DNA of 61,737 nucleotides, the filler included, from Choristocarpus tenellus KU-1152 (taxonomy: Eukaryota > Protista > Phaeophyceae): assembly GCA_964200185.2 (NCBI GenBank). It is 11 parts of 11 records of this genome, joined end to end, with 100 filler letters (N's around TTAATTAATTAA, not from the genome) between each part and the next. Parts side by side here need not be neighbours in the genome. Positions count along the whole stretch, not along the records: positions 1 to 5,327 come from CAXNAD020011145.1; 10 more parts are not named here. The stretch is one strand, 5' to 3'. Of the stretch, positions 1-61,737 are shown in pieces. Position numbers and translations under genes: made by a program. Position 1 is the first letter of the stretch. Every line of letters begins with the position of its first letter. The notes under the pieces were generated by a model. That model was not told where the DNA came from. It saw only the letters and a program-made list of their open reading frames with translations, and did not search any database.

Positions 1-41
1 CCAAATGGACAGCCGCCACCCCCTCCCAGATACTTTGAGTC
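1..41 (+). mobile_element. MITE family B right end (similar stubs at 10741-10757 and 15570-15594)
   Basis: CCAAATGGACAGCCGCCACCCCCTCCCAGATACTTTGAGTC matches the family B right end. Confidence 0.85.
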
Positions 42-162
42 AATGTTAAATATATAGGATTTTGCAGACAAATTTTGATAGGAAGAGTGTATACTCCTAT
101 CCGAAGCAGAGCACTCCACACAAGTTGGCATGAGACGTTTTGTTTGCATCCTGTTGATCATG

Positions 163-396
163 TCTATTAAATAGCACTTACCTGATTCACATACTGATTT
201 TATATTTGCAGTCGCTGGAGAAGAATTTGGTGCCATTATCTGTATAATTTTAATAGCTGTATTTGCATTTATAGTATTAAAAACTCTGATTAGATTAAAC
301 AGTGAAGGTGATAAATTTGTCCAGTTAGCTGCCGTTGGTATTATCACTCAATTTGGACTGCAAGCTACAATTAACATGGGAGTAACACTAAATTTA
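163..396 (+). pseudogene. ftsW: Bacterial (Rickettsiales-like) FtsW / SEDS peptidoglycan polymerase C-terminal fragment, pseudogenised
   Basis: Frame +1 reads SIK*HLPDSHTDFIFAVAGEEFGAIICIILIAVFAFIVLKTLIRLNSEGDKFVQLAAVGIITQFGLQATINMGVTLNL. It contains the FtsW/RodA signature LP.xHTDFIFAV.GEE.G and Q..IN.GV...L. There is a stop at 172-174, and the sequence ends before the expected PTKGxxLPFxSYGGSS. AT-rich and intronless; not in the ORF track. Confidence 0.88.
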
Positions 397-3300
397 GGTA
401 CTGTGCATCAAATGGACTATAGTGTTGCGCTAAACAATATTAATGTTTTAGTGTAGAGACGAAAAATGTTTTTACATGAACCTCTGTACCCGATCATCAA
501 CAAAATGTAATTTTTACACACAGAACATTATTTTTATCGTGGTTTGCCGTACCTATTAATACCAGACTTGTAACTGTAAATTTGAAAGGTGCTTACAGAT
601 TTGTCATTCTATTATTACAAGTTTACATTTTTTTCCTCGACTGTTTATTTCAAGTTCATTACAGTTCATAAAAATAAACATTGGTGTGGTGTTTGTTTCT
701 AATCACCACATCCGACAAACTAACTGGAACAAAATATTTAAAGGACTAGGATGATCCAACTGTGAGCTATCCATACGTGAATGAGCTTTAGTAAAAAATA
801 GGACACATTCAAGGTGCAAAAGTCGAAACATAGAAACGGAACATAGCATTGCTAGATATTCAACGATGAATCGTATAGTAACGTGTAAGACTATTTGTGG
901 AATAGGTTGCTCTAATGGTTCTTTGTGAGAATTCTGATAGGCTGGAGGAACGTCAAAAGGGGAAAGGGACCGAGCAGGTGGTGGGGGTAGGTGTGTGTGT
1001 TTGATTTTGTACAGGGTCTGCCCAAGAGTGTGTAGAGGTGGTGAACCTATGCACCCTTCCACATGCGCACATGCATGTGTTGCCTGCAGCTTAACGAATA
1101 GCTACGGTGACTTTTCCATCTTCGGTTGGGGCCTTGTTCTCTCCTTCTCGGTACCTTTTCGCTTTTTCGCTCTCGTCCATTTGTCACTTTTGGGCAACTC
1201 ATTCTCTCCTTGACTGTCAGACGTGGAAATCCCTCCCATCAATCTTCCCCTGGTGGATCTCGACAATAGGGAACTTACTGAACCTTCTCTATTCCAAAGG
1301 ATGATATTGTGTTGGTACATACAGTTCATTGTTGCACCACCCATCTACTGCGCAGGAGTCTGTGTATACCATAAATAGATCCATTTTAAAATGAAAGTTT
1401 ACGCCGTTACGTGACTTTTACAACTCTTCAGGAAAGGTTAGAAGGTGAGGCTGCAAGTGACTTGAATTGTGCTTAGTAGTTGCACCTGAGAGAGCTTAGA
1501 TAATGCGCCACAGGGGAGGTATCTAAGACCTTCGTATGTAATTTGCTACCAGTTCTACCACTCACTTTCTTTCCTTTTTTCAGGTTGTCAATTACCAAAC
1601 ATCTTCCGTCTTCCTAAACCTTGAGAAGGGTGAATGAGACTGTAGTGATGTGTCGCCAAGGGGGATGTAGGCCCTTTTGTGTTGGAGATCCATATTTGTC
1701 TTGATAATCGGTTCCACTACAATATCGATCAGTGGCTCGCTTCAAGCATATTGTCTTGAACGAACCAGAACTATACAGTTTCCGTTTGAGGGCCACGATG
1801 CAGTGGACAGGCAGGGAAACCCTGTGATATTTTTTTGTCACTTTTTCGCACGCATTTTTGAAACCCCATCTCTAATTCCAAACTCTAACTCTAACTCGTG
1901 TGTGGAAAATATCTCTATCCAGTCAAGGAAACATTTCTAGCGAAAGTGGTGGAGGACTGTAGTGTGCATTGTGGAACCAAGACCTCTCAAGGACCCACCA
2001 GTTTTCACTTTTCCACACTCATTATGTTTGAGAATGTATCGCTAACTCTAACCCTTATCTGTGTGTGAAAAATAACTTTGAGTTTGTTTGAAGAAGTGAA
2101 AAAATATGCCAGTAGTGGGGCGTCCCCAAGGACAGTGGGGCTTCTTAAGATGGGGGACGTTCAAGTCCACTTCAGCCGTTGACCTTTTTCTGTTTTGTTG
2201 TTCGTCATTATGCAGACTCACCTTTTTTTCTTGATGAAGCATAAATTCTTGTTCGTACTACTATACTACATATTAATGGTTGGTCGTATTACATGAAGGA
2301 GTGTGTTTCGAACTTCGATTTGAAGTACAACAGTAGTAGTTGTAGTCTGTACTCTGACGTCTATGTTAGACCGATCAAAGTTTGTCACAGTACATTTGGA
2401 GCATCGAAGATGTTGCTGAAGGGGACATTCGGATATCGACGTGCGGCCTCTCTATTTTCTATAAAGTCTTCTCCACTGTCATTCTATACGGCTTTGCTCG
2501 ACAAGCCTACAAGAGAAGGAGAGGATGAGACGACTGTTGTGGGCAAGGTGGGTGGGGATGATCCGCAATTGACACCTAGTCTCCTTCACCTTTCAGTCAT
2601 CTAGAAAAGTAATTTCCCAGGGCTCCTAATCATGATGTAAACATCGAAATGTTACCCGCTACACATTGCATTGACCCGCCTCCTTGACAGGTTTTGGAGC
2701 ACGCTGTTGATCTCCAACGAGCGCGACCAGGGGAAGTAATCAAGATTCCTTATGAAGTGACTGTGGCCAGCGGGTAAGACCGGGAGAGCTCATGGTACTC
2801 GAGGAGAAACTCGGCCTCCTTTGTGGGTTCGCGTTCACCAACGATCGTTCCTCCGGTGCTGCACAAATATTGTAGAAGGGACACGCTCGAATCCACGTTC
2901 TAGCGCCCATCGTTAATGTGGAAAGTCTCTGCATGCATCAAGGTCGACATCCTCACCATATGCACCTCTAATGTCATTAATCATCATCCTTCCCAAAGCA
3001 CCCCCCACTAGCTCGGAAGCCCACCTTCGAAGCTATACTCTTTCAAACTCCAACAAAATCTCCGAATTTACCCTTGGAACCAGACTGCGAGACTTTTGGC
3101 AGGCGGCATTCTACTCTCATGATAGGATTACCACCAGTACTCCCTTCGCCAGGTCCTTGGGCCTTCAGGATCAGGTCGGTATGCCACAATATTTTTAAGA
3201 GTCTAATTTTAGTGTCCTGCCCCAATTTTTGACACACTAAATCTTCATACGATACTTGGCGTGTTTACGAATGACAGGTGGATCGGGTTGGGCTCGTCTG

Positions 3301-4269
3301 TGTAAGTTTATTATAGTTCCCACATGCTGGTGCGTGTATAGATCATAGGCCGTGGAATCTATTCTGAGGACATTTTGTACACGAATATCCTCTCCAATAG
3401 TGCTTACAATTGTATGCTGATTTATTTTCTACCGTCCAAGATCCTGGCCTGTGTCATCCCCTCTCCAACTAATGTGCTGAGACTTGCAGACACCTTGCAC
3501 AAAAATCAAGCATGTGCTGCATATAGCATATTGCAATGTGTGGTTTTATAATATCTTCCGGGTTAGATTCCTCCTTCAACCCTGACAAATGTATCCATTA
3601 ACACCACCACTCTTCTACATGGTAATTGTCATTTGTCTGTCCTCCCATTCTCCTTACCGTTTTTGCACCTGTAACGATGGATGTATTATCTACACAGGTC
3701 CTACCTTTTTCACTTATGCTGTACTTAGCCTCTAGCATGTCTCATGCTGAGGCTGCAGTCGTTCAGGTGGCATATCGGAATGCAAAGTACCTTTGGCCCG
3801 GCTTTGCAGGTTTGTCTAGTTCAGCAACATAATTTACATTCACTGGATGCTTTTGCTCAGGGATATCTCGAAGGTGCCCCAACCCATTAAAGAACAGCTT
3901 GTATGCATTCGTGCGAATTTGGGCATGACACTAAGCAGGTGTCTGGGTGTTGCCTCTTACACAGAAAGGAAGATACCACGTATTGTTTGTTTCTGCAGTA
4001 TTGTGCCTGAAGCATGGACTACCCAGGTTGGCTCCAGGGTGTGGCTAAAGGAAGAGACAACTGCCTCGATACACCAGTTGCTTCTCATGCTCTTCTCCAG
4101 TAACATAGCTGCAGACCCTGCGGCCGCAAAGTCGACCTGAAGAGCCTGCATGCAACTCACCGCCTTAAATCGGATTCGATTTGCTGGCGTTGCCTCTTGT
4201 GTTTTGTTTGCTTCGCTGCTGCGGTTTGTATGTGTTGGCGCGTGTGAATTGTGTTGCTTGACCAATCAG

Positions 4270-4545
4270 GCGACACGTTCACGAAAACATTTGAGATCAA
4301 GCGCATTCGAAACACGTCTGGTGGGGAGACCAGTACATTCGACTTCACCTGCAGGCTCGTGAACCAGCGGGGCAAGATATGTCTTCAGTGTGACAAGACG
4401 ATGATGTTCCCATTCTTTGCACCACCCTCAGCCGGTTGGGCGGCCGACTCTGTATCAATGGAGGAGTGGGGGAAGGCAGGAGGAGAGAGTGGACTCTGTC
4501 AAGATGGTTTGAAGGACCACATTGTTAAGCAGGCCGAGAAATTGG
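4270..4545 (+). CDS. Internal exon of a hot-dog-fold (MaoC-like dehydratase) protein, possibly a stramenopile MaoC/CitE-type fusion
   Basis: AG acceptor at 4268-69, GT donor (GTGAGT) at 4546, 276 nt, symmetric phase 1. Reads GDTFTKTFEIKRIRNTSGGETSTFDFTCRLVNQRGKICLQCDKTMMFP..., resembling the MaoC GDT...NQ.G motif region. Confidence 0.6.
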
Positions 4546-5192
4546 GTGAGTCTCTGCAGTGATGTTTTTGTCATTGAAAAGGGCATGGCAGCAGCGATGG
4601 GATGACCTTTGCAGCGCTGCCGATACCTTGCCAGAAATTCTTTTTTTATTGTAAATTCTTATTATTATATTGTTTTGTCGCTAGTGTTTTGCGTTCATTG
4701 TTGTTGTGGAATGTTTAGTGTGGTTACTATCGTGTTTTGTGTCGTGGTACTGGAACAGATGCATTGGAAGGCGATATGACGGGGGAAAAAAAAAAGAAGA
4801 GAGGGGGTTACTTGTGTATTGGCTATCAATACGACATTACAAGTCTAGCCAGTGCATTTTTTAGGTTAAAAGTGGGCTGAGGCTTTCTGTAGTAAGCTAA
4901 GCCCTGTAGAATCGTATTGTGATCCCCTTCCTTTCCTCAAGGTTCCACGCAGTTTGCCGGGGTCGATGAAGTTTCGCTCCGAGAGCGGTCACCGTATGGT
5001 GCAATAGCATCATTGCATGTTTCTAATCAATGGGAAGGGATTTGTTTCAGTAATGTGGCATTAGCTACCATGAATTGTGTCGGGGAAAACTTTCCTTTGC
5101 GAAACTTGAAGAATCGTCAAGAGTTGCATTGTGTTCTTGTATTGTATTCTTAAGTCCTTGACATCTATAACTGCTGGTATTCATACTGTCCA

Positions 5193-5252
<60 letters not shown>

Positions 5253-5327
5253 CCTTCCCCCCTTCTCTCTCCACCATTCCACCCACTTATCCCCAAATCT
5301 CACATCTCACCACTTGCCTTTTCTTTA

Positions 5328-5427
5328 NNNNNNNNNNNNNNNNNNNNNNNNNNNNNNNNNNNNNNNNNNNNTTAATTAATTAANNNNNNNNNNNNNNNNN
5401 NNNNNNNNNNNNNNNNNNNNNNNNNNN
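5328..5427. other. Artificial contig spacer (also 10641-10740, 15470-15569, 28512-28611, 33500-33599, 37962-38061, 41646-41745, 46892-46991, 50584-50683, 58408-58507)
   Basis: Identical N44-TTAATTAATTAA-N44, with stops in all six frames. Confidence 0.99.
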
Positions 5428-5985
5428 CACCCCTCTGGACCTCAGGCTTCCTGTACTCCACGTGGCCCCCAACCCCGCCACCAACTGACCCAAGCACTCC
5501 CAGCACTGCCCTCCTAGCCCCACCTACCGCTCCCACCACCCCACACACTTCGTTACCTGCCTCTCCTGCCCCCCCAGTCACATCTTTCCCAGCCTTTTCA
5601 TCCCTCCTCATCTGGCATCACCACCTTGCCCACCTCAATTGCTGGGATTTCCACCATTCAAAACCATCCATCCCACTGTTCTGACCTTCCCTACCACCGA
5701 CCACCTCCATCCATGCCCTTGCGCACCCCAAAAATTTCCACCACACCCAGGCACCCCCTTAACGTTGTCTGCAGCGACGCCACAGGGCCAGTGTCACCAA
5801 CCTCACTTTCCGGGACCCACTACACAATAATCTACACTCACTTCTCTACCTGCATGCGCCACGTCTACTTCATTTGATACAAGGCAGGTGTGTTTACTAC
5901 CCTTCAGTGCTATCGTGCCGACGTTGCAATCCCCCCTGGCCTGTCCACCAAGATCCTATGCTCCGACAACAGCGGCAAGTACACA
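5428..5985 (+). mobile_element. Decayed C-rich Ty1/Copia element: GAG-pre-integrase and integrase core fragment
   Basis: HPLNVVCSDATGPVSPTSLSGTHYTIIYTHFSTCMRHVYFI matches rve PLxLVHSDxxGP...SxxGxxY. Downstream KILCSDNSGKYT matches xLRSDNGGEY. Stops and frameshifts present. Confidence 0.85.
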
Positions 5986-8150
5986 GGAAGAGAACATGTT
6001 GTATTCTGAAGAATAGAAGATAGGTCTGGGTTAAATGACCTTTATGGAAGGAGTTCAGGAATAGGAAACATAGTAGCATCTAATCCGTGATTAGTGGATT
6101 AGTGAACCACAGAATAGGATTTATTTGATGGCAAGGACCCCCCTTCGGCTTGAAGGCTCAACCCTACTTTCTCCTTCCTTAGCTTCACCTACAGCGTATG
6201 TCCAACCCAATTAAGGAATCAATCAAGTCATTATATACACAAGGCCTTAGAAACAACAGACTCTTTAACATGCTAGGTAGCATTACTTAATTGAAGGGGA
6301 TGCTAAGTTAAAATTGTTTTGAGGAATCCCGATGGAGGTGTCTAACGGTAACAGCAAACGTGCTATGAGAAGTGCAGGGTATAGAGGATCTACACCAGTA
6401 ACAGGGGTTGAAGATGGTGGGGAGGAAGTTGAGTCTGACTTTAAGGTGAAGAAGAGGGTCGGGGTGGTAGCAAAATCACGCACTTGTGCAAGTTCTTGAG
6501 GAGAGGGCCTGCAATGACTCATGCCACCCCCTGTGAAGTTTGTGGTGTATGACGGTGGTGATGATGGGGAGGAAAGATGTCCTGCGTTTCGAGAGAAAAC
6601 TATTTACATGTGCTTCTATGGGTGGATGGAAGGATGTCCTTTTAACCCAAGACCATATAAGAGCGAGTTGCGTCATTTTTGATGCAATGAAATGGACAAA
6701 GAGAGAAATCCAAAAAGCCAGTATGGCTATGGTGCCTTTGCTGATGGATTTACGTGGACTTGCACAACAAATTACTAACAACTATGATAGTCCGTTTGAG
6801 GCGTTCGAAGCACTTAGGAATCAGTTTGCTTGTAACTGATTACGGAGCCATTTTGTGTTCCAAGTTAAATTCTCATCTACCTGACTTTGGAAGATCCAAC
6901 CGTCGTTATTATGCAGTTGGACGGCTGGTGAAGAAGATGAGGCGGATTGATGATAAACCTAGTAAGGAGGCCCAACTGAGCGCAATACACCATTGACTTG
7001 ATGAGCATATATTACATTTTTGGAGAATCAGATAGGTTACTGGGACAGGGCATGCAACCAGACTCGATCTTCAAAGGAGAGTTTGTGAGATATTTTGTAT
7101 ATACGTAAGTGCCAAAAAGAAAGATGGATGTAAAGCAATGGTTGGGAACTGATAATGAGCGGAGTCCATTTGCGAGGTGAAACTCCAGGGTGCCGAAAAG
7201 ATTGAAAACCAAGACGTGTGGAGTGCTGGCTGTGTGGTGGACCACACCTTCAATCTTCTTGCCCTTCTATCTTTTCCTCGCGTTTTGGATCTTACACAAG
7301 AACTTACTCTGTTTGTGGAGTGACAGGGCACACAACTTAGAGCTGCCCCAAATATGATGAGAATATTGGAGTGAGTGGGCAGGGATGGAGTAATTCTAGA
7401 TCAATCACTACAAGAAAGAGGAGAAACAGGAAAGGAAAGGGGAGAGGTAGTGGCAACAACACTGGTGAAGCAAGAGACAAAGAAAAGCAAAGCAAATGGT
7501 ATAGCAGTACAGCTTGGTGGTCGATAAGAGATGTGATGAGAGTGTAGAGGAATGGGATGAGCTTCGGTTCTTTGCCAGTGGGTGTTTGGGACACGTGGCA
7601 AACAACCCTACTGCTCTGATAGATCCAAAACTTGTGGTAGGGACACCAGTAACTTTTGAAAACGGAAACATTATCTACAAGTTAGAGCCATAGATGATTT
7701 GTCACTTCATTTTGTACAGAATGTGGGAGTTTCCAGCGTCATCTTTCATAATGTGTCACTTCTCCCTGGGTTAAATTTGATGTCTTCTCCATGTTTCAAG
7801 ATAGTAAACAATCAGGGGGAGAATTAAAATGGAAAGGGGAAAATTCTTTGCTATAAACCCGTTCTGGAGGACCTGTGGATTGGAACTTGAGCGGGAAGAA
7901 CGATGGATTATGTACTTCGAAAGCCAATGAGAGAAGCTTGTTGACACTTTCTCACCCGAACACAAGACATGATGAGAGAGAGGCTCGTGTCAGGACCAGT
8001 TCTTGCCCAGGAGGAGGTAGCCACAGACTAAATCACCCCCCCACAAGGACTGGAGTAGATATCGTTGCAGGGGGGTCGTCTGAGGAGATTACAAGGTCAG
8101 AGGAGGATGTTGCGGCAACAAGTGAGCATACTCTTGGAGGGGTTGAAGGA
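5986..8150 (+). mobile_element. Decayed Ty1/Copia family 2: 5'-truncated LTR (to 6270), gag with two Zn knuckles, protease, pre-integrase
   Basis: LTR ends ...TTAACA at 6270 and is homologous to 47380-47713. Knuckles VECWLCGGPHLQSSCP and SVCGVTGHTT*SCP. Protease FASGCLGHVANNP (DSG motif decayed) and HNVSLLPGL. Collinear with 47770-49405. Confidence 0.82.
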
Positions 8151-8156
8151 GATGAC

Positions 8157-8414
8157 GAGTCAAAGTATCTTAGAGAGTGGAGCCGCGTCCATTTGGGGAC
8201 CAAAATCGAATATTTCGATTTTGATGTAATTTTGGCTATCGTGTTTGTTAGGAAGTGTCAATATCCTTGTTCCGGACACACCTCTTCATAAAATATACAT
8301 TTTTTCTATTTCGAAATGTTCCGGAGTAGGAAAATATCATAAAAAACAAGTGGGAAGCCAAGCACCCAACGGACAAACAGGGCAAGACTCGTACCCTCTA
8401 AGATACTTTCACTC
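8157..8414 (+). mobile_element. MITE family A (about 255 bp)
   Basis: TIRs GAGTCAAAGTATCTTAGAG... / ...CTCTAAGATACTTTCACTC; nine copies in the window; no coding capacity. Confidence 0.9.
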
Positions 8415-8419
8415 AAACC

Positions 8420-8702
8420 TGGACAAGACCCTCAACACAGCACCCACTCAAGACTGCCTCGAACACATGACAGAACCTGCTCAAGACCCACCCCCACCTA
8501 TCACAGAAACTGCCCAAGACCCCCCTTACCACATCACAGAACCTGCTCAAGATCCCCACCTCCCTGCCACATCACAGCACCTGCTCAATATCCCCACCTT
8601 AGTGGTGTGTGTGGAGGGGTGGTCTTGAGCAGTTGCTGTGATGTGTTGTGGTGGGTCTTGAGCAGGTTCAGTGGTGTGTGTATAGGGGTGGTCTTGGACA
8701 AG
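8420..8702. repeat. About 33-bp minisatellite (CACATCACAGAACCTGCTCAAGACCC...), about 5 units on + then about 3 inverted units
   Basis: CTGCTCAAGAC-type units at 8420-8598 and GTCTTGAGCAG-type units at 8600-8702. Confidence 0.8.
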
Positions 8703-9990
8703 TGATGTGTGCAGGGGGGTAGGTCAATGGGAGAGGTGAGTAGGGCTGGGGTGGGAGTAGGTGATACCGGGAGGGCAGGTGGGCTTAGGGTGTCATTTGG
8801 TTGGTGGAGTGAGTAGGTAAAGACGGAAGGGCAGGTGTGGGAATGTTTCGGGTGAGAAGGTGGCGGTTTGGGGGGGGACACGGGGAGAAGTCCAAGGAGT
8901 ACAAGGCGTCCAAGCTCCGAAATTCGTGTCTGGCCATTGTAATTCAGTAGATGTGGGTGTAGGTAGTCACTGTAGTCCAGCCAGTAGTCGCCATAGCACA
9001 GATGGAGTACAAAAATGACGGCTCGAACCAAGTACCAGCAGGACAATAAAGGACAATGAGACAGGTGATAATGAGTGTTGCTGCAACAGTCCAGTGAAGG
9101 TGGCTTGCCAATGGGTGAAAGAGTCTCAGAGGGTACGAGGTTTCCCATATTTGTCTATTTGCGGCTTGACTTCCCACGGTTTTTTTATAACATTTTCCTA
9201 CCCCGAAATGTTTCGGAGTAGGTAAAATGTGCATGATATTAAAAGGTGTGTTCAGAACAAGGATATGGACACTTCTTAACAAACACGATAGCCAAAATTA
9301 AATCAAAATCACAACACTGAATTTTGATCCCCGAATGGACGCAGCTCTACCCTCTCAGATACTTTGACTCATTGTGTAGGGAGATGGAGGTTCCCCATGT
9401 CGGGGGCAGTGATGGGATGGGCAGGGGGTATATAGGGTGTGACAAGAGGTGGTGGGTGGTGTGTTTGGCGGGAGGGATTAGCCAGGGGAGGAGTTCTGCA
9501 GCCAGGGTGAGGTATGATTGTGGTGAGGTCGGTTGTGGGTGTGTCTTGTACTGTGAGTGTGTGCTTGGACGTAACTGGTGGTAGGTGGAGGGGGGAGGTG
9601 GTGGGTGAGCTCAGGGCAGGTGATGGGGGTGTTGATGTGGTGCTCGGCATTCTGTGTCAGTGAGAGGGGTGTGTGATGTGGTAGGAACACCGGGCGTCAG
9701 GGAGTGTGGCAGGGTCGTGGAACGGTGGTGGGTTGGGGGCATCGGGTGGTGGTCAGGTGGAGACAGAAGAACTGTTTGGAAATTGGCGCAGGGGGTGTCC
9801 AGTTTGGTGAGAGTAGCTGCAGTGGAGAGCTCGATCAGTAGGAGTAAGGCCGAGGGGGTCCCCGACTCAGCTCTTAGCCTTGCAGAGGCGGATGAGACAC
9901 TGGTCGGGGTTATTGCCCCCTAAAGGAGTCCGTGAAGGTCTTGCGCAGGTCCGTGGCAGGTAGCAACGAAACTGCGTAACAGCCGGTTGT
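8700..9990 (-). mobile_element. Second decayed copy of the C-rich Copia family (gag knuckle and protease region), interrupted by a MITE
   Basis: Minus strand LIVLYCPAGTWFEPSFLYSICAMATTGWTTVTT resembles the Copia protease LxxVLYVP...NLxSV..AT..G. A CSYH...H...ECR knuckle-like segment lies near 9650-9690. Nucleotide similarity to 5445-5530. Confidence 0.6.
9113..9370 (-). mobile_element. MITE family A
   Basis: Reverse-complement copy, inserted in the Copia remnant; flanks AAT/ATT. Confidence 0.9.
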
Positions 9991-11245
9991 CAACTTCTAC
10001 ATATAGGATGGTAGGTGGAGTGGTAGTGTTAAGCATGTGCATTTTATTCATGTGTAAAAGATGATTCTGTGGGAGAAACATTGTGTTGTTGAACTATTGT
10101 TGGAAAACGGGATAATTGATGGTAATGTCTGTGTCAGGTGACTATGAAAATATTATCCGGGTTATTATAGTACAGGAGGGAGAATCCTTTAAAATGAATG
10201 TTGTAGCAAGTAACATAACAAGTAACACAGATTGAGTGACGAGTGAAAGGTTTATCGCCCCCCTTCTTGAACGATATATCTCAATCCAACTTTCTACCTC
10301 CTGCAACATAACTGAGGAGGAATTAATCTACATGTTTCAATATCAACACTTAAGGTTCTACACATTTTCTAACAGGTAGTGGTGAAAAGACCAGAAGCTC
10401 GCTGGATCAAAACTCGCTGGGTCCGAAGGGGCCACACAGCTCCAGATGCTCACGAAGCAGAGTTCAAACTCGTTTCAAGGGGAGTCATCGTCAGGGGAAA
10501 TAGGTGGTGTTAGCTTGCGGTTCCAAGGCGGAATAGTGGGTTTATCTAGTGTGTAGTTGGTGGAAGTACAAGATATGTTACAGGCGCCCCTCAATGCTCA
10601 CCTTCCAGGATGTACAACTCAAATCCAACGACCTCAAAACNNNNNNNNNNNNNNNNNNNNNNNNNNNNNNNNNNNNNNNNNNNNTTAATTAATTAANNNN
10701 NNNNNNNNNNNNNNNNNNNNNNNNNNNNNNNNNNNNNNNNCCCTCCCAGATACTTTGAAGTGGTCACTTCTGCGCAATGAGAATGAACGTAGCCCTTTTT
10801 TTTTTTCCCCTGCACACTATAAATATCGAAAGACGATGGACAATTAATAACAAAATATGGTGGACAGATAGCAAGGGGATTTCTAATCTCTTTGTGCGTC
10901 CTGCATATAGTTCACAGAAGCTAACCCATCAACATCGAAAATATGACAACATAATTGAGTTAATGTGGTATCATGTTTGGCTAATAGATGGTATCCTTCT
11001 GATTTCTACCTTTGAAAATAAACCTAACCTTAACGGAAGTGTGAAAAGAGATCAAGAGGAACTTTAGGCCGTACATTCAACTAGAAGTTGTGAGATATGT
11101 GGTGTGTTCCTGGGATAGTTCCCCAGAAGGCAGGCACCCACCCTGAAACAACACATTTGAGACATTCCTATTCAAAATCGTGATTCTTCTACTCCCCCTT
11201 TTCGACTGCCCTACACTTCCCTAGATGCCATGTGGTTGGTCTCAC

Positions 11246-14159
11246 CGCTTCTGTCCCTGGTCCAACAACCTTCAAAAGGGTGCCCAGAAGCGGGTCGTAA
11301 CCTTAAAAAGTGGTGGGTTTGATTAAATGCTACGTATAATTTTTACTCCTCAAAGTCATTTCAAGTCAGTATGTAATCATATCAAAAACAAACAATAATC
11401 TAGGCAAATATAGATGACAATAGTCTTGAATTGAAGAATATCATATATTATACATGCACAGGAATGGCTTAGAGGTGAAATGAAAGCTGGCAGTGGTAGC
11501 ACCTCTTGTTGCAGTCAAATCAGACAAACAATCTGTAAATAATAACATTTATATGTAAGTATGATAGTTTGCATTGATTTATGCCTTCACGTGGCACAAG
11601 TGGATTAGACAGGGCTGGGAGAGAGGATGTGTACACTAAGCAAACTAAATAATGTACAAAACAGAAACAGGACAATATAGCTCTATAACACATACACATG
11701 CATATTTTGCCCACATATCAACAGACTCTGGGGGCAGTCTGTAACTGATCGTAGAAAAATTCTTAGAAAAAAAAGGGTTCAACAATGAAGAGATAATGCA
11801 AACCACAAAAATATTAAAATTATAATATCGTACTGAGGATCAGTTCCAACAGTACAGCCACAGTCCTACTACTATACCATCATATAAGAAAATATATATG
11901 CAGCAGACCCTGCGCAGCTGCCAACCCATCACTACAGCACAGCTAGAATATGGTACCGCATACACCTTCAACTAGATCAAGCGAAACCCTAACCCTAACC
12001 CTAACCCTAACCATTGTACAGTATTACCGACACCCCTAACCCTAAGGAAGAAATAACTTTGGGTTCGTAGACCACATCACTCATTACTACCACCTCTGCA
12101 TCAAACGCATCCACCTCATTGCAATCCTCCCCCCTCACCAAAGGGAGTGCTTGCACCCTGGACATCGCTCCCCCTACCCCTTCATCAGTATTTGACTTCA
12201 CTGTAGCCTGATGGGTAGAGCTGTCGTTCTCATACACATCAAGCTTCTCATCTGTGCCAATGCCATCGCTGCCACTACAAGAACCCCCAGTTGTTTTAGT
12301 GGTGCCTAGTCCCAATCCATAGTGATAGTCACCACTGACACAGGGGTTAGATGACTCAGCAGGACAAATGGACCAGCCTTCTTGTACTGCTAGAGAGTTG
12401 AATGAGATGTTGACGTTGATGAGTCGTGTTAGGTCCTGTTAAGGTTAGGGCTGAGGTGTACTATTTTATCTGTGATCTGTCTAGCAGTTAGAATTATGTT
12501 TGAGGGTGATGTGCCTGCCTTTAATATTGCTAAGTTCTGATAGTAAAACGTGTATATATTTTTTTTATCACTACTCTAGATAGAATATGCTTGGTACCAT
12601 ATTTCATTGGTCTAACCCTAACCCCTAAACTTACTCAATATGCTAACTAAGGAGCTGCTTTTGAGGAACAACTACCACTTTGATTCCCTAAGAAAAAAAA
12701 GTCAAGATAATTGTTGAGATTTGTAATATATGAACAGTAGCGTATCCAAGATTGGGTTAGGGTTCGGGTTTAGATCCACCCTAACCATACCCCAGAAGGA
12801 GTTTTCCAAGAGAGAGGACGTTCAAGATTTGTAGGGCAGTCCAAAGGTGATCATTTCTTACCAATGAGCAGGCAGGATTTTGTTCATAGTTACACTTTTT
12901 CTGACATGAAATTAGGGGTTAGCCAATTGTGGCATGCTGAACGCTGACCTATCAGCACTTTTCGTAAGTCCCCTTTGACCAATCAGAAACTGTAATGCCC
13001 GAGACTATACTGGCCTTGCAATTGGTTCCTTATCTCCTCTCTAAACACCTATCTGTTGGTATGTAGGGTTAGGGTTACAGTTTGGCTCATTACCTTAACC
13101 AGTTAGGCTCATTACCTTAACCCTCTGTACTTCTCCAGTATCAATTTTATGTATTGTTTCAGTGAAATAAATCTAAATATGTTTAGCAAAGAAGGTTCAA
13201 CTAAGCAAAAACAATCCCGGCTCACACACAGTAGGACATTTCTATCATAACCCTAACCCGAATCATAGAAGCGGGTAGTGCCTAAGAGTGTGGCTGCAAT
13301 TTCCTGTGCACATCAGTCTTCTCACAACAGTGCAGAAAATATAAAATAATTTGGACAAGAAATCAACAAGATGGAGGTATTCGAATCCAAATGAGGTGTC
13401 TTCCCACTCCAGCAAAGAAGAGACCCTAAACCTAATTGTGCTTGGGCTAGGGTTAGGGTTAGACAGTACGTTGCTGTGCATCACTTTTGATTTTGTGTTA
13501 TTAAAAAGTGACAGAATACAGGGACAGCCTGCAACAAGCACTCAACTACTTGAGGGTAATCACAAAAGGCACACCCAAGTAAATTTGGAGCAGAAAGAAC
13601 CTCACAATTTATTTGTTCCTTGTTATATACACAGAATGCAATATAAAAAACAACAGTAAAATTATAATTTCTATGTATACAAGGTATGAGATACTGTATA
13701 AAACTAGCACTAACCTCATCCCCAATCTTAAAAAGGCAATAAGCAAAAGAAATATTATAGAGCATGAACGACTAATGTGGATATAACTTGTCAACTCCAA
13801 CAGAAAATCGACCCATCTTGCTTCAACTTCACCTACATCCCTCCTTTTACGCTCAAGATCTCTAAAGCTCTAAACCTAACACTAAATATAAAAATATATA
13901 TTTGGGGTTAGTGATAGGGTTAGAGAAATATATGCATATATCTATTTTGATATTGATTATTGAAGGACTAACCCCAAAGTCAGTGGCAAGGACACTGGAA
14001 GCCCCAACAGCGAGCAGCACAGTGACACCTGGCCTGTACCGGCACCCAGTTCAAGTACTCGCATCCCCTTGAGTAACAATACTCCCTTCCCATCCTCCAT
14101 AACCCCCAACAGTTAGTCAAAGAGTGCAAATGCTGCATCCCATACCTTCCCATCAATAC
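11246..14159 (-). pseudogene. METTL21/Methyltransf_16-type class I protein-lysine methyltransferase, apparently disrupted; exons 14159-13973, 12435-12058, 11301-11246
   Basis: GIDGKVWDAAFALFD*L...RVLELGAGTGQVSLCCSLLG[1-bp deletion]ASSVLATDFG|DLTRLINVNI...VVVMSDVVYEPK|GYDPLLGTLLKVV. The WD, LELGAGTG, TD and DVVY motifs are present. In-frame TAA, a frameshift and a phase mismatch at the last junction. Confidence 0.8.
11985..12012. repeat. Interstitial telomere-type (CCCTAA)n tract (representative; many 2-4-unit copies elsewhere)
   Basis: Other examples at about 28892-28910, 29921-29937, 30939-30956, 32336-32360, 32801-32819 and 58991-59012. Confidence 0.9.
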
Positions 14160-15409
14160 CTATCGTATGTATTAAAATTCATTATCTTATGTGTACCAAT
14201 ATACAGAGTAAGTCAAGGTTAGGGATGGAGGATGCCGTTCTAACAATATCAAGTTTTGTATGTTGTGATGTGTTATGAGTTATTACACAGAGTTTAGAGT
14301 TAGAGCTGCTGGTGGGGTGGCATAGACTTAGGGCTGAGAACAAAGGTACGGCAATGATATTGTGTGCATTGAGACACGATAATGGTACAGAGAGATTAGG
14401 GTTAGGGTGTATCCGATATATTACGTCTAAACATAGCATACTCAGCAGCACTAGGGAAACTCCAGATTAGGTATAACGAAGAGGTGTGTACAGTCCATGC
14501 AGCACAATATACTGTCAATAAATTGAATTCCACATATCATGGAACTCCTGCAGATAGTTGATATTACACATATTCATGAAATTTTCTCAGAAATTAGAAA
14601 GGCTCTAATTTAGTCAGAAAATGTGTGTAACTATCTTTCAAAAAAAGCCGACCCAACAAGGGGGTTAAGAACTTACCAAAAACTGGCACATTGAGTGTCG
14701 CTGTAGTGTTATGGGTTCCACTGAGGATGTGTACCAGGTACTGCGAGGTTATACCTTAGACCACCAACTGAACTGTAAGCACTTCCGTCCTGAAATAAAT
14801 ATCTTTTCCATTTCATTCATTTGATTATAATTTGATTAGATTTTTCGATTCTTTCTACATCATGGGGGAACCATTGTAAATGAGGGTTAGGGTTAGCGTT
14901 AGGAGACTTGATAAAAAAGCACTTATATGACAGATGCTGGGGATTGGATTACAATATTCTTTTTTTTTTAATAGAATGCTTTGTCTTGTTGAAGTGCATA
15001 CTTTTCTTTTTTATCTTTCAGCAACAACTTGGCATGGCATGACTCTTTGTATTAAGGCTATGGACCATAAAATAATTCTCATGTGCGCTAACCCTAACAC
15101 TACGGAGGTATTATTATCACACAAACTAAATTGTATGGCCAGGTCTTCATAGGAAAAGAACTTCATCGAAAAAGAGACAATGAAAAATTTGCCAACTCGG
15201 AAAGGTAAAATGGACAATAACGGATTTTGAGCCTTCTCTTACGTCCATCATATCAGAATTTCCTCAAGCTAACGAAAGTGCTAAAAGAATCTTCTGTTAG
15301 TTGTTGGAAATTCACACTCAACCAACCAATCATAAGGCGGAATAAATTATAATCCATGGCAGAATCCTTTCGGTCTGGTACAATATAAATTGTTTAATTC
15401 AACAATTAC

Positions 15410-15469
15410 GTGGAAAGCATGTTTGTCTGTTATTATACCGTATTGCTCGTATGCCATATACCGTTATAC
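15410..15469 (-). repeat. Interspersed repeat end shared with 46994-47053
   Basis: GTATAACGGTATATGGC...CGGTATAATAACAGACAAACATGCTTTCCAC occurs at two different contig edges. Confidence 0.8.
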
Positions 15470-16018
15470 NNNNNNNNNNNNNNNNNNNNNNNNNNNNNNN
15501 NNNNNNNNNNNNNTTAATTAATTAANNNNNNNNNNNNNNNNNNNNNNNNNNNNNNNNNNNNNNNNNNNNCCCCCACCCCCTGATACTTTGGGTCAACTGT
15601 GTATTGCAGGTGGTACGGTTTAATATATTCTCAAGCTGGTTTTTTGCAAGTGATGAAAAATCTGTTTTCTACAACCTAAAAGCGGTACATCTATGGGTCT
15701 GAGTTGTGCACACTGTGAGACCTATCATAAATCACTTGCGCCCAAGAATACATGAGTTGTAATTCTGTGAATTTTGCAGGAAGAATCAGCTTTATGCTCT
15801 GACCCAGTAAAGATAAATTGCAGGTTACTGCTGTAAGTATCGGGGGCTTCGCTGCTCAAAGGGATAAGGAGAAGAATGCCCTACTGGAATCAAACGCCTT
15901 CGCATAAAATAGAAACAAATGTTATTCGGCGGAGGTAGACTGTTCCTTGAACAGCATGGCAATGTATAGGAAATGAGGGGTTGAGTTTCTCAAAGGAGAG
16001 TCTTAGAGGGTAGGGCCT

Positions 16019-16283
16019 CGTCAAAGTATCTTAGAGGGTAGGGCCTCGTCCATTTGAGGTCAAAATCCAATGTTGTGATTTTGATGTAATTTTGGCTATT
16101 ATCGTGTTTGTTGGGAAGTGTCAATATCCTTGTTCTGGACACACCTTTTCATGATGTACACATTTTATGTACTCCGAAACATCTTGGAGTAGGAAAATAT
16201 AACAAAAATACGCCATGGGAAGTCAGGCCCCAAACGGACAAACAGGGCAAACCTCTTACCCTAACCCTAAGATACTTTCAGTC
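16019..16283 (+). mobile_element. MITE family A (first of a tandem pair)
   Basis: Homologous to 8157-8414. A short duplication of the left end lies at 16001-16022, and the right TIR carries CCCTAACCCTAA. Confidence 0.9.
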
Positions 16284-16290
16284 AATGATA

Positions 16291-16545
16291 GAGCCAAAGT
16301 ATCTTAGAGGGTAGGGCCGTGTCCATTTGGGGGCCAAAATCCAATGTTGCGTTTTTGATGTAATTTTGGCTATCTTGTTTTAGTATGTGTCAATATCCTT
16401 GTTCCGGACACACCTTTTCATAACATACATTTTACGTACTCCAAAATAATTTGGAGTAGGAAAATGTCCTAGAAAAACCCATGGGAAGCCAAGCCCCAAA
16501 TGGACAAACAGGGCAATACTCATACCCTCTAAGATACTTTCAATC
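16291..16545 (+). mobile_element. MITE family A (second of the tandem pair), TSD ATA
   Basis: ATA at 16288-90 and 16546-48. Confidence 0.9.
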
Positions 16546-17319
16546 ATAAATATAGGTAAATATGCATTTATTAGAACAACTGGTTAAATATCTGTGAATA
16601 TTATTCGAAAAAAATAATAAGGAGATATTAGAGCCGGCACAAGCCCAAGGGTCACACAACATCAATCGACACTCAGAAAGCTCCGAAGTATCATCTGTTG
16701 AAGGGGCAACATATGTGGGATAATCTAATCCATACATTGAATGGCACATCATCTGAGAAGTGACTATACTATGCAATTGCTCACTAACTAACATTTTTCC
16801 GCTTTTGGTGATAGTCTCCATTCTCTATGCTTTATACCTGGAAGTTGTACTGATTGCCCTCCCCCAACATTTCAACACTGCACTCTAGTTTAGCTGAAGT
16901 TGTAACAGAGAAAGTGCCACAATTTGAAACACATCTAGGTGGCGTATTAATGACATGAACATGACTCTGCCTACTGATTTCTGGCAAATGAGTTGAACTA
17001 ATCACTGCATTGTCAGACAAGTGAGATATGTTCTAGCCAGATGAATCACCACCTGAGTACCTCCGAGGATTCTGCTCTCCATAGCTTATAATGAATTTGT
17101 AGATTGAGAGAAGGGCATTGTACACACTGGTCTAACTGAGCTATGATTGCCTGACAATTACACGATTTCTAATTAGTTTTAAACACTACAGCTGGATAAC
17201 TAACAGCACCACAGACAAAAACGAACCCACCAACTGGAAAAAAAAAGATCGCCTTTTTGCAGTCCTTCACAAGCTTTCTCCTCCACAATATCACCTTCTT
17301 CTCATACCGCCCCGTGCAG

Positions 17320-20300
17320 GTCACTCCGCCTCAACAACAACTACCTCAGTAGTCTCCCTGATGGACTCTTGAAGCTGACGTCTCTGCATACGCTCTCCCT
17401 CCGTCACAACATCTTCTCAGCACTTCCCTATCGGTTCGGTGACCTTCGCTGCCTCGAAAAACTTGATCTGGGGGAGAACACGCTGAAGACACTTCCCGCC
17501 ACTATGGTTCTTACCAACTCCCTGGAAAAAAGAAATGCATTTTTTTTTTGTGATGATTGAATTGCCTTTACCGAAATGTTTATTTACCGCATCGATTGTG
17601 GGCAGATATTTTACCGTTCCATTTTTTTTTTTTTTGTGCACTTTTTTGTTTGTTTGTTGAGTGAGGTGTATGAAAACTCACGAATGAGAGATACTCCAGT
17701 ACATTGGAAATACTGCATGTAATCTTGGAGGTCAAGGGGTTGCCTTCGGAAGAACGTCCTTGGAGGCTAGAGTCAGGGATTGTACATAGGGGCTGTTGCA
17801 GGACCAGACTAGGGAAGTGGAGTAAAGCAATAAATTTAAACTTTTTTCTAGTGGTCGTAGAGCCAGTGTAACATTGTGTGTACTGCTTGTGGATAGTTTT
17901 CCCAACCTCACAAAGTTTCAAACCAAACCTAAGCACAAGCACACCCTTGTGATGTCTCCGTGTATTGCGACTCCATCAGGAAAAGAATGTCAATATTATC
18001 ATTGCACCAGCAGCACTGACTTACAATACAGGGTAAAAGTAAATGAGAGGTACCCATATCTTGTCCTTTTTTCATTTTCAACCAGATTTTCAACCTTTTG
18101 CAATTCATACCCATACTTCTATGGATGAAGTGCTAAGTCTGACTTGAGAGGGTTGATTTCTTTATTGTCTGAAACTGTTCGACAGAGTTCGGAAAATTTC
18201 CTGTATGAATTTGTAAAAAAAAACGACTTTTTTGCACATTTGTCAGCATCCTTGGTAAAAAAAAAAATCGACCCTGAGTTCCTCTCGGATACTTTGACTC
18301 ACATGCACATGCATCTCCTTGGTAAAAATATTATTTTGTTCCATGTTTGTCCACCACCTCTTACATCCTGTATGGCTGACATTTCCCCTGTATTCCCAAG
18401 AGTGAGTCTCTCCTCCGGTTAACTTAGCCTTTGTTGGCACCCCACTCCCTCTTCCTGTGTTATCCCTCACATGGATTGTTGCTGCAAATGGCAGTTACTT
18501 CTCACAAACCTGAAGTACCTGCGACTGGAGGGTAACAACATGCCACACCTTGCCCTCCCCCCTCTGCTGAGGACCTCAGACAGCAAAGACGACCATTCCA
18601 ACTGGAAAAGGCAGTGGCTCAAGGAGAAGAAAAAAGAGGTACTGAGCATCATATATGTGGGTAGGGGGGCAGCACACACAAAGAATTGTAAAAGTAACAA
18701 CCCTCTAAATGAAAAAGTAACATTATCAATATATTCAACACTCCAGACCACACCCTGTTGTGACTTTCCTGTTGCGATTTCCTATCTGCAAGGATTCTGC
18801 TGTACTTGTCAAGTCCATCAGCATTCTATCACTGCTCCTCACCCACATTTTTCACGATGATACTTTGAATGACCCTGGGGACCGCCTTGTCTTCACCTCC
18901 ATTTCCTCCCTGTACAATTTCGGCATTGCTTGAGCTTGCACTATACCACCTTCAAATCAAACTTTGTGCTTTCTGGGGCGGAATAAAAGGTCTGGGTGAA
19001 TCAACTCACTGGAGAAATGATCGAGGCTGATCCCACCAAATTGGAGAGGAACGATGGGGGCTTACCTCCTGCAAGCGAAGATCTTGAGGAAGGCACCTAC
19101 TGGTACAATCAGAACAGGAGCAGATTAGCTACTAAAGGTGACAAGACTCTTTGTCCCCAATGTTATTCTATTGTTGGTTGGCAGGACTCCCCGAAATCCA
19201 GTCCTCCATTGGAACCTGGATCTTCATGGATACCAAAGATACTACTAAGTGGTTGCTGTAACAATCTGAATGATTTGATTGCTAATACCCATCCGGTGAC
19301 CGCCCTTAATCCCAACAGAAGTAATGCAAGTATAGAGGTACAGTAGATAGTATCTATAAGGTATGCTCCAATATGTTTTCCAGGGAAATTTAAGGCAAGA
19401 CTGAGAATATATACAGAGTGAAAGTACCTTAGAGGGTACGAGTTTTGCCCTTTTTGTTCATTTGGGGCTTGGCTTTCCACGCGTTTTTAATGACGTTTAA
19501 CCTACTCCAAAATGTTTCGGAGTAGATAAAATGTGTACATTATGAATAGGTGTGTCCGGGACAAGGATATTGACATCTCCTAACAAATATGATAGCCAAA
19601 ATTACATCAAAATTGCAACATTGAATTTTGGCTTCCAAATGGACGCGACTCTACCCTCTAAGATACTTTGACTCTACAGTGTTTTGGTTGTGCTTAGGGC
19701 TCCACCTTGTGCTCCATTTTCTCTTACTCCACACAGCAGGGTGTAGATTCGCTTAACTCGTACTGTTGTGACTAGCAATTAGTTGCCTAATTGCAAAAAA
19801 AGAAAGGGAAGATGATTCCATTTCACAGTTGCAGTGTATTCCAGCAACTTGATATGGAGTTTGAATACATCTAGTGAATATATCAAGCCAAGGTCTATGG
19901 TACAACAACAAAATAAGGAGTTGGGTCCCCTTCCTGCAAATACTGAACATTGTATACCCTCTTCAGTCCGTCTATATCAGACTTTGGTTAATAATAGATA
20001 CGCCCTCTACATCTGTGGGTGTGAGGAAAGTGAGTCAGACATGGGATTCAAAACATGTGGGGGAAAGCTGAACTCCGAAATGTAGTGAGTAATTACTTCA
20101 TGTTGTTTGAGCAGTCCTGCCTCTTCCTCTCCTTCTGTGTATCGTGCAGGTATCTTTGAATGGGAACCTGTGTTAGATGCCAGCACCGGCAAGGTCCACT
20201 ACACAAACAATGTCAATGGGAAAACGGCAAGCTGATTGGTTATTGCCTTCCCCTATACCTTCACCCCACATCTCATCTACTCAGTCGTCCCCAGTTGTTA

Positions 20301-23300
20301 TAAAGTGCTTTGAATACACGCACACTTCTCTCATTCTCACCTACCTGCAGTTTGCTGTTACAGATCAACCTGAGTTGATCCACAGTAGCAAATCCTAGAG
20401 ACAAATTAACCAAGGAAGTGCTGTGGAGTTCTCTGAAATAAGAGTTATATTCATGATACTTTAGCCTGATGAAGCGTCCTCGCTACATCCATCATCTCGA
20501 AAATATTCTAAGGACTAGTTTGCATCACTCACAGCTCATACTCTATGCTACTGTGCAGACTAGGGGGTTGAAGTTAATACAGGATACAGAAAGGGTGTTC
20601 CATTTTGGCTGAAAGACGAGACATTTTCACCTTGATACATAACATGTCCCAATTGATAGATCTCTTCCTGTCTCACTTCTACCAATTTCCGCACCCTTAC
20701 TCTTTCTGATCAAGAGCCTTGCCACAATGGACCCAGCAGATAAGCCTCTTTCAATATCTGTCTTTATGCCTTCCAGGTTTCTCGCATGCCTGACTGCATG
20801 GACCAGCTGGGTGCTATGACCAGCCTTGTCACACTTAAGCTCAACCAAAACAAACTGCGGTCTCTTCCCAGCAGGCATGAGAACATTACATCATCATATA
20901 CCCCATCTTTCTGCGAGGATGACTCTGCTCCCCATCTAGATATCTAGTACTGTATTTCCAAGTGTTTCATGTGCCCTAGGGCCAGGTCCGAGTCTAGTTC
21001 CGACTTTGTACAGCAAACAACTACACCATTGAGTACAACAACAGTAGAAACAAAACTGAGAGGGATATCAGAACAATTATTCATATGTAGTAAACCAGGG
21101 CAATATAGTTGAAGATTGTGACTCAGGAACCTGTCAGTGCCCTCACTACCAGGCTGGGTACAACCTTGAAGCAACGGTTCAAGTTTGAGTCTAGTTCTAA
21201 AAATAATGATTTTGTACGGTGTTAGACCTCGATCTGATCTACCTAGTCCCAGGTAACGGTGAATGGATGGAGCCTGGTCGAATGGCTGGTCATCCCACAG
21301 TGTCAGGCCATTTCTTAATCTTAGTTCAAATTGCCTGGTGCAGGTGAGGATCATGGTTGGTGATGGCAGCTGCAGATATGGGTATCCAGGAACTTACATG
21401 TACTAAATTATTTGGACCCTAATAGAGGATACCTTCAAGGTCCTGGTTATAGTGTTGTTTCTAAGAATTATGATCGTTCAAGCGTTTGACCCAAGCAAAT
21501 TTGGTATATAAGGCTCTTCATGTACTTGGAGTGATGTGCACAATGGGACATAATCCCCTCAAAGGTAGAGCACCCTTGTCATAAGTACATTCAAGGTAAA
21601 GGATAAGATGCCATAATCCTGCACACTCGTCAAGTTCTCATAGTATCAGAGCGAAGTAAACAAATGGTGCCCATATTTTGGTCGTATTGCATTAGAAAGA
21701 CAGTTTTTCTATATCTTGCAATTCGTCTGTTCTTCTATGGATGAAGTGCTAAAATTTGACTGGAGAAGGTTGTTTTGCTCTGTTTTTGAATCTTTCGACA
21801 CAATTTGGAAGAAAAAAGCCAAATTTCGCACATATTTGCCTTGATCCCAAAACGCAACTCCGGGTACCTAACACCCAACCTTATCCCACAATAACAACCA
21901 CTACTAACTTGTGGTTAATTATGATCTGCCCTATGTGGAAACTATGTGGAAACTATGTGGAAACTTGGAGCTATGGGAAGGGATTATTTTTCGGAAAATG
22001 ATCACTACGAAGCGTTGGTTTCCACACAGTACCCATCATCTTTCAAATACCTTCCCAGCTTTCCCCTACACTCTGAGATCTTCATTTTTGTCAACTGCTA
22101 TTGACATACATTCTCTTAGTTCGATGTCATTGTCCAGCAAAGAGAAACAGAACTATCTCTTCTCTAAAACATTATGTCGTCAGTGCTAGAGACAGATGAT
22201 GTCAGTTTGAAAAATATAGATAAATTGCTGAAACCTTGGATAATCCATACCATATACAGAGCTTCAAGTGACTGCTTCCAATGATCAAGCGCCATGTACC
22301 TCTCCCTTGCTGCAACTGTTAGCATCTGCCAGTGTGACCATATGGAGCTATTGGAAGTGAACGACAACTACCTCGAGTATCTACCAATGGCCTTTGGAAA
22401 TATGAGGTCTCTCAGAACTGTTAGGTATGATTCAATCATGGGAGAAAATTCCTTATCAATCGCGGCTGCAGATGAACACTTTGGATATTGGTAACCAAAT
22501 TTGCAAATCATCATCAAACCAAACCTATTCTTCTTGTTAAAGATTTTAAACAGCATCGAGAATCCTGATGTCTGAAGCCTCTTGTGCTAGTGGTGCGATA
22601 TGTGACATGTTGACAGGAAATACCCCCCTCAATCTTTGTACCCTCTCCGCCCCCTCTTCTCCTCCCCATACAAATATTGACAGATTAAACATGAACAATC
22701 TGTCTGAACTTCCCCCATCAACGCAACAGCTCACTGCTCTTCAGGAGCTTTCATTAAATAACAACTACTTCAAGGCCTTCCCAGATTTTGTTATGAAACT
22801 CACCAATCTCCAAAAGGTACACAGGAAGATTGGTGGGTATTCCTGCCTAGGAGTTAGGTCTACCTTTCTCTTAACGGGGGTTTCTTTAGACTTTGATGAA
22901 TTTCTTTTCCAACCCCAGGTGGTGATCATACGCACTCTCCACCCCCTGGTTTTATAGATGTTCTGGAGGTAGTATCACGACCTGGAGTTAGGAGTTCTGT
23001 TGAGTAATACAAGGTTTTTTCATCTTCAACAGATGACCGTGTGGAAGCCCACTGTATAGCTGCATAGTTATACTTCTTTACATACTTGTAGTGATCTATG
23101 GGCAGCCCACAGGTTCATTTCAGCGTTTCACTCTGCAAAGTCCTAACAACCCATCAAATCATGTAGCGCTTGGGGAATTCCAGTACGATTTTCTTGCTCC
23201 TACCCATTTTTTTATTGCAAGTCTCCAAAAGAAAAAGAGACTTTGATGAGGTCCTCATCTTTACCTTTTTCTTACTCTCAAGCATATTTTCAAGCACTTT

Positions 23301-26300
23301 CGCTTTGGAGAGAGGCACTGAAGTGTACATGTACATCACATAAGGCGATTTTCAGACTGGGTCTATGCTTAAGCTATGAAAGCGATATAGTTTCGAAAAA
23401 GTACCTGGTCAACTTCTTATATGGCGGCATGGATAGGCAGATGAGGCTTATAGGGGAATAAGTTGGTAATACCGGGGCATGTTCCAACTGAGGTGCCAAT
23501 TTTCATGCTTCCTTCAAGTATATATTTATATTCAAAAATTGATCACAAGGTGGTCAGTTCAACTTGAAGACCTTGAAATGACCTGATAGAGCGAAAGTAT
23601 TCTAGAGGGTATGAGGTTTGCCCTGTTTGTTTGTTTGGGAATTGGCTTCCCATGGGTTTTTAATGACATTTTACCTACTCTGAAATGTTCCGGAGTAGGT
23701 AAGGTGTATATGTTTTGAAAAGGTGTGTCCAGAACAAGGATGTTGATACTTCCTAACAAACACGATAGCCAAAACCACAACATTGAATTTTAGTCTCTAA
23801 ACGGACACGACTCTACCCTCCGAGATACTTTGACTCATAAACGCAAAACACATCGCCTCCTTGTCATTGCAGCAGTGTGATATTTTGACATCCATCTAGC
23901 CCCTCTATCTACTCTAGTAGGTGTCAGTGTTGTCGATCCTGAACGGAAGATGTAAATACTTTGACATGATACATCAATTGTCGTACACTGATGCCGTCCT
24001 TTTTCATTACTCTCTATTTTAGCGGCGTACATGGACTCAACAAAACCTGTTTTGCTTTGGTAATTTTTGCACCCTCTGCATCCTGGCAGAGCTCTCCTTG
24101 TACACTTGTTTCTCTCCGACTCTCATCCCCTAACTCTTTTTTGTGTGTTCCAATCACTTTCCGGCATGTGCTCTGCATGTATATTCTTGTACCAAGCTAA
24201 TGCTTGGCAACAACCAGCTGACGAAGCTGCCATACTCTGTGGGCTTCCTATCTCACCTCCAGGACATGCAGGCAAATGCATTATTACTCGAAATACCCCA
24301 AACGACTATGCTGAACTCCTGGTTTCAATCTTCAAGTGCTACTATCTGTGTACTCTTTTCTATCCTGGCATTGAGTCTAGTGCTACAGTAGTCATACTGC
24401 CTATGCCTTGGGCACACTACGTTTTGCAGCTTATAATACTTTCCCCCCATAGTGCTGAGATCAAGAGGCAGGACAGCTGGAAGGACAAATGCGTATGATT
24501 GTTCATGGAATTATATGGGCTATCCTATTCATTTCATGGTCGTTCTTCTTATGGTATACACGTGATGATGGTATCACTATTGCTCATGTGTTGGACACTA
24601 ATATGTTGTTCTTGCCTGGTATTCTGTTGTGAGTATTGCTGGATACCGTCAGAAAAATAGGGCAAGGTAAATGCATATACCGGGCTCACAACAATCCATG
24701 GAAAAATGACGTCAGCAATTCATGCAGTGCATTGTGGAGGAAGTAAAATTCCTAGGTCTATTACATCGTTCATATTCTTGATGTGGCGACCTGGGTCAAT
24801 AGTTCTCTACTGGGTAATTGAACAGGGGGAAATTTGATTTCCCCATTTGCTAGAGAAAGTCGTGTAGACTACCTGTTGAAAGTATGCTCCAAAGCATATA
24901 TTTCGACAAGGCATTCCAATGCAGCAAGCATATTGCCACAATGGAGAATTCTTCGGCAAACAAACGCAAAAAGGGAAGCGTGAAATTTTGCACCTTTAGT
25001 GTACCCTTAAAATCCCTCTTCCCTTGCAAAACCATTCTATTGGGTCTCCCCTATCTGGCCCCGCCTACCCAGCTGTACAACAACCCCCTCGCAGACCCCC
25101 CGGGACATCTCTTACTGAAAGGAATGGGTACAGTACTCTGGGAGTGCCGACAACTGTACTGGGCACAAATGAGGGGACCTCCGCCGGAGGTCCAGGTCCA
25201 CGGTTATGGGATCCAGGTGAAGGACGTCAAAATATCTTTGAGGATCCACCTCCCATGCACTTGGATCTTGTTTTGTGCATTTTTCGAAACATTGTTTGGC
25301 TCGTTGGACTGACAATATCTAAAGGAGGTACCAGTGGTTCATTTTCATCATCATCCAACCTAGCCCAGCAACTTTGTTTGCATTGACACGATAGAGAACA
25401 TGGGGGATACAGATTCAGGCTTGCCACTGACAGTGACACATCCAACTTGTCATTGTTTAGGAAACACTGCAGCAGATTATAACTCCTCGCCATGAGGAGA
25501 GCTATACTTGAAGTGTTTCTCACTTCCTGCAGACTTATGGCAATGCATGAGTGAGACTTTGGTAGAAATCCCCCACTCCACAACTTTATCGCTTAACTCT
25601 ACAATAAGGAGGTCCCGGCCTCAACTTAGATTAGTTTCCTCACTCGAATATCTTGTCCCTGTTGGAATCAATTTTTCTCAAATTTTCCCAGGAGGAGAAG
25701 CTGGAGCTTGAACCGGCCTTCAACAACAAACTAGCTGCTCAAATATCTGTGGCGGCAAAGTCCCTTGAGTTTAACTTCATTATGGAGGGGCTGACATACT
25801 TCCCCATGGGACTCTTTGATGAGAAAGTGAGAAACATGAAGACCAATCACCTTTCTGTGAAAAAATCTCCTGCCCTCGTCGTCTGCCTATCACTAGTCAA
25901 CCTTTTCTCAGTAGGCCATTCCCAACGAGATTTCCTAGTATATTAGACATCTTTTCAGAATGAGACTTCCAAGCCACCAATCTCAGGGAGGCTGTTCTGT
26001 GATTGAGAAGGGGCAATGCATGATTAGCAGTGGTTGCAGGTTGTGAAACAGAAGAGAGGTTGTGGTTGGGGTGTAGAAAGTTCATGCAGAGGGCGGATAG
26101 GATTAAAGGGTGTCAGGGTATCACGGTGAGGATGATGTGTGATGATTTAGGAGAGGGATAGAGGTAGATCTGTTAACGCACGCTGTGGTGCCAGGCTGGA
26201 AAAGAGCACACCCTGCCATCCGTCTAGATCTGTAATATGTAGAGTATAAAGTATCTTAGAGGGTACGAGTTTGCCCTGCTTGTCCGTTTGGGAATTGGCT

Positions 26301-27927
26301 TCCCACGGGTTTTTAACTACGTCTTACGTACTCCGAAATATTTTGATGTAGGTAAAATGTACATTATCAAATGGTGTGCATGGAACAAGGATTTTGACAC
26401 TTCCTAACAAACATGATAGCCAAAAATACACCATAATCACGACATTAGGTTTTGGTCCCCAGACGGACGCGGCTGTACCCTTTAAGATACTTTGACTCAA
26501 AATAATCTTAGGAAAAATTGAACTGAGACAAGAAATGTCAATATACAATTCACACACAAAGTGTACTAGGAGCTTCAGTTTCAATTTATGAAATAGAATA
26601 TGAGTACTAATCATAACCGAATGCACTACGATCTTATATATATATATATATATATATATCAATCATACTAATAGACAAAAAAAAATGTATTGTATTAACA
26701 AATCAATTTGGTCTGACACGAAGCATTTAGAAGGGTAGGAGTTTTGCCCTGTTTGTCCGTTCGGATCTTGGCTTCTCACGGGGTTTTTATGCCCTTTTTC
26801 GTTTTTCTGTATTGACACAGTTTTCTAAAATGTATACGACTGTGGAAGGTGTGTCCGGAGCAATGATATTAACAGTTCGTACCAAACATGATAGAAAAAA
26901 GTACTCAAAATCGCAACATTGGACTTATGACCGAAACGGACGCGGCCCTAACCTCTTAAATGATTTGACTCAAAAGAAAATTTAACCAGACATGCTTTGT
27001 CAAACTGCTTTCCTGTGGAGCACCTGGTATGGCGTTGAGGCACTCCTTATTCTGGCATAAATCTGACTAACAGCCTGCCAAGCGCAAATCAAGTTATGGT
27101 AGTATAGATCAATATGTTGCCAGCATTGTGCTTCATGTAATCTACATTTCGGAGTATCCTAGACCCGAGCTAAGGAAGCCATACCATTATGAGAATGTAA
27201 AGTTGACTCGTAACCCAGATCTTCAATCCTATACATACATAGGCCTTGCAAGGTAAGTCAACGATCCTACTCCACATGGTAAGTATTGAGAGTTGGACAT
27301 GTGTACTATCCCTTATGTTGTACAGCCAAAAATATGCAGGAAGACTGAAACATGGTGGTAATTCTTCACTGCGGAGGGATACAAGGTGAATACTGCACAA
27401 GGCTTGAGTGAGGAGGGATACAAGGTGAATACTGCACAAGGCTTGAGTGAGGAGGCAAAGCTGAGAGCGGGGAGATAGCTGAAACCAACACGTGAAAAGC
27501 AGGGCATGCATTGGGCAGTGCCCTTAGTCATTGTTCGAGAGTTTGTTTCCAGTGGTTAATGAATATATATAATATTATGAAGTTATGCTGATCATAGCCT
27601 GCACTTCAAAGTGTACTAATCGCCTCTCATATATCCTTTGCTATCCACAAAATCAATACCTGCTCCTAACCATTTCAATTCTCACAGAAATATACGCCAC
27701 AAATCCAGCACATATTGACTTGAAATATAGATGCGTTCATGGAGCAATTGGGACTCCATGTGGAATACTTCACAGTGCCATTCCATCCCAACACTATTGA
27801 ATCCCAAGTCCCTGTGGAAACCCGAACGCTTCAGGTAGGGCCAGACCTCAAATACCTGCGACTGGATAGCAATAACTTTGGAGGGGCCACTATTCCTTTC
27901 CAACACAAGTGGCAAGACCTGGAAAAA
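17320..27927 (+). CDS. Leucine-rich-repeat protein with two embedded WW-like domains (partial); exons 17320-17506, 18495-18638, 18990-19137, 20150-20226, 20777-20874, 22323-22424, 22684-22816, 24197-24271, 25073-25216, 25692-25826, 27835-27927
   Basis: All 10 junctions are phase-consistent with no stops. LxxLxLxxNxLxxLP repeats (e.g. LEKLDLGENTLKTLP, LQELSLNNNYFKAFP) and an LYNNPLADPP cap. WW-like WKRQW...VWVNQLTGE...P and WEPVLDASTGKVHYTNNVNGKT...P. The last donor may instead follow 27939. Confidence 0.9.
18031..18300 (+). mobile_element. MITE family C (about 270 bp), TSD ACA
   Basis: Right end CTCTCGGATACTTTGACTC (family A-type TIR), degenerate left end GGGTAAAAGTAAATGAGAGG, ACA on both flanks. 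Internal GGATGAAGTGCTAA...GACTTGAGAGGGT block is shared with 21650-21870 and 47055-47250. Confidence 0.78.
19416..19674 (-). mobile_element. MITE family A, intronic
   Basis: Reverse-complement copy, flanked by TACA on both sides. Confidence 0.9.
21650..21870 (+). mobile_element. Diverged MITE family C-related copy
   Basis: Shares CTTCTATGGATGAAGTGCTAA...TTCGACA...GCACAT with 18031-18300. Confidence 0.65.
23589..23836 (-). mobile_element. MITE family A, intronic, TSD ATA
   Basis: Reverse-complement copy; ATA on both flanks. Confidence 0.9.
26242..26498 (-). mobile_element. MITE family A, intronic
   Basis: Reverse-complement copy ending ...AGATACTTTGACTC. Confidence 0.88.
26715..26971 (-). 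mobile_element. MITE family A, diverged copy
   Basis: Retains GCCCTGTTTGTCCGTT, GGTGTGTCCGG and ACGGACGCGGCCCTA blocks; TIRs degenerate. Confidence 0.8.
27373..27450. repeat. Perfect 39-bp tandem duplication
   Basis: GGAGGGATACAAGGTGAATACTGCACAAGGCTTGAGTGA x2. Confidence 0.9.
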
Positions 27928-28045
27928 GTACACCATGAGGTGATCGACAGAGTCACATTATTTGTGCCCATAATCAGTGTTGAACCCCTCGGGCAGCTTG
28001 CACAATTTTGTACTGCACAGAGGTTACAATTCTAGGAAAACAAAT

Positions 28046-28232
28046 AAACCAAAGTACCTGGGGGGGGGGGAGGGGTTCTACACCAGGTGTCCATTTGGGT
28101 CAAAATCTGGAAAAGTGCATTTACATTATTCATCCGACGTATGCAACCAAATCACCCAAAAATCGCAACATAAAAAAATTGACCCCAAATGGACAGTCGG
28201 CACACGCACACACACCCCAGATACTTTGAGCC
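28046..28232 (+). mobile_element. MITE family B (about 180 bp)
   Basis: Termini ..CAAAGTACCTGGG / CCCAGATACTTTGAG; internal GTGTCCATTTGGG...CCCCAAATGGACA inverted block. Confidence 0.85.
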
Positions 28233-28611
28233 GAAAATGGTGTTGTGGGTTGCATGGACAGCTGTTCAGCCTGGAAGTACGTAGATATTTTGGAAGGTAG
28301 AAACATTATTTAGTTCCAAGCGAAAATAATTTAAGGACTACTAGGATTTCTTGCACTGGGGCAAGTCCTTTCACATCAGATGTTGATACTAGCATTATAC
28401 TGTTCCTTGACGAAGTTGTCTTCACAACTGTAGCTCCTGCTCCTTCTTTCTCTTGCACCTCTGTGACACTAATATCACCATTACATACAATCCATTTGTT
28501 GGGGGGTGGGGNNNNNNNNNNNNNNNNNNNNNNNNNNNNNNNNNNNNNNNNNNNNTTAATTAATTAANNNNNNNNNNNNNNNNNNNNNNNNNNNNNNNNN
28601 NNNNNNNNNNN

Positions 28612-31217
28612 CCCCCACCCTTCCAGCAGCACTCGATAGTCAGACATTCCTTTCCATGGCCATAACCCTGCATGGTGCACCATTCCCACAGCTGAAAATG
28701 ACACTAGCAATGGGGTACTCAATGGATTGAGTAGGCCCCAGGCCATGGGGTAGCCCATCAAGATGCCTGAGAGATGACTTTAGTGTTGCAGTTCGTTGAG
28801 GGTTAGGGATAGGGTTAGGGTTCATCGACATCAAAACCAGTGTGGAGAAAGGGGGGTGGCGGGTGGCGGGTTATACATATCACAGGCAATACTTAGGGTT
28901 AGGGTTAGGGAGAGGGTAAAACATTAATTGAGGGTTAGGGTTGTGGGAACAACCCTGGTTAAGAAACAGTTAAATATCACTGGAGTTGATAAGATGGTTA
29001 AGTATCCTGAATGGCGCATTGACAAGATGAGACGACTTGACCATCCCAACCCTAACCCTAGTCCATTAAAACAAATGTTAATAAAATTGATGAATAGGAC
29101 TACGATACTATTATTAGCATGGTTAGCAACTTGGATAAACCAATGCACTGACAATAAAACAAATACACTAAATTTTAGAGGAAATCAACCATCTAGGTTC
29201 TGTAAAATTTGATGTAGCTCCATGTGCAGTTGGACACCATGATCATGACAATCATTATGGTCAAGTTTAAACTCCCAAGGATGATGTAGATGATGTACTC
29301 CTAACATGCCCATCCTTTCAAGGACATCAATTATACCAAATTTTGATTAAATTGTAGCATACACGGTGCACCTCAAGGAAAGAGCCAAATTTTGAGTTTC
29401 TTTTAAAAGACCAAAAACGTACACAATATAAAATATACATATTCAGATCTGTCGCACTAAAACTCAACATTAATAAAAATATGTATTTTTAATCTACAAA
29501 TTAAAAAATAAAATATATATTTTACAACAAAACTGACGGTACTTCTCTCACTGCCTCAATCTTTACAACTAAGTAGTTAAATAGATAAAACGATTTAGAA
29601 AACAAGAACTATCAGAACACAAGGAACAGGTCAAATTGCTGAGACCTAATATGTACAGTCATATTCTTATTATTAATATCATCACTGTGCTGTATGAACA
29701 GACTCTTGCCTTTGTGGGCATTTGAGGTGATGTGATGTGATGTGATGTGACCCGGATACTTTGGAACAGTCAAGCTACCAATAAATAATAAATATTTACA
29801 AATAAAATATATAAATTGAAGGAGTATTAATGTTCTCTTCTGACTGTTCTACTGGATACATCCAATTGCACTCGAGTAGATTGAGGAACACACCACAACC
29901 ATGCCTGTACCCGATACAACCCTAACCCTAACCCTAACTGTACCTATCAATCTAGTACTACATGAATAACAAAAAAATCAGAAAAAAAACATTATCCATG
30001 AGCAGGTTAGGGTTAGGGAATAGGAGTATGGAAGGCATATATCGCATTAAAATAATATCATCATTCACACACATTCACACACAATACATATAATACATCC
30101 AATACAGCAATGCATGCACAAACTACTGCTTCAACACAACACCAAACCTCTAAACCTCCAAATAGAATACTCACGCCATAGTAATAATAGTAATACCAAA
30201 CACGACATGGGAGGGTTAGGGTTAGGGCGGTTCTATCAGAAAGATCTTATTTTACCTGTATTAACAACAGCAAAGTTCTGTATTAACACAATACCGCCTC
30301 AACATTTTAGAAAAATAAGAAAAATAAGCTTCCGTCATCTCCAAAGGGTTAGGGAATGATGAGTTACCCAGTGGTCAAAAACAAAACAATAATTGACAAC
30401 AGTAGACCCTCAGAGCACTCTTGTACTACTACTATTAACAATGATAATAATAATATCACACATATCAATAACACTTGTTGCTATAAGTCATGCCTAAATG
30501 CTGATTGGCAAACCCTAACCCTAACCCTCCTTACCCGAGGAAACCCGCCCTAGGTATCACAAACTGCACCAGAAATAGTAGTGCAAACGGACCAAGGTTT
30601 ACAGCAAGTTTCCATCCTGCAGCAGAGAGTGTTATGTTAATTGACATAAAATTAGCACCATACATTTAATGATAGTAACATATGCTTACAAAAATTATTG
30701 TGGTGTGAGATAGATGCATAGATACATAGTATGTTTATGTGCATATAAGAAGTACGTACAACAGAGTATCAAGAGCAATCACCAACAGTAAACAACAGCT
30801 ATAGAACAAGGTGTTCTATATGCATCCATGATAATTACAATATAATAATAACAAAATTGTTATCAATACTCTACTCTGTATATACACACTATTTAACTCT
30901 TACTGACCTATTTAACTTTTCGGCACAAAAAAATATCGTTAGGGTTAGGGTTAGGGCTATACCTTAAAACATGCCTACAAATTACTACAAAAACACTGCA
31001 CATCCACGGACACACCATACAGTATACACCATCCCATCCCATGACAAAAAAGCACAGTACATAACACAACATCAATAATAATAGCAATAATAATATCTAC
31101 AATAATTAAAAAACAGTTCACAGGATGCCTACAGATACCAGACACACACATACACACATAAACGGCAACCACCTAACCCTAACCCTATATACAACCAAAA
31201 TTAAAAAAATAAATCCC

Positions 31218-31249
<32 letters not shown>

Positions 31250-33499
31250 AAAAACCACCCCCAAACACACCGGAGGGAGAAAAACCAACAAAAAAAANNN
31301 NNNNNNNCCAACACAAACCCAACCCCACAACACCCCCAAACCCGCCACCCCCCCCCCCCCCCCCCAAAAAAAACAAAAAAAAAAAAAAAAAACCCCCCCC
31401 CCCCCCCCCCCAACCAAAAATAAATCCCCAAATCCTTACCATTGACAGGCGTTGGCAAGAACCACGTACTGAAACAGAAATTTGGGAAGAAAGGTAATGG
31501 ACAGAATCTCTGTTGGGCCACAGATGCCAGAGTCATAAGTGCAAACAAGACACAAGAGTATCCAACCGCCTTCGAATCTCTCTGTCTCTCCCATCCACCC
31601 CCCCCCCCCCCAGGGAGCGCCCGCCGGGCCCCCCCCCCCAAGACCCACGTGGCTTCCACCCCATCAAANNNNNNNNNNCCCACCCCCCTCCAATCCCCTG
31701 GGTCCCCCCCCCCCCCCCCCCCCCCGCCTAGTGAGCGCATGCTGTGCCAGCACCACAAGGACAATGGTGGTTACCACCAGATCAAACGACTGCACAAAGA
31801 ACGATATATCAGAACAATTTTTGCCCCATGGGGGCGGGGGGAGGGGAGGGTTAAGAGTAGGAATGATAAATGTCAAGGTCAAAGTGAAGGTGAAGGTGGT
31901 CATGCTTATGTAATTGTTTGGTGCAGCGATTGTGTTACCATTTTCACTCTAACTGCTATTAAAATTATCCTAATAGATGTATTTTTTATCTTTATTATTA
32001 TTATTATTACTACCACAAGTTAATCCAATATTGATTGATGGACCTTCATATGACCAGAGAGGTACCACAAAAGAAATTTAATAATAATAATAAGGAAAAT
32101 AATAGTAAGAATCATAAAAAAAAGTAGTAAGGAAAATCAAAACAGTAGCAAAAAGTTCAACAAGGAGAAAATATTGGTACCAATACCAGTACCAAGTTCA
32201 AACAAAACTTAAAAAAACAAAGGTCAAATGGTTCAATATAAAACCCCTAACCCTAACTCAACATCAGTCATTGTAACAAAAGATGCTCCAGAAACACTTC
32301 AACCAAAAATTAATGTTTCGACAATTCATCTAGACACCCTAACCCTAACCCTAACCCTAAACTATACTAGAAAATGTAATAAACTAATAAATAGAACAGA
32401 CTGTAATCAAATGAATAAATAGAACAAGTTGTAATCAAATAAGACACATAACAAGAAAGTGAAAAAAATCATCAGCAAAATGTGATAACGTCACTCTGAC
32501 CCAAACACACATACACACATTTTTCACCAGCCTCACCAAATACAAATAGCCAAACGAGCCCAGCATTGGCTCTAGCTCCCCAAGATTCCACAGAGATATG
32601 GAATTGAAGGCAAGGTGCATAACCTCAAAGTGGCTAAAGGACGCTGTAAGCACTCTCCAATATTCCTTGGACTCCCAGAAGCCAATATAACTGATGGCAA
32701 CTGATTCCAGACTAACCTGAACAAAAAAAAGAGCAAACAAACAATTTTAAAAAAGCAATTGGAGAACATTATACCAAGCAACACAATACAATACATACGC
32801 TAACCCTAACCCTAACCCTGGAAAAAATAATGGACGCAATGTTGCAGATGATAACTACGTCATTTGGGTTAGAGTTAGGGTTGCAGATGATAACTACATC
32901 ATTTGCCACCCCCAGTAAAATCTAACTCTAACCCTAACATTTCATCCAATAACCCAATCTCTCTTATCAATTTACTAATAAACCCTAACCTTAACCCCCT
33001 ACAATATCTACTTTCTTTCATACTTAGTGTGTAAACACTTAAAAATAAAAAATAAATCAACATCCAATGTGGAATACAATCTATCTTGTAGATACATCAC
33101 GCTAGAATAGACAATAACAATAACAATAATAAATCGCTCTAGAATAGTAATTACTACAAAACTAACAATAAAGAACAATAATAATACATCATAGAACAAT
33201 ACTAACAACAATAAACAATTAAGAGTTAAAATGATACATAACTCTAAAATAATAATAATAATAATAATAATAAATCACTAACCACACAAAAAAAACAAAA
33301 AAATTGTTTCAACTTTTTTTTTTTTAATACCGCGCAACCTTTCCCCCACTCACCCTATATGCCCATAAGTAGTATGCCACAGCAAGGTTTACACCAAGCA
33401 GGAAGGCGGTAGCAGGCTTCTTGGCAAGGTCTGACACACCTTGCTTGGCCTGTACCCCCCCCCCCCCACGCTTTCCATTACTCTTCTCCGGACGTTTTT
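28612..33499 (-). CDS. Rhomboid intramembrane serine protease (S54; RHBDD1/RBL13-like), partial; exons 33499-33354, 32716-32537, 31789-31440, 30616-30535, 28777-28612
   Basis: EYWRVLTASFSHFEVMHLAFN (WR and HxxxxHxxxN motifs), AVGYSCVLF (catalytic Ser) and FLG|HLSGILMG (catalytic His). GT-AG junctions are in phase. Exon 3 is broken by a poly-C/N assembly gap at about 31598-31725. Confidence 0.92.
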
Positions 33500-33599
33500 N
33501 NNNNNNNNNNNNNNNNNNNNNNNNNNNNNNNNNNNNNNNNNNNTTAATTAATTAANNNNNNNNNNNNNNNNNNNNNNNNNNNNNNNNNNNNNNNNNNNN

Positions 33600-33832
33600 G
33601 TTGTCCATTCAGGGCTTGATGAAGTGTTTCAAGATGCCCCAGTTTGATGCCCTTTTTGGGGGTGATTTTCCTTTGAATTTGGTTCAGGCAGGGGGGTGGA
33701 AAAGAAATATGTGTTCAGATGAAGGAAATTGCCGTTACACCTGGCACATCCACTGAAATGATATGAATATCACTAAAGGTTCACACAGGCCCCGAATGGA
33801 TGCCTGACCCCCCCTCTAGGATACTATGGGTC
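33600..33832. mobile_element. Further MITE variant with a family B-like terminus
   Basis: Ends CCCGAATGGATGCCTGACCCCCCCTCTAGGATACTATGGGTC and starts at the contig edge with GTCCATTC (inverted of GAATGGA); different interior. Confidence 0.55.
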
Positions 33833-36216
33833 TTTATGTGACCTACATCAGGAAATATGTTAACATGTTTACTCATTAAGGGATGGATAGGGTCAGGCAC
33901 TGTTACCACTTGGTATCACAAAGCTGGTCAGGAGGGAGGTAATGATGAAAGGAGACCAGTGGCTTCAGGAGGTTGTATGTAATCCCTGAAGGGTGCACAT
34001 GTCGGCCTGGCTTGACACGTCATGAAGTGAGACTATTACCTCAATCGGAGAGTACTCTATTGATCTCTTAACAAAGGAGCTACTTGTTGGAATCCTGAAT
34101 GAGGCAGGTCGGTTTTTGGACTCCTTAGATAAGAGGGTAAACTAGTGGGGGAGGTTGTTGAAGTTATTATTCAAGAATTGAAATGTTAATATTGACATTA
34201 CGATCACTGCTGGTTAGGCTCACTGGGGTGATGGTTATGCTTGACGCTTAAGAGGAAGGGTTGATCGTTCATGGGGTGGGAGGGGGTGTTTCAACCATAT
34301 ACTTAATTCGTCTGTCCTTGATTTCACTGGTTCGTAAGATTTTCTATTTGAAAGATCTGGTATGTATCGATAGAGGTGTCTCAGATTGGAGGGCTGGTTT
34401 TGGTTGCTTGTCTTTATTTGTTAAGTAGGTCGGTCTGTTTCTCATTGTTTTGATCTGTGGATTTGTAATTCTTTCACAGTGCCATGGATGTACGATACCT
34501 GCTGCACGTATACACTAGCGATTTTACAGTCTCTATGGAGTCAAATATCATTTTCCTTTGTTGTGGTGCAGGAGTGTGATTTGAAGCATTGAAATCATTC
34601 TTGGAGGGTTGTTTTGTGCTCCCCCCTCCCCCTTGGCCTTCACTCCCCTGCTGCAGAGGGTCTGCCAAGTCTACTCCCTGTTTTTTGTTTTTTAATTTGC
34701 GCTAGTTGAGGTTAAGGCTGTCTGTATTGATTAGTCCCTCATTGCACTTGTCTTGTTACAGAGTTGCCCCAGTATATCTGAAATCTAAGTGATGAGGGTG
34801 CTCGTCTTGCTTCCTATAGTATTTTTAGCTCCAGTCGTTAAGTTTAGCTTTTTAGGGTCTTCTACAGTTTATTATTTGTATTATGTGTGTTTAGTGTGTG
34901 TGTGCGTGTTGCTCCTCGTAATCGATTCTGCCATACAGTATGTACGGCAAAATGGGTTGATTTTTGTATGAAAAGAAGGGGAGAAAACTCTGCAAGGGAG
35001 GGGCTTCTAATGAAAGAAACACAAAGAACAATAAGCACATGTGTGTAAAATGTGTACGTACTGTGATTCATTGCATACGTTGATCCGGCGCAAGTCACCT
35101 GCTGATTCGTGCGATCATTCGTATAGGATGGAAAATTCCCTGTGACGCACCGGAAACGTGTGCAAATAACACAGCACATGTTCCCTCCTTACCCAATCGG
35201 CATCCTGATAATAATACAGGAAAGCCCACCACTTGTAAGTCAGAGTGAGAGTTCACTCTCCCTGCTAAGCATGATCTTGGCGACAGCTAACTCTTCTTTA
35301 GAGGTTCAAAGCATAAACTATACAATTTGTCAGGTGTAAAACATCGTGGTTATGGGGAGCATAAATTGTGTTGAATTATTGCTAAATGCTTGGCAACCTG
35401 GCCACGGGAATTAGTGAGGATTGTGCATTTCTCTACCACAGAGTATCAAGTGCTTGATTCCATTATATGCTTTGTACATATAATATTACATACTGTTTCT
35501 ATTATTGCAGATGATTTAGGGAGGTGAAGATTAAGTACGAAACATCTCTCTACACCAAAAAGAATTTTAACACAGTGTTGTGTGCGCATGCTTTGTAAAG
35601 CATGTGAGAACTCTGCTACCATATCCTGTTTTATGTTTTGTAGTGCCCAGGGCCTGTTTCCAGTCTTGGGTCCAGTAGGGTGCAGCGTACTAACGTTGAA
35701 GGTATCACCAGGGCGGAGTTGGGGGACACATGGGCGCCATCCTCTTCTTCAGATGTGGGGTGTATTTCATGCTGGGTGTCCTTCCTGTGTATGGGGAACC
35801 AAATGATAAAAATGCGAAAGTGATACTCCATTTGATGCACGAATTTAGGTTGGGGGGGGGGAAAGAGTTGGACCAGGTTTGCAGTACAAGAGTGTTGTTA
35901 GGAGCGTTAGATACATACTCTGGAAGAAAAAAGTGCAAACAATATTACTTTGAAGGAATTACACATTAGTTGCATGGGATCTACCACAGGAGAAAAAAAG
36001 CAGATTTATAAGCAAAATGTGTGCACACAGAGTATGATGCGCAAATAACCGGTCACTTTGGGTGGCCGTGTGGGAGGCCCACCAGAGTGACGAGGGGGTG
36101 AAGTAAACTACTATTCAATTGCACAACCAATCAAGTCACCCACGTGTATACAACACACTCCTCCCCTGCTATGAACACACAATGGGATGGGCTTCCTTCC
36201 TATCAGAGTAAGCAAT

Positions 36217-36395
36217 GACCCAATGTATCTGGGGGGAGGGGGAGTCTACACCAGAGTGTCCATTTGGGCCAAAGCTAGGAAAAGTGCACTTTCAATATCC
36301 ATCCAACACATGGAACCAAATCAACCAAAAATCCCGACATGAAAAAAATAGGCTCCAAATGAAGAGCCGTCACCCCCGCCCAGATACTTTGAGTC
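36217..36395 (+). mobile_element. MITE family B, TSD AAT
   Basis: GACCCAATGTATCTGGG ... CCCAGATACTTTGAGTC; AAT on both flanks. Confidence 0.88.
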
Positions 36396-37852
36396 AATGT
36401 CATAAACTCATGTACGACACTCCCCTGTTGCAACATAGTGAGATCGGATATCAATTTTACCAGGCCCGAACAAAATCAAGTAATTTAAGCCTAGATTTTC
36501 AACTGAGGGGTGACTCCATTTCATAAGGTTACCTAGGTGAAACACTAATAATCAAGTCTAAACAAATTCATGATACTATCTGAATATCTCTGGCCATAAA
36601 AGCCAACTGCAATGGGTTTACGTATTGAAGGTGCTTGCTCTACTTGGGGAATGAACGTAAAGTCACAAATCCCATCGTCCGTAACCAATCAACTATCGAC
36701 GGTTTGCAGGGTGTATACACCACCAACAAAAGAGTCATTAATCTATAATGCAAGTCATACTTGTCAACTCGATTGCAATCAGTCGACGAAAAGAACAATG
36801 GCACATCACACATACACAGGCAATGCAAGAATCCCTGTCTTCATGGAAAAACCAATATCACCCATTTCAAAACATATTACATTCCGAGTGCCTCAGCATA
36901 ACAATAAACAGAAAGGGGGCAGAGAAATGTGGCATTGCTATAGAAATTTCTGTATTCCGCACGCGCTATCTGGTCACACAGATATTCAATGAGTTTATTC
37001 GTCGCAGAACACATCTTTAGTTAACACTATCCAGCACAGATGCTAAAACAACAAAGCTTCCACCAAGATCAATTTGCAATGCTTAGTTGACACCAAGATT
37101 ATATTCCTACAGTATGCACAGGTTTTTCCAGTTTCACTGACTCAGGTATGCTTCAACACACCTAAAAGCTGGTACTCATCACCCAAACCCTAATCAATGC
37201 AGCTCCTCCTGAAGAGATCCCATCCCATCTGGACCCTATGTATAGTCAGCATGAGGCTCAACTACACACGATGCACCTGAGTTGCGATCAGGTGGAGGGA
37301 CAGGGGTCTCGAACACAACCTGCCAGTGAGAGAGTTCTTGACTGTGCAGTGGTAAGAAATGTACAACACTGGTTGTTAGCAGTGTGAGAGTCAGTGATAG
37401 TGACGTAGCAAGCGTCGGATATGGAAAATGATGGACTCACCAGGCTACCACCAATACTGACTGGGGCCAAATGCCCAGTGCACAGACAAATCGAACCTCG
37501 TTCCTCAAACAGTGTCCACTATTAGCCCGTGTAACAGACTTGAGGGACTGATAAGCGAGGAGTTAGAGAAGAACACGAACGTTACAAGAATCCCCTCTTT
37601 TGCAAGTAACTGCAAAGGAGATTTGAACAGAATAAACCTGCCCAACGAGAACCCCCTCTACTCTTGCTGCAGTATGCATTTCATGTGCAGAGAGTGAGGT
37701 AGCTATACGACCATCTCAATCCTGTGGGGTGACCCATCGGGTGATGAACCTGAGAAAACGAGACTGTGTAGGCAGTTCACTGGATTGAATGATAATAGGG
37801 GGGGAAAATTGAGCTGTGGACAACATCATCTCGAATGGTCTACAAATCTAAA

Positions 37853-37961
37853 GACCCAAAGTATCTGGGAGGGGGGGAGGGTCTACACTAAGGTGTCCAT
37901 TTGGGCCATAACCAGGAAAGGTGCACTTACATTATCCATCCAACGCATGCAACCAAATCAC
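37853..37961 (+). mobile_element. MITE family B, truncated by contig end
   Basis: Left TIR GACCCAAAGTATCTGGG plus internal sequence up to the spacer. Confidence 0.85.
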
Positions 37962-38351
37962 NNNNNNNNNNNNNNNNNNNNNNNNNNNNNNNNNNNNNNN
38001 NNNNNTTAATTAATTAANNNNNNNNNNNNNNNNNNNNNNNNNNNNNNNNNNNNNNNNNNNNGAGATGAAGTGGCAATGTCAGAGTCAGAGTCATAGGTGC
38101 CTAACCCCCCCCCTCCCAAACGTCCACATATTGCTGAGCAAGTTGATTGGCTTAAACGTTTGGCTGGAATCCACCTAGTTCGAGCTCTCATCAGGATTTA
38201 CAGCAACTAAACTTCTTCATGTGCTGCAACGCTTATGAAGTTAGAGATAAAAACAGGCCAACACATTGCTCCAGGCAATTCATTCAGCAGTACCTGGGCC
38301 CGTATGGGTGGGTAACACACCGATCACTCTGAGACTGTTGCTTCTATTCCA

Positions 38352-38527
38352 GACTCAAAGTATCTGGGCGGGGGAAGGGCATCTACACCAGGGTGTCTGG
38401 GCCCTGACCAGGAAAAGCACACTTACATTACCCATTCGACACATGCAACCAAATCACCCAAAAATTGTAACATGAACAATGGACCCGGAATGGACAGCTG
38501 CCACCCCCTCCCCAGATACTTTGACCC
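38352..38527 (+). mobile_element. MITE family B
   Basis: GACTCAAAGTATCTGGG ... CCCAGATACTTTGACCC. Confidence 0.88.
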
Positions 38528-38539
38528 CTAACAATAATT

Positions 38540-38798
38540 GAGCCAAAGTATCTTAGAGGGTAGGGCCGCGTCTATTTCGGGGTCAAAATCCAATGTTGCG
38601 ATTTTGATGTAATTTTGGCTGTTGTGTTTGTTAGGAAGTATCAATATCCCTGTTTCAGACACACCTTTTTCATAACGTGTACATTTTACCTACTCCGAAA
38701 CATTTTGGAGTAGGAAATACCATAATAAAAACCATGGGAAGCCAAGCCCCAGATGGACAAACAGGGCAAAAGTCGTACCCTCTAAGATGCTTTCAATC
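38540..38798 (+). mobile_element. MITE family A, TSD ATT
   Basis: ATT at 38537-39 and 38799-801; 12 bp from a family B copy. Confidence 0.9.
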
Positions 38799-41700
38799 AT
38801 TTGGTCTTCCCAACTGTTAAGAATTCAACCACAATCCCACAACAACACCCCCTCATTATATTCTCGTGGAAGGCTGTCGTTTTCACTTCCACCATCCATC
38901 AGCAAATACTCAAACCACCGGCCCATCAAATAAAGTATGTTTTCTTCTAGAGGCGTAGTCCTCAGCCAACCAATTCCCTGCCATGTTGCCTGCACTGAGG
39001 CCTTATCCTGCCTGGAACTCATAGGCATCACGAGAAATCGGGAGAGCATATTGTTTGTCAAAGCCCTTAGAAATGTCGCACCCATCCAATAAGTACTATG
39101 TACCATGGTACATGTTTGCACCGGCAGGCACTAGAATGTTCCCCTTACCGTCCCTAGTGATGAGCTGCAAGTGCTGGACCCCACACTCAATACAGTCAAC
39201 TCAACAAATCATATTTATAGACTCCCAAGTTTGAAGTGACAATTGGGCATCTCTACGGTCCTTTGCAACTCCCTCACCTCCCCTCGTGCACCTAGGACTT
39301 GTATAATCCTGGCCTCTCCATCCATGGAGACCCGGAGAAGCCCGGATTTGTACTCTAGAGCATCAATGATGACCCTGAGAGTAAGATGCCACAGAAAAGA
39401 GAGAGGAGGCCAAGTACAAGGGCATATAGGATAGTGAACAGGGCAGGGGAAAGTAGATGGTGAGCAGGGGGGTAAAAATTGGATTTATGTTACACTAGGA
39501 AGGGGGGGGAGGGGGGGAGAAGGAGGAGAACATATTAATGTGATTGCATGAGCGCCTAGAGACCCAAACAAGGGTACCATCAAGTGCATTGAACCATGAA
39601 AAGCGCATCATGGGCACTTCACCCACTACCAATTCCATCCGACTCCCAGCATAACAATGAACTGCTACAATAGCTGTACAACTACATATATCTGAAAGTA
39701 TGTTGGTACAACCAAAAAGGATAAAGACTCTCTGACTCCCCACACCCTTCCCCCCCAGCCCTCCCTGGAGCCGCTGCTACCTTATCGGCCCTCCTCCTTC
39801 CGGTGTGATTGTTACAATCGCACCATTCTCCTCCCCATGCCCGCCTTGTGTGTTGAAGGTCATGGATCCGGAGGAGATGTAGTAGGCTTGTCCCTTTGGT
39901 CCCCCAAGAACCACTACCGACTCTTCAACCGACTTGGGCCCAGCCCCTTGAGGTCTTGCCCACCATTTCCAATCCCACAGGAGAAAGGTACAGTAGGGGG
40001 CGAGCAGAGGAGGGATGTGGTGTATGGATGGGGAGCTTGGTTGTCAAGTTGAAGGGTAGGACAATACAGGATGAGAAAATGCCACTGCTGTGTGCAACAC
40101 CACAACAAAGTGAGACGCAATGGGTAACCAACCAACCAAACAGCACAAACCTGCGAGGCATTTCAAGGGGGATAGTGAAATACCCCACCCCATCAGCTCC
40201 CCCTCAAACTGTCTAAGAACCAAGATCTAGCAGATCTACCCAGCAAGAAAATTTGCTCAAGGCAGAAGCACCTCATATCACAAAAGCACCAATATTTCAC
40301 AATGCTATTAACCATACTTTTTTGGATTTCTTAAAATATCAACGCAGATACATACATTCTACATTGACATTTGTCACAATAGCACAAGAACAATATAATA
40401 ATCTACGGGCATCTATCACCGCCACCCCCCGAACACTAATGTGTCCTAAACTCCCCTCAGGCAACAGCAAATGGTAGTATCACATGCGTACACACTGCAT
40501 CAGGGTTGCTTGAACAGTAGGAAACACCGAACATAATATCCAAGCACACCTGCTCTCCAATTGACCGCTGATGGAGGTGGCAATCTCTTGCTTTGCTGAG
40601 TGAAAGGCAGCTGCAGCAGCTGTTAGGTGCAAAGTTTCCTGCTCCGTTAGAACAACACCAGAAAATCTGTATAGAATGGATCGGCAGGCTTGGTACAGGA
40701 AGTCAACAATACAATATTCATCCCAAGTTGCCCAGGTCCTTCTCTAGTACTCATCACTATCCTCCAGAGCAATCTGCACCAACCCTAGCTACTTCAAATT
40801 ACTCAGTATTGGTTGTGTGCTTCTAGCCTCAAACGTACCAAACACTCAAATCTGCCAGCAGTGTACTTCAAACTTTGCAAGTACCAGAGATCTAATCTAA
40901 CTTAGGGTTAAGGTTGACCAAAGCTCAGCACTTCGGCATTACCAGAACCTCGAGTCCAAGAAGTCACTTTCTACCTACCTCTTGCTTAACATAAAAATGC
41001 TTTACACCCTTTACCACTTGAGCACAATGTGCTTAGAATCATACTATGCAATATCAAAACCTCTGTTGCATCAAAAGCTCCACATGCACACAGAGGATTG
41101 TCACAGCAATCGCTCATCCCCATTCAAACTGTGTATAACAAGACCATCTGGAGGGCACATCTCAACAGCTCCTAAAAACAGACATCAAAACACAGAATGT
41201 AACCATGCCATCAAATACCTAGCACTCCAGTAGCTCTAGCTATCACAATACTCTACCCGGACATTCCTACCCATCTCCTGGTGAGGGCTGTGGATACTAG
41301 GATATCAAAGGGCAGCAAGAAGGGGTATGGATTGGGTCAACGCTTTTGGGATGTACAGGTACCCTTGCAGGTAAAACGTCCCACTCTTCGATATATGTTT
41401 CCGTGTTCTGTCTCCCCACAAAAAACCCGAGGAATTTTCAAATAGTACCTTACTTAAGCTCCAAGTCATCAAGATCCCTTTTTTTTCGTTTAATACCCTG
41501 AGCACAAACAAAAAACGGAGCACTGTGGACTGAACGAGATTTTCCTCCACATGCACTCACAGTATTGATACACACATCATGTCCAACCTTCTCATCTAAC
41601 CATACTCCAGTCCAAAACCTCCTGCAACTCCCCTTCCAAACACGCNNNNNNNNNNNNNNNNNNNNNNNNNNNNNNNNNNNNNNNNNNNNTTAATTAATTA

Positions 41701-43708
41701 ANNNNNNNNNNNNNNNNNNNNNNNNNNNNNNNNNNNNNNNNNNNNGGGGGAGCTAAGGAAGCATCCCAAGAATCCAACAGACCCCTCCTTGCCCTATTAG
41801 AACATATAATGGAAATAGAGAACTTTCGTTGTGATCTGATTTGACGTTTGTGATTTGGTCGTACATACAAATATATATTATTATGCCCTCTGACATTTTG
41901 CAGATGTGTCAGGGGAAAACCAATGAAAACTATATAAATACAAATATCGAAAAAGTCGAACCAGATCCAAGTTATCTGGTAGCAACCACATCTGATAGTA
42001 CCAATAAACGCACATATATTTTCGTTCTTGTTTATTTTATTTTGGGGGGTTAGAGGATAGGGTTGGAGTTAGGGTTAGGGTATATTTATGTATATTTGTA
42101 CTATTGATATTTACAGAATTTTGACTATTACTTTCTACCATATGTTGGGTCCTCAACCTAAGAATGTAGTCATAATCCACATTTGAATCCACATCAATGT
42201 AGATGTGTATATGATTCTAGTACCCATTTCAACTTTTATTATACTATATTTTTAGAAGGTTTTTCGGCACCTCCGCCCAAGATCCAACCGCGGTTCAATA
42301 TGTCATAATCATCATATTTGTTATCTAACGAAATTTCACAAGTACAGATACTCCCACTAAAGATTCAATAGCGGTTGAATAGGGTGGGTGGTATTTTTTG
42401 TCCGAATGAATTCTGAAGTATTGTAATTCTTCACTACTGATATGAATTGATGTATATGAGCTGTTCATCTCAGGGAATCACATTTTTCTGAACGAAAATG
42501 ATTGCATTTCTATTAAAAATAGCGATGAAATAGTCTTCAAGATTGGTTACACATTGCAATCCCTTATAGGTCTTTAATCAATACAGTTTCCAAGGGTCTG
42601 ACAGCAGATGGAAATCTGGCTTCCTTGATCCAGAGCCGTTGTAGCACACCCTATTATTAGTAAGATTAGGAGTATTGATACAAAAGTAATAAACATTTGT
42701 ACTACTACTCCCAATTCCACTGAAACACACAAACCCAACAACAACGACGTAATACAAACATCGAGGAGATGAATGACGGCATGAGTGAACCATAGTCGTA
42801 ATGTAAGGTATAAAACGGAGGTAGTGTAATATTAGAGACAGAAGTAGTAGTAGCATAGAGTTTGTAGCGATGTTCTATACGTATGAATCAATTGTCTGAC
42901 GACAAACCACCATAATCGCTAAGGGTAAGCCACAAAAATGTTTGTAAGAGGAGATGATAACAGGATACGAGAACCTTGTCAATTTATGTCACGGTTTTTA
43001 TATCTTGTAAAAAGACTATAAATCGCCAAACCCCAACTGCTCCCAGAATATTCTGTAGTCTTAAACAAATATTTGGTGATATCACAGAATCGACGTTCTG
43101 AGGCCACAGGTCTTACATCAACACAAAAATGTACAAAATACAAATCCTTAGGGGTTTGTAATGCTTGTTTTGCCTTTAAGCGCCAACCGGGTATTTGACT
43201 CGGCGAATGTTGAGTGGAAGTTTAGTTGGGGAGTTGGCATTGACAAATCTAGTTTCAAAAAAACACCACGTGAGAGAACAGGATACTTGGTTGCCCATGC
43301 CACCTGTCTCACTTTTGTTGAGAGAAGGAACAAGAGAGGGTCTAGCCAGCACAGAAAGAGGTTGTCCTCAGTATTATCGAAGAACCACCACTCTAACGTG
43401 ATTGAGTTCGTGAGATCCGTCTTAGCACCCAACTTCTGAACATTTGCTGCGTGAGGTGCTATTTTTCGGCGAAGAGGTTGACTTACCCGATCGTAAGAGT
43501 GGACCATTGTTTTTACATGTTACCTTGGTCCCTCTCGACATCTCAGTTGCTCTTATCTTCCCTCCGCGTAAACGTGGCGTAAGTCGGGTCTCTGGGACTG
43601 CGAGGTCGGTATAGATTGAAGACCATACCTAGTTCACTTCGTTGGCCGATACGGTCTATCGCATATTCCTAGTAAGCGTTCTCGGGGTACGCCAACATAG
43701 GTTCAAGA

Positions 43709-46700
43709 ATGCCCTCTACTCTCGCGAAGGTCGCCGGGATGGCTTCTCAGGTGTGCAATTATCCAAAGATGCTTTGCCTTGATGAGATGAGTTGAATGCC
43801 ATTTTCGTGTTCATCGAAGACATCATGATGTACGCACGGTTTGTAGAAGCGCATGTTTCTTTCCGGGTTTTTTTGTGAGCATGTATTGCTCCCGTCTATG
43901 GCGAGACTTACATCCTATTAAGTAGACCTGATCCTAAAATGCCCTTGGTTTTTATTTTGAGGCTTGTCCATAGGTACCCCTCCAAGACTGTTATCGTCTT
44001 CGCAATTTATTCCAACTCAATTCCACTGACCGGGTAAAGTCACCGTCCCTGTTACTCCGGCATTTGTAGTAGTACCAATATCCTACTCCTCTTCTCTTCC
44101 ACCATATTTCATTGCGGAGGGGGTTACTCTCCTGGTAGGACTTAATGCGGCGTCAGAGCTACCTGCCATGCTTGTACTTTCCTCAATCATCTTGTTTGAA
44201 GTCATGTTATCTTCTCTGCCTTGTGTGAAGGTCAAGGAGGCCTGGCGTGGGCCCCTCCGGCGCAGTTGTGACTACTGCGTCAAGATGAAGAGGGCATGTG
44301 ATGGAAAAACACCCTGCCAACTTTGCCGCAGGCGCGAAAAGACATGCACCCGCAGCTTCAGAAAGAAGAGTGGTCCAGCTAAGGTACTCCAGACTGCCTT
44401 CATTACTTTTAAGAGGGGTGTTACTTCCCCTTCTTGTTTGCGTCTCCTTTGCTTTTGGAGAGAAAATGTGATGAAATATACGACTGTTAAGAACTTCTGA
44501 AGTGTGCTTGCCCTGACTCTCGCACCCTGTACGCTGGGAGTCTGCTAACAGACTCTGTGGAAAGATCATTTTCCGTACCTACGCATATCGTTTCAGTTCC
44601 CATGTCATACGCATCCCTGTGTCGCCACGCACGCACACACACATACGCGCATGCCCGCGCACAACACAGGGAACAAAATACGCCAAGCGCAGGTCAAGGC
44701 TTGTCATTGAGGCTAGTACAGGGTCCCGCAAAAGATCTGCAGAGGCAGTCACCCAGTCAGTGTCGGATGACAGCAGCAACAAATGCAGCAGTAAAGATCA
44801 GTTCCGCAACTCGACGGAAAAGTGAGTTCATGAGAGGATTGATTTTGATGCAGTACTTGCTTTCAGTTGATCAGAACAGGATCGTATCCAACATGTGGAG
44901 TGAGTTGTATAGTATGTGTTTGTTTGTTCTTCCTGGTGCATGTTTTCGCTATTTCAATCCCCTTTTCTGATCCCCTATGCTTCACTGAGTATGCTTTGGT
45001 CTGTAATTTTGACATACCATTTGGTCACCAACATGCTGGCATGCTCCTAACCTCACCTCACGGAAAACAAGATACCATCCTAGTTTGAGGAAATGTGAAA
45101 ATTTCCCACCCTCCTTTACAAAACCTATCCTTGCATACGCTAACAGCGTCTCATTTTTCCCTGTTGAAATGCTACATGTTTCACCTTATCCTTCACTGTC
45201 TGCACATCTGCTCATTATTGATGTCTCTTGTTGTGTCTGCCCAATGTTTTCCTTTGTGCACATTGCATTTTTTTTTCTCTCTTAACAAGTAACTTTGTTA
45301 TTTCCTTCCCCNNNNNNNNNNTTTTCCCCCCTTTTTTTTTTTTTTTCCTTTTTTTTTTTTTTTTTTCTTTTCACAAATCTTTTTTTTTTTTCTCCCCCCC
45401 CCCCCCCCCCCCCCAAACGACCACTCCTGTCCGTCATGATTGTTCAGACACAGTACTCGCCAAGCAGTTGGGCGCAGCAAGAGAATGCGCCGGCAGCACA
45501 TTTGGGAGACATCCATGGCAACACCCCAGAGCGGCCTATCCTTCCATGTTGAAGTAAAGAAGGAGGTCCAGGTCAAGAACGATTCAAATACTGACATTGC
45601 CCTTGCTGCAGCTGCGGCCGTTGAAGCGGCCCAAGCTGATTGGGCAGTCTCTGCAAGCAGCACAGATGAGGACACCAAGCCCAGCACGCTATGCAACCAA
45701 GGCAGAGTTGAGGTGAGAATTGAAGTGTCTATCAAGGTGCGCATAGGTTGTGATGGAAGACGGTAAGAGTGCAAAGAGTCGTTTGAAGATTCAAGGGCGG
45801 CGAGAAGGTTGCAGGACAAACAAATCCTTTTTGGTATTTTTTTTTTTGGACCATGGTGTTCACCCCCCAATTCGCAGCTCGGATTTTTGTGCACATGACC
45901 CGCGAATGAGCACTTCTGTTTGTATACAATGAATCGTCTCAATCTAGACCCTGTGCCACCCTCTACTTGATGCAGGATGTACTATTCCAGGACCTCCTCT
46001 CCAAGGAGGAACTGGATGAAAGTTGCCTCCAACAGCAACTTCTCCCACGTCCCAGGGCAGGGGCGATCCGTTCGTGGGGAAGCAACAATGATGAGTGCCA
46101 TGATGTGGGCACTGCCACAACGCCCACCTCCAGCACTACCAGTGCAGAATATGACCACCAGGTGGACACAAGCGTTAAGGTGATGACAGGGGTTGGGCTT
46201 CAGTCCCACCACCAAACTTACCCCCTTGAGCAACTCCACCACAACCAAGAACGCCACCATGTTGAGGAATTCTACCCTGTGACCAAAGACCAAGACCACT
46301 GCGCCAGCTCCAACCACTACTCCGCTGCCATGGTTGCCCCAAATCGAGATATTGACGAGGTTGGGCCAAATCAGCACCACCACCACCACCACCACCACCA
46401 CCACCACCAACAGCTTTCCAGTGCACCCAATGGACACTTCCGTTCAAGGGCGCAGTCCAGCGCACCTGCCACGACACCTCCGGACTCGATCATGAGACTC
46501 TGCCACTCATCAGTGTGGCCTTCCTCCAGTCTTAGGCACGAAGAGACTGCCGAGAAGCCAGAGGAAATGTTCCACCTCCAGCAGAACGATCTTTGTCACC
46601 CCGGCACCCACAGCAGCAGTCCCCTGACCCTCCAACAACAGAAAGACCGTGACGTTTTGGTTGCTGGGAGCCGCGGTGCTGTACCTCCTGGTGGCGACCC

Positions 46701-46891
46701 TGGTGGCGGGAGCATGGACTACGCTGGCGGTGGTAGCAGTGGCAGCGGTGGGGGCAGTCGCGGTAGCGATAGCGGTGGTGACGGTGTCGGTCGACATGGT
46801 GGGAGTGTGCTGGGGTTGGTGCTGGAGCTGGAACATGGCTACGGTGGCACGAATCTCACGCATTCTAGAAACAATCTTGTCCCCTCCCCTG
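43709..46891 (+). CDS. Zn(II)2Cys6 binuclear-cluster transcription factor (3' partial); exons 43709-43729 (putative start), 44231-44383, 44670-44821, 45448-45712, 45976->46891
   Basis: MPSTLAK|VKEAWRGPLRRSCDYCVKMKRACDGKTPCQLCRRREKTC gives CX2CX6CX5CX2CX6C, followed by RKKSGPAK|GTKY. Junctions are phase-consistent GT-AG. Low-complexity poly-His/Gly tail. Confidence 0.9.
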
Positions 46892-47054
46892 NNNNNNNNN
46901 NNNNNNNNNNNNNNNNNNNNNNNNNNNNNNNNNNNTTAATTAATTAANNNNNNNNNNNNNNNNNNNNNNNNNNNNNNNNNNNNNNNNNNNNCAGTATAAC
47001 GGTATATGGCCTGCGGCAATAACGGTATAATAACAGACAAACATGCTTTCCACA

Positions 47055-47250
47055 TTTTCAATCTTTTGTAATTTACCCATATTTCTTGGGATGAAATGCT
47101 GAGGTTGACTTGAGAGGGTCGATTTCTCTATTTTTGGAGACTTTTCGAAAGAATTCAGAAATATCCTACACGCTCTAGTTATTAAAAGTCAAATACCTCA
47201 CATTTTGTCAGCATCCTCAAAATGCAACTCTGTGTACCCCTCGTTATCCC
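47055..47250 (+). mobile_element. Diverged MITE family C-related copy
   Basis: Shares GGATGAAATGCT..GACTTGAGAGGGTCGATTTC...TTTGTCAGCATCCT with 18031-18300. Confidence 0.7.
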
Positions 47251-47379
47251 TGACTCTCTACAACATCAACACTATCAAGTTCAAAACAACCCATATATAC
47301 GGACATACGCAACACGTTGCTGAAGCACAACAATGCAGGTAAACAGGTAGGCGGGGGAGATATGGGTTGAGAGTCACCA

Positions 47380-49405
47380 TGTCAAAAACATGCTTTCAAT
47401 TCTTGTGTAAATGTAGATTGCTTAAGAATCAAACCAGTGAGTGGAGAATCAAGACTGTATTCTGAAGGACAGGAAATAGGTATGGGTTCATGAACTAGAG
47501 TACGGAAGGAAAAGGAAACATTGTAGCCAGTATCCTGTGATGAGTGATTGGTGATCCACAGAATAGGAAGATTTGGTGTAAGGAGTACCCCACCTTGGGT
47601 TTGAAGGCCCTCCCTTCCTTCCTCCTTCCCTACTTCATCTGCATCCTGTCAACGCAATAAGGAAATAATCAAGTAATTTACATACACAAGTCTTGGGGGG
47701 GGGAAATTTAACATCCTACCTAGCATTACTTATTGCAGTGTGCTCTACATTTTCAACTCTAGCGTGAATTGATTGGAGGAAGAGTCCCAATGAAGGCAAC
47801 CAATGGTAGGATCAGATGTGGTCAAAGGGGTACGGAGAATAGAACAACGCATGTAGCGACTGGGGTTGAAGATCGTGGCGAGGAAGTTGAGTTAGGCTTG
47901 GATGATGAAGACAAAGAGGCGGATACCAGAACTGCGTACCGTTCAAAGACTGCAGGAGAGGGCCTGCAACTACTCGTCCCACTTCCTGCGAAGTGTGCAG
48001 TGTGCAACAATGATGGCAACGGAGAAGGGTATCCCACGTATGAGAGAAGCTTTCCCACACACATATATATATATATCAATGGGTGGATGGAAGGACGCTT
48101 TATTCACCCAAGATCATGTAAGTGTGAGCCAGATAAAGTTTGATACGACAAGATGGACCTGAAGAGAAGTACATCCAAGGAGCCAGCATGGCGATGGGAG
48201 TTTGCTGATGAGTCTAGGGGGCTTGGCAAAACAGATAACAGACGATCACGACAGCTCGTCAGAAGTGTTTTCGATAAATTGAGGAACCAGTTTGCAAAAG
48301 ATGAAATTACTATTTCCTTATTTAACGGTTAGTATCTGCCTGTGGGAGAAGATCAAACTCTTATTTTCATGCGTTTGGACAAGCTTGTAAAAAAGATGAG
48401 GTTGCTTGATAATAAGCCTAGGAAGGAGGTGCTTTTAATTAAGCGTGATATACAATCGTCTAGCTGAGGAGTAGTTTGAGGAGATCAGGCAAGTAAAAAG
48501 GAAGAGGGCGCGCAGAAAGATTGGATCTGCAAAGGAAAGCTTGTGAAGCGTACAGGATATGAAAATGTCCACACGGCAGATAGACGAAAAGCAATGGTGG
48601 GACACTGATATCAGGTGGAGTCTTTGCGAGAGGTGGATCTACAGGGCTATATCGGGATCAACAATGCAGGACGTGTGGATTGCTGGCGGTGTAGAGGACT
48701 ACACTTCCGATCTTCTTGCCTTTTTCTTATTTCCACAAGTTCCGGATCTTGTGCACCAAGGCTTACTGCTGCTCTAAACGCGCTGGGGCCGTTGGGATGA
48801 CAAGGCAATTCTCAGATAATTCCGGATCGATCAAGAAAGGAAGAGGAGAAACGCAAAGGGAAATGGGAGAGGAGATGGTAACAATGCTGGGGATGCTAGA
48901 GATGGGGAAAGCAAAACTAATGGTTAAATAGTACATGTTGGTGAAATTTCGTCGGTAAGGGATGATGGGAGCCTTGAGGCATGGGATGATGGTTCTTTGG
49001 TAGTATGTGTTCGGAACACATGAGAAGTGACCCTACCGCAAAAATAGATCCAATAACCTGTGGGATTGGTATCAGTACCTGTTACGTTGTGCGCGGAATG
49101 AGGAAGTTTCCAATGTCATCCTGCATGATTTGTCACTGATCCCTGGGTTAAAATTCAATGTCTTCTCCATGATTCAAGTTGGAAAACAAAGAGGGGAAGA
49201 ATTATATTGGGAAGGGAAAATTTCTTTGCGATCAAGCAGACCTGGATTGCAGTTTACAAAGACGGTTAGAGAGATAACTATTATGGATCGTTTTCTTTGA
49301 ACTCCAGCCAGAGGAACTATGTTGATACCTCCTAACCCAACCACTAGACGATCACCTGATATGCCAGAAATGACAAAGAGGATAGTGTCAGGACTAGCTT
49401 GGTCA
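47380..49405 (+). mobile_element. Ty1/Copia family 2: complete 5' LTR (47380-47713, TG...CA), decayed gag, protease and pre-integrase
   Basis: LTR TGTCAAAAAC...TTAACA; knuckle RVDCWRCRGLHFRSSC; collinear with 5986-8150. Confidence 0.85.
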
Positions 49406-50583
49406 TGTTAAAGAAGATGATGCTCCCAAGACTTGTGTAAATAAATGTGTTGATTAATTCCTTGTTGGGTTGGACAGTTTGTAGATTAAGTAAGGACGGA
49501 GAGAGAGGAGTGAGCCTTCAAGGCCAAAGGGGGGGAGGGTTCTTGTCAAAGAAGCTGATGTTCCCAAGACTTGTGTATGTAGATGACTCGATTGATTCCG
49601 TATTGGGTTGAACAGGTTGTAGATGAAGTAAGGAAGGAAGGTGAAAGGAGGAGTAAGGTTTCAAGCCCAAGGGGGGGGTGGTCCTTGCCACCAAATCAAT
49701 CCTATTCTATGCATCAATAATCAATAATCAAAGATTACTTGGTACAATGTTTCCTATTCCTGAACTCTTCGATATTATAGTCCTTAAACCCAAACATATA
49801 TTCTATTCTTCAAAACGCAAGCATGGTGTCTTCCATCCTAAGATTTTTTCTTATAGAACTTCTTTTGCACATAAACAAAAGCATATTCTTGACACACTCC
49901 GCTGCTTTGAACTTCTAGTGGAAAAGTAGCACTTCAGTCACTCTTGAGCATATCTTCAACACAAAAATCAGTCCCACTTCATTCTATGCATGATAACACT
50001 GGAATGCCTATTGAATGATTCCTTGATCAAACCCTTTGTAAAAAGATCATCGTGTTGAAACTCCGTAGATAGTTATATCCGATTGCTATATTTCCTTCTC
50101 TCTCCAACTGGCGTACATAGTGATACTGAATATATCTATGTGTTTTGTTCGACCTCCAAATACTGCCTTCTGAGCAATCTTAAATGCACAATCATTATCC
50201 TCAAGCACTGGTACAGAGTAATCCTTACAACGTGGTTACACAACCATGTACACCTGCTTGAGGTACACAAACTATTTCCCCAACTCACACTGTGCAATAT
50301 ACTCAGCCTCAACAGTAGACAGTGTAATCGTTTTTTGCTTCCTAGGCCACCAGTTAACACATCCTCCTCCGAGCATCACAGCACGACCAGAAATAGACAA
50401 TCTACTCTCCTTGCAGTTTGTATAATCAGTATCTGTATAGCCAATTAGCTGGCCTCTTGGTCCATTCCCATACAATCCAAAATCTCCAAAGGTAATGCCA
50501 TGATCTCTAGTACCTAGTAGTGTTACAGGCGAATAGAGCGAGTATTTCTTCTTATATTTCAACGAAGTACAAACGTTTGTTAC
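49406..50583 (-). mobile_element. Ty1/Copia family 2, opposite orientation: RT/RNase H end, complete 3' LTR (49544-49894) and an extra LTR 3' part (49406-49543)
   Basis: LIGYTDTDYTNCKESRLSISGRAVMLGGGCVNWWPRKQKTITLSTVEAEYIA is Ty1 RNase HI-like. The LTR is the reverse complement of 47380-47713, preceded on the minus strand by a purine-rich tract. Confidence 0.9.
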
Positions 50584-50763
50584 NNNNNNNNNNNNNNNNN
50601 NNNNNNNNNNNNNNNNNNNNNNNNNNNTTAATTAATTAANNNNNNNNNNNNNNNNNNNNNNNNNNNNNNNNNNNNNNNNNNNNGCCCCTGCCCCCCTCCC
50701 CCTCCCTCTCCCCCTTCCCCTCCCGAAAACTCACTAAACATACACTGTTCCTCTTCAGCACAC

Positions 50764-53700
50764 CTCAACAAACATTGTGAGCACCCGTGCTACAAAGGGC
50801 AAGATGGCGTTTATGACGGAAATGAAGATAGCCGCAAAGAAGTTACTTCCTGTTGGTATCTGAGCCAGCGTGAAGAACCCTCCAGCAAGGAAACACATGG
50901 ACAGGAAAATGGACACCAAGATGGAACTCACCCTGAGGGTCGCACGTGATATTAAATGTTATTAAATGCGATAAAATGTGACTGGATGTTATTAAATGTG
51001 ATAAAATATGACTATATGTTATTGAATGTGCGATAAAATGTGACTATATGTTACTAAATGTGATAAAAACGTGATAAAAATGTAACTAAACGTGACCGAG
51101 TGCGACTGAGTGTGTTTAAATATCTACATTCCAATTCATCACAAAAATACAAACGTCAAAAACCGTTATTTTTATTCTCAACAATAAAAAAAAATCCAAG
51201 AAAAATGAAAAATGAAAAAAACACACGGTAAAAAAAAAAGTGCAGTTTCTCCTCTCAAAACACTTCCCACAACCTTCTAGATTGAACTGCAAGAGGGCTG
51301 GATTCAATATAGTGCACGATCTGTGCCTCTAGTCTGCCTTCACTCCCCCTCCAAACGCCTGCGTAATTTATGGTGTGTTATTCGATGCCGATCAACACTC
51401 ACCTCTGCCACCTTGACAAGTGAAGGTTTTCCCACTTAATCTCAGAGGGCTCCTCCGCCTCATTGATGAAAACAACCTTGGACATGGGTGGACGGACGGG
51501 TGGACGGGTAGAAGCAGGTACACTGACAGTAAACATAGCCAAAAATCGGTGGCCTACTGAAACTTGAGAACAAATCCGAGATTTCCGTCAAGTAGATATC
51601 GGGGAGGGGGGGGACCAGTGAATCGATACCTTATGATGATGTAAGACATATCACCAGTTCACACATACAACGATGATAGTACATACCCAATGCTTTGTAT
51701 CAACATTGGCTTCTTCTACAGTCCTACTCTCCCGTACCCTCCATCACGATCTGCATCTACTTCCCTGAATTGACAACATGATCCTCTCATAGTTAATCCC
51801 TTCATATTTCTGACAAAACCCTGGTTGCCATTAGCAATAGCCGTAAAGGTTCACATAAAAAAGGTACAGTATACTAAGAATCAGTCAATGAATGAAAAAC
51901 TACCAATGACCTCAACGTAGGACAGCCAAGTGGAAATGACAATTAACGGCCCCAAGAACATTCAATTGTTTTTTTTTTAATAAGAAAAGGTTAAGAGGCA
52001 CAACAGGAAGAAACGTGAGAGAGAGAGAAAGAGAGAAAGAGAAAGAGAGAAAGAGAGAGATAAAGATAAAGATAAAGATAAAGAGATAGAGATAGAGATA
52101 GAGATAGAGAGAACGAGAGAGAGAGAGAGAGAAAGAGAAAGAGAAAGAGAGAAGAGAACAAAGACCATGTGAAACATGAGTGCAGAAGACAGGATCAATA
52201 CATACGGACGAAGATACATTCAAAAATTACAACTCCTACTTTACCATTGCCAAAAGAAAGTACTACGACAGTTTGGCACCAGAGTAAGATTTCAATGAAC
52301 TAAATACATCCAGGTGTGAGATACACCAAAAAAGTATCAAAAAAGTACCAAAAAGTACCAAAAAGTACCAAAAAAGTACCAAGTATGCCTAAGGAACAAG
52401 CAAACACACAAATGAGTACATGAGAGTACAAACCACATCATAGTTGGGCCAAGTACACAACATTTTCAGTACACCTGAGCACCAAGTTCATTTTGGCTCT
52501 GAGTATTGACGAAGCAACAAGCACATCATAGCTGAACCAAGTAAACCAAAGAACCAAGTACTCCCAAAGTACAAATTGCATTCTAAAGTAGTTCATCTCT
52601 GTTGGCAATACAAGAGACAATCAAACCACAAAGACAAAGAACGGACTCTTTATATTACAAGCAAGTCAAGGTGAAAATATGAGGCAGCTGTGGTTAGGGT
52701 CATACAAAAAAGAAAAACTAAACCAAGCAACAGTACTACTGCTGCATATCATACCTTGTCTCCTATGGTACTGTCTTTGTGGGAATCTCTTTGGAACTGC
52801 TGGAAATGTTGTGCTAGGACACCTGGAAAAGAACACAACATTTATCATTATTATTATTGTAGTAATAATAGTAACAATAATGATAACAATAACAATAATA
52901 ATAATAATAACAACAATAACAATAACAGCAATAATAACAATAATAATATCAATAATAAGAACAATAAGAACAGAAAATAATTCATCTCTGGCATCACAAG
53001 TAAATTTAAAACGTCAAATTGACATCAAAATACTATTAACATAACCAAAGCTCACATCACAATCAGTACCAGTGGCACATGCCACAAGGAGAGAGAGAGA
53101 GAGGTTACCCACAAATGTAACAGCAAGCATTCAAATACTACAAAGTAAAACACACACACATATATACATATATATATATTTATTTATTTTTTAAGTCAAA
53201 GGCAACATAAAGGCAATCCTTGTCCTCTTCATCAATCCACAACATCCAAGTAAAAATATATATTTTTTATTTATTTATTTTTTACTGTAAAAAGGCGATC
53301 ACTACCAGTCGGGGGGGAGGGGGGGGGTCTACATGAAAAATACGATAGACGGGGCTAAGCAAGCACCATGGTACAATCAACTGCATCAACCACCAACCTG
53401 TCTCCACGGCCTTGAGGCAATCCCGCTGCGCTCCCTCGGTGTTGAAGGTGATGTACACCCTCTTCACCTTGTACACACGATTGGTAAGCCCATCTAGCAA
53501 GGATACTGTCTCCTTCAGCTGCTCCTCGAGGTAATCCTGCTCACAACATCGGGGTGCAATCACGGCGTACAATCAAATTCACGCAATCACGCCTTAGTGT
53601 ATAGCAAAACCCACTTTTTACCAGGAGGTTGATCACACACACACACACACACACACACAAAGAAGAAGAAGAAGAAACAGGTGTATTCACTCACTGTCAT

Positions 53701-56359
53701 TGCCGGACGCCACGCAACTCGTGAACTCCAGAAGAAAAATATAAGAAAAATATAAGAAAAAGATAACATAAAGAAAAAAAAGGTGATGTTGTCAGCAGAA
53801 GAGGCAAAAAAATAAATAAAAACAACACAAGTAACAATAAATGAGAATATTGAAAACCGAATCGACTTTTTACACGCAATGACAGTCATAATCACTACTA
53901 TATATATATATGATACCACCTGGCCACCCAGTACATTGTTCAAGTGATGGATAATAAAAAAATTCAATACTCTGAAGTATGGGTGGAGGTATCTACTGGC
54001 AGTACAGTACACTATGGAGATACAAAAAAAGCAACGTACTATGTTTTTTATTCCATGCAAAAAAATATATTTTTGTACAAACAACTAAAACCCGAGCTGT
54101 GAAAAAAGGGATCTAAAAAAATCACAACTCGAGATAATTTTTTTTCATACTGATTTATAAAACAAAAATAAAATGTAGATCAACAAAATCAAACGACAAC
54201 AAAAAAGTATCAACTGGGCTGTACATAAAGATAAGCATACATATATATATATATATATATACGTTATTATTCAATCAACTGTATGAACACCCACAGAAAA
54301 ATACTGAAATAAAACTGAAATACAACCCAAAAATAACACCTTCAATAAAAAAAAACATGTACATTTCAATTTCATCCTCCCAAAGAGGAAAGTTCACTCT
54401 GCGCCATTGCACGCACTACACCATACTCCACTCTACGGTACTTACAAGCTCTATCCCTAACCCAAGCCCTAACCCTAACTCAATCAACAAATTAAAAAAA
54501 GAAAACAATTCATGTCCCTACCCTCAACCTTCATGGCAGCTACTTGCTTTCATTCTTACACTTCATCTCAAGACACCATCACGCAAGTACTATTGCTAGG
54601 CAGAAGGAGTGAGTGCATCACATACCCTCTTTTCATATGCAGCCAAAGGGAATGAAACAGTACAGACAAAAGGGGGTACAGTACACCCTACTCAACAATA
54701 TCCCTCCCCACTGCTCAAAGAGTGCAGATCCAACCAACAAAAAAAAGATAATAATAATAATAATAATAATAATAATTTTACCAAAGAAAGTGAAATTAAT
54801 TTTTTCAACACATACAATGAAATTAACTGTAGCAAAAGAAGTGCAATTAATTTCAACAACAAAATAAAAAAAACGAAATTAATCTACTACAAAAAAAAAA
54901 GTGAAATTAATTTTAACAAAAGAAGAGAAATTGATTTTTTTGAACAAGAATCTAAAACACCTCAAAAAAACAAAAACAAAACATACGTAATGTACCGGAA
55001 CGATAATTCCAAAACAGAACGTTTAAACACGCAACCAGGTCTTAGGAAACCCACTGGAAGGAATCCCCAATCATGAAGTTCTTTGACACACACTCAACTC
55101 ATGCTATAAAATCACAAAAAAAGGATCAGGGTTAGGGTTAGGGCCTCAGGGAGCAAGGTTCCCACCAGAATCTGGTTGGCAGGAATTTGTGATTCATTCT
55201 TAAAACCAACGTACTGCTGATTTTTTTTTCCATATTTTCTTCCCTTGACCCAGTGAGCAGTGCTGTAGTGCCACGAGGGAGAGAACGAATCTTCCCCAGC
55301 CGCTCTAGAGCACAAAATCAGTTCACTACATAGTTATATACTAACGTATTTGATGTCTACCACATTAAAACAGTTCATTTTTGAGAATACAAGGGGGGGG
55401 ACAAATAGCACCTTGATACATAGCATCAAATATCGTCGCACACCTTCAATCTGAAATAATCACCTACATTAAAAGAATATTATTAATTTCATGATAGACA
55501 AAAATGTACACATATTTTGCTTAATTTACAAGAAAATTACGAGATAGTGAGAAAAATAAGAACAAGAATTAAGTTGGAGAAAAGTAATTACGTAATCCAC
55601 GCCTCGCAATCAAATTGTGAATTCTTCAAGTACTCCCCAAAACAAAACGCATTTTTAACAAAACACGAAAGAGTTGCAGAGACAAAAAAAAAGCAACAAC
55701 AAAATAAGAATAATAAGTAGAATGAGAATAAATGAGAACAATAATAAGAACAATAGTAAGAATAATAATAAATAGCAACAACAAAAAAATAACACTAACA
55801 GCGTCAAAAATAGATACAGCAATGATTATCATGTTAACAGTGATCTTTGTGATACCCTTGTCATCCATCATCCTACTCTTCACAGATATCCGCAAAACCA
55901 GAACACAGTCTGAGAGCAACAAACAAAACTTTCACCACCTCCTACAATACCCTACACCATCTTCAACACAAACCACGACTCAACTCAATACTCCTTTAGC
56001 CATACCCCACTACCCACCTACGCCTCTCTCTACTCCATACAACTCCTCCCCACTTCCAGCAGCACTCCAAACCATACAACACTATCATACCACCACGTAC
56101 TCAACCCTAACCCAAACTACAACAAAATAAATACTCTAAACAACAAGCAAGAGTATGAAGTACGACCATTGCATGCCCTCACACATCACACCACACCCAC
56201 CTGTGTATTGAAGAAGCCCAACGGTTGAATAAACGCCTGCCATGTAGGCAACTCGTCTTTTGATTTGTGCACCCAGTGCTCCTCAGTACTCCTATTCGAA
56301 TTTATCCGAGACTTCAATGCCTGCAGCTTATGTTCCAGAACTCGCTTTCGAGCAACCAT
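50764..56359 (-). CDS. OSCA/TMEM63 (CSC1)-like membrane channel, partial; exons 56359-56201, 53536-53398, 52822-52755, 51476-51403, 50932-50764
   Basis: KRVYITFNTEGAQRDCL (cytosolic RRM-like domain) and EAEEPSEIKWENL (APEPxDIxWxNL hallmark) are followed by TM segments ...FISVINAILPFVARVLTMFVE. All junctions are in phase, GT-AG. Confidence 0.82.
50948..51100. repeat. About 29-bp AT-rich intronic minisatellite
   Basis: ATGTTATTAAATGTGATAAAATGTGACTAT-like units. Confidence 0.8.
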
Positions 56360-56494
56360 CTGAATGCATGAATACATACATATGTATATATACATATTAT
56401 GTGCTTGTGTGAGACTATATGTGCATCCACATATATATATATATGTATATTAATATATCTAAACGCAGACACATATGTGTGCATCTGTTAATAA

Positions 56495-56527
<33 letters not shown>

Positions 56528-56849
56528 TCGAGTCTATAATAAATATAATAATTTTTATACACGTAGACACGTAATAAAAATATATTTTTAAAAAATAGAT
56601 CAAACTGAGCCACGTTCAACTCAAAAAAAAAAAAAATAAGAAACAGTGCAGTGCCTCGAATAGGACCTCTGGACTGAAAGGCGTAGGATACTTTTAGCGT
56701 TAGGGATTGATCACCCACAAATACATAAAATAGGCCACAACCCACACCCCAACTCTGTCGTCTGATTTGGTAAGAACAATGTAGTCTTTGGGGGGGGGAA
56801 GGGTGGGGTGGGGGGCAAAAGGGGATTCAGACTTCAGACAGGAGTCGAA

Positions 56850-57972
56850 AGAAAGCGATGACATCATCAGTGTTGATCACAGAACAGTTGTCAACCCCGA
56901 GGCGTAGAGTGACAACAAACATATCGAAGGGCTAGAAGGCATATTGGACATAGTTCCGGGCCAGGATGCGTACGGACTTATCCTGGAGATAGAGCACTAT
57001 CCCTCAGAAGTGATGCACATCACCATCGCCAGTCGTTTGGAAGCAGAGTAAGGAAGGGATGGCTTCTATCCTAGTCTACCCTGATGAGACTGCAAAGCCC
57101 AGAGAGAAATAAATATCCCCGTGAAGACGTGGCGCAGACAGAACCTCTACCCCCAGGTGATGTCGACCAATACAACCGATTGGTTAAGGCCCCACCACCA
57201 ATCAAAAGGGACACACACGGCGTGTCTGACAAACAACCACGGATTGCTCCGCCAATAACAACCAACAGCAACCTTTACGAGATCGAAAAAACCTCACCCT
57301 CTTGAAGACACAAGACACAAGACACAAGACACAAGACAGAAACAACGGAACGTTGAAGGAGTATCGGTCCTCAGCATCCCTCCCTACCAAGGGCCAAGCC
57401 AAGCACCCCCGGACCGGGCCGCCTCATCAATCTTCAACACACACACATGTCTTCGTCTTTCATTCCATTCCTCTTCCTCTCCTTCTCCTACTTCTGTGTG
57501 AAAGGTTCTGGGCGATCACGACCTACCCCCTTGCCGAACCAACAATCCACCAACGTCCAACACCATCCCCCCATCCCGTTCCACCTTACCCGAGTGAGTG
57601 CTCGGCGATTGGATACTCATCAATCAGACAACCCATTGCTGCACATTGCAGCAGGTCAAATTAATTGTTAGACACCTTACACCCCTCGATTGGATTGCTA
57701 GCTGGCCAACCCAGTCGGTAACGCAGGCCAACATCACCAACAAGTAAGTTAGTAAGTTAGTAAGTTAGTAAGTTAGTAAGTTAGTTCTCATCTACGAATG
57801 AGCATGACAGTGAAGATATCAGAAGATATCAGAAGATATCAGAAGATATCAGAGTGGACTAGAAATTGTCGATTCAGCTTGTTCAGAGCAACGGACGATG
57901 ATGCCGTAGTGTCCACCTGTACCCTTTCAGTGGAAGGGCGTCAAAACGCCTCATCGGTCGGGGAAAAAAAAA
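56850..57972 (+). mobile_element. Probable highly decayed Penelope-like retroelement fragment (RT C-terminal part, GIY-YIG remnant, A-rich end)
   Basis: DDIISV...AYGLILEIEHYPSEV..ITI (YxDD plus motif D-like), NKYPREDV (NxYP), RRLDTH...PIAAHC (GIY-YIG R..H-like), and a terminal hairpin followed by an A-run. Many stops. Confidence 0.4.
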
Positions 57973-60075
57973 CATGATAACCCTAACCCCTCAGGTTTTG
58001 CAAACCTCTTTGCCATCCCATTCCTCCAAAGTACTCAGACCCAGTCCCCCTTTTGCCTCCAAGAAAAGCACGTTAAGCAACACAATTAAATTAGAAAAAA
58101 AGGGTACATTTCACGAACAATGACCTCTGTTGAATATACTTGAAGATCAACAATTTCTGTACATATATATCTTTATATATATCTTTATATATTCTCTGGA
58201 GCAACACCATACTGAGCACCAACAAACACATCCTCCTCTTCCTTCCATATGTACTGCCCCTCACAGTAATCGCACTAACTCATTATCAACTCATTGTACA
58301 CCCTATGACCTAAAATGTAGACGTTTTTTTTTCTTTTTTTCTTTTTTTTTTTTTTTTGTGTTGGGGGTATGTGTTAGGGTTAGGGTTTATGTTTTTTTTC
58401 TTTTTATNNNNNNNNNNNNNNNNNNNNNNNNNNNNNNNNNNNNNNNNNNNNTTAATTAATTAANNNNNNNNNNNNNNNNNNNNNNNNNNNNNNNNNNNNN
58501 NNNNNNNCCCTCTTACAAATTTCACGTTCATCCATGCTCCTTCCTGCAGATGGCCCATCTCCCCGCGGAACGCACGATATCTCGTGCGTTCGTTTTTTTT
58601 TTTGCCACAAATGAAATAAAAAAAAGAGAGTTTTCCCCATGCAATACATTCTTAGGTCTCACCGTTCCGCACAGGCCATGCAATACACTTCCAACCTTGG
58701 CGTTGAATCCCTGCTTCTCTGCAGGAGTTGTGATTGCACCTGTTGGTTACCAGTTCTTCCATTGCAGCCTTCTCTCCTTGCTGGGGCAATGCAGCTTCCA
58801 CAGCCCTAGCTACAGCAAAGGCCACGTGCCCCCCTAGCTGTGACTTGAACCTCTCTTCTCTGCCAGTCTCTATTCAACGGCTGCTTCAATTCCTGGTGCT
58901 TTCTTCAATGAAGACAATGCCGTCCCTGATGACCCTAGCACTTTTTTTTTTAATGCCCCCCTCAGATCAGGCTGTTCGTGTAGATTACCTTGGGTTAGGG
59001 TTAGGGTTAGGGTCTGTGGCGAACGACTTACGTGGAAGATAGGGTTAGGGTTTGTTTTTAAAATGTGTTAACACGCTAGCGAAGTTTGTACTGCTGCTTC
59101 ACCAAGAAGATGATGATGATGATGATAATGATAATGATGTAGAATGTGTTTTATTATTTTTTTAAGTTTTACGGCGAAGAGGACTGGTTCCTAATCTCCA
59201 CGATTACCTCTTCATGCAATTCTGTAACTAGATCACCAACGGATATATTTCCTAGAAAGTTATTTCAACAATCACTATATTCCAGTGTCCCGATCCATCG
59301 CTGCTGTGCCGTTCTAGGTGCATTGTCTCACTACAAATGTGATTCCTACTTCATGTGTACTAATATAGCAACATTTAGTGTGTACAGTACTTGACAGCAT
59401 CTCCTTTATGCACACATAGGAAAACATGCAAATCACGAAGTTTTTTTTAATATATGATGCAACAGAGTTGGTGTATGTGGAATGAAAAGAGATACATATA
59501 TATATATATATATAGAGAGAGAGATAGAGATAGGAAAGGCAGGAATAAAGTTCGTCTCGAGAACTTACATATTAATAAAAAAAAAGATGATTTGGTCGAT
59601 ATATCCATGCGCACACTGTCTTTCCAAGTCCTTGCTGGTGGTCCTCTATTATTTTTAATAGTTTTGTTGGAAGAGTTGATTGCGACAGGGCTGGGGGAAC
59701 TTGATTGGGCGAACAGACAGGAAGTTCGATAAAAAGTAAATTAGAATTAGAATAGAATTGGAATTAGAATTGGACTAGACTTTCTGTGGGAAGTGTGTGT
59801 TTATTGGGTTTTTTTTAATCCCCCTATCTCTCTCAAGTCAGCAGTGTGACAGAAGGTGTTGTGTTTGTCTGAACTTGTAGGTGTTGAAGGTGTTGATGCA
59901 GAAGGATGTTTTTATTTGATTTGATTTGATTTGATTGTTGCTCTGAAATTTTGAATCTTGCAGCGAGAGTCAATGACATTTTTTTTTTGCAATTGTGTTG
60001 TGTATGTTAATGTTTTTTTTAATGTATAGATGTGTATGTGTATGTTCAAATGTTTTTTTTAATGTATAGATGTGC

Positions 60076-60111
<36 letters not shown>

Positions 60112-60732
60112 AAAGAGCTGTGTTTTCCAGGGTCATGTTTACGTATTTGACAAACTATGTATGCATTATGCACTATTGTGTATGTAATTTTAAGAATTGT
60201 TCTTGTACCCCTCAAAAATATGGGTGAAAGTTAAGTTTTTTTTTCTGAGTACCAAGTCAGAGCTATCCCCAAATTACAGTCCTTATTGTAGTGTAACTGG
60301 TTCATTAAATTGTATTTTTTCATGGTCTTCACTGCTGCTGGGGAGGGACCTCAATTGTTTCTGTTGGTGTTAGTGCATATTTTGTTTGTTAAAAGTAATC
60401 GGGCTTTCCATTGGAAGAGCAATATGGCGTTATTGTCATGCACCATCAACAGTCGTTTCTTCTGTGGTTACTTTAACCTACCGTCTGATCCGCACTTACA
60501 TCTTTTCAGAACACTATGTGAGTTCTTAATACTACTCCTGTAACAACAACAATAATAATGATCTACTTTCTTTTGAGTGTGGTCAACAGCGCACTCCAAT
60601 AGTTCTGTTCTGGTACTCCGGTGGTACTAGAGATGGTGGTGTGTGAGACCCTTGCAGACAACGTCGTACTGTATCCAACCCCCGGAAGTGTTTGTTGTTG
60701 TGTCTGTGTGTGGTTTTGCGTGTACCTGGCAG

Positions 60733-60846
60733 GCGGTGCTAGAGGAGGAGCAGCATCTGGTGGCCCGCCTGGTGCACCTGATGAACAATAAAGACACTGA
60801 TATCCTCTTCCGTATGCTGGTTGTCTCCAGGAGGCACTTTGGACAG
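60733..60846 (+). CDS. VPS35: Internal exon of retromer subunit VPS35
   Basis: AG|AVLEEEQHLVARLVHLMNNKDTDILFRMLVVSRRHFGQ|GT, 114 nt, phase 0. Matches the conserved VPS35 EEEQ.LVARLVHL...ARKHF.xGG region. Confidence 0.9.
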
Positions 60847-61440
60847 GTTAGGTGTATGTATGAGTAGTTGATGGGAGGGCTGTGTACTGGACCTTTCTTT
60901 GGTAGGTATGTTTTTTTAATGTGGGTGGTTGTTTGAGATGGCTCTTTTTCTGCAGTAATTTTTTAAATTGGTGTATAATTTCCAATACCCTATGGAAGGC
61001 CTCTCCATTTCGACCTGCACTAGGGTTAGGGTTGTGCTCTGTGGATTGCTGGCATTGACATGCCCAACAGGGCCTACTCTTGACAGCCCATTAATTACCA
61101 CACTGGTGTTCTGATTCGTCCTGTGTGAGATAGATACATCATAGATACATCATTTTAAGGAGTGTTTGTATCTTCTCAGTTGGTCGTACTAGTGTTGTTT
61201 ACATGCATTGTGTTGTACTGTGTTCAGAACCCTCTTAGTAGTCATGAATTGTGTCATGAGTTTGTGTGCTGTCGTTGAAGATTGGATTACATCTGTACCC
61301 ATACGCATGTACCCATATGCATCCCCTTCACAGCATACTGTAGCACTGTTGTCATAAACTATTTGTACTATTGGTACCATTTGTACTATTCATACCATAG
61401 TTAAGAACATCCCACAATGGTACTGTGTAAGAGACACTTT

Positions 61441-61642
61441 TTAAGGTGTGGTAATAGTGGTTAAGATATGGTAATAGTTGGTTGAGATGTGATGATTGTT
61501 GGTTGAGATGTGGTCATAGTGGTTAAGATGTGGTCATAGTTGTCAAGATATTGTAATAGTGGTTAAGATATGGTACTAGTGGTTAAGATATGGTACTAGT
61601 GGTTAAGATATGGTACTAGTGGTCAAGACATGGTACTAGTGG
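61441..61642. repeat. 20-bp minisatellite (GGTTAAGATATGGTACTAGT)n, about 10 units
   Basis: Directly visible 20-nt periodicity without unique spacers. Confidence 0.9.
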
Positions 61643-61737
61643 ACGCAACAATACCAAAATCCCTTTAAATCTTCTTTAAATCTTCTTTCCCCCCCCCCCC
61701 CCCCCCCCCCCCCCTCCTTCGTGTTTTTGTGGTGCCG

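Follow-up and report, generated by a model that had tools for sequence, protein, structure and literature searches.

A short stretch of bacterial cell-division sequence near the end of a contig of the brown alga Choristocarpus tenellus raises the question whether DNA of an intracellular bacterium was built into the nuclear genome of this alga, or whether the sequence came to stand there in some other way. It lies at positions 163–396 of the window, by which we mean the whole stretch of 61,737 nucleotides that was analysed; the part that matters here, positions 1–5,327, is a single contig (CAXNAD020011145.1, or C11145) of the C. tenellus assembly of 164 Mb and 27,310 contigs. A first-pass annotation had described an AT-rich piece of ftsW of 234 bp, with a premature stop and truncated at both ends, whose wording resembled FtsW of Rickettsiaceae, and had explained it as a piece of symbiont DNA that was captured and is decaying. 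The evidence given below makes it very probable that the stretch is a true remnant, within the nuclear genome, of ftsW from a Megaira-like member of the Rickettsiaceae.

The fragment is read on the plus strand and its 234 bases form 78 codons, corresponding to residues 252–329 of the approximately 377 residues of FtsW. In-frame translation of window 154–420 gives LIMSIK*HLPDSHTDFIFAVAGEEFGAIIC...INMGVTLNLGTVHQMDY, and that of 163–396 itself SIK*HLPDSHTDFIFAVAGEEFGAIICIILIAVFAFIVLKTLIRLNSEGDKFVQLAAVGIITQFGLQATINMGVTLNL; the two remaining forward frames are full of stops. The Pfam profile PF01098 (FtsW/RodA/SpoVE) is matched over positions 247–318 of 356 with 54.9 bits at a cut-off of 26.4 (E 9.3e-15), and among the NCBIfam models ftsW (E 3.8e-21) comes out ahead of rodA (E 4.7e-18). 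The whole-protein cut-off of TIGR02614 (ftsW), 337.5 bits, is not reached by the 75.6 bits obtained, because the fragment has only 73 of the 357 profile positions. When 1.84 billion representative proteins were searched exhaustively with phmmer, 2971 matches with E ≤0.001 were returned, the best at 1.8e-21, and the similarity is thus far beyond chance. Five alphaproteobacterial genomes, of which three bear the label Rickettsiaceae, each contain one gene that the fragment matches at 59–66% and a second one at 31–34%; the better-matching gene is annotated as FtsW and stands within a murD-ftsW-murG row, and the other is RodA. The fragment is an ortholog of FtsW, not of RodA, and the original description of an ftsW piece is confirmed. 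An organellar origin was considered and rejected, as PF01098 matches neither the plastid contig C1 nor contig C71 (32.3 kb, with a full-length 16S gene), which was taken as the mitochondrial genome. On C1, two full-length 16S genes lie in inverted orientation, and the product of its red-type rbcL, 488 residues long, is identical to RbcL of C. tenellus, which identifies the host.

The premature stop and the truncation were likewise found as described. A TAG at 172–174 (+) occupies codon 4 of the 78, where relatives have Gln and read ..(I/V)KQ(H/V)LPDS... The similarity sets in at 163 and has its last position at 396. Relatives have G(P)GEG ahead of the residues equivalent to SIK, and after LNL every relative goes on with (I/L)PTKGMTLPF; both are absent from the window. 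The two ends are real breakpoints, and the 3' one sits just ahead of PTKGMTLPF, the most conserved motif. With the TAG in frame, and with this motif and all beyond it missing, there is no complete reading frame for FtsW (about 375 residues), and window 163–396 is a gene fragment and not a member protein of the FtsW family. Its GC content is 32%, and the value of 18% at third positions is like that of Rickettsiaceae genes and unlike that of the flanks. In a DNA search of window 42–1000 against eight Rickettsiaceae genomes, 178–396 was the sole match, at 70–76% identity. Reading frames from 80 alphaproteobacterial ftsW loci matched nothing else on the window contig or on the other ftsW-bearing contigs, and those from 60 kb of the Megaira genome around ftsW gave no further matches on the window or on these contigs. 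Since neither the reading frame searches nor the DNA search matched anything at 397–800, this AT-rich sequence is not recognisably bacterial.

As to the donor, all 80 genome matches to the fragment are from Alphaproteobacteria, with the best non-Rickettsiales at 62–64% identity. In a sample of 251 Rickettsiales genomes, the top group shows 70–78% identity and comprises, by exact look-up of its members, Rickettsia (typhi, oklahomensis and the bellii group), Ca. Tisiphia and Ca. Megaira polyxenophila. Among metagenome contigs, a scan yielded sequence L146 with 92% protein identity, L226–L228, which include a SOLA coastal marine sample, with 90%, and further relatives with 84–85%, one of which is from Tara Oceans; at the DNA level, the nearest ftsW of uncultured Rickettsiaceae is 79–80% identical. 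The metagenome relatives have intact ftsW reading frames of 377 residues, and the named ones carry the label 'Rickettsiaceae bacterium' MAGs. The nearest cluster is found in ENA assemblies, where ftsW is again part of a murD-ftsW-murG row; one of these is labelled SOLA22-1, which we take to refer to the SOLA coastal station. The sequences ENA ERZ1764467 k141_24476433 and IMG Ga0209345_10026774 belong to the bins of the nearest relatives. In the main FtsW tree (LG+C20, 38 rows), the fragment groups with Ca. Megaira polyxenophila and uncultured Rickettsiaceae in one clade (support 100/97), as sister to the pair of L146 and the SOLA sequence (88/65) on a branch of 0.11, and Rickettsia and Tisiphia form the sister clade (98/95) of this Megaira-side clade. 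Trees built before the metagenome sequences were included also pointed to Rickettsiaceae and left the exact place near Megaira unsettled. Matches and tree together show that the fragment belongs to the Megaira-side clade of the Rickettsiaceae, by which the donor family that had been proposed from the wording of the protein is supported and sharpened. Ca. Megaira consists of several genus-level clades (Davison et al. 2023, PMC10132079), and the donor fits a poorly sampled member of it, outside clade A.

The way in which the fragment differs from L146 is informative about its age in the host. Over the 78 codons, the two differ at 11 first, 3 second and 35 third positions (test of evenness, p 4e-8), which amounts to a DNA difference of 21% that is mostly synonymous. 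In view of this third-position excess, most of the difference arose under selection in bacteria. The true donor would be a relative of L146 and not L146 itself, and neutral change since the insertion appears small, at most about 4% if all second-position differences are counted as post-insertion.

For establishing the physical linkage, four public runs of one study contain window sequence, and the contigs of each run, produced with another assembler, were aligned to the window. In run X1, one contig extends over 18–5184 with zero differences and a flat depth of about 21. Run X2, from another sample at about 5x, has a contig over 349–987 that crosses the 3' junction, with depth also over 179–356, again flat. 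Run X3, from a third sample, is RNA-like, with a depth that is very uneven and zero in parts of two introns, and contains a contig of 2734 bases that covers 15–2545 unbroken and is then spliced to 2689–2772 and 3083–3171. The fragment is linked to nuclear DNA: contigs from three samples, which may derive from one culture, cross the junctions, and the RNA contig reaches spliced host exons. This support consists of contigs from one study, with depth as one figure per contig and not as single spanning molecules. The suspected integration is borne out by these crossings and by the flat depth in the two DNA runs. Window 42–1700 is single copy in the assembly, and an allele without the insert (empty site) was not found in it. 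The fourth run (X4), from organism B of the same study, has a few contigs of 151 bases that are identical to window 1223–1515 and 4782–5184 at a depth of 2–3, and otherwise holds the abundant repeat of window 1–41. The scraps look like carry-over between libraries and not like a shared locus; since there are only a few of them, identical and of low depth, besides the repeat, this run is uninformative on other species.

The surroundings of the fragment are those of the host. Window 1–41, which the first-pass annotation labelled a MITE and which is a candidate for one, is where a host repeat of very high copy number ends, its body being to the left of the contig; in X1, word depth is approximately 142,669 over 1–41 and 21.3 for the rest of the contig. 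The boundary of the repeat is sharp, with hundreds of contigs diverging at 39–43 and the sequence ahead of place 3 common to them, and copies of the 1–41 repeat also occur on C14655, C16695 and C4170. On the other side follows an intron-bearing gene on the plus strand. According to the X3 contig, 15–2547 (+) is a transcribed stretch that comprises a long leader and the first known host exon, with the ftsW fragment in sense orientation. The likely coding sequence of the host starts with an inferred ATG at 2293 and continues to 2547 (open reading frame 2293–2604), in frame with the splice donor after 2547 (GGGCAAG|GTGGGT), and there is no long reading frame in the window upstream of this ATG. 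Exons 2 (2691–2773), 3 (3084–3174) and 4 (3698–3809; contig depth 464) are defined by spliced X3 contigs, which skip from 2545 to 2689, 2772 to 3083, 3171 to 3695 and 3806 to 4267, all with GT..AG borders. The last of these joins leads, after shifting the cut by +3, to exon 5 at 4270–4545, followed by the donor TTGG|GTGAGT; the spliceosomal exon that had been annotated at this place is real. The fragment is thus about 1.9 kb upstream of the likely start codon, within the long leader. This leader is transcribed together with the plus-strand host gene, the contig itself being no proof of RNA strand or of continuity over the fragment.

Several observations on the remainder of this contig may be added. 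The host gene at 2293–4545 (+) has at least five exons, the fifth showing high expression in X3 (contig depth 464). A Pfam scan of the host exons, one by one, gave no family, exact look-up of the reading frame 2293–2601 gave no record, and an Atlas look-alike search with exon 5 gave only a weak lead to a hot-dog-fold hydratase (0.89). Window 1781–2136 is a dispersed repeat with telomere-like letters, where the depth of the DNA runs is 3–5 times that of the contig and alternative contigs join 1865 to 2083 through TAACCCTAAACCTAACC. Contigs of all runs stop at 5184, ahead of a run of 55 C at 5195–5249 that is probably the reason for the contig end.

The window fragment is not alone in the assembly. 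A partial screen with ten genes, three of which were chosen as neighbours of ftsW, revealed at least nine Rickettsiaceae-type pieces from five genes (ftsW, murG, murD, uvrA and dnaE), the window piece included. The further pieces are on separate contigs and mostly 50–95 codons long, with recognised lengths of about 75–290 bases over the whole set, and those of murG, murD, uvrA and dnaE are AT-rich; all were found by protein similarity, which favours copies with few amino-acid changes. A second ftsW locus at C3701:4355–4525 covers residues 246–303 with three stops, and C14655:3036–3209 carries a 94%-identical version of it, colinear over 4.4 kb; to judge from this similarity, the two loci would be haplotypes or a recent duplicate. 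A C-terminal, Megaira-like ftsW piece of 24–30 codons at C16695:1097–1168 reads ..GLTKRQNSLVKYK.. where Megaira has GLTKRKASLVKYR. Two murG pieces, both on the minus strand, are located at C4170:3562–3771 (about residues 43–111, ending GFGGYPSFP) and C23755:502–666 (about residues 44–102). The murD piece at C9952:1185–1472 (-) has 30% GC and is 50–54% identical to Rickettsia, 46–51% to Megaira and Tisiphia and 36–47% to other Alphaproteobacteria. The uvrA piece at C1321:6279–6458 (+), with two TGA stops, has 90% identity to Rickettsia and Megaira versus 69–73% to other Alphaproteobacteria, and for the dnaE piece at C1559:332–517 (+) the values are 87% for Megaira versus 74–83% for others. Compared with Megaira polyxenophila, the marine relative L226 is the closer match for every dcw-cluster piece but the short one on C16695. 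In Megaira polyxenophila the five source genes are located at about 207, 219, 334 and 1,501 kb, and therefore the pieces come from around the donor genome. The whole-assembly search that the first-pass annotation had in mind thus turned up more, even in this partial form.

Other candidates did not survive inspection. Short pieces of uvrB, ftsK and virB4 were searched for in the assembly and not found. Matches to mfd and ligA were rejected as relics, as they are colinear multi-exon host genes; the one at C546:4723–15582 (-) is a NAD-dependent DNA ligase (LigA-type, TIGR00575), colinear exon by exon, and is a bacterial-type gene that has the look of an intact host gene with introns. Translation and a check of GC led to the rejection of a weak FtsW-like match at C4170:4734–4949 (E 0.18). 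A rickettsial 16S piece was not found in the assembly, in which no non-organellar 16S match is nearer to Rickettsiaceae: C3948 is an old mitochondrial-like match, C5273 is plastid-like, C9714 is a weak match without assignment, and C13979 (approximately 642–1009) is a 97% copy of the mitochondrial 16S gene in a nuclear contig, i.e. a NUMT.

Could the window fragment owe its position to an assembly error, with Rickettsiaceae reads from a contaminant or symbiont misjoined to algal sequence and without any integration? The Phaeoexplorer project, which includes C. tenellus, filtered bacterial reads before assembly in its short-read assemblies, and its paper counts C. tenellus among the long-read species. 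Strays could remain after the removal of bacterial reads by the published pipeline, and it is contigs, not raw reads, that support the integration. Nevertheless, the junctions are identical in three separately assembled runs, one of them RNA, and a fragment internal to the contig could arise in this way only through two false joins. Moreover, an in-frame stop and a break before the most conserved motif are unlike any live ftsW, and the C3701 piece has its second version on C14655, 5.6% different over 4.4 kb, with an ftsW part that differs by 4/4/3 over the codon positions. A chimera is thus very unlikely. Even less credible is that the stretch is an exon of a nuclear FtsW-type gene that works in the alga or did so recently, the TAG being the end of an intron. 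The TAG at 172–174 can be read as an ..AG acceptor, GT follows at 397–398, and the stretch is transcribed in the sense direction; the RNA contig, however, runs straight through 15–2545 and is unspliced at 174 and 396. Both host copies and the bacteria also share similarity ahead of the TAG (SIK), the contig has no further part of FtsW, the third-position GC of 0.18 is bacterial and not host-like, and the other ftsW copies have several stops. A third route would be an integrating virus or mobile element that carried bacterial DNA into an alga that was never infected. Brown algal genomes hold many viral inserts, which is the sole basis offered for this proposal. Against it, the loci have no common flanks or carrier sequence, in the window the fragment lies between a host repeat and a host gene with introns, and the source of the pieces is five housekeeping genes at scattered places in the donor genome, so that such indirect arrival is as improbable as a chimera.

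If the pieces were taken up from bacterial DNA, the number of events must be considered, since a single murD-ftsW-murG segment that was later copied and broken up would require one transfer and one donor. In the nearest relatives the three genes stand side by side, and the assembly has pieces of each; furthermore, the ftsW loci overlap (residues 246–303 and 252–329), as do the murG loci (about 43–111). The overlapping pairs have no common flanking sequence, however. Between the window copy and the C3701 copy, only the 137 bases derived from ftsW are common (72% identity), and between the two murG copies only 175 bases (79% identity). Their differences are distributed over codon positions as 12/6/22 for ftsW (p 0.007) and 12/1/20 for murG (p 0.0003), which reflects selection on a working protein and not drift, whereas the 4/4/3 of the C3701 and C14655 versions is as expected of drift in the host. 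At third positions, the two ftsW copies are 22 of 45 apart, and 21 and 18 of 45 from the marine relative L146, which is about equal. Detection by protein similarity may inflate the third-position excess, and is unlikely to create a second-position count of 1 in 54. Because of the lack of common flanks and the third-position-heavy differences, the overlapping pieces diverged as working bacterial genes, which in turn argues for at least two Megaira-like donors or transfers. The uvrA and dnaE pieces, from far-off parts of the donor genome, also speak against one segment. An H before LPDS, IICI and IRL were considered as marks of a common insertion and rejected, as these are ordinary residues of the donor clade. 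On balance a single insertion is improbable, though less so than the explanations discussed above, and C. tenellus appears to have acquired Megaira-like DNA on at least two occasions, the donors being different strains or species. The C3701 insertion looks older, as it has three stops and 13% second-position change.

We therefore return to the reading of window 163–396 as a genuine relic. DNA from lysed intracellular bacteria may have been joined into chromosome breaks repeatedly, probably by end joining, and the short lengths of the pieces and the cut inside a conserved motif fit such a capture of degraded DNA. After insertion, the window piece would have drifted only a little and would now be a passenger sequence in a long 5' leader. 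With a stop and no start it presumably has no function of its own and is most likely neutral for the alga. Of the initial explanation, the capture of symbiont DNA stands; it has to be revised from an isolated event to at least nine pieces and at least two donors, and from an ongoing decay to little decay since insertion. The repeated uptake points to a repeated or long-lasting intracellular association.

How far this has gone in C. tenellus can be roughly extrapolated from five pieces per approximately 21 kb of donor coding sequence (ftsW excluded) and a donor genome of 1.3–1.7 Mb. It is conceivable, with chances that we put slightly below even, that the nucleus contains hundreds of pieces of about 150–290 bases, from at least two Megaira-like Rickettsiaceae genomes and from different times of uptake. 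If this is true, a long or repeated intracellular infection is recorded in an early-branching brown algal lineage without a described symbiosis, and the bacterium may still live in the culture; a living symbiont could have been filtered out, and therefore its absence from the assembly says nothing. Dead symbiont DNA in the nucleus is a lasting record of former residents of a cell line. In the present case, a Megaira-like lineage with relatives that are partly from coastal marine metagenomes reached the nuclei of the ancestral cell line of this culture more than once. This offers a handle on the history of symbiosis in brown algae, as other Phaeoexplorer genomes can be screened and the pieces dated through common insertion sites. 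It is also a warning for annotators and for contamination filters, since short AT-rich bacterial islands in such assemblies can be genuine.

Among the papers searched, none pairs Choristocarpus tenellus with Rickettsiales and none reports such a relic for brown algae, and the main text of the Phaeoexplorer preprint does not mention Rickettsia. Ca. Megaira comprises symbionts of algae and ciliates, and the one link between it and a brown alga found in these papers is a Ca. Megaira genome recovered from the sequencing project of Nemacystus decipiens (Davison et al. 2023, PMC10132079). That study describes bacterial genomes of Megaira, and the words 'nuclear' and 'horizontal' are absent from its main text.

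The closest known case is Volvox carteri, of which the nucleus contains a Rickettsiaceae region of about 9 kb with 16S rRNA, murB, ddlB and ftsQ, with reading frames that are intact in some strains (2015, PMC4324946). As in C. tenellus, nuclear genes from the cell-wall and division cluster of Megaira-type Rickettsiaceae are read as traces of infection, with the inference that there was more than one donor (PMC4324946). The difference is that C. tenellus is a brown alga, thus a stramenopile, that its pieces are short and scattered over contigs, and that no rickettsial 16S piece was found among them. In insects and nematodes, Wolbachia has left many nuclear pieces that are mostly dead, stem from repeated transfers and are in some cases transcribed as passengers. 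Wolbachia inserts often measure kilobases to megabases and are nearly identical to the resident symbiont, whereas the C. tenellus pieces are very short and the closest known bacterium has approximately 80% DNA identity. NUMTs and NUPTs are likewise short, dead fragments of a resident genome that have been inserted into chromosomes, as illustrated by the NUMT on C13979 in the same assembly, with the difference that the source of the present pieces is not an organelle. The ftsW fragment and its companions are a known kind of non-functional relic; new are the host group, the scattering of pieces this short, and the evidence that the donors were more than one.
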